A stretch of 64,000 bases of DNA, from assembly GCA_965644295.1 (NCBI GenBank), contig CBFFRP010000430.1, positions 186,001-250,000 of the forward strand, in the 5' to 3' direction. Source of the stretch: Paraphysomonas bandaiensis. Its lineage: Eukaryota > Protista > Chrysophyceae. The position numbers were made by a program, and so were the translations under genes. Numbering within the stretch: the stretch's first letter is position 1; each line of letters opens with the position of its first letter. Under the pieces are notes generated by a model. That model was given only the letters and a program-made list of their open reading frames with translations. It ran no database searches and was not told the origin of the DNA. Positions 1 through 64,000 of the stretch are shown in pieces.

Positions 1-585
1 TTACAGCATCATGAGTGTGTCATCAGTCTTACAGCATCATGAGTGTGTCATCAGTCTTACAGCATCATGAGTGTGTCATCAGCCTTACAGCATCATGAGT
101 GTGTCATCAGCCTTACAGTATCATGAGTGTGTCATCAGTCTTACAGCATCATGAGGAGGAGTGTGTCATCAGTCTTACAGCATCATGAGTGTGTCATCAG
201 TCTTACAGTATCATGAGTGTGTCATCAGCCTTACAGCATCATGAGTGTGTCATCAGCCTTACAGTATCATGAGTGTGTCGTCAGTCTTACAGCATCATGA
301 GTGTGTCATCAGTCTTACAGCATCATGAGTGTGTCATCAGCCTTACAGCATCATGAGTGTGTCATCAGTCTTACAGCATCATGAGTGTGTCATCAGCCTT
401 ACAGCATCATGAGTGTGTCATCAGCCTTACAGTATCATGAGTGTGTCATCAGTCTTACGGCATCATGAGTGTGTCATCAGTCTTACAGCATCATGAGTGT
501 GTCATCAGCCTTACAGCATCATGAGTGTGTCATCAGCCTTACAGTATCATGAGTGTGTCATCAGTCTTACAGCATCATGAGTGTA
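1..585. repeat. 28-bp tandem minisatellite (~21 copies, runs off window start)
   Basis: Unit TTACAGCATCATGAGTGTGTCATCAG(T/C)C repeated head-to-tail with few variants and no spacers. Confidence 0.97.
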
Positions 586-650
586 GAGGTTCATTGGTAA
601 GTATAACGACTCATGGATTATTCATCATTAACAGCGAATAAATTTTTATA

Positions 651-1406
651 GGTACGTGAACTCAAAGAGGAACTTGTTCATTATTGATTATACGAGGGAG
701 AACAGAATGTGCAAATCTTATATAGATATGTTTCATTCCGTCAAAAGGAAAGATCGACTTTCACTGGGGGAATGTAGGGAGAGGTGTAGTATTGTACTTA
801 TGCGTCTGAATAGAGTACTAATCATTCTGTAACAGATTTCTCAGTATGTATGTTGTTCGAGAGGTTCCCTACAAAGTGAAGCGCAGAACCTGCACCTCTC
901 TTGTTTGTAGCTGCCCTAGGTTTTGGGACAATGGTCGATACTGCCCCCACTCGCTAGCAGTACATCACTTGAGAGGTATGGGTAGTACATTTCTTTGTTA
1001 ATTATATTTCTTAATATTGCCACCAGGGGACATTGATGTGAAGCACATGTCCAGCTCGATCAGGCCTGCTAGGAAACGCAGCCGGCCTCGCAATGCAGCA
1101 AAAGCTTTAATCAATGATGAATCCATTGATGTCATGGCCCTCAAGCCAGGGAACTGGAAGAATACGTACGTTCGCCACCCCCAGTACCTGAATGGTATGT
1201 GCGTAGATTACCGCGTAGTGGCGAATCACAAGAATGAAAAACTCCTTCGATGGCAGTGTCGGTTCTCGGATGCCCCTGATGACATACTTCCATACCCTAA
1301 GATTGTTGGGTTCGATGCCCATGAAATGAAGGAGGCTGTCGAACTTCACCGGACTTGGTCACGAGAAACTGCGCATTTCTCGTTCGATTGCGAAGACGAA
1401 ATGTGA
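651..1406 (+). mobile_element. 3' part of a spliced Mutator-like (MULE) transposase gene with SWIM zinc finger
   Basis: Splicing GT-AG introns at ~784-835 and ~977-1026 gives ...LVCSCPRFWDNGRYCPHSLAV...RKRSRPR. This is a CxCxnCxH SWIM motif plus an AT-hook-like motif, typical of MULE transposase C-termini, and a TIR-like end follows. Confidence 0.65.
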
Positions 1407-1489
1407 TGCATTGCATGTGTACAATAGATGCATTTGTATTAATTGATGGCTAGAGTATGCTCCCATGTTTGAGTAGAAGTTATTATTTT

Positions 1490-1653
1490 TGACTAGGTGA
1501 ATACCTTAAAACACCTAGTCAACCTAGTCATTGTAAACTGAAAATATGAATTATTAAATGACTAGGTTTTTCACCTACTTGACTAGGTTTTTACACCAAT
1601 TTTGGTGTGACTAGGTAGTTCAACCATTTTGACTAGGTTGAATAATACATCCC
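1490..1653. mobile_element. Putative transposon terminal repeat with multiple GACTAGG/CCTAGTC motifs, ending ...ATCCC
   Basis: Seven GACTAGG-type motifs. A related copy lies at 58566-58650. Confidence 0.6.
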
Positions 1654-2674
1654 CACAAGCTTGTGCTTCTTCATAATCAGATTTTCAATGATAAATAAAT
1701 AGGTTTGCTCGCGTAATGTGTACTTTACTGTTTCTTATCTGACAGCTACGATATATAAGAGCAAGAAGTCGCTTAAATACCTATATTTACTTTCACTACT
1801 CCTTATTCTTGATGCTCTGTGCACATTTATTTTGTCAACTTCTGTTATGTACTATATACGAGGAATAGCAGTTAGCAATTCTATTACTTGAGAAATTAAA
1901 ATACGATTACTTACCTGAGAAGTTGCTGGTTGCTAAGCTAAGAACTAAGTAAAAATATTTCATTGTTGTTATTATTGACTATAAACAACAGGATGAAGCT
2001 TGTACAATTGGGGAGTAGAGACTAAAGAGGGGCTTCCCTCCCCCCGCCGTTTTTAGTACTGATTCAGTCAATAAAGTACTGATTAATTGATATGATCCTT
2101 CCAGGGATATAGTCCATGATCCATGAACACCAGAATAGAATCGTAGGTGTACATACGTGGAGGCTTCGCTGTATCTTTCGCTGTATATGTATCAAGTTGT
2201 TTGACAAAGTACACTTGCTTATGTAGGTGACAACTATATATTAGCTTGCCCTACTATAAGACATTGTGAAAAATAATTTTCACTTTACTCCTTGCATGGT
2301 TTTGAGCGTAACTAGTAACTAGCGACCAGTCAGTTCGAGATCAGTCAAATAAGTTGATAAAATATTGTAGCATGATACATGAGCAGGACACAAAACTATT
2401 CGATTAGAAGCCCGATTCTTCAACAGTATGAAATACTTAGACGAATGAGAGATACATTTCGGGTAGTAACTCTAAAATAAAAGCAGCGTCAGCAACAACA
2501 AGAAATTTCTTTATTACCATATCCCGAGATACCACATAGAAATTATATTCCCACATTAGATAAAGCAAAAAGGTTGACGTCTTATAATTCTCCACGCCAA
2601 CTACTACCCACTATCCACAATAATGTACAGAAATTGAGTGGTGTGAAGTCTCTCTCCTGCGCAGACAGTCAATC

Positions 2675-3553
2675 TCAGAACACCCCTGGGTCTCTTTCAT
2701 GGTCATCTCTGGGTCCAATTTCTAAAGCGATCACAGATACAAGTAGCATTATTACATGATTTATTCGACACAGAAATATTTACCATCATCGTCGTGGTGT
2801 GACATGATTCCGCGGCTGACCCCACCGCTAGGAGGATCATAGTATGAATCAGCACGACCACCAGATTTTGACTGGGCATATCCTATTGGACAACAATCGG
2901 TTATTGAAATAATAACGTCAGATATTAATATGTTTTGGTGTACCAAGTGTGTCATATGCGCTTTGGCCCATGCTAGTATCCATGCTGTATGCACCTCCTA
3001 AGGAAGAAAAGAAATGCGTTGCCGAGTAAAGCGCTGCCAGCTACACCACACTGTTCTCAATAGCTAATGACACATTTCCATTCACACACCTTGGTAAAAA
3101 GGGAGAACACTAGCATTGTCAAAGCGAACTTAAAAGTTGATCCATTTCCTTCAGACCCTAATAAAAGATTAGCACAAGACCATATGAATACATTCACACA
3201 AACCATATAAGGCACAATATATCACGTCCAAAAATATTGATAAGAATAGAAAACATATCAATCTGTTGATAAGATATTATTAATCTCATTAGATATGCTT
3301 AATTGATAGATACCCAAAAGTAGCCCGTCCATGTTTACTAAATGCACAATATGCCCCCCAAAAACCCAATACAACATTGTATGATGGGAATGAATATTCT
3401 GCACTGACTTGTGTTAACATTCCACAAAAAACAAGTATCCATGATGCACGTTCCACATTAGATGAGCATTCTGTTCATAAGGTTGATAGTTAGTGTGTAA
3501 TAAGATGTATGTCAAGGTAGAATAGACATACTTTTTATTAACTCTTCATCCAT
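2675..3553 (-). CDS. Small multi-exon membrane protein, AGTRAP-like
   Basis: Spliced read MDEELIKKCSSNVERASWILVFCGMLTQVSAEYSFPSYNVVLGFWGAYC...LSIFLDVIYC...FKFALTMLVFSLFTK...GVF*. Several TM segments and short GT-AG introns. Family call from motif memory. Confidence 0.6.
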
Positions 3554-3645
3554 TTGAATTACTTAAATTATTAATATCAGTTGAGGGTTATGTCTAGATA
3601 TATTGAGATCCTGCTGTGTATATAATGAGATGTGTTTAATGAATG

Positions 3646-3731
3646 TGTATGTATGTATGTATGTATGTATGTATGTATGTATGTATGTATGTATGTATGT
3701 ATGTATGTGAGTGTGTATATATATATATATG
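3646..3731. repeat. (TATG)n plus (TA)n microsatellite
   Basis: Directly visible. Confidence 0.95.
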
Positions 3732-3851
3732 TGAGCTATCTATAGCAATTCTACGCACCTTCTTTCTTATTATTCTATCCGTTATGATATATATTGAAGA
3801 ATTATAGAAATGGTTTTATATATTATATATAAAGTGGGGAATTATCAGCAA

Positions 3852-3923
3852 GCGGGGATAGCTCAGCGGTAGAGCAATTGATTGCAGCTCAATAGGCCAT
3901 TGGTTCGAATCCGATTTCTCGCT
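3852..3923 (+). tRNA. trnC: tRNA-Cys (GCA)
   Basis: Cloverleaf: acceptor GCGGGGA/TTCTCGC, D arm GCTC/GAGC, anticodon arm ATTGA-TTGCAGC-TCAAT, T arm ATTGG-TTCGAAT-CCGAT, U73 discriminator, downstream T-run. Confidence 0.95.
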
Positions 3924-4024
3924 TCTCCTTTTTTGGTTTTGAGCTATGATCTTATGATATCCTACATAACAAAATACAATGAGAGAATATATATAATGTA
4001 ATTTTAGCCGGCAGCTGATAGCAA

Positions 4025-4096
4025 GCGGGGATAGCTCAGCGGTAGAGCAATTGATTGCAGCTCAATAGGCCATTGGTTCGAATCCGATTTCTCGCT
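4025..4096 (+). tRNA. trnC: tRNA-Cys (GCA), identical second copy
   Basis: Identical to 3852-3923 and followed by a T-run Pol III terminator. Confidence 0.95.
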
Positions 4097-4409
4097 TCTT
4101 CTTTTTTGGGTTTTTACAACAAATTTCCACCAAAAAGCCTAAGAAAACCAAAACATATGTCTATATATCCTAATATTCACATCTAATTTCTGGAAAATTA
4201 GCTGCTTTTAAATGTGCGGTGGGGAACAAGGCGTAAAATAGTGGCTTGGGATTCTTTTTCTTTGCTACCATACTCTCCATATACACACATATAAAAAGGG
4301 TGGTTGTGAAGATATTATACTATCAAGTACATTCCTGATCATTCCAATCGAATAATTTGTTGTTCCATATATATTTATATCACATTCAATCAATAACTTG
4401 TTCTTCAAA

Positions 4410-5271
4410 ATGATGTACAGCAGATCTGCATTGAGTTTGGTTCGTAGAAGTGTTGCAAGAGGAGTCACTGTGCCTCTTCTTAGACTTTCTCCCACTGTTT
4501 TACACGCCCCTAGATGTCAGTTTTCTACTAATGCCTCAGAGAGTGGCATTCAGCTCGCTGAAGTTCTAACTGGCGAAATACTTCATGAAACAGCTAATGC
4601 TGAAGGTGTTAATTCCTGCTATTTTTATAGTGTTGTAATGCTATATTATAGTTGACGAGGACTATGAAGACGTCAAGACCCTGATAGAGAAGACATTCAA
4701 GATTACTGACAAGGAGGGCTTGGGAGAGGTTATCTTGGAGAGAAAGTACAAAGATGAGCTTATTACTGTGAAATTTGATTGCCAAGATGAGGTCGAAGAC
4801 CATGACACTGATTCTGGATATGACGATATTGAGAATGAGCTCAGGCAGAAGTCTGAAGTCACAGTTAGATCAGATGAAATCCCGGATGTTGAGGATGTCC
4901 CCAACACTTTTGGTATTAATTTTGAAGTTACTGTCCAAAAGGGTGAAACAAAGGTTGTTTTTAACTGTGTTGCCTCCCACTGTGTGACAATTGAGAATGT
5001 GCGCTTCGTCCCGGCCGGTACCCCCGATAACGCTGTCAATCTATACCACGGACCCCGCTACCTTGACTTGGACGAGAAAGTCAGAGAAGGTTGTACTTCT
5101 TCTCTTTGTTGATATGTTGCTTACATTGTTTGCTTAGGCTTCCAAGATTATCTCACCGAGAGAAAAATCGATGAGGACTTCAGCTACTATGTTGTTTCTG
5201 CCGCAAGATACAAGGAAGAACGCGAATATGTCAACTGGTTGCAAAAGATCACTGAGTTTTTGGAGGCCTAA
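4410..5271 (+). CDS. MAM33: Mitochondrial acidic matrix protein MAM33/p32 (C1QBP family)
   Basis: Exons 4410-4605, 4652-5089, 5138-5271. Basic presequence, YHGPRYLDLDE motif and C-terminal KEEREYVNWL. Confidence 0.88.
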
Positions 5272-6006
5272 GAACTTGTATTGATATGTGGCATGGTGCA
5301 CAACAAACTAATGATTTCGTAATAAAAGTATCATAGTTATATCAACATATTTGTCAGTGATTATTGCACACAACACGTATAAGTTACACATAATATTCAT
5401 ACGTTAACCACGGCTTCGCTAGTAAACTTAGCGTAGTAAAATCAGAAGTTAAATTTGTTTACAATGCAATCACCAGATTTCGACTGTTCATTTGGATATA
5501 TTACTTCAGTGAAATTATGTACTCTATGCATGAAATATATTACATATTACACACGGTAGAAACATTTTCCATAGGTTTTACAAAACACAGGGCCCGAATA
5601 GATACTACTATAACATATATCTAAATTCTTATTCTAGATTCTAGTATTTCTGGCTTCCCGAATTCTTACTTCTACGTGACCCACACCCAGTAGGTAAGGA
5701 CAATTATATTAAACTACAAAATTCTCTATGATTACACAGGGATTGTTTACACAGGACTACACACATCACTGAGATAAAGAAATATATAGAAACTGTAGTT
5801 AAAATGTAATGATCCTGAGTATTAACGTCATGTCCTTATCACGCATAATTGAATGTCAAATCCAATACACCATACACCGGGGCTCTTTCTAGCACAAATA
5901 AAATCGAAATGGTAACACAACCAACTAAGCTTGTTCGTTACGAGTAAATATACGCTAATCTACAACACTTAAGCATTTCTGATATACATTGGGATCACAC
6001 GCTACT

Positions 6007-6384
6007 CTAGAGCCTCACACGCTGCGATATCCACGACTCTGTTGAGGATGACTCAAAACTACTCTGAGATAAACTAATCTGCGTTTCACGAGGAGCTTTC
6101 AATGGGTAAAACACTAAACTCGATTGCTCAGTATCTTTCCGTTTACGATGACTTTGGTTTTCTTTTGGCTCTTTCTTTACCGTGTTTACAGTAGATTGAA
6201 GTTCTTCATCAACGACTAGTACATGATCTAGTTCTTCTTCAAGTGAGTCATGAACAGGAGATAGAAGACGTGGAGATGGATCAACTGTAGTTGGTTTCTT
6301 CTTTTTACTGTATGTCCTTAAAACTTTATTATTATTTTCAATAATCTCTTCAGGTGGCATTGTTTTTGTAAACTGATTTTCCAT
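6007..6384 (-). CDS. Hypothetical low-complexity protein (may continue in downstream exons)
   Basis: Open frame MENQFTKTMPPEEIIE...RTYSKKKK. No recognisable domain. Sits divergently from the next gene like the other pairs. Confidence 0.4.
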   Translation of the reverse strand: MENQFTKTMPPEEIIENNNKVLRTYSKKKKPTTVDPSPRLLSPVHDSLEEELDHVLVVDEELQSTVNTVKKEPKENQSHRKRKDTEQSSLVFYPLKAPRETQISLSQSSFESSSTESWISQRVRL

Positions 6385-7057
6385 ATAGCAATACGTGTAA
6401 TAGCTATTCAATTCACTGGACTTTTATGGATAATATAAATTGCAGTGGGTGTGTATATGAGATAGTTAACATCCATTTAATGCAGTTAATATAACACTGA
6501 TAATGAATGTATGTGTGAAGTACAGTACGAACTAGTTAACGTGTATTTCCATATATATAACAACTGCTGCATCGAAGTTGAAGAAGTTATACTTCGGTGT
6601 CTCTATGAGATACGAGACTCATTTAGAAGTGAAGTGAACATATGCATATCAGCATAGTGTATATATCTAACTTCGATGTGATACTTCATATCAAAGATAC
6701 GCGAACCTTATTACCTCTGCATATATCCATATATAAGATATGTAGAGGATGGAATGGAATCATTGCTAACCGTGTCGTCCGTACCCACAAACCCAGCAGC
6801 GTTGTACTTCCCTACCCGTACATACATACCAAAATAGTATGGTACACTGTACCTATACCAAATGTGTTGGTTCGTATACGATATATACATACATAAACTA
6901 TGATCGTACCTACAGAACTATCAACACGTACGGTGCAGAGTACATCTCCGGTACAGCAGTAGCAGTGGTCCTCATGTACATTCTGGCGCCTTACCACAGA
7001 CAGAACCATATATTTAAGTCAATACATTGAAACCGTATTAACATCACACCATTCATA

Positions 7058-8355
7058 ATGGAGATTGGCTTAATGCAAAGTAGTGATAAGGAAACTACAG
7101 TGAAGAGAGTTGGTGGGCTTCTATTAGAAGGATGGAAGCTTCTTAATATGACATGTCCTATATGTAATAACGCCCTTATGAGTAAAGGAGACAGTTGCTT
7201 ATGTCCACACTGTAATTTACCTGTTGTTAAAGAATCTGATGCTGGAAATAAACTGATCAGTGATGTACCAGTGACTAATGTGAGCCCTGCTGTAGAGACA
7301 GAGTGGATGAGTGACAATAAGCGTAAGCATGAGAGTTTAGAAGATGCCAAGAAGGAGTATGATAAGAGTAGGGCCCATCAGAATCTTGTCAGCTCTAAGA
7401 TTGGCGAAAAACTTTTGCTAGGATGGACTCTACTCTCTGCTGAATGTCCTCAAGCATCATGTGGTGGAGTTCCCCTCATGAGTAAGAAGGGTGGCCCGAA
7501 GTACTGTGTTTCATGTGATAGTACATATGATACTACGAATTCAGTACCCAAGCAAGGTAAGTTGCGAAGATCGTGTTTGTTTATTGATCTACTTTTACTA
7601 GTTTGTATGATGCTCTGTAGTAGCCGTGGCCAAAACGACGGAAGCTGTGCAAAGCGTTGGCAGTCAAAAAGATACAACTGCTGTCGATTACAGCGATATG
7701 ACTTCTGCTCCGTTCCTAGATGATGTTGGAAATATAGTGCCAGATGGGGAGCCTACAGAATGTGCAGATACTAAGCTCATAGAGGAAACCAGCGCACTCA
7801 TCGGCTCAAAACTGATAATAGGTTGGAAATTGCTGGACGCTGTGTGTGAGGGCGCATGCAAGGGCACAGTCCCTCTGATGGTCGACCCCAAGAGAAGTGG
7901 AACGGTAAGTAGAGCTACGTTTAAATCTTCGCTTCTTTATTCTTCTATGTGTGACAGAGGTACTGTGTGAGATGTGGGTACGAGGACGATAAGGCACCTT
8001 CACTGATGTCTCCACGAGTTGAAGCTTCGGAAGCTGAGAGTGTTAGCGATGTAGAAGATACCGACGATGCTGTGATCTCAGCATACAATGAAAAAAGGCG
8101 AAGAGAAGTGACTGCTGCAAGTGTATCTGCGGACGTCCATACTCCCAACGACAGTCTTGCAGGGGCTGTTAACTGCATTCATCAGGTACGGACACATTTT
8201 TCTACCAATGGTGCTTTAATTTATGTACACCGTAGAAAATTACGTGGGCAACCCAGAAGTTGAATGCCACTGTTAACGTTCAGGAATGCACTCAATATGC
8301 GCAACTTATAAAATCTCTTGCAGAAGCACTTGCTGCGTTGAAGTCTGTATCGTAG
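7058..8355 (+). CDS. SSSCA1/ZNRD2 (Auto_anti-p27) family protein with three zinc-ribbon repeats
   Basis: Three GxxLLxGWxLLxxxC...PLM...C-x-x-C units. C-terminal ITWATQKL...QLIKSLAEALAAL helix resembles SSSCA1. Three short introns. Confidence 0.8.
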
Positions 8356-8485
8356 AAATGCATTTGAAATATAGCTGTAATAAGATTGCATATTGAGCTT
8401 TTATATCTTCTTTCGAGAAAAGTTCCACTGCAAGCACTATGTTCGCCGTGGTATTAAATCAATCGTTACATAGCATGCCCCCATC

Positions 8486-9347
8486 TAGTTATATTTAACC
8501 ACGGGCAATAAGGAGGCTATATCGTCCCGCGCTCAAAATTTTGAAACGAGGGCGAAAAGCCCGAGTTTTAAAATTTAGACAAGGGACAATACTCCTTATC
8601 CCTAGGTTAGATTGTAGCTTATCCTCATGACGTTGAAAAGTTAATATTAGATTGTATAGCTATTTGTAGCATGCTTGCTGTATTAAGAAATAGATGTTCC
8701 CTGATTAACATTAATAACACAAATGAGAACTCATATGTTTCAAATCAATGATATGTATACACTGTAAGTGTGATGATAAACGTAAACAGTTGAAGGTGAA
8801 AGAGAGGCCTCTTATTGCCTTAATTAGCATCATCATCATATTTATATACAGCAGGCTTTACCTCTGCAAGTTGCACCTGATCGGAAGATGTGTGTATGAT
8901 ATGAGACACACAATATCCTGAGATGCACGATATGGCTCAAACCCTGAAAGAACTGGTGCCACTGCTCCTAACCACCTATATAGCATCAGATATGGTACTT
9001 AAACTCTCCTGTAATATTCTTGAAGTTGTTTCGAAGTCCTCGATATGAAGACAGATCACTTGCACTGACATCGTTGTGATCTTCTACAGCAGTCGAAGGA
9101 TGGAATATAACCTGGAGTTAGATGATCTGCTCTTGATATTTGGCTCATGATTGTGGTTTATCTATAATTGTGTACTATAATGAAATCACGTACATATGAC
9201 TGTCATTATCATAATGAAGATAGAAGTGAGCTTCTGTTGAACCGAATATTGAAGTTGAATGTCTATATTTGCCCGGTGCTGATATGAGTGCCCTGTTGAG
9301 TCAAAATCAGGTCAAGAATAAGCTCATTTTGAGACAAAATGGGGATA
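8486..9347. mobile_element. 862-bp non-coding insertion with subterminal palindrome and no TSD (Crypton-like, tentative)
   Basis: Flanks GCCCCCATC| and |ATATCATAACC are found joined without the insert at 9442-9461. Imperfect hairpin at ~8508-8599. Confidence 0.5.
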
Positions 9348-9753
9348 ATATCATAACCTGATCAGTACTTTATTTTTGGTAGAACAGTTCCACTGCAAGC
9401 ACTATGTTCGCCGTGGTATTAAATCAATCGTTACATAGCATGCCCCCATCATATCATAACCTGATCAGTACTTTATGTTTGGTAGAACGCAAGCAATACT
9501 AGCTAATCAGTAATAAAACTTGCTTTTTATAATACTAAAGTACTCAGCCAGAATCCTGCTATTACTGTTCTCTGTTACAACAGTTCTTAATGTTGTAACA
9601 GAGAACAATGGTTTTATGTCTCTAAGGTGGTAATCTGTACTGTGATCATAAACAATTCAGTGTTCGACGAATTTGACATCATGGTGTCCATTTTGACAAA
9701 AAGATTGAACGAGTGATCAATTCATCCTGGTTACAATAGTTGACTATTTACTC

Positions 9754-10476
9754 TTACTTACCATTACATTTATTATCTTTATCGTGCACAAAGTTATAAT
9801 ACAATTTTATGTTTCGTTGCGTATACAGTGTTCTTCTAACTTTGCGTTTGCTACATAGAAGCTTGTTTAGGTCCTGAGTTGAAGATTATTGATGCCGAAG
9901 AACGATTGTTACAGACTTACCTCAAGTGACATATCCCTGTGCTGATATATCATCCAGCACAATGCAATTGACGCTGCTCTGCCATGCCCTGCCTTGCAAT
10001 GTACGTAAACCTTCTCATTTCGTTTTTTATAGGTCTCTATGAACTTGACAGCCTCTTTCATGTATTCCAGCGATGGCTCAAAGTGATCAACAGAAGGTAA
10101 GCGCAACTGCTTTATTCCCGTACTCTTGTAAGCAGCAATGGGACCAGAATATTCACAGCACATGTTAACCACCCCTCTTACACCAAGATTCCAGAGCGAC
10201 TGTGGGTGTCCTAACAGAGCCATTGGTGCACATCCCAGTACAACCTGTACATCAATTACTATCCCTAATAATATTAGAATACAAACATACCGTTTCATCA
10301 ATCTCAGTCCAATAATTTCCTAGTCTAAGCGCAGCAGTTATTGGAAATGTTGGGTAGAAAAAGAGTTTGGACACAATTTCAGTTATGTCCTTTGAGAGCA
10401 TTTTCTTCTGGAACATAAAGTATACCACAGCACATGCAAATAATATGCACCATAGTATTTCACGAATGGACAGCAT
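9754..10476 (-). CDS. PTPMT1: Phosphatidylglycerophosphatase / dual-specificity phosphatase PTPMT1-like
   Basis: KLFFYPT N-terminal motif, VYVHCKAGHGRA P-loop, three exons. Confidence 0.85.
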
Positions 10477-10670
10477 AGTGATTATATCTTACTCAGTATT
10501 GATAGTCCAGTTTTGTTAATGCAAATGTTAAAGTTTGTGATCATGTATGTATGTAGGTACGTATGCACTGCTGTATGTACTGCTGTATATGACACACACT
10601 CATCGTCAGGTAGGAATCTACAGCATACTGCTGCTGTATACAGCAATAAAGTATTATTTAAAGTAACAAA

Positions 10671-11574
10671 ATGCTGAAAAGTCTATCAAAACATAGTGTT
10701 TTTAACATTTTCCCTGTTTTTTCTGTGTGGTTTTCTGGATATCTAGATTCCTGTTGTCGAAAATTGACACGATGCTCAACAAGAGCCTGTGGTGCATTAA
10801 ACTGATCAAATATTCACTTGCATCCACCATACAGGGACATATTTCATCATGGATGAAAATGTTGTTGATAATGTATACCAGATAGTGAAGCAGCATATTG
10901 AGAAATTCAGTGATCGGCAGGTGTGGGTTGGCATTATTGGACCCCCAGGAGCTGGTAAGGATGCTTGCATACATATATAGATAAAGATATGAACATATTA
11001 TGGTTTTGTCGTGCTGCAATTGATTAAATGAAGTTTTGTAGGGAAAAGTACAATAGCAACGGCTTTACGAGATAGAGTTTCGAATTCCATTGTCGTTCCT
11101 ATGGATGGCTTTCACCTCTATAAATCACAGCTGATGGAGATGGAAGATTCTAGTCTTGCTCTTCGCAAAAGGGGTTCACACTGGACTTTTGATGCTGAAA
11201 AATTTGTTTCAACTCTTATGATTGCAAAGCAAAAAGGCGAAGGTGTCTTCCCGTCATTTGATCATTCAGTAGGAGATCCTGTTGAAGGTAGTATCGTAGT
11301 GACCAGAGAACATGATGTCGTTATTGTTGAGGGACTTTATTTATTACTTCCTAATTCACCCTGGAATGAACTAAAGAACTTGCTTGATGTGACTATCTTT
11401 ATTGATTGCGATATGGACACTCTACGACGACGACTGGTGAGTAGGCATATGAACTGCTTCAACATGTCGGAGGAGCAAGCAGTCTATCGCGCTGAAGATA
11501 ATGACCTTCCCAATGCCATTCAGGTTTTGTCAACGAAAGTGAGCGCAGATTTCATTGTAGATAATAAGTCATAG
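10671..11574 (+). CDS. P-loop kinase, YFH7/YggC (PRK/uridine/pantothenate kinase-like) family; start uncertain (10671 or 10849)
   Basis: Walker A GIIGPPGAG|KST split by an intron, plus MDGFHL, RGSHWTFD and VIVEGLYLLL motifs. Confidence 0.82.
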
Positions 11575-12268
11575 TATTGTGTTTCAGTACTTGCTTGTGA
11601 TGCATGTAGCCATGGGTTATGCTCAGGGTAGTGGTATTCTAGACAAATATTTGGATGATTTACGTGGATTCAGCTTGTAATAAACTCTTTGTATTATATG
11701 TGATTTTAGAATCGGCACAAAATCTTAGTGTTGTCTTTGTTGTGTGTTCTGAATGGACCTACAACCTACTACACTCTACACCTCTACACTCTACACTATG
11801 GCCATTATCGGAATTGGGTACCCAGCGATTGAATAAAGAATAAAGTAAGTATTCGTGGTGTTAAGTAAGCAGCGATAATATTTTTAATTAAAATGTCTTT
11901 GCATTAAAATATTCAACTATCTGGTCATATGTGCTCGGAGCTAGGAACTAGCCAAGACCTTCTAGATATTAGATATCTAGATATCAACATTCAATATATA
12001 GACCACCAAATTCCAATTTTCTGGCTGCTGTGTTATACGTTCCGTGAATATACGTTAATCATGAAATTCTATTTAGCATTGTTTTCTGTCAAGGTCACGT
12101 TGCGTCTGAAAATTGTTTTGACAGCAGTTGTGAATACTACACTCAGGAATGTTGTCAGCTAAAAAAGTAATCAAGTTCAAATAATATAGATTTTATTAGC
12201 AATTCTGTCATCACAATGCTAGTAAAACCTCTGCATGTCCCGATCAAAATATTTGTCAGCAGTTACTC

Positions 12269-13418
12269 TTACGCACCAAGAACGGGGTGAGTCTCATAAA
12301 CATTGCCAGCAGTTTGGATAACGGCAGGTGCTTTCACGATCTCAGCAATATCAGCCTCTAGCTTGGCGGTGATGTTGTGTACTTTGTGGTCCTTGGAAGA
12401 AAGACCGGCGCGATAGTCGGCGATTGCCTTGGCGTAGACCTCTCCGACGACATCCTTACCCCGCTTGCCCTTGGGTCCGGCGGCGAGAGTCGCAATGGCC
12501 TGAGAGAGGGCAGCATCTTTTACCTTACGATCTGTGGAGACCACATTGAAAGCCTCTGACTTAACAGTTTGCATCATGTCCGTGCGGATGGCAGCATTGG
12601 TAGCCTCGTTAAGAGAGGCCAGGGCATCCAGTTTCTTCTGGATTGCGCGGTGCAAGTCGTTCTGGTGTGTAAGGTTTAAGGCGGTCGCCTGGGCCGCGGC
12701 TACCTCATCGATTCCGGTGAACATGTCCTTGAAGACATCCTTTGCATCAACAAATCCCTCAGAGCTGTCAATAGCATCGTTGATCTCGGCAACAGCCTTG
12801 TCGTCGACGTCCTTCCAGAAGTTGGCGATATATTCACCAATCCAGCTTGTCTTCTCCAAGTAAATAGGCAACACTACCATATCGTAGGCGTGCCACATCA
12901 TGCAGAATGCACCAACAAGGTAAAATTTATAGTCAACCACAATGACCTGCATAATTTACATTATAAAATACAAAAAATACAAAACGAAACGCACCTCATG
13001 GGCAATCATAGGGGAGGCAAGAGAAATAGAAACAGGGAGTGCCCATTTCCAATCGTCAAGTCCTAGGTATTGAAGAATACCAACATCTTTGCTATCAACT
13101 TTCGTCTTCTTGGACTCTACTCAGGCAATTAGTGATGCAAATATATAATATTAATATATTACCGATGACATTAACCAATGCCTGGTGCTCCTCGTCGTGC
13201 TGCTCCCTAGCAAGGATTTCCTCCATTTGCGCCCTGAGTCTAGCTTTTCTTTCATGCTCCTGGCGACGAATATACGACACTTCCTCGCCTTGTTCCTTTG
13301 TAGCAAGATCGACCATATGTCTTGACACAACCACACCCATACGAACATTATGCTGCAACCCGCTCCTCATTTGGGGGGCAATGGCAGATACGCCTCTCCT
13401 TAATCCATTCATCATCAT
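12269..13418 (-). CDS. ATP4: Mitochondrial ATP synthase peripheral-stalk subunit b with N-terminal IF1-like segment (351 aa)
   Basis: Exons 13418-13163, 13116-12995 and 12946-12269 join in frame. Presequence, then two hydrophobic segments around HEVIVVD (cf. NE-x-YV motif of Atp4), then a long helical stalk with KKLDALA. Confidence 0.75.
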
Positions 13419-15039
13419 TGAAAATGCACCTCCAGGGACTGCCACTAGTGCTAAATCAATGTATATGTACTATTGCACCAATTATGGTGGACTATTTTTG
13501 CACATTAATTAGCGTCACGTGCAACACACACATAGTCTATCTACAGTAAAAGTACAGTACATACAGTATGATGTAATGTGTTGGTGCAGACAGTGTCTGC
13601 TTACTCATGTCATGTTACTGTAACATCTCGATTCTACATTTCGCACTTTGAACAGACACAGTAAACTAAAAACTGAATATTTTATTGTGAAGAGATTTCT
13701 GAAATCACCATCAGCACAAATGATGCAGGATTGTATTTTCCCATTTTTTTTGTATTTATCCGGGTTTTCTACAAAGGTTGGAATATATATGTCCATTTTA
13801 TGTACAATAAACTGTAGATGTGTTAATTCTCATATCAAGTTTCACTAGTTTAATACACTGATAGTGAACAACAGAGATCATTAATGCTACCTTATCACCT
13901 TTAACGGTTGAGTTCATACAAAAATAACACTTATGACCTTGAGAAATAAAAGATTACGGCTATCACTGCATGAGACTTTATGTTGTTATCAATAGCTTAG
14001 ATATAGAGCAGTATGTATCGTGTATGTTTATTGAAGAGACATGAAGAATACTTCTGGGTACAAGATTTTCTATACTCTATTCGGTTTAAGAAAGTGTAGT
14101 AGTATGAGGAAGCCACGTCTTAATCCCGTGCCATTGATATAATTCTTAGATTTGATGCACAGAAGCTATCCTACACCCCATTATCTTGGCATTCTCCTAT
14201 CCGGTTCCTGCACTACTCACACGGGAAAAATAAAAATGGCCAGGTACAGAATCTGTTGTTATAGGGACAGTTGCTGGACCTGTGGTACTCCAAAAAATGG
14301 AAATTTCTTTAGATCTAATTCTTTTTCCTATGAATTAGAATTCCACTTTGGGTATCGTTTTGCTACGTTACTTCTGAAAGCGATTTTTTTATTAGATTAC
14401 TGTCATTTTACATATATTGGATATAAGATAATGTCCCCTCTTTCATTTCCACCAGGTTAGGGAACAATATATTGCAATATTACCTTAGATAGAGACCCAT
14501 CAATATTATTGGTGGAATTATTAAACCGACCACACAATAATATTGCAGTATGTTAGTACCATTTTTCAGTAATTAAACACTTGCGTAGAATCCGTTTTTA
14601 GTACGAAATTAGTCATTGCGATCTCATGATTACCAAACCGACTACGCTGCCAAGCAGACTATCTATTGTCTATTGCCTAGCCACTAGCTAGCTAGTCATC
14701 GCTTTCCTCATACTCATTCTCCGAGCCATCATCGGTGACGTCATCATCACCACATTCATTCAAAGTTAATTGAAATATGTATGCATAGAAAAATGTTTTA
14801 TTTATGAAAGTGTAAGAATATAGCAGTTTTAAAAGCAGGTCGTAGACATCGTATGAGCGTATTACATAAGATGTTGTAATTCTGCTAGGTTTAGTACAAA
14901 CGAAAGGGTGAACTTAATTAATTTTTTCAAACCTACCAATATCAAGATACAACTTTCAAAACGGCAAGGTATGACCGAAACGAAACAATCACAATACAAT
15001 ACAGACATTGTTTTACACTGCACATCCACTGCATGATAC

Positions 15040-16540
15040 TTAAGACTCCCAGTCACAGTTACTATTAGCAATTTCAAGGTAGATAAGTTCAGATAACTCA
15101 GGCTTTCTGAGAAATAACTCCGCAATTTGATACCCATACAACGTAACTGGTCCTCGTAACGTCGAAGGTGGTGCTGATTGCTTTTGTTGTTGGCCAGGTG
15201 AATTACAGTCCTTGACAATCTCGGTAACTTCCTCACGGACCTTTGACCCTGTTTCGTGCATACTAACGACCTTTTGTAACACCTCCTCGCTATTTTCTCT
15301 ACGCTCTTCCGTCGACACATAGTTAGGAAAACCTTCGCTCTGCCAGGCATGCAAAAACATGTCTGAGAACAACCCTGACCCGTGTATATTCAGCGACCCC
15401 GCATGTCCCTGTACCGTACGGGAGGATACGCCGTACCTGTCGTTCACCGCTTTGGCTGTCTTTTCTGAACTATTCACCGACCGCCACATGAAGAGTAGTA
15501 AGGCTTTCACCTTCGCCGCAGGAGTAGCAGAACTGTCTCGATAGGCGACAAGAGCCATCAGAATAATGGATGAGCAGAATGTGTCAAAGTTCATAATTCG
15601 AAGGTCGCGATTTTCCTCGTCTAACGGCACGCTCGTCAAAAATATGTCTCCAACTTGGATAGCGGTCAACAATGCTGTCGATTTCAGCTTGAAGTCGTGT
15701 GTAAACTGCACACATATGAACATAATTATATCTAACGTACGATTTGATCTCATATTCTCACCTTAAAGAACTCTACATATCCAATTGTGTTAGTCATGCG
15801 TTTCATCATTTCCTTAATTTGCGCTGTAGTCATGTCTGCGTGTGCAGTCTTGGATTTTTCAGCAGCCATCTCCTGGCTACGACGGCGGTCCGCCATATCC
15901 GCGTAATGTTTGTATATGTTCAGAATCGCTCGTCCGAAAGTTACTTTCATTACCTCCACAGCCTGACTACAAGTTAGTATAGTGATATATATAGTCAACA
16001 TCTAATGCACCTCTGCATTAGTTACATCGAGGTCCATGTCAGCTGGAATACGCCTTCCCGCCAGAAGTAACACATTCTCAAGTAGAAGTCTCCTCAGGGC
16101 TACTTCGGGAGAACTACACTCTGGGTACACCTACATCAAAGCACGTTACCGTATCGTAGTATAGAGTTTTAAGCTATTGACAAACCTTAGGTGCTAGCAT
16201 ATTAATCAAACTAATGAAATCATAGAATGTTACATATCCCGCAGATCCGTCACTTCCACCAGTACTTCTTTTATTTCGAACCTTTTGAAGTAGTTAGGAT
16301 GATAATATACATCACACACTATCTTACCTCACGAGTCATCATAATTTGAATATCAGCAGCCATTAAATGACGAGAAACGATCTGGCAATCCTTCGCAAAT
16401 CTAAGAAAATGTGCTACCTGTAGTAGAATAAGTTGAATCAAGCATATTCATTAAAGGATTAACCTTTAAATGCTCAGGCTGTGTAGGGTCAGAGTGAAGG
16501 GTGTAATAGGTGAATATATTCCATAGTTCGTGCTCCACTT
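15040..16540 (-). CDS. Multi-exon protein with p25alpha/TPPP-like domain; start not located
   Basis: EHELWNIFTYY...FLRFAKDCQIVSRHLMAADIQI...VTFYDFISLINMLA resembles a p25alpha fold. A second similar unit (EFFKFTHDF...MNFDTF) follows. Confidence 0.55.
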
Positions 16541-17103
16541 TAGATATAGGCATGGTAATTATTGCCAAACTATAAGGGAGTTCCTAACAACACCTATAGC
16601 TATAAATGTTTACTATAACAGATATGGTATGAGTAAAGTATGATAGTGCCGTCTGATGATGTTATATATGGACATATACATAGAGGATGTGTGTGATATG
16701 ATACACTACTATACATACTGCTGTCATACTGTACATACAGCAGCAGTACAGTATACGGTATAGCTGTACACATACTGAGCTTCAAAATACATACAGAGTT
16801 AACAGCAATATCATTAGAGTGAGCTATCTGCTGGTGATGAGTGATAATGTTGGATTTCGGTGGAATACAGCTGTAGAATATTCTGTAACTGTCACCTCAT
16901 GTATATGTGTATATAGGACTATACAAACCATTGTGTCTCTCTATATATTCAATTGGAAATTCATTCATGAACCGTTAATTCATACAATTCCACTCGAGTT
17001 CTTTGTCTATTATATATAAATTCAAGAGCAGACTGTCGTTGTTGCCAGTGTTGCCAGATAAGAGTTGTTGTTTTGATTGAGGTAAACATTTAAAAGGGGA
17101 AGT

Positions 17104-17550
17104 ATGGCGTCGGTAAGTTATCACCTATACACCGGTTGCATGTAAATCATTTATGTTCTTCAGCGACGAGATGTTACTGTCGAAATTTTTGCTGCTGGAG
17201 ATGGAATTAATTATCCTCGTCCAGGAAATACTGTAACTGTTCATTATACTGGGTATTTGCCTGATGGCACGCGATTTGATTCCTCAAGAGATAGAAATAA
17301 ACCTTTTAAGTTTAAGCTTGGTGCCGAGCAGGTTATCCCAGGGCTTGACCTAGGTGTAGCACAGCTGAGCATTGGCGAGCGCGCAAAAATGACGATTCCT
17401 CCTTTTCTTGCGTATGGTGAGAGAGGCTTTCCTGGATTGTAAGTTTTCATGTTTCTATCGTTGCGTTTTCAATGCTGATTATGTTTGTGTGTTAGGATTC
17501 CTGGAAATACGGAGCTTATATTCGATCTTGAGCTTATGACATTTAGTTAA
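17104..17550 (+). CDS. FKBP12: FKBP12-type peptidyl-prolyl isomerase
   Basis: VTVHYTGYLPDGTRFDSSRDR...AYGERG...LIFDLEL over three exons. Confidence 0.95.
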
Positions 17551-18305
17551 CGAATTATGACTTGCTATATAATTTGAAGTTTTGCCATTCAATTTATTCT
17601 GTGTTAGATTCGGACGTTGTTTTTTGTCAGCATTTGGCTGAGGGCACTGAACACTTGTCCAATATTGTGTAGTACCTCATCGTTTCGTACATTAAAATAA
17701 TGAGGGTATTATATGTGACTATGATATTGCTGAATGGCGTGTACAACTCTTGGCAGGTATCATGCTGATATGCTGAGTAATCATCGCTTGTTACGTATGT
17801 GTAGAAGAGTGCGTTGCGTGAATATAGCGGAATAATTTCAATATAGTACGGATGTCATTGGAACGGAAGTATATTACCTATAACTTGTAAAACGCCAAAC
17901 ATATCATAACATCGCTATTACGTTCTCGAAACAAGCCCATCGGCCTCTGTGGGCTCTGTGGTACTATGTTACTGCGTACACCTCCCATTAGCGTCATGTT
18001 ACTAGTAACAGCCTCTGCATGCTTGGCGATTTAGATGTATTAACACTACAATGAAAGGTGAAAGGTGTCACCACTTAACATATACAATAAAGCGTTGTAC
18101 ACCATCTTCGTAGCAATTATATCATATATCATTAGACAACTATTATTTTTTCGACTGAAAGTTGGCACACCGCAGCCGAAAACAAAGGCTAATGAAATAA
18201 TAATAAAGCTCTCTTGTACAGTATATCCGCACCCTTTACCAGGGGCAAACTGTGTTCGCCCAACTTGGCACAAGGAGGTACATGAAATGGTAACCTATCC
18301 ACAGC

Positions 18306-19778
18306 TTAGCTCTGCCTTGAAGAGTCTCCTTCAGATGCTGCATTAGCGGCCTTGGTTCCTCTTCTCCACATGTTATCATCGGCCGCAGACGTGCCAGTCG
18401 ATGATGAGCCACCGCCACTCCCTCCTCGCCTTCGGGGTCCTACATCATCTGCTGTGCAGTAGCACCAACGTCACATCATTAATCATGTAAGTAATTGACC
18501 CATACCAGAAGAGTCTTGGAATCGGTCAAACCGCCTTCGTGGGGACGTTTCCCCAGCTTCTGTGTGTCCGCCATGCCCTGCAGGTTTGTAGGGTTGTCGC
18601 CCGTGCTCTCCCTGTGTAGCCGATTGTTGGCCCTCGTCCACGTGCTTCCCTCTGTACCACCCACCTCCGGACTTATCACCAGCGGAGGATGATTTGCCCC
18701 ACGCTGAACCTGACGTGCCACTGTTAAATCTGTTACCACCCTCCCTTGGCGCACCAGAGCGAGGGGCGCCGTCTCTGTCGCCAGATGTATATCTAGCAGA
18801 CTTCCAAGCATTGTTGGAGGACCGATCTTGCCCACCGTGAGAGCGAGGGCCCCGCCCGAACTCTTTTTCTCCATCCCTATTACGAGTATTTCCTTCACGG
18901 TCGTCACCATGATGATGGCCATGGTAGTGTCGACGATCGCCTCCCTCACCGCTCCAGTCGCCCTTTGGACGCGACGTAGCAGAGGACCGCCAGACATCTG
19001 TATTCCTAAACGATGACTTGTCAACAATTGAATCTTGATGCTTCTTGTACTCAATCGGAATAAAAGCTGGAAGCTTTAATATGCGCCGAAGCTGATCCCT
19101 ACAAATAGTTATTCCGTCAAAGTAAATATATACTCTGCATTATCGATAAAGACCTGATTTTATTTTTCGCTTCTGTGTTTTCAGCATTCTTGTTCCAGAC
19201 ACTAATGATGTCTTCATTATGCCGGATACTCACCTAGCATAAAAAGAGGTAAAACAAATAGCAATAAATCTATGGATGCTTACCACTGCACCGCATATTT
19301 CGTGACCAACATCAAACTGCTCGCCGATGATGGCCAGAATTAACTCTTCCCAATACCTGCATACACTTTAGACAAAACGACGTATTCATTAAAGTAACTG
19401 TACCTTGAAGCTAGCCCTTTCTTCAAACGCACCATCCACTTTCCACCACGTTCATTCTGTGCATCCTCCCATGTTGGAGTTATACCGTTTTTGAATAACT
19501 GGTAGTCTGTTGTTGTTTTGAAATCATTGGGCCGAATGAGGTGATTGTATATTCTCCAAAAATGCTCTACTGTTTGAAAGCTGCACACTTGTTTCATACC
19601 ATCTTGGTAGTTATTCTATACATATATACTTTAGTTAGTATTATCGTATTGATTAGAGTACAACTCTTACCAGTGATTTGCCTCCTCTCCGATGGCACCA
19701 GAAGCAATACCTATTCTGTATTTGAGTCTGAGTTTTGGGATCCTCTGGTAGATCATACAAACTCTCGTCTTCTGTCAT
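18306..19778 (-). CDS. EIF4E2: Class II eIF4E (4EHP/nCBP-like) with long G/R/S-rich C-terminal extension
   Basis: YCFW and NNY (Tyr at the W43/W56-equivalent positions), TVEHFW, PTWED, GGKW, WEELILA and DKSSFRNT. Confidence 0.88.
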
Positions 19779-19971
19779 TATTTGTAATTATAAATTAATT
19801 ATCTCGTAAATAATAATATGAAATTATTAAACTTAACAGTGCGAGTTGTTATATATGTATGTCTACCTATACAGTGATAGTATCACTCACACAGCTGATG
19901 CTCACACACATCACCACTACTCACCACATCAACCACATCTATACGTACTGTATATTGATATCATATCCACA

Positions 19972-20138
19972 GCAGTACATACGTACATACAGTCGTACAT
20001 ACAGAGCAGTACATACAGAGCAGTACATACAGAGCAGTACATACAGAGCAGTACATACAGAGCAGTACATACACTCGTAGTACATAATACAGAGCAGTAC
20101 ATACAGCAGAGCAGTACATAAAGAGCAGTACATACAGC
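19972..20138. repeat. 15-bp tandem repeat (GAGCAGTACATACAG)n in divergent promoter
   Basis: Directly visible, ~8 degenerate copies. Confidence 0.9.
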
Positions 20139-20465
20139 CGTACGTACACAAACTACGCCGTATTGTATTCCATACATCATGGGAGGTGGAATACGTCTAT
20201 ATGTTCTTCTTGTCTCATCAATATGTATGGCGCAGATGAGGGTTGTAGTATACCAAATACATAGTGATACATCCACATCTCCATAGTATAGAGAGGTGCC
20301 AACGAGGGATTCCATACATTACACTGGACGAATATATGGTGAATGAATCTCGATTCAATCACTTAATTAATCCAGGATTGTAAATTATTCAATGATTAAT
20401 GGATAAATATTCCTGTTATTGTCGATATTAAACAACTGTAACAGCCTTTATATATATCAATAGAC

Positions 20466-23400
20466 ATGAAAATTCATGTCAGTGCGGATGGTAGAGTCGC
20501 GTCTGGTAAATGGACAAAAATAGTGGAAAGTATTTTATCAACAACTTCTCTGGAAGTTGAATTGACAACATATTCCACATATGAGTTTGATGAACCTGTA
20601 AGACATCAATTCCTATGATTCTTGTGCTAATTATATATGCATGTATATATATACAGGCCGACCTCCTGGAGTGGGCTTCAGTATTGAATCTTATTGATGC
20701 TACGTTTCATAAAATATTGATCGAGAATGAGTCCATATATCTTCCCGAAAAATCGGGTAAACAGGAAATATCACACCTAAATGCTAGTAGTAGTGATGAG
20801 CACTTGGGGTTACTCAATGCCTGCTTGCGATTCACATCGTCATTGTTAAAAAACTCATTCAATAAAGAAGTTTATAGCAGCACCGAGGTAATTACGCCAG
20901 AAATTTCAGTGATCGTATTTTCTCATATAGTTTCATTGCAGTATCTGCTAAAGCTTTTGCGTGCGTATGATGACCAGATTGCGATGTTGGCACTCGAGGC
21001 TCTAACGGCTCTTGCCTCTCCTCCACAGAGTCATCGATGCTTGTCGTTTGCACCCCATACAACGGCTATGCATAAGGCCTCATCCAACTGTATTCCACTT
21101 TTTCAAATAGTTGAGGCTGCCAATTGGTCGTTTCCTGTAATAGCTGAAGATTTTTTGTCTGCCGATTACACCTTGACAGACAAACACACTCAACTGGAGT
21201 TCGACATCTCCCAGCGTCCTAAGGTATATGGCAGCGACGTGACTAGCGACATGAGTCCCTCTATATCGCAGTCACTCTTCTCCATAGACCACGTAGACAC
21301 GGACCCTAGAACTCTGCGACAAATACTTGCGGATGCGTGGCTACCTCACAAGTACCTGTTTGCACTCATGTGGCGTGTGCGTTTGCAACGCTTGATGGGC
21401 AGCGTTCAAGGAAGGGTGACGATTCTTCTTCAACAGTACCGGGCGATCTTAATACTGTTGTGCTGCCACCCCAATAGTTCCGTGTTGTCGCATTTCTTTC
21501 AGGACAAAACAGACCTTCTGCGAGATTTTGTTTTTATGGTCCGAACTGGTAAGTACTGTTTGTAGGGTTGTGGTGTTTATCACTTGCACGGATGTAGGCC
21601 CGGGGTCGAGTGACTACAAATACCATAGAGATAATACACCTCTGGAACTCCGCCTATTAGCTTGCCAATGCCTTGTTGCGCTGGTGGGATCTCGTGACTC
21701 GGCTACAGTATCTGTAATGGGGCGATTTTCCTGGCTACAGCAAGACCTCGGTGTGAATCGCGGGCAATATATGGGTCTACTACCCTGTGTGTTACGCTCT
21801 GCGACCTCTTTCCTCTGCTCTCTCTCCAAACCAGATGAGCACTCCGCGGACTCTGACTCGAGTACACCGAAGACACGATCCAATGCGAACACCACTGCAA
21901 TAATTGATGGGGAAAATATCGCTGGCAGTGTTGCTATTGATGCAGAGCCCTCCCCGGAAGTGCTCTCAGGCACTATGGTACGAAGGGACGATTCTATATC
22001 AGACAGGCTCATTTGGACCGAAAACCTGGTTGTGCTAACTTTGGCACTCGTAAGTGTGACCAATGCGCTTCCTGCATTAGTAGAAAATGGTTTTATTTCG
22101 CTGCTTGTATCTATCATAAAGCAGTCTCCATTCCCAGAACGTACATCGCAGCATACTTATGTGGAAGCACTTGTTGTCCAGCTAGTGGAGATGTCGCTCT
22201 CTGCGCACCAACTGGCTATTAGTTCATTCAAAGATTTATGTGGTATTGACGCAGTTCTAGAGCGCCTCCTACTAGAGCTTTTGCTTCTCGCCAAACCATC
22301 GTCGATGCCATCTACACCGCAACCATCGCTGACTCGTCCGAGGAAAAAGCGTAAGAGATCCACAGCCATGGAAGCTACGGCGTTCTCTACCGCGGGTACT
22401 AATGCATGCTCAGTCACTTTGTCAGGCGGCGAAGTATTTTCATCTGATATTCAGATCGACGAGGATTTAGTGACAAGTGCCAACAAGGTTCTGATTCACA
22501 GCTTGCTGACTGTGCTGTCGCTATACCTCCAGGAGGCGTCTGATTCCAGACAGGGTCAGATACTACGAGGACCTATGTTCACCTCAGTGTTTCTTGTATT
22601 ATTCAATAATTCGCGGGCACTCACAGCGTCCATATTGACTCCTACATTTGCTTTGTTTTCTGAAGTGATAAACAATGATCCTTCAATATTGTCCTCGATG
22701 GTATCATGCGGACTAGTAAATGCCGCGGTTGCATCGATAATAAGGGACCACAGGGTATGTATCAATCATCATGTGTGCCATGTTGTGATTTAATTTTAGA
22801 TCTTTAATGGTGACTGCTTGCTTTCTGCATCAAACTGCCTGTCTGCAATATCATTGCTGGATAAAGGGAGATCGGTGGTTATATGCAACAACCCCTTTCC
22901 TGCACTTTTCGGGTATGTCACAATTGGTATGAAATCGGCTATACTGTTAATTGTGTATGCTTTCAGTCTATTTCACACAATGCAATTTACTCAAGCGGAA
23001 CGGAGGACGTCTGCCATTGATTTGCCGAATTCTTTCGGTGTGAATATTGAAGAACTATTGCGGCACCACCCTCCTTTGCTTACTCCATGTATCAAAGCCC
23101 TGGTGGGTGAAATGAATTTGATTGCCTCCATTGCAGAGAGTTATTCTGGAATAACCATGGAGGACGAAATCATAAATCACCCTCAATCTCCAGGGGTTAC
23201 ATTCACGACTGTCTTACAATTCTGCACTGGCATACTGACCTGTCTTGAGTCTGTTCTGAGCCGGAAGGAGAATGTCATTGCCTTCATTTCCTTAGATGGA
23301 GTGAAGGTTCTGTCTCGACTCCTCTCGGTTGCACATCGACCTCATAGATACGTTATCGCATCTTTCTCCTGTTCCACTGACCCAACTACGCACTCACTGG

Positions 23401-26400
23401 GCCACTTTCCTGTTGTTAGGGTACGTGACAGTGACTGTCATGTAACTACATATAATTTGATATGCAGAGCGTAACAAGGTGTTTTAGTCAAATCACTGAA
23501 AGGGAACCTAAAAACTTTATCAGTGAGTTATCGACATGTATTACCCACTCTATGGATACCTTAAAAGCCAGAATCCAGAGTTTTTGGGGAAAATGCGGCT
23601 CCAAGCCAACTCTACCTGAGCCGAATGCGGGCGATGAGTTTACAAAATGCTATTCCGTGGATGGAGACGTTTATCACATAAGCAGTGAATTTTTCCTGCA
23701 CAAATTTTTGGATGCTGTTTCTCGGTTCCCATTGCAGAACACCTGCACGAACGATACCCTTACATGTGAGCTGAAGGAGTACGCATCCGTACTCCAGGAA
23801 TTTATGGTTCTGGACTACTTGGTGGAGGGACTTTCACTGGCCATTCAGTCAATTATGCGTCGTCCCAACTCTCGATCTTCCCTGAATCTGCTAACCAGTG
23901 CAAATACTTATCAAATGCTACGGCGACTAACTGAAGAAGTGTACATTGGAAGCCAGCAAGAATTGTGCAGGTATGATATTTCTGGAGTATATTTCTTGTA
24001 GTTATAGCCATGCGTTATACAGAGCTCGTGGCGGGTTAACTGACACAAAGAAATCTGAGCGCGTGCGGGTTCACCCAATATATAGGCTCCTTGTTATATC
24101 CAATGACCCTGTGTCTGTGCGGGACTCACAGGAGGACAACGGAAAGCGGCTGTATAAGCTCGAGAAGGGTACCATCGTAAATGCATTCGAGCGAGCCACT
24201 GGAAATGATAACCTATTGCGATACCATATTGATGATGGCAGTAAGAGTGGAGGGTGGGTGACATTATTCAGAAGTTCTACCTCTCTTGAACCGCAGATTG
24301 AGGTTATTGACACAATACGAGGGAGTGAGGAGGATGAAAAGGAACGCATTAGTTATTTCGAGGCAAAAAGAAAATTGGTTTCTTCCCAGAAAAGATTTGA
24401 TTTTGATAAAGTTGCTAACGTTTCCGCCAGAAGAGGTGGATTCATGACGCTCTTCCACTTCCATTGCTGTATGAGGCATCTATTGTGCAGCTTGGCGTGG
24501 ACATGTTCACCTTTAGACGATTGTAGCTTTCAAAGTATTTCAGAATCGAGTTCTTTGTCTGACAGCACGGCGAAGCTACTACCGCTGATATGCAATTGTT
24601 TGGCCCGTCTTCTTCCGTCCATTCCACAATCTTTACGTGTTGCACCTTGCCCCTCTGCTGACACAGTGCTACGAGCGAGTACAGCTGGTGTTGACTTAAA
24701 ATTCTTTGTAGCAATGGAATGCCCTGATATTTCTGAATTCAGCATTGAGAAAACATTCCGTACAATTCATGTAGTCGAACTGTGTCATTACTTTTTATTT
24801 GAAGAGAACAAGGGACGCGGTGACCCGAATATATTACTTTTAGCTCATCTTTACTATGGAAAGTTTATTGAGAAACTTGCTCTTACCACAAGTCTAGTGT
24901 TTTTGACTTGTATGCGAGCTCCGAAACGAGATAAATCTGGGGATGATGCTGGAGGAGATGAGTCATCTGAAGTCGCCAGTATACTTGATTATTCTTCACC
25001 TGTGGAGTGTGACGATGACTACTGTGATGACAGTGAAACCACAGCTGATTGCAGCGATGGATCATCCCCGTCAAAATTGAATCCTGAAAAGTTTCTCAAC
25101 AGGAAGCTGAAAGACAGGCAAATGCTGGCAGTGTCTAATGTAGACATAGTTATTGATTTGTGGAAACATTTTTTCCGGGAATTTCTGAGTACCAGCCGTA
25201 GTAGTCTCGCCCTTGTAGGTATTTCAGACGACTCTCACGCTTTTGACCCCGACGCGTTCAAGAGGAAGCTCTATATGACCCTTGTGCGGTATATTTCTCA
25301 GACCTGGTCCCATGATAAACTGCACACTCTGCCACCAACAACAGTGAGGAACGTATTAGACCTCGTACAAGTCGTAATAAAGTCACTATCGGTTGCGAAA
25401 GAATACCCGTTAAGGTTCTCAGGGAGCGCTTCTCGAGAGAGAAGTCGATCTTTATCTTTGTTCAGCGGACGAAGACATAGGGCAAGTTTTTACCCTTCAA
25501 TGGATGATGATTTTGGTTACGATCCGAATTCCCCTTATTTTCATAGGAGCTACTCTTTGGATGGTGGAGATGTGTTATCTGACATCACACGGGCTCGCAC
25601 CTCGCTCGCTTCGTCGGAGCCTCGTTTCCCGATCGCTTCGGTAGAATCTCAATCTGAACGAACCGAGTTCACAGTGCCGAACAATGAGTTGTCATCTCTT
25701 AATGATACCATTGAATTATCGATACCTCTGTCACATGCACTTCCTGCCGTCAGTAAGGCAACTGACGAAGAGCTCAATGGCGATAAGTCACTGATGTCTA
25801 TGCTCTACAAGAGCGTGTATACTATCGTACCACAGGCCTGCCGAGATTTGATCGAGAAAGGAATTCGACCTGGTGGAGTGCAGTGGAGAACTGAGTCTGC
25901 GTTGTTTAATCAAAGTATAACCCGCGAGTTTACGACAGTGATGGTTTTGACACAAATGCTGAAGTGCTTGGAACGTCCGAATTGGTCTGATGGCACCTTG
26001 AAAATTATTATTCTTAGCGCACTTTATCCTCGCGCGGAAACTTTGTTGAAGAAGAAATTGACACCGCAAATATGTTCTAGTCTCTATGGGTTGCTGCATG
26101 CCATCCTGTTGCTTTTATCCGGAAAAGTTGGATCGGTGTCGAGAAGTAATGAAATGATGTTTTTAATATTTGGAAGGGAAGGATGGGGAAAGGTACGACG
26201 TTTGTATTTCTATTAAGGCTGTATTAATTATTCGTTTTAGAATTTTTACGAGCTATTGTTGTCTGCCTTGGAAGATACCATATCGCAGGTGAATGTATCC
26301 TCATCTAACTCACTTCCAGACAACTCCTGTATAGACTGGATATCGCCTGCTCTGTTAATTTTAGATGCTATGGCGCAGCCGGTGCTTGTTGAGAAAGCCA

Positions 26401-29400
26401 ATGTAGAGGCTGCTTTAGTGGAGCTAGGCAAAGTCAACAAGCCAAATAAAGCAGATAATATTATCTCTCCTGAACTAAAGGAGTCTCTTCGGAAGAGATA
26501 TCTGCGTGAAAATACAATGGATTTAAAGGCCCTGAAAAGTGCAGCAGCTATATTGGGTTTAAGCGGAGCGACGGATAGTTCATCGGACTCCACGTGTTTG
26601 TCAAATATAAATGCCAGTGGTAGCGCTGAGTTGAATTCAGAAAAAGATAAAACGTGTAGAGTTCCGTTGGTTGTTGAAAATGGGCTGACACAGGATATGG
26701 CGATTCGAGCTGTACATGTGTGCTTGGATTTAATGGGGATGCTTCCTACTGATGCAAAGCGCTCGTCGTCACTTTATCAGGCTCTTATACAGCTGCTCGT
26801 TCATATTACGAGGAACCAAGAGGTTGGCCTTGTTTTTACAGTGTATAACACTTTTAAATGTCTTTATTGTGATAGGTGAGAAACGAACTGTTGAAATGTA
26901 GAGGTATTCGATTTGTTTTGAAGACAGTCGCCCGGTTTGAAGGTAATTACTTTTTCTTTTCATAGCATGTTGTAATTTTGCCCGCTTAGACTCTAGCACA
27001 ATGGTGTATACCTTATTGCAACACCTTGTTGAAGACGAAGAGTATCTTACAAAAGCAATGGAAAGCGCAATGAAGCTCTGCATTCAAAGAGTGCACAAAA
27101 GCGAGACGAAAGGTCCTTTTTCTTATAGGCAAGATGAGAATAGTGATAAGCAAAGGGTATCTCTGAAAAGATTTTTGGAAATGCTCTGTCCATTGCTTTA
27201 TCGCAACCAGTACGTTTTCATGAAGGTCTTCAGGAGTACAATGCGAGTGTATACTTCTCGGGGAACGGAGTTTGTTACATTTAAATCAGCACCAGCTGAA
27301 GCCACACACTCCAGTTCAAGCGATACGAAGTGCACAGTAACCGATAATACGGAACAGCCACCATCCACGACACCACTTTTGGCTCCTTCACATATGGCCG
27401 TAGTTCAGAGTATAGTCGACGAGCTACTCGTGCTGTTATTTCGGCAATGGGTGCGATTGGGACGGATCGAGCAAGAGGGGGCAGAGTTAAAAGAGTCGAA
27501 TATTAAACTTCCTATCGCTGAGATTCTTATTATCCTGGGCGATCTCGTCACTTCAGTCCCAGGGTTGGCTACGTGCTTGCATAAGTTCGATTTGGTGTCT
27601 GTTCGCCAAAGGCTTCCTGAAGAAGTGCACGACGTACTCTCTATGTGCCTGCAGAATATGCGCCATGCCGTAACTGGGGAAGCCTTGAATTCAACCCACT
27701 TTATGGCTTTTCTGGTGCATTATTTGGTGGTGTCAAAATATACGACTGTCATTGGTAAATCACCAGTATCAGAGTCTGCCGACACATCCAGCGAGGACTC
27801 TGTTGAGAAAAAGGAGAGCAAGACTGCAGCACTAATAGTTGGCAGCAAGATTTCAGATGCTCCATCGTATCTGCTTGCCGCGTTAGTGGCACGACCTGGT
27901 GATGGCAGACGCCGTTCTCTTAAAGAGTTGCTTGGTGCCTTAAAGCTCCACGGCTGCTCACTTGACTCCACAGACAAACTAAAAGCTGTTGCCATACTCG
28001 CGACAACGATTCAAGGTTACCATTATTTAAAGCCTAGCTGGCGTCAGAGTGAAATGCTTGTACTCCCCACGAAAGATATATTCGCTCTGATGACATCGCT
28101 CAAGTATTATAGAGTCCTGAGTGATGCTATGTGCGCTATAAAGTTAGACCATCCTCTCGCACATCAGGCTGCACTGTTCATCGCTGGTCCTCTAGAAACT
28201 TTCATCAAGAAAGGACTACAAGATTCTGAAGGAACTATAGGTCATGCGCCTGTAACTGAATCGAAGCGTACATCGCGGTGTAGAAGCTCAAGTGTTGGTA
28301 GCGGTGATGATCCATCGAACACCGCCACAACAGACCAAACCCGGGTTGAAAATTCGACACAGTCCGGGCACTCCCAAGAACTTTCGGACAATCTTCCCAT
28401 TGAAGACAGTAACCCTGAATTTGCGTCTGTTCCGGAACCGTCCTATCATGAAGACGATGTCAACTCTTCCTTCATGCACTCGGAAGATGAGGAGGAAGAG
28501 GACGAAGATGATGACGATGACGACGATGATGATGATGAAGATGATGAGCTTGATGATGACGACGAAGACGATGATGACGATGATGATGATCATATCATGC
28601 ACATGGAGGAAACTGAGGAGATTGATGACCATGATGACGAAGATGATGACGGGGAGGATGACGAAAGTGAGGACGGCGATGCTGCCAATTTTCACCACTT
28701 CATGGGTGGTTTACCCTTAGATATTCCTACTGAGCTCATTTCTACTTCCTCTGAAACTGGTATGGGTCGCGGTGGTAATAACCGTAATATGCAGGAAACG
28801 CAGGGTGGTGATAGAGATCGTGAAGGGAACGAGGGCTCCAACGGTGGATCTGTGACCGTGGTGTATGATCATGATGGAGTTCTGTCTCCTCAATTTTCTA
28901 ATGTTGACCGTATTGCCGATAACGACGATGTAGAATCTGGGAATGGTTCAGCATTGGACGTAGAACGTGATTATGAAAACATGGATGCGGACTTCAACGT
29001 CGCATCATCAGCCGCTGAAGATGATGATGCCGAAGAATTTGGAGGAAGTGGATTTGGTGTTGATGAGCTCTTTGTACCCTCAGGAGATGGAATTGAAGAT
29101 GAAGACGATGAAGATGACGAAATCAATGGGCGTGGAGAAGATATCGAAAGGTAGTTACGTGTTTTTGTGCAATTAGTGATATGTCTAACTGTTCTGTTAG
29201 TATTGCCCAAGGGTTATTCGGCGCTATGATTCCAGCCGCTCGCAGTGACTCTTCTGTCCCACATCATCACGGGGCGGTACATATACACCACAACAGAGAG
29301 GGGGTACAGGTCCACATTCACGGTAATGAGGCAATGCGAGACTTCCTGCAGCACCTTCCGACTCCCACGCATAACCCGCGTCTACAGCGATCCGGTCGTT

Positions 29401-32400
29401 CCAATAACTCGGACATGCGAAGCTTCTTTTCCCAAGTGTCTTCCGTTGTTCGTGGCGGCTCATATCCAAGAATGGAAAGAAGGATGGATGCTGACAGAAT
29501 GTTGTCCCGTGCTGATGCGGGAGTTGACACATCTCAACCTGGCCTGCATCCTCTATTAGCAGTTACTGATCCTCGACAGGCGAGAGAAATGTTTACACCT
29601 ACGAATTCAGGGTACAGAGGTCAAGCTATGGTTGAGGCCATTTTATCTGCTTATGAGTCACACGGGAGGGTGTTTGGAGGACCATCCATGCGCCCCTCAG
29701 ACTCGAGACAGACCCGTCTAAATATTGCTGGTCGCCGTCGATCCCTGAATCCTGTTGTGTCTGACAGAAGGTGGGGAACTGATGTTGGAGAGATAGAAGT
29801 TGTGGGTAGCCGATTGCAGCCTCTGCTGGAGACATTCACGGACTGTATCTCCGATGAGATTGAGCGCACTGAATCCGACCAAGATATAAATCAGAGCAGT
29901 AGAATGCAAACAGATGACTCTAGTGATGAATCTAAAGAAGATAAGTCTATTCATGGTGAAAATGAAAGCAAAGACGATGATGTGCTCCTCACGTCCAATC
30001 GCTCTTCATCTAATACTAGTGGTGGTGATGTGACGAGATCAAGTTCGGAGTCTACTGGCGCATCTAGCCCTACCTCTTTTCCAACAGGAACCTCGAGTGC
30101 GGTACAAACAGGTGAAATTTCCGCGTCTTCGACTTCTGCTGATGGAAGTGAAGGTGCTGCTGAGGGGGGGGCGACGGAGAGTGACGCATCTACTATTCCT
30201 ACTTCTGTTCATTCAGCAGACTCGACTGCAGTGCCTGCAGGTGGAAATTCTGTGCCCTCAATGGCTGCCGAAGGAAGTGTGGACGCCACTGATGGGGAGG
30301 CGAGAGAGTGTGAGCCTATGGAAGTTACTGTAGCCGTTACAGGAGAAAACTCCTCCATTTCTGATAGTGCTCCACCTTCAGCACCCACTATGCAGTGCCC
30401 GGAGGGCGTTGACCAGGATGTCTGGAATTCTCTTCCATATAGTGTGCAACTTGAGTTAGCTGCGTCTAATGCGTCGTCGTCTGTCACTGGGGACGAGCGG
30501 GACTTGCTGGAGAGTACGGAACTCGACAGAGAAACTCTGGAAGCATTACCTCCAGATATGCGGAGTGAGGTAAGAGGTTTAATGTTGATATATTTAAATT
30601 TTCTTATTGTACAATGCATAGATTTTGAGAGAAGAAGCCGTTGAACGTAGGAGGCGTCAATCGTTTGACGAAACTGGGAACCCTGTGGCCAGTACTTCAG
30701 ATAGCGGGGCGACAACGAGTACTAGCGATAATTACGGGGCGTCATTCTTATCGTCTTTGCCATTTGAATTGCGTCAAGAGGCCCTATTAAGCGTAGATGA
30801 AGACTTTATATCGACCTTGCCAGCTGATATTCAAGCAGAGGCACGGCAATTACAGCGAGAACATGGGAGACCTTCTGGCAATATATTACCTCTCGTAGGA
30901 GGGAGAGACGAATGGGAAGGATTTCCTGGCGTTGAAGGCGACGGAGATGAAGAAGAGGATGGTGAGGGACCGATAACGATAGGACGGTCGATGACACGGG
31001 ACGTAGGAAATCGAATTCGTCAAGGTTGGTTTTGTGTTTTTCATTTTCTTTTCTTCATTTTGGTTTCATATCACAGGTATCAGCAGAGGTCATTCTTCCC
31101 AATCGAATAGCAGCTTACGGGGAAGGGGTGCTGTCCGCGTGTCCGGCATTGAATCGGCATTTATTAAATTTGATGATAACATCTCACCTAGTAGTCGACT
31201 GCCATTCGGGCGCAACTTGCCGGTGAGGTTGCTCCTGCAGCTGCACACAACTAGACGGGCAAGGCTCTCCAAGCCACTTCTGAAACTTACAGTTGCTATA
31301 TGCAAATACAACGTTACGAGAAGACCATTCATGTCTGCCATAATGGCGTCCATGTTTCATGATCGAGCGGCCCTTGAATCCGCACTACATGTCCTTCAAT
31401 GTGGTGATGAACCATCTTCCGAACTCTCAGGAAAAGGAATGATACAAAGCAGCCCAATGCTATCTGAACGCCGCAGGAGCAGGAGTAGAGATACAGTGGT
31501 TTCCGAAGATGGCAAGGCGCTACTTAGTCATTTCAATAGAACTGAAGCGGGGCCGGAGTGTGTGACTCCAGTCACTCTTCGTCGATTACTCAATGCTATA
31601 TATTATTTATGTAGAAAGACTGAAAAGCGAGCTTGGTACGATATGATGCACCAGGAGCGGTACGCTAGTGATAGCCCTAGCTCTACTTCAAGCCGTTATA
31701 TCAGCGTTTGTGGAACAAAGTGGATGTTTGGCCAGCTGTTGGAACTGCTAAACCACCCCAGTTTTGGATCCAACGCGAACATCGATATGGTCCTCCACGT
31801 TATACAAGAAATTTTGGAGCCCATAAGTCACCTTCGCCCATCGGAAGTGCAAGCACTCATTGCTCGTCAGGGTAGTCTCCCTGCCGATGACTCGGCAGGT
31901 GACAGCTGGGACAGGCGGAAGCCTAAGCGCGTCCGCATTGCCGAACCAGTTGTATCAGGATACAAAAGTGTAGCTGGTGGTGGTGGAGATGGCCCTGGGG
32001 ATGAAGATAGCGCGGCGAATAGGAATGTACCAGCAGGTGACCGACCCGGGGATGTAACTTCCAGCAGTGATAACGTCGCCATGGACGCGAGCAACACACA
32101 GGAAGGGCAGGAGGAGAGTAGCTCATCCGTCACGGCGACGCCGCGTGCTGACTCTGATACACCTACGTCTGCTAAGTCAGGAGATACTAAGCCGCCTGGA
32201 GTACTCACATCGAGACCGGTGTATTCAAGTCAGGTGATAGGTAGCGTAAAAGTTATCAAATGCGATCTACCCTTCCCTGTTCTGGACTACCGTGAGGCTT
32301 CCACGCTGGCTGGAGTTGTTCGTTATGAAGAATGTGGAGGATCTTTTCCAAGTCGTCTCAGTCGTATTTTGCATACCCTTTGTTTGCACGATGGCAACTG

Positions 32401-34671
32401 GAGAAATCTACTGAGCAGTTTACGGTCGGTTGCTGAAGGAGTTGCTCTGAAAGCGATTCACGAAGCTCGTTCGATACGAATGATGCTTGCTAATATTATT
32501 GAACAAAATGGAAATGCCGCCTTGGCAATGGCCTTCCCACATTTATCTACTCCATCAACTGTATCGGAACTGCGGCTTCTGCATGTTCTTCGTCTGATTA
32601 CGAGTTTGCGTGATGATGGTGATGGCTCCGAGGAAGCTGAGGCCACGAATAGTTCTTCCTCCTCTGTGGTTGCATCTGTCATTGGAGAAATAGATTTTCA
32701 AGATTTATGGGATCTACTCGTGAGTACATTGGATTTAGTTCGTAATCTAGAGGGTATAAATGACCTAGATGACATGGATGTTGTTGGCGATGAGGGCCCA
32801 TCCACCGATGCTACTGTTTCCAGTTCAAGTGGATCAAAGGAGAAAGTGTCGACTCCAACACCTACACTTTCGTCATTGACCATGCGTTTTGTCCCACTCA
32901 TTGAGTGTTTCTTGACAGTGTGTCGATGCACTGTTCTAAAGGGAATGGACGAATTCAAAGTCGATGATGCATTGGCTGCCAAGGATGACGGCTTGACATT
33001 GAAGCGCAAGAGCAGCTCGGATATAGTTAGTCCTGGGAGATCTAATTCAACGGACGCGTCTTCCAGTGATCAACCACAAGGTCAAGTGTTGCGCATCAAA
33101 AAAGCGCAGATGCCTGGCCTAAGGTTTCGCCAGAAGCCAGAATTTAAAAACATGCAACAGGAGCTTGACGATAGTGTCGAGGCAAGACGCCTTCTCACAT
33201 TCGTCGAGAAAAACAGTATGCTTTTAAATATGGTTTTGAAACAGAATGTGAACTTGCTTGACAGTTCTTTCGCACCTTTGATTCAAATTCCTCGTTGCAG
33301 AGCGATGTTGCACTTTGATATTAAACGAGCTTTCTTCAAAATGAAACTGAAGAAGATGAAAAAGAAAGGCGGTAGACAATATGAGATATCTAGATTGAAG
33401 GCGAGTTTAATATGTATTATTTGTGCTATCAATAACTATTACTTACAGGTTAATGTTCGTCGCCAATCGATTTTCGAAGATTCCTTCCAGCGACTCCGTG
33501 ATGTTACAGCTGATGTAATGCGTCGTCCACTGTCCGTTACGTTTCATGGTGAAGATGGTATTGATGCTGGAGGGGTTACCAGGGAGTGGTACAGCTCGCT
33601 GGCGAAGGAAATATTCAACGAGAATTACGCACTATTTGTAAATGCAACACATGACAATGTTACTTTCCAGCCAAATCCTCTAAGTGCAGCGAACGATTCT
33701 CACTTGGCTTACTTTAAATTTGTTGGAAGAATTATAGGAAAAGCGATTTGTGATGGCCAGCTGTTGGATGCTCATTTCACGCGGTCATTTTATAAACATA
33801 TCCTTGGTGTTCCAGTTAGCTATCATGATCTCGAAGCAACTGAGCCTGAATTTTACAAAGGGTTGATCGCAATACTCGAGCACCCGCTGGATTTGCTGGG
33901 AATGGAGCTGACTTTTTCTGCTGAACTCAATGTGGTGCGTAAATAGCAAAATTTGAACGGTTATATATACTGACTGCGTGTATGTAGTTTGGATCTACTC
34001 AGATTGTTGACCTGGTGGAAGGGGGTCGGAATATTCCAGTGACAGATGAAAATAAGCTGGATTATGTACGCCTTGTTGCTCACCATAGGATGACGGCCGC
34101 AATCAACAAACAGGTACTTCTATTTTCTAACAGGTTGCGTGTGCTAATGCATATACAGATTGACCAGTTCTTAGAAGGATTCCACGAGTTAGTTCCTCCA
34201 GAACTGGTGTCAATATTTGACGCTCAGGAGCTGGAACTACTTATCAGTGGTCTGCCAGATATAGATTTGGACGACCTGCGCGCGCACACAGATTATCAGG
34301 GTTATAAAAGCACTGACCCTGTTATTTCTTATTTTTGGTCCGCTTTGCGCAGCTTTTCGCAGGAAGAGAAGGCGCTTTTCTTGCAGTTTGTTACTGGAAC
34401 TAGCAAGGTGAGATATCTAGTTATGGTGTTAGTTATGTGGCATTGATTATTATATGTGTTTTAGGTTCCGTTGGATGGTTTCCAAGCTCTGAGGGGGAAC
34501 AGGGGCATTCAGCAGTTCTCCATCCACAAAGCTTACGGGACACATTTGCTGCCCTGTGCTCACACATGTTTCAACCAACTGGACCTTCCGGAGTATGCTA
34601 GTGAGGAGGAGCTGAAGGAGAAGCTGTTAGTTGCAATTAGAGAAGGTTCAGAAGGGTTTGGGATTGCGTAG
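20466..34671 (+). CDS. HUWE1: HUWE1/Tom1/UPL1-type giant HECT E3 ubiquitin ligase
   Basis: N-terminal DLLEWASVL (DUF908) and INNDP (DUF913) regions, acidic tract, UBM repeats ([24 protein letters not shown]), and a HECT domain ([38 protein letters not shown]). More than ten short introns. Confidence 0.95.
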
Positions 34672-36104
34672 TGAGGTTTATTTTTCTTCTTTGAGAATAA
34701 ACCGAATATTTCGTGTTTTCGATGATAGAAGTCTCGCCCATTTTAGTCATAAATTAATCCAATTACCTTTTATTCTATTGACAAAGATTTTTGTTAACTA
34801 GTACGTTAGGATGACGAGGTCAACACCAGTATTATTCGTTCTGAGGGTCCGAACGTACCCCATCAGTTGTCAGTCTAAAATGCAAAATATAAACTTTAGA
34901 AAATGTTGACTTCATCTTAATTGAGCTGACGCTCCACTGGAACCTTTGAAATAATACATACCTTGACCTGCCTTAAAAAGTAAACGAGCTAGCACAGTGT
35001 GTATATAACTAGACATTAGACATAACAGACTAGAAACATATTGGGAATGGTGGTATCTCTGGTGTATATGCTGTAGTGTACATGTGCAGTGAACAGTGAA
35101 TGTCGTAATATTAGCAATAAGCATTTAAGAGTCAGAACTAATGTAGTATTGCAATTTAACGAACTAGTGCTTAACTCTGATATCCTACTATATTTTACGC
35201 TCCGAAAGCTGCTTGTGCGTCACCGCAAACACCAAGGTGAAGCCACTTTCGCTCATATCACTCACTCAGTGACCAAGCAGAATGCCGATATACATGATAT
35301 CTGCTGACTTCAGTGTTTTGGAGTACTTAATGTGAACAGCCCAGATGCTTGACTTCAGAACAAGCGTGGATAAAATGATTGACGATTTCAGAACAAGTGG
35401 GATATATTGATTATGATATCCCACAACATAGCAATATATTTTATACACTATATTTAGTATGTGTAATAATATATAATATATAATAGTACACGGATGCGAT
35501 GGTTGACACCTCAACACTACGCTAAAACTAAGCGTATGTAAAATAAAAGTTTAACAGTAGTCATGTACAGTGCGCGTATAGAACTAATGTACGCACTTCA
35601 TTATACGTTGCCAACATCAAAAGGATGGTATTATAAATATTTCAATTAATTAAAATTACAATATTTGGAAATTTGGTGCAATTAATTAAAAAATTAGTAT
35701 TTGTGACACACTTTCATACCGAATGTCAGATTCCGAACAGTCCGCTGTGTGTGCTGCGTGGATGACCTACTATTTTTCACTGGTGGGTGATCAAGTCCCC
35801 GACTCTGACTCGGAGATTCACCTCGAGCCCATTCCTAAGAAGAATGTGTACTCGGAGTACCGCTTTGACATGAAGTCGAGGTAATACCAAAACCTGGGTT
35901 TTGATGTAAAACCTGGTGAAATTTTTGGTGATGGTCGGAAAAGGGTATAACTATGCACAATAAGTAACTATGAAGTTAATAACAGTGTGAAGAGTATTAT
36001 TTATAATATTTTTTACTAATTTCTTCCATATTACTTCAGTTTTACAGCAATAAAAGTCACCGACTACACATATATATTACATACAGTTCACAAGTATGAA
36101 CTAT

Positions 36105-36492
36105 AACCATCTCACTAAACACCACTACACCATCTCAGAATACACCCACATACCATCTCACTATACACCCATATACCATCTCACTATACACCCATACCAT
36201 ATTACTATGCATCACTATACCATCCCACTATATTATACCACTATACCATCTACTGTATGCCACTATACCACCTAACTATACATCACTACACTATCTCACT
36301 ATACACCCATATACCATCTCACTATACACCCATATACCATCTCACTATACACCCATACCATATTACTATGCATCACTATACCGTCCCACTATATTATACC
36401 ACTATACCATCTACTGTATACCACTATACCACCTAACTATACATCACTACACTATCTCACTATACACCCATATACCATTTCACTATACACCT
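36105..36492. repeat. CACTATACCAT-rich minisatellite with ~161-bp higher-order duplication
   Basis: TATTACTATG block recurs at 36200 and 36361. Confidence 0.85.
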
Positions 36493-36496
36493 ACGT

Positions 36497-36755
36497 ATGG
36501 GACAAATCATACGCGATGGGCAGAAACCAAGCCAAAGGAAAAACCGGGCCTGATCACATAACAACGGCCTCAGCATGCGCAGACTGTGCACTCCCAATCG
36601 ACAACATGGCACACATGCTTCTCACCTGCACACACCCCGACCTCACTCACATACGTGAAGATGTTCACCAAGCACACCACAAGTTCGACAAACTTCGCAC
36701 ACGCACGCTCCCCCATCCCTGGTTCCACACCGCCATAATCAAACTAGCAAACTAA
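36497..36755 (+). pseudogene. Fragment of non-LTR retrotransposon C-terminal CCHC zinc finger
   Basis: CADCALPIDNMAHMLLTC is a Cx2C-xn-H-x4-C motif of LINE ORF2 ends, with AC-rich LINE-like composition. Confidence 0.6.
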
Positions 36756-39362
36756 CCTCTCAGATACAAATTACAGTAAAATAATAACTCAATACTTATA
36801 TATGAAACCTGGTGAAATTGCTTTACCAGGTTTTGGTATTACCTCGACTTATGGAACAGATTAGTGAGATTCCACTTCAGCTGCAGACATTCCTGCAGAT
36901 ATGGAAGAAGATTTTCTCGTACGTCAAGGTTCGGAAATATAAGCAGAGTTGTGGGCATTGCAATACTTGTGCCATGCTTTCGGATAAGCGTCGCCAGTTC
37001 AGAGATCGAAGGGGGCGGGAGGAGATTACGAATCTTTACGCCCTACACCGTCTAAGTACTATGCAGGAACGCCGTCGGTACTACTCCAGACGACTTGAAG
37101 CACAGCTCCCCCCACAGTTAGTACTGTCCACCATTTCAGATGGTATGCAGCAAAATCATTGTATGCTTCCCTGGTTTGGACATAATAAGATGTCCGCTTC
37201 GCAAAGGAGGAGTGGACCCAACTGCAGTTCACGTTTGAGAGGGTGGTCACTCCTGCCGAGTTGACTGAACATCCTCTTGGCGTGAAGACATCATATCGGG
37301 CATATGCCTCAGAGGAATACATCGAAATTGTCGAGGACACTGACCAGCAGTCTCTCTGTGGCCTCGTTGCTCAACTTTGTGAAGTGCAGAGTTATCCTCT
37401 CCCTAGTGAAAAGCCCTTGAACTTCTTGAAGAATCTTCCAAGCGGTGACTTTTCCCCAGCCCCCTTCATAGCTGGATCTTTTGAGTTAACTTCAGCTCTG
37501 TGCAAGAAAATGATAGAACAATATTCAACGCATAAGCCGAAGGTGGCCGAGGAATGGAAAGAGTGGCTGGATATTTCTCCCAAGAGTAATAGTGCTCAAG
37601 ATTTTGTCACCGAAATTGGTGGAATATTTATTCCACTAAGAGATGTCCTATTCAGTGGGACTGGAGTGTCCGATTTTGAAGTGGAATGCGGACATAGAGG
37701 AGTACGCGGAGGGCTATATGGATCCCATGCAGACGGAATTAGGAGGGTCAAGGCTACGGCTTGTGTTCTACACAACGAGAACAAAACTTCCGGCGCAAGG
37801 AAGATACCCCCACGAGTTGTCGTCCGGAATTGTGATGGTTCTACACCCACCGATATGGTCGGAGTCTTGCCCAATGTATACCCCGGCAGAGAAGAGCAGC
37901 GTGCGGCGAGGAAGAAGACAAATGTTGAAAGAAAAGAAGCACGTGCAAAGAAGGCGAGGCTTGATGCCAGGAGGAGGGAGGAAGGCTGGGATTGTGGTGA
38001 TATAATCGTCAATGACTCAGACGATAGTAATCAATCTGGTATGTTATTGTGTTGTAGATATTATATTATTATGCCATGTTTATATCTGTACAATATCAGG
38101 ACAAGAGGTGGAGTCATCATCGTCTGATGACGATGGTAACCCCTCTATCACGTATTCTCCTGGGGACGAAATTGTTACTGTGACTAGGATGCGTGGTATT
38201 GTCCATGCTGTCAATGATGATGGTACCTATCATCTTGTTTACAAAAGCAAGAAGAGATGTGGTGCCACCAGGGAGGATAAGTCAGTGCGCTCCAAATACT
38301 TCTCGCTTACATCTGGTATACTTTATATATATGCTTGTTTGTGTACTGTACCTAATATTGATTATAGCCCACCAGGATAAGCCTCATAATATTCCCTCCA
38401 GTAAAAGAGACAATATATCCAGGTGGAGATATATATCCAGGAACCCACAGGTGCAGTTGATTCTGCTTCTATTATTACTGGTAAACGTACCAGAAGTTCA
38501 GTTGATTATCGCTTGTAAGTATAGATAGCACTTTGTAATATATATAATAGTGCTATCTATAGTATGTGTGTATTAACCGTTACATTGACCGTTACATTCT
38601 CACTTTTTGGACCTGTAACTAATATAAAACTTATTAAATGTCTCCAAAAACATGTTCTCTTTACACCTACTACATTACTTATTGCAAAACATATAAAAAA
38701 CACAACTTAAATCGACATTTTCAAAATTTCACCAGGTTTAGAGCGCTTCTCCAGGTTTGTTCATCACATCAACTTATAGTGACTTGTATAAATTATATGG
38801 TAGTATACATATGTCTATGTGTATCCTGTAGAGGATGATATCGGATACATAGGACAATATGTGGAGTGTAAACACATAAACGTGTAAACACTTTAGTTAC
38901 ATCGACAGTACTCACGGCTGATATATTTCATAGCTTTGATGAAGCATGATTGTGGGAATACACGTTCGTGAGTTATAAGAGGATGTGGAACTTTACTTCT
39001 GAAGCTGTATTCTGTACTGCGACTCTATGCTGTCTGCACATTAATGATACGAAGCTAGAAAATATTGGTTTGGACGAGATGAATATCACCAATACCAATT
39101 CATTTGTCATTGTTCAGGTCGAATTTGAATTCGATATTTCAACTGTTGTGACGAGGTTGAATAGGCCCTCAATTACGGTATCGAAATAGAGACAGCAATT
39201 CATTGTCAATTAATTGCAACCTTCTAGTGAACAATTAAACTTCGATTATAACGTATATTCCATGCAATTAAAATGCAATTCAATTAATTGTGTGACGCAG
39301 CCCTGGTCGATATATGCCTAAAAGTAGTGACAATAGAAAACTTTTATTACGATTTAAATTTA

Positions 39363-41953
39363 TTACGATTTAAATTCAGATACTGCGGTAGTTCTAAGTT
39401 TCTTTTTGAAATATCCATTGGTTTTTCTAAATGATCCTGACGCTGACAAACCTATTTTCCTTATCTTTTGTCTTTCGTTTTTGGGCAGTTGTGCGACTGG
39501 CTTCTTGCTGGAATCATCGTTCTTCTTGTCTACAGCACCGCGGCTGCGTTTGCTTTTTGCAGACAATGAATAAACTTCATCTCTGTTTCTCTTCTTTGTT
39601 TTTTCACTTGCTATTACCTCTTTCGAAAATGCTCCATTAAATATCTTTCCGATAACGTCGTCATGGTTGCGAAGTGCGGAAGGACTCTCACGTAATCCAA
39701 AACACTTGGCCACATGACCCAAATGTAATGACTGAACTTTAAATATTCCCTTCGCATCCGAGGAATGCGTAGCATACGCTCGAACAAAAGAACGAAACGA
39801 CTGCCTTGCGGCATCCAAAAGATAACGGTTCTTCAGCACAGTGGACTCTACCCGTCGCTGTAAAATGACAGCAGTCATTTCATCAACATTTTTAAACTTG
39901 CCTGACCCGGGAATCTGGGAGGAAGACTCCAGGAAAAGGTTTTGTAGAGACAGAGGGCGCGGTGCCATGCCGTGTGACTGCAGCAGCTGTAAGTACTGCG
40001 CCTCGGAGGGCAATAAGAAAATGACAGCACTTCCCCCTTGACCCCTTCGTGCAGTACGTCCAATGCGGTGCACGTAGTCCGTGGTCTCACATGGTGGGTC
40101 ATACTGCACGATCCAGTCCACACTCGGCAGATCTAGACCTCTCGCGGCAACGTCAGTGCAGAGCAAAACACCTTTAGAGGCATTACAGAACTTTTTGTAC
40201 ACCTGTTGCCTCGATCGTTGGGGAACATTTCCATGTAGACGGTACATATTGCACTCCTTACCAAATATGCCTGTAAAGGTATACTCTAGCGGATCGAGGT
40301 AGTGGTCCGATGTATCGGTCTTGGTCTTTGGAGTCCCACCTGTGGAATCTCCGCTAGAAGAATCTGCTATAGGAGCATCCAGCTCAAGGGGCCACTCAGT
40401 GTTGTGCATCAACAATGCGTGATAGTCGACAGAGTCACATGTGGCGAAGAAGACCATCACCTTCTCATGGGAGTGTAGCCGCAAGAAACTCAAGAGCGCA
40501 GCCAGCCTCCACTTACAGGTGACCATCATAAAATATTGTGCCAGCTGCTCTGGAGCTTCCATCATCTCACCCTCATCCAAACCACCTCGCTTTTTCTTTG
40601 GTCCTACTTCCTCTTCCACTACCCCCTGCACAGCTCCAGTGCCGCCGTCCAGCCGGCCCGTGTCTTTGCCAAGAGCAAGGAGGTCAGTAAGATCGTTCAC
40701 TGGCTCCACGCTTTGACGCTCTGCATCCACCACAAGAAACCCACGTCCACCCATCACAGGCATCGCCAAGTGCTACGAAGTATGAATTATTCACACAAAA
40801 TTACACAACTAAAGCACACCTTCACTGCCTTTGTGAGAGTCGCCGACGCCATGAGGAACGAGAGCTTAGAAATGTCGGTACAGACCTTTGATTGGTGCAA
40901 AGACTGCTGTTGCCACTTGTGTTGCAGGTTATTTCTAGCCTCACTGGGCGCTGTTCCTTCTGCTACTTTGAGTCCAGGAAGCTGTGTACCAATAATAACG
41001 CTACAAATTTCCAAGATAGTCTGCTCGAACCCCATGTCAAGTAGCCGGTCCGCCTCGTCCAACACAAACCAACGCAGGTGGTTGAGGTTGAAGCTCTCCG
41101 TTGCCCTAACATGATCGAGGAATCGTCCTGGCGTACCAATAAGCACTGATATTCCCTTTCGCAGACGTGCCTTTTCGCTTTTACGTTTCTCTCCACCAGT
41201 GATGGAGCCACCTACAATCCAGACGCAGCACTTAGTGAGAAGTTCTAATACATCTGCTATCTGAGCACAGAGCTCTCGGGTAGGAGCTAAAACGACAGCG
41301 TAGGTTCCGTCCGCTCGACTAACCGCAGGAGACATGGTCATCAGGTCATTGATTACAGGTATTAGGTATGCCAGAGTCTTCCCAGATCCTGTCTCAGACT
41401 TCATGAGAATATTCTGCTTTTCTTCTAAAGTGGGAATCACAACACTCTGTACGCGTGTGGAGGACAGAAGTCCCATACCCCCTTTCTCTCGTGGACTTTC
41501 TAGGTGACTTACTAACCGTTTATCTAAGTTGAAAGATGAAAAAGCAGTGCGAGTAAATATGTGAGAGCTTCCCACTGACATCGCAGGACGTTTTAATGCA
41601 TTCTTGGATAAATCTCTTGGTTTAGCATGAAATTGCATTGGGTCCTCTTCTATAGTTAATGTATGATACTTCTCGTTAGCAGGTTTCGGTACGACAGGCG
41701 GCTCAATAGACTGTGACTGTATTTTTTTGACCTTCTCAGGCTTCTTCTCAGTCTTCTTGACATCACTATGGGGTGGTTTACTGTCTCTCTTGTTGTTATT
41801 AATAATATTAATTGACTTTTGTTTAATATTCTTTTCAGGACGATTTTCATGTATATTTATGGGTTTAAGAGAGGGTTTGGGAGGACTGGGGAGGGTCTCT
41901 GTGGTAGAGGGTTCCCCGAAGTTGATATTCAGCTCAAAATCATCATCAAGCAT
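39363..41953 (-). CDS. DBP7: DEAD-box RNA helicase DDX31/Dbp7
   Basis: SETGSGKT, PTREL, GGEKRKSEKARLRKG, DEAD, SAT, HRIGRTAR and FVRAYATH. One intron at ~40770-40819. Confidence 0.93.
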
Positions 41954-42274
41954 GGTGTATATATGTAATAAAGGTGAATTAAGTATATATGTATGATATA
42001 TAGAGTTCTGGACTTCTTGTATATGTATGTCTAGATGTGTGTAGTACTCTATCCTCAGCCAATGAACATACACCTCCTGTGTGGGTGACCTCACTATACT
42101 ATAGTATAGCAGTACATTCGTACACAGGTACACAATGACCATATGATAAAATCATATATACGCTGCTGTATTATTGTATACGGTGTCCATAATAAACAAA
42201 AAAAATACTGCAATATCACAGAATCGAACCTACGATAATATAATACATTTATATATTCAATACACTCTCGACAT

Positions 42275-42296
42275 GTTTGAGCTTCGGCTCATCAGT

Positions 42297-42328
<32 letters not shown>

Positions 42329-42384
42329 GGCCCCTGGGCAAGGATGACACGCATAAATCGAGAAGATGTATCAAAGTTTTTTTT
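42275..42384 (+). ncRNA. U6: U6 spliceosomal snRNA
   Basis: 5' hairpin TGAGC-TTCG-GCTCA, AAAATTGGAACGATACAGAGAAGATTAGCATGGCCCCTG.GCAAGGATGACACGCA core and oligo-T end. Confidence 0.96.
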
Positions 42385-42409
42385 TCATTTTTTACTACAA
42401 TGCTACCTA

Positions 42410-42490
42410 CTATCTTATGGAATCTCCTGTACAATCTTATCCTATGAAATCTCCTGTACAATCTTATCCTATGAAATCTCCTGTACATCA
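42410..42490. repeat. ~28-bp tandem repeat (about 3 copies) downstream of U6
   Basis: CTTATCCTATGAAATCTCCTGTACAAT repeated. Confidence 0.85.
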
Positions 42491-42681
42491 TAGATGTACC
42501 TATAGAGTGACCCCATATCCTATTCTTATACGTATATTTTCTGTACACAGCTACCTATAAGAAGATACGACTCGTCAAGAGATCCTACATACATATAAGA
42601 ACAGACCAACTCCATCAATACACACCACCTCAATACAATTTAAACATCATTATAATCAGATTCTATTAAACTTCATTACAT

Positions 42682-44424
42682 ATGAAATTTACTGCATTCA
42701 TTACTATTCTTATTGCTATATTAGCTGTATATTTCAAGACTGAATTATATGCAGCAGCTGTCGCATGTACCATCCAAATATCTCTATATGCAAACAATTA
42801 TTTCTTTTTATCTCTATTTTTTAATGGATTCACACCTGAAAACTCACATTTTCCATCTTTAAATATGGGAAATCATAATATATTAACTATGAAATGGATA
42901 TACGTATTCAGATATATGTTTAAAGACCAGTTCTTTATGTCATCTCTTGCTGATGAAACACTTACTGATATTGAGACACGTCTACATAAACAATTTAATG
43001 ATAATGGATGGAATATAAGTACCTTCAGTGAAGTCCCTGTACCTACAATACAATGGGGAGATATCAGCCCTGAAGAGTTTCATTCCAACTACGTTGTTCC
43101 TGGTGTGCCTGTTATTCTCAAGAATGTTCCAACATCTGCAAGAGAACTATGGTCACCTGAGTTCTTTGCATCTAATTATGGAGAACATGAAATTGATGTT
43201 GTGAATACTATTACACAGTCTGTATTGCGGATGAATATGTCCCGATACGTGGATGCCCATCGTTCTGATACCGATCCTGAACGTGGGACGGACACGTGGT
43301 ATATTCGCGCTCTCAGTGACATATTCGACGTGTACCCGGTGAGTATTTACAAGCTGAATATGCACACTGTGATGAAAATTCTATATGATAGGAGCTGTCT
43401 GAGCAAGTTAACCCCCAGCAATTCGGAGAATATCTCAAATCTCGATTTATTACCTCCCAGATATTCATGGGGATGGTACAATCATCGGGAACATCTTATC
43501 ACTGTGCGAATTTCAACAACCTTTTCTTCCAGGTCAGCTAGTTTGGTGACTTGTCAATGTATTATAACTGCATTTTTGTCTATACAATATAGATACAAGG
43601 TCGGAAAAAGTGGACGTTCGTGTCACCACAGTACAACGCACTAATGGTATGCACTACTTCGCTCGACGGTTGATACTGAACTTATTTTTGTCTCACAGTA
43701 CCCCATGTTCAATGAAAAATCTATGGATGTGGCATCTTTTGTCACCACGGTAGCACTGGGATCAGACGATATTATGAAGTCTCACTTCCCTCTATACCAG
43801 GTATTGACCTCATGTTGTGATGTTGTGATAGTGATGCTCCTAACCTTGGTCCACAGTATGCTCCTAAAATGACTGCTGTCCTTGAGCCTGGGGATGTACT
43901 AATGAATCCTCCAGTAAGTCTAATTGCCTCTGCGATTGTTTCCTAATTAACTATGTTTCATTTGCTGCAGTGGCAATGGCACATGATTGAGAATTTGGAA
44001 CCGGTGTCAATTGGAGTGGCGACGCGATGGTTCCTTTCCCCTGGTCAGAAGTATCAAAACGCGGTGCACTCGACCTTACAATTTCTTAGTCCTTATATAT
44101 GGTATTTATTCGTATTTATATGAGTGACATCTCACTCTAGACCTGTGGTGACCGGTTTGCTAAATTTGAACATTCTGTGCCACAACATTCATAACATATA
44201 TATCCCATGATAATTAGGTTTATGTATTTGCATACTTTAATTTATGACGATATCACAGGAATCTGTATTACTCTAAGATACTCAATCTGGAGCGTGGAAT
44301 TAGGGCACACAAAGCCTCGAACACACCTCCTATGGACGAGAGATTTAACTTTGGTGTCAAGGGATCTGCTGCCGCATATCGACCGAAAATATTTCCAGCT
44401 AGCGTGTACAAGTCGAGCATGTAG
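42682..44424 (+). CDS. JmjC/cupin-8 Fe(II)/2-oxoglutarate enzyme with N-terminal signal/anchor and H-C-A...H metal motif
   Basis: FHSNYVVPGVPVILKN, IFMG...GTSYHCANFNNLFFQ|IQGRKKWTFVSP and LEPGDVLMNPP|WQWHMIENL across seven exons. Confidence 0.85.
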
Positions 44425-45238
44425 TTGGTGGAAGTGATCCGTTCTTGGTTTCACTTACATGAGCTGATATGGAATTCACTTCGTATTTATCAATTATACA
44501 CACTCTTATATGACAGGTATGACAATGAAATGCACTCTATACTTAAATCACAACTTCGAGCCTATCTCTCAAATATTTCACGAAGTCTTACATTCCAACA
44601 AACCATCAAACATGCCATTTTTATTCTAATGTTTCTGCAACAAAGCACAAGACCTGGTATTTAAGTAAGTTTAGCTACTGATTTGTAAGTTCTTGCTTTC
44701 ACTGGAGATTATCTTTTAGTCTAATCCTAATCTGAACATCACATAATTACATAATTTGAACATCTATATAACTCTTAACTGGAAGGGTTTTATCCCCACT
44801 AATTTACTACGGTATCATTTTTTCTCGAGTACATTCACCTTCGCTATTAATGGCGTTGATATGGAGTTTTATTCTGCATCAAGTATAGGAACTAGAATAT
44901 ATCATTTACAGATCCCTACGAAATACCAATATAAATATAATATTATTCTTTTAGAGCGAAAGTGGGTGCACCCTGGTGATTGCGGTGACGCACAATAGTA
45001 GTATATCAGAGTTAAGCACTAGTTTGTTAACTTGCAATGCTACATTAGTTCTGACTCTTAAACGCTTATTGCTAATAACCAGACATCCACAACTATTATT
45101 CGGGACCAGGAAGACAAAATTACATTTGTAGTATTATAAGTGTAATGAATATTTTTACTTTCATTTCAAATGATCCTATTTATATACATCTCTAATACCT
45201 ATTTTACTGGCTCCAGGGATAAATGCCACTCTCTCCAC

Positions 45239-46681
45239 CTACGATATATCAAGCTCACTGATTCGGAGAAAACGGTGGTAAAGAATAGGACTTCTTGTCG
45301 CAAACTCTTCAGGGTTTTCAGCATAAGCTAATATTATCGCATCCACAGCGGAACGAAATCCATGCAGCACAAGAGACACGCATGCGTAAGAAAGAGCAAA
45401 ACACTCCATAAAAAATAATGGCCACATTGGTTCAAGTCCCTTAGTCTCGATCGACGCGACAGCGATAAGAATAGCCGACAGTGCTATGGCGCACCATGAT
45501 GCGATCATCTTAAGCAGGAAACTCGTTGAATCTAGAGCAACTATATCCACTATATCGGGGTACTTGTTGGTAATGGTATTGGAAGCCTTATGCAGCGTGT
45601 GGCCGTATGTACCGATAGAGCAATGTGCGAGACGGTGGTGGCTGCGGGCAAATGGCTCGACAGTACTCCGGATAAGGAGGATAACCCGAGGGGCACAGCA
45701 ACTCACTATAGCGGATATATGCCCGTACGACCGCAGCCTCCACTGTAGTACAGTCATTGTGGAAAGCACACCCTGGCTCGGTGGTACTAGCAGTGCTGCT
45801 TTGCACACAGAACCCATACATGGCGAGATAGCGCACCGCAGATACAACAATACTTGATTCACGCAGTCATTGCGCCGGTATACGACATTGTTGTTCCTGA
45901 CAAAAGTCCATAAATAGGCACTAGAAACAATTGTTCCGAGAAATGAGTGAAAAAATTGAACAATCCAGTACAGAAAAAACATCATCACTATTATGAGAGC
46001 TACACCTTGAGCAATGCTGACCTCTGATATCAGGTAAACAAACAATACCCCCCACCATAGTAACACAAACATTTGCACCAAGACGACTACAAAACAAACA
46101 AGAGGAAGCATAGAATCAAAGTAATCGAGAATTTCGATGGCCAAGTCCAAAAGAGACATCGTTGAATTCAGATTCTCTTTAGCGTGTTGGAACCTTAGTG
46201 AATCCCATACAATTGAAAGAAGTATTCCAACACCAACGACCCAATAATCGGTCCAGATAAATATACTACCAACGCATAATTTCACAATAGCGGATAAGTA
46301 TATTGCTGACGAGAAAAGAGAGTCCCGAACCCACCCAGGATACACCGTCACGCAATACAATGCAACCCCAGAAAAACTAGCTAGCAATGGAGCGATCATT
46401 ATCATGGATGCCCAATTTCCGGCATATTTCGAAGATATCAACGATTGAGAATACGCAGTTTTCCGAATTAAACATGACAACAATATCATGACAACAAAAA
46501 TAGTGCCAAATGCAAATGTATATAAACCATCGCGTCTCTGTGAAGGGGGCTTCGATATTGGAGCCGAGCTATAGTTGCCAATAGCATGACCAGATGGTGT
46601 GGATGGTTGTATAGTTTCATCTTCATTATGATCATGGTGGGTGTCTTCAGTAGTAGCAACTTGAGAATACTGCATCATCAT
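45239..46681 (-). CDS. Choline-transporter-like (CTL/SLC44/Pns1) multi-pass membrane protein
   Basis: RRDGLYTFAF start, ~10 TM segments, MGSVCKAAL, IGTYGHTL and SAVDAIILAYAENP. Single exon. Confidence 0.75.
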   Translation of the reverse strand: MMMQYSQVATTEDTHHDHNEDETIQPSTPSGHAIGNYSSAPISKPPSQRRDGLYTFAFGTIFVVMILLSCLIRKTAYSQSLISSKYAGNWASMIMIAPLLASFSGVALYCVTVYPGWVRDSLFSSAIYLSAIVKLCVGSIFIWTDYWVVGVGILLSIVWDSLRFQHAKENLNSTMSLLDLAIEILDYFDSMLPLVCFVVVLVQMFVLLWWGVLFVYLISEVSIAQGVALIIVMMFFLYWIVQFFHSFLGTIVSSAYLWTFVRNNNVVYRRNDCVNQVLLYLRCAISPCMGSVCKAALLVPPSQGVLSTMTVLQWRLRSYGHISAIVSCCAPRVILLIRSTVEPFARSHHRLAHCSIGTYGHTLHKASNTITNKYPDIVDIVALDSTSFLLKMIASWCAIALSAILIAVASIETKGLEPMWPLFFMECFALSYACVSLVLHGFRSAVDAIILAYAENPEEFATRSPILYHRFLRISELDIS

Positions 46682-46874
46682 TATATATATATATGTATAT
46701 GTCACAGCACAGTCAAATTACTCTACTACTGAGGGGAATGATAGAAGAGAAGGTGCTCAACCTCCTTAGAGTGATAGCCGGTGAGAGTAGAGTTTATCGG
46801 GTAATAGCGAGTGCATTGGGAGATAATACTCATATACTCGATGGCATATCCCCGCTAATACAGTATACGGCAGC

Positions 46875-47193
46875 TGTATGTATGTATGTATGTATGTATG
46901 TATGTATGTATGTATGTATGTATGTATGTATGTATGTATGTATGTATGTATGTATGTATGTATGTATGTATGTATGTATGTATGTATGTATGTATGTATG
47001 TATGTATGTATGTATGTATGTATGTATGTATGTATGTATGTATGTATGTATGTATGTATGTATGTATGTATGTATGTATGTATGTATGTATGTATGTATG
47101 TATGTATGTATGTATGTATGTATGTATGTATGTATGTATGTATGTATGTATGTATGTATGTATGTATGTATGTATGTATGTATGTATGTATGT
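46875..47193. repeat. Perfect (TATG)n microsatellite, ~79 units
   Basis: Directly visible. Confidence 0.98.
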
Positions 47194-47271
47194 GGTATAT
47201 TCATGCACTCATGCAATCAATTGTGTTCATATACTGCAGCTCTCCATCCTATATTAATACATAACCACAGG

Positions 47272-49165
47272 ATGCTGCGCTATCATCGTATTGCAAAATC
47301 AGCTACTCCCTGCCGTCGTTTTCTAAGCATCGGAACAGGAAGATCACCCAATGAGTCCAGTGGTGGATGGATATTAATCCCCACACTTGCAGTGTCAACA
47401 GCATTCGGCACTGCATATATGATTGAACATAAACATATTAATGAAGAAATTTCTGAGAAATTACGGTTTCTTGAACCAATACAGAAAGTGTTACGTGATG
47501 CTGGATATGGCAGACATGTTAATCATGAGCCTGTTAATGTGGAGAAGGAGTCAGAGGCTGATGATGAACATAATAAGCAAGTGAATGATCAGATCAATGC
47601 TGAATTGACGGAGTTAGAAAATGCTGTGGCAGAAGATATTGAATCTGAACCCGTTCAAGAGCAGGAAGAACAATCTACTGATTCGGATGACACTGATGCT
47701 GTGTCAACTCCCGATGATGTTGATGCTTCCCCTCAGAATCAGCACGAGAATGAAGAACAAAATCAGCAGGATTCAGCCACAGAGGAGCAATCGGAGGAGA
47801 CTGTTCCTGAGCAAACAGAAAATGTTGATGAGGAAAATGTAGCTCCATCTACTGACAACTCTTCATCCACCGCTGTCGCAGAGGAAGCGAAAGTCGTGGA
47901 GGAGCCCGTTTCAAAAAAGGATGCCGAAGTCGCAACAGAGAATAGCAAACCAGCAACTGATGCAGAACGCCTACTTGCTCTGCGCGTGTCTGCACTGGAG
48001 GAAGTGTTAGGCAAGGCAGCGCGCGACGCAGCTGATCTCCGTGGGGAGACAGAGCGCACATTGATTCGGGACCTGGAAGAGCTTGACACTGCAGCTCTCC
48101 GTTACCGCATCGCCCAGCTGACTACAGAGTTCTTTGATCGTGTCAAATGGGAGGGCGCCAGACAACAGCAAGCACTTAAGGAGGCTGAAGCTCTCTTCGC
48201 TCAGCGATACGGAGAGTTACTATCACAGCAGAGAGGTGAATTAACTGTGGAGATGGAGCGCCGCGTACTGGAAAAGGAACGAGAGTTGATGAATGTCTAC
48301 CAGCAGAAGCAAGAAGAAATACAGCTATCGTACGAGAAGCGTCTGCAGGAGGCGCTATCTACCCAAGCGGAGAAACTGTCTCGGGGCACCAAGGAGGAAG
48401 TGGAGAAGCGAGAAGCAGAGCTCAGGGCGGAGCTAACCGATGAACACACTCACGAGTTGGCGATGCTAAAGGAGCGTCACGTAAAGTCCCTTCTTGAGGT
48501 TCAGAACGAGGTCACTGCAAATAATGCTCAGCTTGCGGCCCTGCGAGATGTAGTAGATCAGGAATTCGGGCGCACTACTGTATCGTCATCCTCGCACGCT
48601 CTCTCAGCCGCTGTTCTCATGGCTGAGTCCGCGCTACGTTCTTCTTCTTCCGCCAAGAAAGAGCTCGAGGCACTAAGAGTTTATGCGGGAGGTAAACTGG
48701 TTTATTTTTATAAATGTCGCTGACTCTGTAGTTTTAGGCGATGAGCTAATTCTTGCAGTTGTGGACTCCCTACCTCGCGCGGCTTTCACCACCGGTGTAC
48801 CCAACCTCCCCATCATCAAGGCCCGCTTTAGCGTTGCCAAAGAGGAGGCACGTAAAGCAGGGCTTGCTCCAGAGGGCGCCCCACCAATGTTGGGACAGAT
48901 GATTGGCACAGCTTTAGCATATCTGTCTTTTGAGCCCACAGCTCCGGTGCAAGGGGAGGGAATCGAAGCAGTTTTGTCCCGTGCCGCTTCGCATGTTGAT
49001 GTTGGAGATCTGCAGCTAGCCCTTGAGGAGATCGACAGTATCAAAGGCTATCCGCGAACTCTGTTGAGAGATTGGGAGGCGATGGTGCGAGATAGGCTTG
49101 TCGCAGATCAAGCGGCCAAGGCTTTACGAGCTGCTGCGTCAATTAAACACGCTCAGTTTATTTGA
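47272..49165 (+). CDS. MIC60: MICOS subunit Mic60/mitofilin
   Basis: Presequence plus one TM, acidic linker, coiled coil and C-terminal mitofilin domain (VLSRAASHVDVGDLQLALEEI...RDWEAMVRDRL). Intron at ~48692-48737. Confidence 0.88.
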
Positions 49166-49755
49166 CTTATTCAATTTTAGCTGAGTATGGTCTTATTGCT
49201 TACGTCGTAGTTGTTTGGAGATGATTTTACTCTATTGGAACGCAGTATTGTAATTGCACACTAGGTATTTGTACACAGAATAAAGTCAATCAAGTTTCAA
49301 TTCTTGCTGATAAATTTTGAGATAGAGTGCTAGAATATAGAATACCACTCAACATTTGAAGTAAGATAACTGAACGCTGAGAGCATCACACTCAATTAAT
49401 CATTAATTATACACTGTTATAAACTACAAGTATCAAGTACTAAATTAGATTATTTAATTAATTAACTTCAAGAATTTTATTTGCTAGCGACTACAGAAAT
49501 TACCAACATAGTAGTATTTCTGCGAGATCATAGTCTAGCCACAGTATATTGCCGTATCATTGACGGCATTGTGAATTTGAATGTAACCGTACTAACAAGT
49601 AATTAGAAACTATCCTTGCCATACTAAAAGGAAATTAGACATTAGACAGCAACGAAAATAAAGTGAAGTAGGTCTAGTATATTGAAAAGTCGAAATACGA
49701 CAACTTGATTAACTTATATCAATCACTACATTGCAATCTAGATGCAAATACACGT

Positions 49756-50223
49756 CTAAGAACGAAATTTCCCCCAAATGTGAAGTATCACAACTAATCC
49801 AATGAAAATGAGGGAGCATGCGAGGACAGTAGTCGGGCCACTGTATATTACGATGATGTATGTAAGAAAATCTAATAAAACTCACTTACATTTTGAATCC
49901 AGGAGCATCATCCGTGTAAAAGCGAAGGATTCCTTATATATATGTAATCATACGTACCATTCCAGTAATAATTAAATTACCTTGAGAGCTCTGTTGCGCA
50001 GCACGAGATGATGTATTCTCTCCCTCTGGTTTTGCTGCAGGACTATATGTATATGTAATAAAGGTCATTACTATATATACAGTATACTACCGTCTTCGTA
50101 GAGCTGATTGGCCTGCAGGCCCCTTTGGAGGACCTGGACGTGATGATGAAGGGTCAGATCCAGCTAATCTAGGCTGTATATTGAGTTAGATTAGAAGATG
50201 ATGTGATTGTAGGTACGTACCAT
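49756..50223 (-). CDS. SEC61B: Sec61 translocon beta subunit
   Basis: Five coding exons, the first only ATG: ...ALRRR...[42 protein letters not shown]. Not in the ORF track. Confidence 0.92.
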
Positions 50224-50329
50224 TATTATGGTGGGTTATATGGGGTGGACTTAGGTGAGTATGGTATAGTTATCTCCTGTGAAGAGCCTCATACTGTGAT
50301 CATATATAGGCATCCACACATACCTATGT

Positions 50330-50650
50330 ATACCCACACATATACATACTGCTGTGTACCTACCTACCTACCTACCTACCTGCATACATACATACCTACA
50401 CATACAGACCTACACACACATACATACTCTGTACGTAGATATATACATACAGACATTCACACATACTGCTGTACATACAAACAGCAGTGTACATATCTAC
50501 CAACATACTCTGTACATACGTACATACATGCATGTAGATGCAGTACAAACATACTGCTATGTAATCTCTGTGTATATCCCACAAAAAACTATACAAAAAA
50601 CATGCATATCTACCAACATACTCTGTACATACGTACATACATGCATGTAG
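50330..50650. repeat. TACA/CATA/CCTA-rich low-complexity region in divergent promoter
   Basis: Directly visible, with a duplicated CATATCTACCAACATACTCTGTACATACGTACATACATGCATGTAG block. Confidence 0.85.
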
Positions 50651-50874
50651 TTTGGAAATAACGTATAGATAACAGTTGGTCCTACAGTACAGCCATCACA
50701 CACATATGACGTGCACTCTGCATAGTACATGATCATTCACTGCTTTCTCAGCATTGTGTCATAATTTATTAAATATATGCTTTGAAAATATCATCAACAT
50801 TGATTCTTTTGCAAAGTATTGATTGGTGAATGTGATTATATATAAGGAGATTGCATAGTACAGTGTTATCATAT

Positions 50875-52966
50875 ATGGATATTGGAGAAATAACACCGCA
50901 AGAAATTGCAGATCTAGAGCAAGAATGGAAAGAAGACAGAATGAAAATTACTCTATGGAAAAGACCCTGGCAAACCCTTGTTTTGTTTGGGTCTGCAATG
51001 TGTTCTGTAATCGACAAATCTATACGATATATGATGTCTCATCCAGTTGTTTTACGATTTCTTGGTCCGCTCTTTATGCTCTGGGTTTTATTGGAGTTTA
51101 TTCCAGGGCCATACACCGAGTTTATTAACGGTATTGAGTTTTGCATAGAGTACGTTATTTGGTGGGTTGGTTTGGGTATATTGTCGTCAATCGGCTTAGG
51201 TAGTGGCCTGCAAACAGGTGATGTAGTTGTACTGTACGCTATTATTCTGAGTTATCTATTGCTTAGGCGTACTATTCTTATTTCCACACATTATAAGAGT
51301 ATGTCTGACTGCTCAGACTTGTAAATCACTTCGCTTCAAATCATTTGGTGCGATTTGGTTTCGACGCACTCAAGATTTATTCAAGTGCATACCTCCAAGC
51401 GAGGGTGAATCAGAGGCCCCTACAGCTAGCTTTTTAGGTGATTTATCGTTTCTTATTCTCTCCTACCGCAGTCAATATTTTATGCACACAGGTGTTTGGT
51501 TGCTTGTATTGGTCCCTAGCTTTCTCCAGGCAACTGGTGAGAATGAGAATGTCTTCCGCTATATCAGCATCTCATGTAGTTTATTCTTAGGCACTGCAAT
51601 TGGGGAAATCCCACCCTATTGGATGACTCGAGCCGCCAGGGAGGCCGCTATAGAGGCTGGGGATAAAGGAGAGGTATATTCTGTCTAATTAGCATATCTT
51701 CTGGAATATTTTATTGACTGTGGAACAGATACCTGAAGAGCTGGAAACTAACTCCAAATACAGCCTTGTGAACAGAGTCAAGGGACGCATGATTCAGTTT
51801 CTCAGGGCCCACGGTTTCATGGGGGTGTTTCTAATGGCTGCCTGGCCGAATTTTGCTTTTGATCTCTGCGGCATATGCTGTGGACATTTTCTTATGCCGT
51901 TCTGGACGTTCTTTGGAGCCACGTTTCTAGGTGTGTTGTTCATGTTGCCTTTTGACACAGATGAAAGTTATAATATGCTACAGGAAAAGCTTGTGTGCGG
52001 AATACATATCAGACTCTGCTTATGGTTACTCTTTTTAGGTACTATGATATGTGTGCCTATTTCTACTGTGACTTATATGACTGTATATACTAGTGAGCGG
52101 TACCTAGAGGTATTCATTCGGACTTTACAGCGATTGGTGCCGGATCATTTTCATCTGGACACGTACATCCGGGAAGCCCTGGAGGAGTTCCAGGAAAGTT
52201 CACAGAGAGAAATGCAGAAGCAGGAAATGGGGGAACCGACATCTGCACCCTCGGCGCAGAGTCATTCTGCCCTTTCCCACATCTGGAGTATTATGATGAC
52301 TATAATTCTCATTTATTTCAGCCTTTCTTGTGTGCAGCACTTTGCACAATTTTACCAGGCCATGATCGACAAGGTTCGTCAGTCAATTCCCTAATATTTC
52401 TATAAAATAATAATAAATTCCTACAGGATAAGTCAGACGCATACAAAATGAAACTCGCTCCTCATGTCCGGCGCGGCCTTACTTCTCCCGTCTCTGGTAG
52501 AATTAAACTGCCCCCTCCCACACCTAAAGGCAAAAAACGTCAATACACGTCAGCAACGCCGTCACCTCCGCGCCCTCAGGCCGCGGCGTTGCATCGCCCT
52601 TGTCCTGGTACAGCACCATCTGCCCTCGGCGAACCTTATTGCCGGTCTTCTCCGCCGGCTCATGAGCGTTTCTGCTGTGGCGATACGAGTACCCCATGTC
52701 GAGACCCCCATAACGAGGACTATAGTAGTTGCGACTCTAGTCCTGGAGTTGACGGCGAGATACCGTCTTACTCCCCTTCACCACCTCGAAGGGGAATCAT
52801 CAAAGGAAGAGTTCTCTCTGCCGTTGATAGAAATAAAATGCGCTATAGCAGTTATTCGGAGAACAGTATGAGCGCCCCCAATATCACAGACAGCTCCCCC
52901 GTAGCCAAGGTGGAAAGAGTAATGTCTAGACAATCAGAAGAAGAAATTGAAAATAAATGCAAATAA
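50875..52966 (+). CDS. VMP1: Vacuole membrane protein 1 (VMP1)
   Basis: ITLWKRP, WWVGLGILSSIGLGSGLQ, GTAIGEIPPY and WPNFAFDLCGICCGHFLMPFWTFFGAT, with a S/P-rich C-terminal tail. Confidence 0.93.
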
Positions 52967-53547
52967 AATAAACGTACTTGACATTTTCATAGACCGTGTA
53001 ATGGACTAGTCAAACCGAGATGTAGCTCTGAGGTGGACTCTACACTATGTTTTGGATTTAATAATACAGTTTAACAGTTTTCATGGACTTTCTCGTACAA
53101 TGTGGAGCGTTCTTGCGTCGATTAATAGTATTCTGTCTGTCTGTTATGCATAAACAGCAATATGAAAATATACCATAGATGGACTTTTATTAAAATAGAA
53201 TTACGACTAAATTGTCTTATGTTGAAATAACAGTGTGATAGAAGCATGAGACACGCTTTGCTAATAACTAACGTGCAAATGAATTGTTATATACGTGCGC
53301 GCGATATCAGTCAACAAGTAACCAGCTTTCGTCACGCTGTAAATACGAATAGTACTGCCAAGTAATTGAATAATGCCTAAATTGTTCGACCATCATATAG
53401 AAACTTGTTTTATTCGTTTCTTCCTACTTGCTGAAACTGCAGGTTATCATGTAAAAATTCAAACCACAAAGTAAGAAAAACTGTCAGAGGTCACACAACT
53501 ACATTATTATTAGTATATAATTTCGGAACAATCTGTACGAATGCACA

Positions 53548-53841
53548 TCATGGGGTCTGCTTCCTCTCCAAAGGTCTGTAACCCAATTCAACACGTCTCT
53601 GATTAACTTCCTCATAAAGAGAATCCTCCCAATTGTTGTAATTATAACCAACATACGCACCCACTCCAATATGAGCAATCATAAGCCATGGTTCTATATA
53701 AAAATATATATAAAATAAATAATAATTTAATTTATTTATTGACTTACGATAGAGATAACGCTGCTTATGGAGGGCATTGGAGAACATGCGGATACCCATA
53801 CCACACAAGGCTCCTGCAGCTGCATTAATAACGGTGCTCAT
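53548..53841 (-). CDS. NDUFC2: Complex I accessory subunit NDUFC2/B14.5b-like
   Basis: GALCGMGIRMFSNALHKQRYLYQPW...GVGAYVG resembles plant B14.5b (GALLGLGTQMYSNALRKLPYMRHPW). One 51-nt intron. Confidence 0.75.
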   Translation of the reverse strand: MSTVINAAAGALCGMGIRMFSNALHKQRYLYRKSINKLNYYLFYIYFYIEPWLMIAHIGVGAYVGYNYNNWEDSLYEEVNQRRVELGYRPLERKQTP

Positions 53842-53974
53842 GGTAAGTACTGTAAATAAATGAGATATAAGTAAAGGAGGGTAAAGAATTACTATGAACT
53901 CGAATTAATGACAGGGAGACAGTCAATTGACGATATAGAGAGAGATGTGAGTGTATGTAGAGAGGAGTGTAAGT

Positions 53975-54075
53975 TGTATGTATGTATGTGTGTGTATGTA
54001 TGTGTGTGTATGTATGTGTGTGTATGTATGTGCTGTGTATGTATGTATTTGTGTGTATGTATGTGTGTGTATGGT
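53975..54075. repeat. (TG/TATG) compound microsatellite
   Basis: Directly visible. Confidence 0.9.
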
Positions 54076-54482
54076 ATGGTTATCTTGCACCAATATTATG
54101 GAGTGTGTAGGAGATGAGTTGCTGTGTAGTAAGGAGATGGATGATGTGTATTGAATACTGGTATACTCTTCACTGTATTCATCGTAGTGTAACATTTCGG
54201 GTAAAAAGTAACATTTTCTCTGTAATATGGAGAAAAATAATACTTAGAAGTATAAAAAACAGGGTTTTTATAGATATTCGAAAGCCTGCTATGTAAATTA
54301 GTGTAAAATTCTATGTACAGAAGATGTACATAATCATATATATACCACACGCCACACTGCATGAGGATATGATAGACTAACTAACTCTGAGTTGCACACC
54401 TCTGCTGCCTTATCTTAAAAGAAATGTTATTTATTGAGATTGGTATAATGCTGTTAGTGGTAAAGACTGAACATATAGATTA

Positions 54483-54630
54483 CATGGACATGGAGGGTCC
54501 TGTGAACGAAGCCATCTAAGAACATCCAAGTGCCCACCCTCTGCAGCAGCTGTGCAAGTCGAGGCCCTCCAAGTCCATGGAATAAAAATACTTGCGAAGC
54601 TGCTGCAAGAGGTGGGCCCTTGGATGTTCT
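54483..54630. pseudogene. Two ankyrin-repeat fragments fused in opposite orientation
   Basis: 54483-54561 is a minus-strand repeat unit. 54560-54630 nearly matches 57438-57508 on the plus strand. Confidence 0.85.
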
Positions 54631-55533
54631 GGATTGGATGACTTCCTCAAATGGCACAAACACGAAAAAACACAAAATGCTTGTGACGCGACACAAATTG
54701 CGTCGCTGCTGTCATATATATATATATATATACAGATGAGAATTAGCAAATATATGATGTTAGGGTGGTTGTTTAATATGAGAAAACGTCAGAGGATGCG
54801 GAAGAATTTGACACTGATAAGAATCCGCATGACTCTTCCGGAAAGAAACTATTTGAAACTAGCTGCTCTAAGGCAGATAAGAGAAACAGCTTGGCGACAT
54901 CTTTATAATTACGGTGATGACAGAGATTTTCTGAATACGTGCAATGGGGGCTTAAGGTACAAGCCCTTTACCCAGAAATTGAGGGCAGATGGGGCTTCAT
55001 CGACGGAAAGAACTACAAAGTTCAAAAACCATCGCAAGCAGATCTGCAGAACGCAATGTACAATGGCTGGCTACATGCTACTATGGTAACAGGATGTCTA
55101 TGTTTCGATGTAAGTGGATGCATATGTTGGGGCAAACATAATTTCGTTGGTTCTTGGAATGATGGAGAGATGTCAAGAGCATTCCAGGAAAAACTATGCC
55201 GAGACGAATTCTGTTTAGAGGGTCATGGAGTGGTATCCGATTCAGTATATCCTGTTTCTGGAAAATGTTTTGGCCGCATAATTAAGGATGGTGATATTGA
55301 GAAAGCACACCCCTTAGCGAGGCCAGTTTTGCTACGTCGTAGTAGGAAATAACTTCTTTACGACAAGCTTGTGAGTGGGGCATGGGTGCCGTAGAGAAGG
55401 TGTACAGGCGTCTACTACTGCCGTTGCCTTTTAACCAAGTAACTCGTGCTACTAGACTAGCTTGTATTCATAGATTATATAACTATCGTGTTCGCACCAC
55501 TGGTATAAGTCAGATTCGTAATACTTTCTTATA
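54631..55533 (+). mobile_element. PIF/Harbinger DDE transposase pseudogene (internal deletion, frameshift)
   Basis: WGFIDG...YNGWLH...GSWND...VVSDSVYP...RQACEWGMG...LYNYRVRTTGISQI. Breaks at ~54938 and ~55350. Confidence 0.85.
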
Positions 55534-55605
55534 AGCATACATATTAACTCGAAATTTGCATAACTCTAGTAATAACTTAAACTATTATAATCTGAAAATC
55601 CTTTC

Positions 55606-56351
55606 TTATTTATCACTACTTTCTCCTTTCTTTAACAGGGACATCATGAAAGTCATCATCATTTGTTGTTGGACCATAGCTGCCTCTTCTCGTCGTCGAT
55701 CCATTTCTTGCCGACGTCGTTCCATTTCTTCTTCACGTCGTCGTTCCTCTTCACGTCTTCTCTCTGCTCGCTCCTCTTCGCGGAGCCTGTGAGCTTCGTC
55801 TCTTTGTTGCATGTACATCATCATGTGAAGCATATTATTATCTTCAGATTTTTTCCTTCAAAGCACGGTCTATACTGAACTTTGTTGTAGTCACCGGTGA
55901 CTGTCGCTGAGCAGAATTAATCAACTGTTGCTAAGTTAAACCAGCTCTTCCCGTGGTAGATGGTCGCTGTGTTGGACGTTTCCTTTTTGAAGTACGAATA
56001 CTCATTTTTGGCCCAGTTTTTGCAGCTTCAGTTATTGATTCAACATCTGATATTGAGTGGGATCTCCTATATACACAATAAATACTTGCAATCGAAACAA
56101 ATATGCTTTAAACGCACCTGTGGGTTTGGATACATTTTACAAAGCTTTAAATTTTCTACGAAGTTGGTCACTTTCTCTAGGATTGGACACTTTACCATTG
56201 TATTCAAGCGTTAACGCATCCGGCCTAATGGCAGCATCTCCTTAACCAAATCAAGCAGTACGGCCACGTCTGCTGATGTATATGACGCTCCTCTGCCTAC
56301 TTTATCTTTCCTCATCCTCTTCTTTACTTGATTTTGAGTATTTAGGGCCAT
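55606..56351 (-). mobile_element. Harbinger accessory Myb/SANT-like ORF, degenerate, convergent with transposase
   Basis: RGASYTSADVAVLLDLVKEMLPLG...RESDQLRRKFKAL...KPTG (frameshifted) plus an R/E coiled-coil tail ending MMMTFMMSLL. Confidence 0.7.
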
Positions 56352-56436
56352 ATATATGGATGGTAAGTTCCTGCTGTCCTAAATTGTGTCATATGACAGT
56401 TGTGGAAGTATTTGATGTATTATCCAGCCAAAAGAT

Positions 56437-56939
56437 ACGTATCGGCCTCCTTCGTTTATTTTTGTTCCAAGATGCCTCTAATATTGAGGCAATAATTATG
56501 TGTAATCCAGCCGTAGTTGTAGTTCAGTAATATAGAAGAATTTTGCTTCAATTTATTTCCGCAAAATGAGATGCTGACTGCCGATATGTATACGACGGTT
56601 GAGGAAGGATCCTCCATGTCCATGTGATGAATGGACTTGCTGTGCTGCGGCAAAAAATGGTATTTTTTGAAGAATTGTGTTATGCCATTAGAAAAGTGGC
56701 GGTTTTTACAAGCCCAAAACCTGATTTTTTATTCCACTCGTATAGCATCATATACCGGTACAGTATACAGTATTCTGTGACCCCGGACGTATCGGCAGTC
56801 TGCATCTTATTTTTCGGGAATAAATTGAAGCAAATATTTTCTATATTACTTACATACAACTACGGCTGGAATACACATAATTGTTGTCTCTATATTAGAG
56901 CCATCTTTGAACAAAAATACACAAAGGATGCCGATACGG
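56437..56939. repeat. Foldback structure with ~155-bp imperfect inverted arms
   Basis: 56437-56593 is the reverse complement (roughly 80% by eye) of 56787-56939. Confidence 0.85.
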
Positions 56940-57087
56940 AAATGTCCTCAGCAGTATGGGCCAGTACGGGCTCCTACGTACAGTGCAGTGTATACGTGTC
57001 CTTGTGCTGTATATGCATGTATGTATAGATATGAACTCATCTCATAATCATCTGCTGTATTAACACTCTATCAGCCCCATATAAACC

Positions 57088-57996
57088 ATGAATGAAATCA
57101 CTCTATCTGATCTCAATGATGATGTTCTTCGTCTCATCATCTCGATGATCCCACACACGGCTGTCCTTCCAGTGATAATGACTTGTAAGAGATTTCACGA
57201 TATAGTATACACTGACAAGAGGAGAGTACAGTCACATGCATCTCACTACTGTATGACCAACTCAATGGTCTCATGGGCTCTGGCTATGGGCTGCCCATAC
57301 ATCAAACTAATGAATACATGTGCACTATACGGCAGACTACAGCAGATGATACACTTATCCACACATACGTATACACACACACATAATACAGAGTATGCTT
57401 CTAGTGAATTGGATGCACAAGAGTGGCTTCGTTCACAAGGCCCTCCAAGTCCATGGAATAAAAATACTTGCGAAGCTGCTGCAAGAGGTGGGCACTTGGA
57501 TGTTCTTATATGGCTTCGTTCACAGGACCCTCCATGTCCATGGGATGACTCGACTTGCACAGCTGCTGCAAAGGCTGGGCACTTGGATGTTCTTATATGG
57601 CTTCGTTCACAGGACCCTCCATGTCCATGGGATTGCTCGACTTGCGAAGCTGCTGCAGAGGGTGGGCACTTGGATGTTCTTATATGGCTTCGTTCACAGG
57701 ATCCTCCATGTCCATGTGATGTATGGACTTGCATTGCTGCTGCAAAGGCTGGGCACTTGGATGTTCTTATATGGCTTCGTTCACAGGACCCTCCATATCC
57801 ATGGAATGAATGGACTTGCATTGCTGCTGCAGAGGGTGGGCACTTGGATGTTCTTAGATGGCTTCGTTCACAGGACCCTCCTTGTCCATGGGATTGCTCG
57901 ACTTGCAGGGCTGCTGCAAGAAGTGGGCACTTGTTTATTTTGGATTGGCTTCGTTCACAGGACCCTCCATGTCCCAGTTTATTTTGCTTTAATTGA
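57088..57996 (+). CDS. Intronless F-box plus 29-aa ankyrin-like repeat protein
   Basis: F-box LSDLNDDVLRLII...TCKRFH followed by ~6 87-bp repeats HLDVLIWLRSQDPPCPWDxxTCxAAAxGG. Confidence 0.88.
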   Translation: MNEITLSDLNDDVLRLIISMIPHTAVLPVIMTCKRFHDIVYTDKRRVQSHASHYCMTNSMVSWALAMGCPYIKLMNTCALYGRLQQMIHLSTHTYTHTHNTEYASSELDAQEWLRSQGPPSPWNKNTCEAAARGGHLDVLIWLRSQDPPCPWDDSTCTAAAKAGHLDVLIWLRSQDPPCPWDCSTCEAAAEGGHLDVLIWLRSQDPPCPCDVWTCIAAAKAGHLDVLIWLRSQDPPYPWNEWTCIAAAEGGHLDVLRWLRSQDPPCPWDCSTCRAAARSGHLFILDWLRSQDPPCPSLFCFN

Positions 57997-58565
57997 TATG
58001 CTTCTCTGCTGCATAGTATGGACATTTGGATGTTTTCACATTATGCATTATGGCATAGCTGTAAGAAGGTGTCTAATGTTATAATCAGACAAGATATAAT
58101 AACAATCTCATGATTATTTTGTATATGGGTAAAGAGAGCATTTTTTAAATCCAAACCGAGTGTATTACATATAGGGGGATTCGAAATACGAAATTAACAA
58201 CTGTCCGATGTTCGATGAATGCTATGCGAATTTAATATTGATTCATATGAACAACCCTTATATATGATGGAATACGTATGTTTCTCTAAGATAGTACTTT
58301 AAAATAAGGTGAATACAATGTGATAAACTGTAATACGTAGTCAAACATACTATATAGCTATAACTGCCCTCAACAAAGTCGGAGTAGCACCTTTTCGTGG
58401 TGTTTAGAGGGATAAGTACCGGAGAGATTCTCGCTGGGATATTAACGTGAGCCGCAAACATAGACAGCAAATATTGTTCTGCCCACTCATAGCCGAATGC
58501 TTGTGTGGTACAAGGGACACCAATAAGTGTCACTTGTGTAGACGTCTTTGGGCTCTGACGAATCT

Positions 58566-58650
58566 AATTATTTAATGACTAGGCTTTTCAACCATTAGAC
58601 TAGGTTTTTACTCCAATTTTGGTGTGACTAGAAAATTCCACCATTTTGAC
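58566..58650. mobile_element. Second copy of GACTAGG-rich terminal repeat (same orientation as 1549-1653)
   Basis: Shares GACTAGGTTTTTAC.CCAATTTTGGTGTGACTAG and the ...ATCCC end. Confidence 0.75.
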
Positions 58651-59322
58651 TAGGTCGAAAAATAGATCCCATTGTACCACGTACCACCCCTGTACAAGAT
58701 ACGGAAGTTGATCAGTGGTTGCTTTTTTTGTGTGTTTGGTATGCGTAGATATATAGGGACTGGGGTGTGCCCCATACTGACAGCGTAACTATTCACTGCG
58801 TGCGGCCCTCTAGTGTCGTTTGTATTTCGATATTGAGGCAGCTAGTGCCATATATTAACGTCTTCTGGTGACCAACTTTTCCTACTGAGGAACTTATGCT
58901 GATACCGCCAAGTCAAAGCGCTTTATGGTGTTGGTACGCTTGAGTACTCACTGTTACTCATCCTTGCCTGGATTCATGGCATCAGTCGTAATGTATGCAC
59001 AACCTGCACCGACACCAGCTTCCTGCTCAATATCTTCTCCGTTATGAGTAGAGTTGGTATATTCAAATGGCTTTTTCTTCTATGCTAACTATGTTTTGAT
59101 TGATCTTCATCAATTGATATTACCGCAAGTGATATATATCTTCGGCATCTCTAGTGTACTTCATTGCCACACCATTGCTATCTGTTACCAAAGCCTAACA
59201 TAGTCGTCTGTATTTCATAACTGGTTACTATTTTACATTTCGAAAGGTACTGTTTCTTTCCTCTTGATCTTGAGCTACAAGACTAAGTTCAGCTCGACCC
59301 ATAGTGTGTATTGTATGTTATG

Positions 59323-59619
59323 TGTTGAGAAACGCTCATTTTACACTAGATCACAGAGAGAATTTGTCGTAAGACTAGATAGATTTATTAATATCGTTTA
59401 CACGAAGTTGTGATAACCAACACTAACTCATTATAATCCCTGCATAATATCCTACATATGCGAACCTCTCGTTACTGAACATATCTTGAACGATCAAACT
59501 ATTTCAGTTTCTCAATATCATCACAGCATTTGTACATCACTATATTTCACTGTATTCTCGTACATTGTCTTGAAGTGACATACTGAATATACTAGAATAA
59601 GATCCATATTATTCTAATA
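59323..59619 (-). mobile_element. Putative 3' LTR (~297 bp) of the copia element
   Basis: On the minus strand the PPT GAGTGGGAG directly precedes TATTAG..., and the segment ends ...TCTCAACA. The 5' LTR is outside the window, so this is unconfirmed. Confidence 0.65.
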
Positions 59620-59798
59620 CTCCCACTCAATGTAGAATGCAGTGAGATAAAACAACAGTGATCACAATAATCTGATAATGCTATGACTATCTAGTCCCAT
59701 AGGTAAAAACAGATGTGAAATCTTTTAAAGATACATATATATCTAGCAGTCAACTAGATATACAGTTATGTGGGATTTTCACCCACTAAAACACACCT

Positions 59799-62700
59799 TT
59801 AACCTCTTCGGGGTCGTTTCTTCTGCTGCTCCTCCACACTGTTAGACACACTCCTCTTAACCCCGGTAATCGTTTTCTCATGACGGCTGAAGATCTTCGT
59901 GGACAACGCCTTTGTAAAAATATCGGCCGCCATATCATCCGTAGATACATGAATCAACTTTGCTGTAGGAAATTTGCCATTAACATGTTCTCTTATCCAG
60001 TGATACTTGATGTCAATATGCTTCGACCTCTTATGATACACTGGATTCTCTGAAAGATCCTTTGCACTCTTACTATCCATAAAGAATGGAGTCGGCTTCG
60101 CTACCAAGAGTCCGAGCTCCTTGAACACCCCCCGAAGCCACACCAGTTCTTGCAAAGCCGCATACTCCGCCATATACTCAGATTCCATGCTCGAAGTCGC
60201 AACTGTGGTCTGAAGCTTGGACTGCCAGGCCAAAGCGCCCGCACATAAAAGCACGATGTATCCCGTTGTGGACCGCCTAGTCATCCTATCACCAGCCCAG
60301 TCTGAATCACTGAATACATGTAAATCAAACTCACTCCCACTGAATCTGATTCCCTTATCAACTGTACCACGTAAATATTTCAACAAATGAATAGCTAATC
60401 TGCAAGTCGCATATGTTGGAGAAGTACTAAATCGAGCCAATAACCCCACAGCGTAAGCCAGATCAGGTCTAGTGTGAATCGCCAAATGCAACACCGCTCC
60501 AATAATTCCTCTATACGGAAATGATTCGACCCACAGCTTCTGCTCCTCCGTCAGCTCACGTTGCTCTGCCAACAAATCCTGAACATTGGTAGGTAGTGGA
60601 GTCTCCTTATTCTTACTGCTCTTCCCCATAAACGAATCGAATTTCTTTACAATATTCTTGGCATATTCCGATTGATCTAACATGTACCAGTCCTCTCCTC
60701 TCGTGATTCTGATATTCAGAAACCGTTTGCACACACCCAGATCGTGCATTTCAAACGTTTCGCAGAACCTACGTTTAACACTTTCTAAGTAGGTGAGATC
60801 AGCAGATGCAATGATAATATCATCAACATATATCAGCAATAAGTGCAATTGACCATTACTCCATCGCATATACAAGCATGTATCTAAAATGCAAGCAGTA
60901 AAATGTAACGATTTGATAAACTTGTCAATATGCTTGTTCCACTGCCTCGGTGATGACCGCAAACCATATAAGGCCTTGATCAATTGAAAACACCACCCCG
61001 CTGGCAACTCTTCATCAGGTGGAGGTGCCATATACACATCCTCTTCAAGATCGGCATAACAAAACGCTGATGATACATCCAACTGATGTACATGCATATG
61101 GAACATAAACGCAATCGCGAGGACCAGTCGAATGGTTATTCCTTTGACCACTGGAGCAAACGTGGACTGCTCCTCCTCCGTTTTTTCTTGTAGATTCCCT
61201 AATGCAACCAGCCGCGCCTTATACTTGACTACGTTCCCCAGAAGGTCTCTCTTCACCGTGTGAACATACTTTGCTCGCACCAACTTCACTCCTCGTGGAG
61301 TCCGCACAATCTTTAAGACACGTCTCTTCAGTAGTGAGGTCTTCTCCACCTTCCGAGCTTCTCTCCACTTCATGTACTGTGGAGATCTCTCTGCTTCAGC
61401 ATAGGAGTCTGGTGTCTTAAAATCATCGTGTTGAAACTCTGCATGTTTAAAGTTAACAGTGCATGCATCTGGCACCTCAACCATATTTATTTCTCCTAAC
61501 ACCGATGCGTTCGCCAACCTACGCTGTAGCCGTTTCCGCCGTACACGACCATCACCATCTAGTTCAATAGGTCGTCTAGTAGTTATATACGAACCCATAC
61601 CTTGCTCATCCTGAGCCCGCAAATCTTGCGGTGTGGGAGGAGCCCCGCTCGCATCCCCAGACCCATGGTCTGTCGAGGTCTGCAACCTCACGACTGTCTG
61701 TTGACAGGTTGGGTCAGGACTCTCCTGGAACCCTCCAGGTCTTCCCTGGTCCAGCTCCCTGGCTGGCGTAGTACTCAGGGCGTCCCCCTTTCCTATGTAC
61801 CCGGTATTCCCGGGGGTTTCTGCAGTCATACGCACCACGTCTTCGACGTGTATAGGCACCCGGTGCTCTATATGCTCGCGACCTGCAGTAACAAGTGAAC
61901 GGTATGCTACAATCACACCCTTACGTTCTACAACTCTTGTTGTCTTATACAGAAGTCCGTCCTCATCATCAATATGATACGTTCCTTCTAAGCTGGCATA
62001 GTCGGATGCAAGCTTGGGTCTAGCGGCCTCCCGCACTCGAAGAGCATCAATCTCTGCAAAATACTTCTCTGATCGTGATGGCGTTGACTCATCAGTCAAT
62101 ATATGGACTGTAGTCACCACCTTGTTTGATTCAGGAAGATATACATGGTATCCTACCTTCTCATCAGAGTAACCCATTAAATATCCAACTAGAGCCTTAT
62201 CCTCCCAATCCTTTCGTCGATCCGCCTTCGGTGAAAGAACATAAGTTCGACACCCCCATACCCTAAGATATCTCAAATTTGGAGGCTCGCCCGTTAGAAA
62301 CTCTATAGGAGACATATACCCTTTATCTGTTTTCGTTGGCAATCGAATCAAAATATATCTGGCTGCCATGTATGCATCCAGCCAAAATTGCGGTGGCAGT
62401 CCAGATTGGATTAGCATTGCAAGAGTCATCTCTCCAGCAGTTCTGAACTTCCTCTCCTCTATGGCATTCATTTCTGGAGAGTCTGTTGAGCTCCACGTAT
62501 GTTGATAGCACTCCTGTGTCCTAAGATACTGACGCAGCTCTTCACTGATTAATTCTCTTGCACCATCTGCATGATAGTGCTCCATCTTGAGCTTGTACCT
62601 TTTAACATCTCCTCTAAATAGCTCTTTGAAGACTTCTAAGACCGCTTCCCCAGTTCTGTGGACTAAACCCGTCGCCCAGAACATTTTGCTGGCATGATGC

Positions 62701-64000
62701 GTTATCTTTAACACATACCTCTCACCTCCTCTAGCAGGACAATTTAAGTACACTGCGATATCTGCTGAAAAATTCGGTCTAACGGAATTCTCGTCCTTCG
62801 TTCGGAAGCTGACTCGGGTTATCTTAGACCTGGCACACACATCACACAAACACTGATTTTTGTGTACCTTGGCTGTGAGGTGTTTTCGTTTCAACCCTGT
62901 ACCCATGATGAGCATCCTCTTATGTGCCTCCACTAAAGCATGTTTGTTGAAGTGACCCGCTCTCCGATGCAGCAACTCCAGCTCGTCCTCACCAGTCCTA
63001 TCGCTAAGATTTACTTCACAATTACTCGGTGTAGACACATCTGGAAGCTCCAACAGCTGCTGAGTTGGAACTGCTGTCATGCCATTCTTCATGGGTCCCT
63101 CCAGTACTAGCTCACCAGTATTACAATCATATATTTGGATGCCATACCAAACCGTGAATCTATATCCCATTTCGTTCAGCTTACGTCCGGAGCACAGGCA
63201 TCGATTGATCTGATCTGAAATTTCAATGTCTCTCCATGCTCCACGGGAACCCACACTTGTGATATGAATCTCTGATCCCTTCTTAGAGCCGTTTATCACC
63301 TTTGATGTATTCATATGAGTGTCAAGCATGGTCACATCATTCATCAAGAACATTGATGATGAACAGCAGGTGTCAATATATGTATAATGCATGTCATCAT
63401 TTACACTACATATATTCGTTTCATGTATATTGCATGACAATTTCATAACATCCTCGATCATATTAGCTTCATCTTCATCAGAGAAATCTGCTGGTTCTCC
63501 ACGCCGTATATTCTCTACTGTCAGCAACCGTTTGTCCGGCTTCCTACCATGATTCTTCCCTTTCTCTCCTCTTCTAGAATGCTTTTTCTTCGTCGTTGGA
63601 CAATCAGCAGCAAGATGTTCCAGAGACTTGCAATTTCTGCATCCCGTGTACTCCGCACTTCCAGGACGCTGCCCTGATATCTCTCCATCCTTCTTCCTCT
63701 GCTTCCTCCTGCACTGTTCAGTTGAATGGCTATGAGGAATTCCTTCTTTCCTGCAATATCTACAGTTACCCTTCTTACGCTTATCCCGTTCCGTTCGAGA
63801 CCGTTTGCTCTTTTCAATGAAATTCAGCTCCTCCACCTTCTTGCGTTTCCGCTCTAACGCAATCCTTCCAGGAATGGTATCATCATACCGTTCTATCTTC
63901 CTTGATAATGTTGCATAATCAACATCATCAGGCATCAAATACAAAGCAACATTCAGAGGAGCATATTCTTCATTCAACAGACCTTCTCGTAACCGTGTTA
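59799..64000 (-). mobile_element. Ty1/copia LTR retrotransposon gag-pol polyprotein, uninterrupted ORF, 5' end outside window
   Basis: Order: zinc knuckles, protease, integrase (LHRRAGH...CDVC, ADI/HADG/EERK), RT (YKARLVA, ALYGLR, YVDD) and RNase H (DSDWA, ESEY, ADIFTKAL). Confidence 0.96.

Follow-up and report, generated by a model that had tools for sequence, protein, structure and literature searches.

We report that the minus-strand gene at positions 13418..12269 of the window (the whole stretch of 64,000 nucleotides from Paraphysomonas bandaiensis that was analysed) encodes a single polypeptide consisting of a presequence, a helix homologous to the inhibitor IF1, a spacer and ATP synthase subunit b. 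The fusion suggests a built-in brake on ATP hydrolysis. The spliced coding sequence comprises 1056 nt in three exons, from the ATG at 13418 to the end, including the stop codon, at 12269, and gives 351 amino acids; without splicing, the frame from the same ATG stops after residue 85. The features of the gene are:

12176..13497, minus strand: extent of the mRNA in cDNA contigs, with the 5' end at least at 13497 and the poly-A after about 12176; contigs of the RNA runs extend over this span too.
13418-13163, minus strand: exon 1, residues 1-86.
13314..13418, minus strand: exon 1, putative mitochondrial presequence, residues 1-35, with five K/R and no D/E.
13163..13313, minus strand: exon 1, IF1-like module, residues 36-86, the inhibitory-helix motif followed by an acidic His-containing helix.
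13117..13162, minus strand: intron 1, 46 nt, GT..AG, phase 1, separating the exon of the IF1-like module from the b part, seen in transcripts.
12995..13116, minus strand: exon 2, residues 86-126, a K/E-rich variable linker, then GLDDWKxALP, which is conserved, and the first of the two hydrophobic hairpin helices of b.
12947..12994, minus strand: intron 2, 48 nt, GT..AG, phase 0, seen in transcripts.
12269..12946, minus strand: exon 3, residues 127-351 and the stop codon, the second hydrophobic helix, the long b stalk helix and a conserved C-terminal part (GNVYETHP).

The JGI cDNA contigs L001 (1240 nt, with a poly-A tail) and L002 aligned in three blocks, 13497-13163, 13116-12995 and 12946-12176, from which exactly both introns had been removed. 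Logan contigs from the RNA runs X2, X11 and X12, which belong to three studies, have joints that skip 46 and 48 nt at the intron sites, and in one RNA contig (run X12, record 5) all three exons are joined; in run X18, the kind of which is not on record, both introns are kept. The two canonical in-phase introns of 46 and 48 nt that the earlier note had read from the letters are thus borne out by the sequence, the cDNA and the RNA contigs, and both of the junctions that it had singled out for an RNA check, 13163/13116 and 12995/12946, are present in transcripts, with one contig spanning the two. Since the cDNA and RNA-run contigs join exon 1 to the b exons, exon 1 is not a separate transcript, and the separate transcription that the note had listed as speaking against the fusion is not borne out; one mRNA carries both the module and b. 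When exon 1 is taken away from the b part no presequence is left, and thus there is no alternative route to b. A public 351-residue protein (P0001) showed a rounded identity of 100% over the exon-3 query, with one visible substitution, and has two short JGI transcript contigs as its source. Production of a free IF1 through retention of intron 1, which would give a 107-residue ORF (P0095), was considered and rejected, since no RNA contig keeps the intron and the tails that it would encode show no relationship from one species to the next. Downstream of the gene and on the opposite strand, a 157-residue ORF at 11101-11574 (+) is similar, with its VIVEGLYLLL...FIDCD, to the C-terminal half of enzymes of the uridine kinase/phosphoribulokinase type and is probably an exon of a neighbouring gene.

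On the basis of its PF05405 domain and a C-terminus common to its relatives, we classify the gene as a nuclear gene for the mitochondrial peripheral-stalk subunit b, probably of the SAR 'b-h' type. Residues 125-280 matched model positions 8-162 (of 163) of Pfam PF05405 (Mt_ATP-synt_B) with 29.2 bits, where the cut-off is 21.7, and the b-like region extends over approximately residues 103-351. A full-length profile of 26 diverse relatives (profile A4), searched against PDB sequences, retrieved b chains over positions 110-270, namely those of Yarrowia/yeast (E 4e-9, 7e-8), Toxoplasma (E 2.5e-5) and bovine and others (to E 1e-3). A language-model search with the whole protein returned subunit b clusters only, and the precomputed Pfam annotation of all relatives holds PF05405 only. 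Hydropathy peaks at residues 111-130 and 134-154 correspond to two hydrophobic segments before the stalk helix, and the AF2 model (mean pLDDT 65.8) has helices at 108-124 and 132-264 (133 residues). The C-terminal 80 residues are conserved among relatives and include the GNVYETHP stretch. For SAR, the C-terminus of subunit b has been assigned by HHpred to subunit h/F6, and the 'b-h' fusion has been proposed as a SAR synapomorphy (PMC10214729). In our Pfam searches with residues 265-351 and with three relatives, no match to h/F6 (PF05511) was obtained at E up to 10, and no F6/h chain was found among the PDB matches of profile A4.

Residues 1-35 are basic and devoid of acidic residues, which fits the mitochondrial presequence that the earlier note had placed ahead of the module; they are disordered in the AF2 model, and a conserved R-x-M/F-S/V-T-L is present at the end of this putative presequence. 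The linker between the module and the b part is, in orthologue alignments, short, variable and K/E-rich, and it is without a conserved Arg-based processing motif: it reads K-D-V-G in this protein and its paralogue and R-E-V/I-G in many orthologues, and the Arg is absent from P0039, P0040 and many distant members. In 53 fusions with no more than 26-35% identity to this protein, 54-63 residues separate E46 from the Trp at which the b part starts.

The peptide that had drawn attention to exon 1, LATKEQGEEVSYIRRQEHERKARLR, said to lie at approximately 13230-13310, is present as residues 38-62 (13307-13233). The module carries the motif K41-E42-x-G-E45-E46-x-x-Y49-I50-R51, followed by the acidic His-containing helix, and residues 36-86 are predicted to be helical (helices 38-72 and 76-86 in the AF2 model). 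In the HMM alignment, residues 22-56 of bovine IF1 align without gaps to residues 38-72 of this protein, with bovine F22 onward pairing with L38-A-T-K-E-Q-G-E-E-V-S-Y-I-R, and the claimed gap-free match to the IF1 inhibitory helix, including the equivalents of E30 and Y33, therefore stands. An HMM comparison with the IATP family (PF04568), which had also been proposed, gave a divided answer. This protein alone stays below the cut-off of 25 bits (exon 1 reaches 8.8 bits with E 3, and residues 31-89 reach 12.6 bits with E 0.19), whereas IATP was listed for 13 out of 18 orthologue segments with a best E of 1e-4, and any other family for just one segment. A single-sequence phmmer search of PDB with exon 1 gave no match, and a language-model search for look-alikes of residues 31-92 gave no usable match.

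Pooling of orthologues changed this. When a profile of the 18 orthologue segments (A2) was searched against all PDB sequences, IF1 occupied the top four places (E 0.013-0.034), and GCN4 and nucleoporins appeared as noise at E 0.2-1.5. With a profile of 40 more diverse segments (A3), searched against 177,635 PDB sequences, the top nine matches were all IF1, including Toxoplasma IF1, with a best E of 5.9e-4, and the coiled-coil matches were gone. The full-length profile A4 also retrieved IF1 chains, those of yeast and Tetrahymena among them, at positions 19-95, and otherwise essentially b chains only; its other matches, TrwK/VirB4 and plant P2, were weak (E above 0.1). Our data thus indicate that the IF1 match exceeds chance once orthologues are pooled, with the homology resting on pooled profiles at an E of about 1e-3. 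A chance or convergent resemblance, in which the segment has no relation to IF1 and only extends the presequence or b as a charged amphipathic stretch, would be in keeping with the weak single-sequence IATP match (E 3), with the spurious coiled-coil matches that charged helices drew with profile A2 and with the language-model search of the segment that yielded nothing. We nevertheless regard it as very improbable: greater sequence diversity raised the IF1 matches and dropped the coiled-coil ones, IF1 of mammals, yeast, Toxoplasma and Tetrahymena were all recovered in one and the same register (profiles A3 and A4), the invariant positions are the equivalents of E30 and Y33, and a mere presequence is ruled out by the dN/dS value of the module given below.

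The genome has a paralogue on another contig (L004, G000:C75:122193-122363) that encodes 349 residues with the same exon structure and introns of 49 and 49 nt; the two coding sequences are 84% identical at the nucleotide level, and the flanks are not alignable. The dN/dS values were calculated from these two paralogues, for which dS is saturated (about 1.2-1.75), and were 0.137 for the presequence (residues 1-35), about ten times that of the rest, 0.014 for the IF1-like module (36-86), 0.018 for the linker and membrane part (87-160) and 0.019 for the stalk and C-terminus (161-351). Residues 30-77 are identical in both paralogues. Judged by these values, the module is conserved as strongly as the remainder of the subunit. 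The genome also has two beta-subunit loci (C74 and C299) and two equal-scoring alpha-type loci (C281 and C352; loci L005-L009), and the paired IF1-b, beta and alpha loci hint that the genome is a hybrid or underwent whole-genome duplication long ago.

Conservation of the motif in orthologues, on which the earlier note had made its reading depend, is pronounced. Over 196 module instances, E46, Y/F49 and E/D54 are each present in 100%, K/R41 in 99%, I/F50 in 97% and R/K51 in 73%. In the common register E46 corresponds to bovine E30, Y49 to Y33, K41 to R25 and R51 to R35, so that the equivalents of E30 and Y33 are found in every instance (Y or F at the second). We take bovine E30, Y33, R25 and R35, and also F34, to be the main F1-binding residues of IF1 according to mutational work, and the invariant residues of the module would then align with F1-contacting residues. 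In a separate observation, at least one His is present in the acidic stretch after the inhibitory helix in 109 of the 196 instances (here EQHDEEHQ, residues 70-80, approximately 13211-13179), a position resembling that of the His-rich, pH-sensing stretch of bovine IF1.

A search of 1.84 billion cluster representatives with profile A3 returned 172 proteins at E <=1e-3, 122 of them at <=1e-10, and the fusion is present in at least 172 clusters at 50% identity. Among the matches listed there were two kinds: proteins of approximately 310-370 residues in which the b part comes after the module, and short ORFs with a presequence and the module followed by a Gly and unrelated residues. Since a Gly and an unrelated tail are what is expected when the phase-1 end of the exon is read into a GT intron, these short ORFs are interpreted as exon-1 fragments, and the window's own exon-1 read-through ORF (P0095) is one of them. 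The Gly is found at the predicted site in about 110 exon-1 fragments of other organisms, which argues for wide conservation of the intron that borders the module. Two ORFs (P0112 and P0151) read in frame through the intron into the b exon, and in a genome contig from an NCBI assembly a 100-residue exon-1 ORF is located directly 5' of a b ORF.

The search for a standalone IF1 that the earlier note had suggested was answered in part. No free-standing module was found among the matches listed from the 1.84 billion representatives (profile A3), and in this genome a search with profile A2, a weak one, matched only the two fusion genes. The Pfam IATP model gave no candidate over the whole genome, but this search also missed both fusion genes and is too insensitive to exclude a free IF1. 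Among the relatives, at least one protein (P0057) has kept the presequence and the b part but is missing a stretch of about 40 residues that coincides with the IF1-like helix, and another (P0067) has kept the downstream helix and lost the E-E..Y.R motif. These two suggest that the module is dispensable in some lineages; they may represent natural loss variants or, possibly, a splice isoform.

The named carriers of the fusion are chrysophytes, Chromulina nebulosa and, as a truncated entry, Paraphysomonas vestita, in accordance with the stramenopile setting that the earlier note had assumed; none of the checked full-length matches came from an NCBI-annotated stramenopile genome. Separate IF1 chains in Toxoplasma and Tetrahymena argue that the fusion is not SAR-wide. 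One 350-residue entry, P0003 (CAE7884669.1), is filed under Symbiodinium microadriaticum and is 68% identical over its full length and 73% over exon 3; it is most likely a chrysophyte contaminant in the Symbiodinium microadriaticum assembly. The fusion-carrier records also include an MMETSP1396 entry, a name that occurs in three ciliate-related papers.

Of the functional readings we lean, by a small measure, towards a subunit b that has gained an IF1-like module between its presequence and its membrane hairpin, the module acting as a tethered, built-in hydrolysis brake. The N-terminus of mitochondrial b is on the matrix side of the membrane, and the IF1 helix exits F1 with its C-terminus outwards, which is the end that is joined to b in this fusion. 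After import the N-terminus of b would thus be situated in the matrix, as in the solved yeast and bovine enzymes, and the IF1-like helix would remain attached via a spacer of about 40 residues and constrained length. When the proton-motive force falls and ATP is hydrolysed, the helix would enter the catalytic alpha/beta interface beside the stalk and hold the rotor in place in the manner of free IF1, and rotation in the synthesis direction would eject it. The outcome would be a one-per-complex, built-in and unidirectional brake, which might target the neighbouring monomer of a dimer instead of its own F1. A complex prediction with residues 27-92 and the genome's own alpha (L008) and beta (L005) subunits returned a score of 0.00, a 'no answer' that counts neither for nor against.

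Some features of the module speak against this reading. It has no counterpart of the coiled coil through which IF1 dimerises at its C-terminus, and a cut at the conserved R-x-M would leave only about 5-8 residues before the motif; residues 8-18 of bovine IF1 contact gamma. That the N-terminus is short need not disqualify the module, as the N-terminal helix is also lacking in Euglena IF1 (PMC13632647). The earlier note had left the choice between a tethered inhibitor and a cleaved polyprotein, and the part of its proposal that holds is that one gene and one mRNA encode the presequence, the IF1-homologous helix and b, while the attachment in the mature enzyme and the inhibition of F1 stay putative. 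Were the product an IF1-b polyprotein that is cut in the linker (residues ~87-100) after import, cleavage would release an IF1 some 50-55 residues long and leave a conventional b, and the fusion would only ensure 1:1 co-expression and co-import. In all solved mitochondrial enzymes, among them those of Toxoplasma and Tetrahymena from SAR, IF1 is as a rule a free protein; the module sits in an exon separate from b, at a conserved intron, and the R-E-V/I-G in the linker of many orthologues is a possible R-2 processing site. We consider such processing unlikely in view of the linker Arg, which is not conserved (K-D-V-G here and in the paralogue, none in P0039 and P0040), of the tightly constrained length of the spacer and of the freed peptide, which would have no dimerisation region.

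It is also rather unlikely, in our judgement, that the helix is derived from IF1 but is structural and non-inhibitory, binding permanently to F1, to the neighbouring monomer or to other stator subunits and serving, for example, to stabilise dimers or rows where e and g are not found, or to guard F1 during assembly. IF1 dimers do bridge F1 heads in mammalian tetramers, an IF1-like structural subunit (plant complex I subunit P2/At2g27730) is among the weak matches, and stramenopiles are reported to be without identifiable e and g subunits (PMC10214729). Yet the invariant residues align with the inhibitory contacts of IF1 and not with a new surface, and we found no sign of another partner. We also put forward, tentatively and with rather less than even confidence, that a whole stramenopile lineage replaced free IF1 by a copy permanently tethered to the stator which serves as its own 1:1 brake and possibly spans to the partner monomer, holding dimers together without e/g.

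If the tethered brake is confirmed, no mitochondrial ATP synthase before this one would have been known to carry its inhibitor as a covalent part, and in the literature searched, the coverage of which was incomplete, there was no description of an inhibitor or IF1 fused to b. IF1 has been studied as a free, dose-regulated inhibitor controlled by pH and oligomerisation, and its effect on synthesis and the setting of its amount are debated. The fusion would be a natural experiment on the need for IF1 to diffuse, to oligomerise or to be regulated in amount; one stalk-fixed helix per complex would mean that the brake can do without any of those controls, and it would define the catalytic interface that can be reached from the stator. 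Since the Pfam score of the module is below the cut-off, it may explain why IF1 appears to be missing in these genomes. No ATP synthase structure has been solved for stramenopiles, and e/g dimerisation subunits have not been identified in them (PMC10214729); the fusion would thus constitute a target for structural biology in this group.

Compared with known systems, this gene is closest in its b part to the SAR b-h fusion (PMC10214729), with which it shares the nuclear-encoded b family and a conserved C-terminal extension. That fusion, which is the one that the earlier note had cautioned about, exists but is different: it is C-terminal and involves subunit h/F6, whereas the IF1 module here is N-terminal, adds a third component to the published b-h fusion and, like IF1 in general, is not mentioned in the main text of that paper. 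In the structures solved for SAR members, those of Toxoplasma and Tetrahymena, IF1 is a chain of its own, and the IF1 fusion is thus narrower than SAR. In its sequence the module resembles IF1 itself (PF04568; bovine IF1, yeast Inh1/Stf1), which is likewise targeted to the matrix by a presequence and has the ungapped (K/R)-E-x-(G/A)-E-E-x-x-Y-(I/F)-R and, after it, a long helix, the aligned part (bovine residues 22-56) being the core of the inhibitory region. IF1 is a free protein of approximately 80-110 residues, whereas the module is the N-terminal part of subunit b, falls short of the Pfam cut-off, is without the dimerising coiled coil at the C-terminus and probably has a very short N-terminal part before the motif. 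The plant complex I subunit P2 (At2g27730; 7a23_n / 6x89_P2) is IF1-like and was matched weakly in the same register (E 0.22-0.67), but it is a free small subunit of complex I, neither part of ATP synthase nor a fusion. The N-terminal inhibitory region of Paracoccus zeta (2ll0_A) was also matched weakly by profile A3 (E 0.61), in the same register as IF1. We know of no inhibitor sited on subunit b of the peripheral stalk. In bacterial F-ATPases, built-in inhibitors are the C-terminal domain of epsilon, alphaproteobacterial zeta and the C-terminal extension of mycobacterial alpha (PMC8617483). Like these, the proposed brake would be an attached, one-per-enzyme element that blocks rotation in the hydrolysis direction; the carriers differ, being the rotor subunit epsilon, the free zeta and the catalytic alpha in bacteria, and the peripheral-stalk subunit b here.

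What the first reader, a model, noticed from the sequence alone, without database searches (positions are those of the whole stretch)
42682..44424. Signal-anchored JmjC enzyme with halogenase-type H-x-A...H iron site
Seen: in an intact seven-exon JmjC gene, the HxD/E position reads CAC TGT GCG = H-C-A (43500-43508). The distal His (WQWH) and the 2OG-binding context (T, N, GRKKW) are retained, and the N-terminus is a hydrophobic signal/anchor. Known: in Fe(II)/2OG enzymes, replacing the carboxylate by Ala/Gly opens a halide site and defines radical halogenases (SyrB2, WelO5, BesD types). JmjC enzymes mostly act on proteins or nucleic acids. Inference: a candidate eukaryotic secretory-pathway radical halogenase. 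Alternatives are a two-His hydroxylase, Cys ligation or a pseudoenzyme.
Basis: partly seen in the sequence, partly recalled or inferred. Interest (0 to 1): 0.8.

Follow-up and report, generated by a model that had tools for sequence, protein, structure and literature searches.

The report
Membrane-anchored algal JmjC halogenase candidate
A golden-brown alga (chrysophyte) expresses a membrane-anchored iron/2-oxoglutarate enzyme that lacks the usual acidic iron ligand and most resembles a bacterial chlorinating enzyme, which makes it a credible but unproven chlorinator of lipid-like chains, possibly the missing enzyme for the chlorosulfolipids of these algae.

Summary
A seven-exon gene (42682-44424, +) encodes a 435-aa Cupin_8/JmjC protein with H256-C257-A258 at 43500-43508 and distal H341. 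RNA-derived contigs from three studies show all six splice joints and no change in those codons. A Paraphysomonas (chrysophyte) transcript protein differs at one residue.

H-x-A is a family hallmark: 152 of 164 relatives have it and only 3 carry Asp/Glu. The 2OG-binding residues are kept.

The closest solved structure by sequence and by fold is OocP, a proven Fe/2OG polyketide halogenase with H-Q-G at the same column (Z 29.1, 324 residues aligned; JMJD5 Z 22.9).

Bacterial relatives sit beside acyl-carrier and lipid-modifying genes. Two of these loci also hold halogenases of other families, and one holds a sulfotransferase.

The N-terminal hydrophobic anchor also occurs in bacterial relatives. 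It therefore argues for membrane and lipid access, not for a secretory-lumen location.

Best reading: a membrane-anchored OocP-like radical halogenase of an alkyl chain (about 0.55). The main rival is a two-His hydroxylase.

All named eukaryotic members are chrysophytes, the group that makes chlorosulfolipids.

The scan has already noted paralogues elsewhere in this genome, and one was followed up with the same reading.

The parts
42682..43338 (+). Exon 1 (aa 1-219): N-terminal hydrophobic helices, helical extension and first part of the Cupin_8 domain, including Y207 (43300-43302)
   Evidence: (joint 43337/43391)
42685..42819 (+). Membrane anchor: helices aa 2-17, 19-38 and 40-46 (hydropathy 1.84 for the first)
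43392..43532 (+). Exon 2 (aa 220-266): beta-strand II with T253, H256, C257, A258, N262
43500..43508 (+). CAC TGT GCG = H256-C257-A258, the H-x-D/E position with Ala in place of the carboxylate
43593..43646 (+). Exon 3 (aa 267-284): GRKKW, with K271 (43605-43607) at the 2OG C5-carboxylate lysine position
43699..43800 (+). Exon 4 (aa 285-318), including the PLYxYAPK segment shared with OocP (continues into exon 5)
43857..43913 (+). Exon 5 (aa 319-337): LEPGDV turn (G330, D331)
43971..44101 (+). Exon 6 (aa 338-381): WQWH with distal H341 (43980-43982); R356 (44025-44027)
44259..44424 (+). Exon 7 (aa 381-435 plus stop): C-terminal tail with conserved D407 (44335-44337), outside the part that aligns to OocP

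Best explanation
The gene encodes an active, membrane-anchored Fe(II)/2-oxoglutarate enzyme of the Cupin_8/JmjC fold. It belongs to a large clade that has lost the acidic iron ligand and whose only characterised relative is the polyketide halogenase OocP. Shown: H256 and H341 occupy the two iron-ligand columns, and Y207, T253, N262 and K271 occupy the 2OG-binding columns. Inferred mechanism: Ala258 leaves a coordination site free for chloride. O2 and 2OG then give a chloro-ferryl species, which abstracts hydrogen from an unactivated carbon and returns chlorine. Also inferred: the N-terminal helical hairpin holds the enzyme on a membrane, and the substrate is a long alkyl or acyl chain.
For: Gene intact and expressed. 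H-x-A in 152 of 164 relatives and a carboxylate in only 3. K271 is kept in 162 of the 164 relatives that cover that column, and H341 in 159 of 164. Y207, N262, D331 and R356 are kept in 91% or more of the 143 near-full-length relatives. OocP (8a82_A) is the best PDB hit by sequence (2.5e-20, H-Q-G at the same column, shared PLYxYAPK...LEPGDV). It is also the best by fold: Foldseek 4.3e-22 and VIA Z 29.1, rmsd 3.0, 324 of 354 residues, against JMJD5 Z 22.9 with 225 residues. OocP is an Fe(II)/aKG halogenase acting on a polyketide chain (PMC11260071). Natural H-C-E variants occur inside the clade (P0045/P0188, P0053), as in other halogenase/hydroxylase families (PMC13489965). Lipid or carrier-protein context of bacterial relatives: Fischerella has NRPS, P450 and a free carrier protein. 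A TARA contig has acyl-AMP ligase, ACP, three desaturases, a CylC-like halogenase, an acyltransferase and two tandem copies. Waterburya has desaturases, SDR, sulfotransferase and a SyrB2-like H-Q-A enzyme. Exilibacterium has an FA_hydroxylase. The membrane anchor is shared by the eukaryotic and nearest bacterial clades but absent from more distant members.
Against: There is no biochemical evidence. Two-His Fe/2OG hydroxylases exist (AspH; FIH D201G is active, and AspH shows no halogenation with chloride; PMC6817910). The H-x-A clade is very large (509 representatives at E<1e-10) and includes sugar-nucleotide contexts, so not every member need be a halogenase. In two bacterial loci other halogenases are already present, so the Cupin_8 enzyme could instead hydroxylate, for example to supply the OH that is sulfated. 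Identity to OocP is only about 21%.
Confidence: 0.55

Rival explanations
1. It is a two-histidine hydroxylase (or desaturase) of a lipid-like chain. The iron is held by H256 and H341 only, water fills the free site, and the ferryl hydroxylates the substrate as in AspH.
For: AspH binds its metal with two His only and hydroxylates. FIH D201G remains catalytically viable, and AspH shows no halogenase activity with chloride (PMC6817910). In the Waterburya and TARA loci other halogenases (SyrB2-like, CylC-like) are present, and a sulfotransferase that needs a hydroxyl group lies in the same operon. The H-x-A clade is very large and occurs in varied contexts.
Against: The nearest characterised relative is a halogenase, not a hydroxylase. 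AspH is not among the sequence or fold hits. Natural H-C-E variants inside the clade suggest that hydroxylase chemistry, where wanted, is obtained by restoring the carboxylate. Strict conservation of a small residue at position 258 (Ala or Gly in 155 of 164) fits an anion site.
Confidence: 0.28
2. A third protein ligand comes from elsewhere (C257, conserved D407 of the C-terminal tail, or another residue), so the site is a complete non-canonical triad and the enzyme is an ordinary oxygenase.
For: C257 is kept in 83% and D407 in 86% of near-full-length relatives. The tail carrying D407 lies outside the OocP-aligned part.
Against: C257 is replaced by Ala, Ser or Asn in many relatives, including the Abyssibacter clade. 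It sits at the +1 position of strand II, which in JmjC enzymes points away from the metal (general knowledge of the fold, not measured here). D407 lies in a lower-confidence tail (pLDDT about 70-80). D331 belongs to the G-D/E turn also present in canonical JmjC enzymes.
Confidence: 0.1
3. It is a catalytically dead pseudoenzyme that only binds a ligand or partner.
For: Loss of the carboxylate ligand occurs in some inactive JmjC proteins (general knowledge).
Against: Both His residues and all 2OG-binding positions are nearly invariant over hundreds of divergent relatives. The gene is intact, spliced and expressed. Relatives sit in biosynthetic operons.
Confidence: 0.04
4. One reading: a secretory-pathway (lumenal) radical halogenase acting on secreted proteins or glycans.
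For: An N-terminal hydrophobic segment starts at residue 3. Lumenal 2OG oxygenases such as AspH exist (PMC6817910).
Against: The anchor is shared with bacterial homologues, whose catalytic domain must face the cytoplasm to reach Fe(II), 2OG and carrier-bound substrates (inference). Two consecutive helices form a confident hairpin, which would return the chain to the side of the N-terminus. The contexts point to lipids, not proteins.
Confidence: 0.1

Closest known systems
OocP of the OocPQ halogenation module, oocydin trans-AT PKS, Serratia plymuthica (PDB 8a82)
   Same: Cupin_8/JmjC fold aligned over almost the whole chain (Z 29.1, 324 residues). It is the best sequence hit in the PDB (2.5e-20). 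A small residue replaces the carboxylate (H-Q-G versus H-C-A). The Thr, Lys and distal His columns and the PLYxYAPK...LEPGDV segment are shared. Its substrate is an aliphatic chain (PMC11260071).
   Different: About 21% identity. OocP is soluble, works with the auxiliary protein OocQ on a PKS-bound intermediate, and is bacterial. The window protein adds an N-terminal membrane hairpin (aa 1-46) and a conserved C-terminal tail (aa 393-435). It has Ala rather than Gly, is eukaryotic, and has no PKS or OocQ-like neighbour in the window.
JMJD5/KDM8, FIH, TYW5, JMJD7 (JmjC-only hydroxylases)
   Same: The same DSBH core with His on strands II and VII and Lys on strand IV.
   Different: These keep the H-x-D triad, act on proteins or tRNA, and lack the membrane anchor. 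They align over only about 225-260 residues.
SyrB2/CytC3/CurA-Hal type halogenases (PhyH-like) and BesD/WelO5 types
   Same: H-x-A/G...H two-His site and the predicted chloro-ferryl chemistry on unactivated carbons (PMC6817910, PMC13489965, PMC2938197).
   Different: A different branch of the cupin superfold with no detectable sequence relation to the window protein. A SyrB2-like gene is, however, a neighbour of a family member in Waterburya.
AspH (aspartate/asparagine beta-hydroxylase)
   Same: Membrane-anchored 2OG oxygenase with a two-His iron site (PMC6817910).
   Different: AspH is a hydroxylase of EGF domains with TPR repeats and a lumenal orientation. It is not among the sequence or fold hits here.
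Predicted radical-halogenase atlas from AlphaFold mining (Kipouros and Chang, Nature 2026, PMC13489965)
   Same: The same logic: a two-His-only site marks candidate halogenases. The atlas reports 70 unexplored clusters, including eukaryotic ones.
   Different: The validated enzymes (AspX, BtnX) are CurA-like, not Cupin_8. Whether this family is in the atlas could not be checked, because the supplements are not held.

Membership tests
JmjC/Cupin_8 Fe(II)/2OG oxygenase superfamily | Double-stranded beta-helix fold recognised by family profiles | tested here: met
   Pfam Cupin_8 1.6e-25 and JmjC_2 1.4e-6; fold matches to OocP, JMJD5, FIH, TYW5 and JMJD7
JmjC/Cupin_8 Fe(II)/2OG oxygenase superfamily | Two His iron ligands on strands II and VII | tested here: met
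   H256 and H341 align with the ligand histidines and are 98-99% conserved
JmjC/Cupin_8 Fe(II)/2OG oxygenase superfamily | Asp/Glu two residues after the first His (facial triad) | tested here: not met
   Ala258; Ala in 152 of 164 relatives
JmjC/Cupin_8 Fe(II)/2OG oxygenase superfamily | 2OG-binding Lys on strand IV with Thr/Tyr/Asn partners | tested here: met
   K271, T253, Y207 and N262 are present. K271, Y207 and N262 are conserved in 91% or more of relatives; T253 alternates with Ser and Ala. The correspondence to FIH K214/T196/Y145/N205 rests on register and on my knowledge of FIH.
Fe(II)/2OG radical halogenases (functional class) | H-x-A/G...H motif conserved among orthologues | tested here: met
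Fe(II)/2OG radical halogenases (functional class) | Halide bound to iron, with halide-dependent C-H halogenation | not testable with these tools
   Needs an enzyme assay or a structure with metal and chloride
OocP-type Cupin_8 halogenases | Closest structural and sequence relative over the full chain | tested here: met
   8a82_A: E 2.5e-20; Z 29.1 with 324 of 354 residues
OocP-type Cupin_8 halogenases | Works with an OocQ-like auxiliary protein on a PKS carrier-bound chain | tested here: inconclusive
   No PKS or carrier gene near the window gene. Bacterial relatives do lie beside carrier proteins. No OocQ sequence was available for a search.
Lumenal signal-anchored 2OG oxygenases (AspH-like topology) | N-terminal signal anchor with the catalytic domain in the ER lumen | tested here: inconclusive
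   A hydrophobic N-terminus is present but is shared with bacteria and predicted as a helical hairpin. Orientation was not testable.

The most novel reading that the evidence does not exclude
The chrysophyte clade of these enzymes comprises the long-sought halogenases of chlorosulfolipid biosynthesis (danicalipin and malhamensilipin type). Several membrane-anchored paralogues would each chlorinate one unactivated position of a sulfated long-chain diol within the membrane. The gene family could then serve as a marker for the unknown marine producers of polychlorinated sulfolipids.
Probability: 0.22. Interest if true: 0.9.

Novelty: new variant of a known kind. Interest (0 to 1): 0.75.

Why it matters
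Chlorosulfolipids have been known since the 1960s as major membrane lipids of chrysophytes and are suspected shellfish toxins (PMC13413282, PMC5632803). In the literature I could search, no enzyme that puts chlorine on their unactivated carbons has been identified, and their marine producers are unknown.

This family has several features that fit such a role:
- it is expressed in chrysophytes and has several paralogues in this genome;
- it is membrane-anchored and OocP-like, with a halogenase-type iron site;
- its bacterial relatives sit in gene clusters for halogenation, sulfation and lipid modification.

That gives a concrete, cheaply testable candidate. Even if the lipid link fails, it would be the first membrane-bound and first protist member of the JmjC-fold halogenase type. 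It would also open a clade of hundreds of uncharacterised H-x-A Cupin_8 proteins. If it proves to be a two-His hydroxylase, it would be a rare natural example beside AspH.

Tried and rejected
- Pfam on single small exons failed on a length limit. I solved this by finding the database copies P0001 and P0032.
- NCBIfam has no model for the family. The ESM Atlas gave only generic Cupin_8/JmjC clusters.
- A text search for '8A82' gave no primary paper. The OocPQ structure paper and the oocydin halogenation paper are not held. The identity of 8a82 came from the fold-search title, and the function from PMC11260071.
- A second copy in the window: none.
- Gene neighbours in the window are a DEAD-box helicase, a choline-transporter-like gene and an unknown ORF. 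Two further eukaryotic contigs were also checked. None shows a cluster. One eukaryotic contig has FA_hydroxylase and FA_desaturase genes within 9 kb, which I treat as weak.
- The Abyssibacter and Prochlorococcus contexts are uninformative.
- Substitute carboxylate: only conservation could be examined.
- The careful maximum-likelihood tree did not finish. Only the quick tree with SH-aLRT support is reported, so neither the sister group of the eukaryotic clade nor the direction of any transfer is resolved.
- MMETSP transcripts P0018/P0033 and P0044/P0189 carry no taxon label, so the presence of the family in Ochromonas or Poterioochromonas could not be established.
- The supplements of the Nature 2026 atlas are not held.

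Full report
**Observation**

Reading 42300-44800 and joining seven GT..AG-bounded exons gives a 1308-nt ORF of 435 aa. The exons are 42682-43338, 43392-43532, 43593-43646, 43699-43800, 43857-43913, 43971-44101 and 44259-44424.

Codons 256-258 at 43500-43508 are CAC TGT GCG, that is H-C-A. GRKKW (K271) opens exon 3 and WQWH (H341) opens exon 6.

The model is not just a reading. A database copy from a transcriptome (P0032, MMETSP1103, taxid 36769 = Paraphysomonas, Chrysophyceae) is identical except V217A.

Contigs of three RNA-type runs from different studies were laid on the locus. One of them is a marine polyA metatranscriptome, which covers only the last three joints. Together they carry all six joints at the modelled positions. 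Their differences lie only at 42846, 42927, 43242 and 43302, none in the HCA codons. These are contigs, so they show presence and splicing, not expression level. Two of the runs are labelled RNA only by a guess.

Pfam finds Cupin_8 (1.6e-25) and JmjC_2 (1.4e-6).

**Is H-x-A a quirk or a hallmark?**

The word search found 27 homologues with H256 and A258 invariant. The exhaustive search found 1730 cluster representatives at E<=1e-3 and 509 at E<=1e-10.

I aligned the best 149 representatives together with the earlier hits:
- 164 sequences cover the motif, and 152 read H-x-A (131 of them H-C-A);
- 3 read H-x-G, a few have Ser, Thr or Val, and only 3 have Glu or Asp;
- K271 is kept in 162 of the 164 sequences covering that column, and H341 in 159 of 164.

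Among the 143 near-full-length relatives, Y207, N262, K271, D331, H341 and R356 are each kept in 91% or more. By register, Y207, T253, N262 and K271 fall at the positions that bind 2OG in FIH (my knowledge of FIH; register).

The iron and 2OG machinery is thus under selection, which argues against a pseudoenzyme.

Two of the carboxylate exceptions are H-C-E proteins inside the membrane-anchored branch. One lies beside a P450, as the Fischerella H-C-A gene does. This shows that the column can hold a ligand and toggles in nature, as in other halogenase/hydroxylase families (PMC13489965).

**Closest known protein**

By sequence, the best PDB hit is 8a82_A (2.5e-20). Its alignment places H-Q-G on H-C-A and shares T253, K271, H341 and the PLYxYAPK...LEPGDV segment. 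JMJD5 follows at about 1e-12 and FIH at about 1e-5.

Foldseek names 8a82 'Fe(II)/aKG-dependent halogenase OocPQ'.

A full-length AlphaFold model built on 50 relatives is confident (pLDDT 92.3, pTM 0.91). VIA-align gives OocP Z 29.1 at rmsd 3.0 over 324 of 354 residues (model 54-392), against JMJD5 Z 22.9 over 225 residues. The whole soluble body, including helical parts outside the JmjC core, is therefore OocP-like.

OocP is the trans-acting Fe(II)/aKG halogenase that chlorinates the growing oocydin polyketide together with OocQ (PMC11260071). A JmjC-fold radical halogenase is thus already known. The window protein adds a membrane anchor and a C-terminal tail.

**Anchor**

Residues 1-19 have hydropathy 1.84. 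The model folds aa 2-17, 19-38 and 40-46 as confident helices.

The same hydrophobic N-terminus, followed by a conserved IGYxN..Q.K motif, is present in the eukaryotic clades and in the nearest bacterial clades (Fischerella, Abyssibacter/Salinisphaerales, the TARA contig, Exilibacterium). It is absent from more distant H-x-A members.

It is therefore an old membrane anchor, not a eukaryote-specific secretory signal. In bacteria the catalytic domain must face the cytoplasm (inference). A hairpin would do the same in the alga, but topology was not testable.

**Genomic context of relatives**

- Fischerella PCC 9431: two NRPS genes, then the H-C-A-N gene, a P450 and a free carrier protein.
- TARA contig L014, whose copy is 36% identical to the window protein: acyl-AMP ligase, fatty-acid desaturase, CylC-like halogenase, desaturase, CMAS-type methyltransferase, ACP, two tandem H-C-A-N Cupin_8 genes, a docking-domain reductase, an acyltransferase, another desaturase, an FMO and a glycosyltransferase.
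- Waterburya L005: desaturase, SDR, sulfotransferase, a PhyH-family gene, a desaturase-like gene and the Cupin_8 gene. The PhyH-family gene's best PDB hits are SyrB2 (2.5e-28) and CytC3, and it reads H-Q-A on SyrB2's H-Q-A. The Cupin_8 gene is H-C-A-G but carries an in-frame stop and a 3' truncation, either decay or a MAG error.
- Exilibacterium: the gene is followed by an FA_hydroxylase gene.
- A more distant member lies in a sugar-nucleotide and sulfotransferase cluster.
- The Abyssibacter and Prochlorococcus contexts are uninformative.

For the membrane-anchored branch, the recurrent partners are lipid-modifying enzymes, carrier proteins and halogenases of other families. This supports an alkyl-chain substrate in halogenated-lipid pathways. 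It also leaves room for the rival: where another halogenase is present, the Cupin_8 enzyme might hydroxylate.

**Eukaryotic distribution**

In a quick ML tree, all sequences known to be eukaryotic form one supported clade (SH-aLRT 99) with two subclades. Its sister group is unresolved (the careful search did not finish).

Every eukaryotic member that carries a taxon name is a chrysophyte:
- Paraphysomonas, with clade A P0032 and clade B P0193;
- Dinobryon sp. UTEX LB2267;
- Dinobryon divergens.

Sampling is biased, and several MMETSP entries have no label. First-stage notes report further H-x-A JmjC loci in this same genome, and one was followed up with the same reading. The window itself holds a single copy.

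**Interpretation**

Shown:
- an intact, expressed, membrane-anchored Cupin_8 protein with a two-His site and a complete 2OG site;
- membership of a large H-x-A clade;
- OocP as the nearest structure;
- lipid, carrier and halogenase neighbourhoods in bacteria.

Inferred:
- chloride binds at the site freed by Ala258;
- a chloro-ferryl species chlorinates an unactivated carbon of a long chain held in or at the membrane.

I put this reading at about 0.55.

The main rival, at about 0.28, is a two-His hydroxylase. AspH uses two His only, FIH D201G is active, and AspH does not halogenate with chloride (PMC6817910).

A third ligand from C257 or from the conserved D407 in the tail cannot be excluded without coordinates (about 0.1). 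A pseudoenzyme is unlikely. The lumenal secretory reading is not supported.

**Novel reading**

Chlorosulfolipids were discovered in the chrysophyte Ochromonas danica and later found in Poterioochromonas. Danicalipin A is the main polar lipid of the O. danica flagellar membrane (PMC13413282, PMC5632803).

I found no paper in the searchable library that names a halogenase for them. Their marine producers are unknown, and chrysophytes were not assessed in the recent survey.

A chrysophyte-restricted, multi-copy, membrane-anchored halogenase-type family, whose bacterial relatives sit with sulfotransferase, desaturases and other halogenases, is a natural candidate. I give it about 0.22, because no orthologue from a proven producer was identified and Paraphysomonas is not known to make these lipids.

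**Novelty**

JmjC-fold halogenation (OocP) and eukaryotic Fe/2OG halogenases (the plant enzyme DAH) are known. A 2026 AlphaFold-mining atlas predicts 70 unexplored two-His clusters, including eukaryotic ones (PMC13489965). Whether this family is listed there could not be checked.

The membrane anchor, the protist clade and the lipid context make this a new variant of a known kind. It is not a new category.

Noticed in passing
window 42279-42380 (+): A complete U6 spliceosomal snRNA gene (Rfam 93.6 bits, model 1-105) ends about 300 bp upstream of the ATG of the JmjC gene, followed by a T-run.
   Followed up: partly
window 42405-42490: About three head-to-tail copies of a ~27-nt unit (…tatcctatgaaatctcctgtacaatct…) lie between the U6 gene and the JmjC gene. 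One RNA-type contig (run X9) extends upstream of 42600 towards this stretch.
   Followed up: no
window 39363-42142 (-): Two adjacent ORFs together look like one DEAD-box helicase of the SPB4 type (DEAD domain, then Helicase_C and CTE_SPB4), probably split by a short intron.
   Followed up: partly
window 45239-46705 (-) and 46693-48723 (+): A choline-transporter-like (CTL) gene lies downstream. Next to it is a 676-aa ORF with no Pfam match.
   Followed up: partly
L005:7251-8402 (+), Waterburya MAG: A SyrB2-like PhyH-family protein reads H-Q-A on SyrB2's H-Q-A and has its own N-terminal hydrophobic segment. It sits in an operon with a sulfotransferase, an SDR and two desaturase-type genes. This is a candidate bacterial halogenated sulfolipid cluster.
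   Followed up: partly
L014:2017-13465 (+), TARA metagenome contig: A lipid gene cluster combines an acyl-AMP ligase, ACP, a CylC-like dimetal halogenase, three desaturases, a CMAS-type methyltransferase, a reductase, an acyltransferase and two tandem H-C-A-N Cupin_8 genes. This looks like a pathway to a multiply modified, probably polyhalogenated, fatty chain.
   Followed up: partly
L019:2183-3517 (P0188) and P0053: Natural H-C-E variants of the family occur within the membrane-anchored branch, one next to a P450. They are useful natural controls for the role of Ala258.
   Followed up: partly
L011:16674-20213, eukaryotic metagenome contig carrying P0010: An intronless eukaryotic family member lies within 9 kb of an FA_hydroxylase gene and a cytochrome-b5/FA_desaturase gene. 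This may be chance.
   Followed up: no
same genome, other windows (notes s1-439336, s1-450219): First-stage notes report a sulfotransferase-JmjC fusion and a 2OG hydroxylase-sulfotransferase fusion in this genome. If real, they could supply hydroxylation and sulfation steps for sulfolipids. Not checked here.
   Followed up: no
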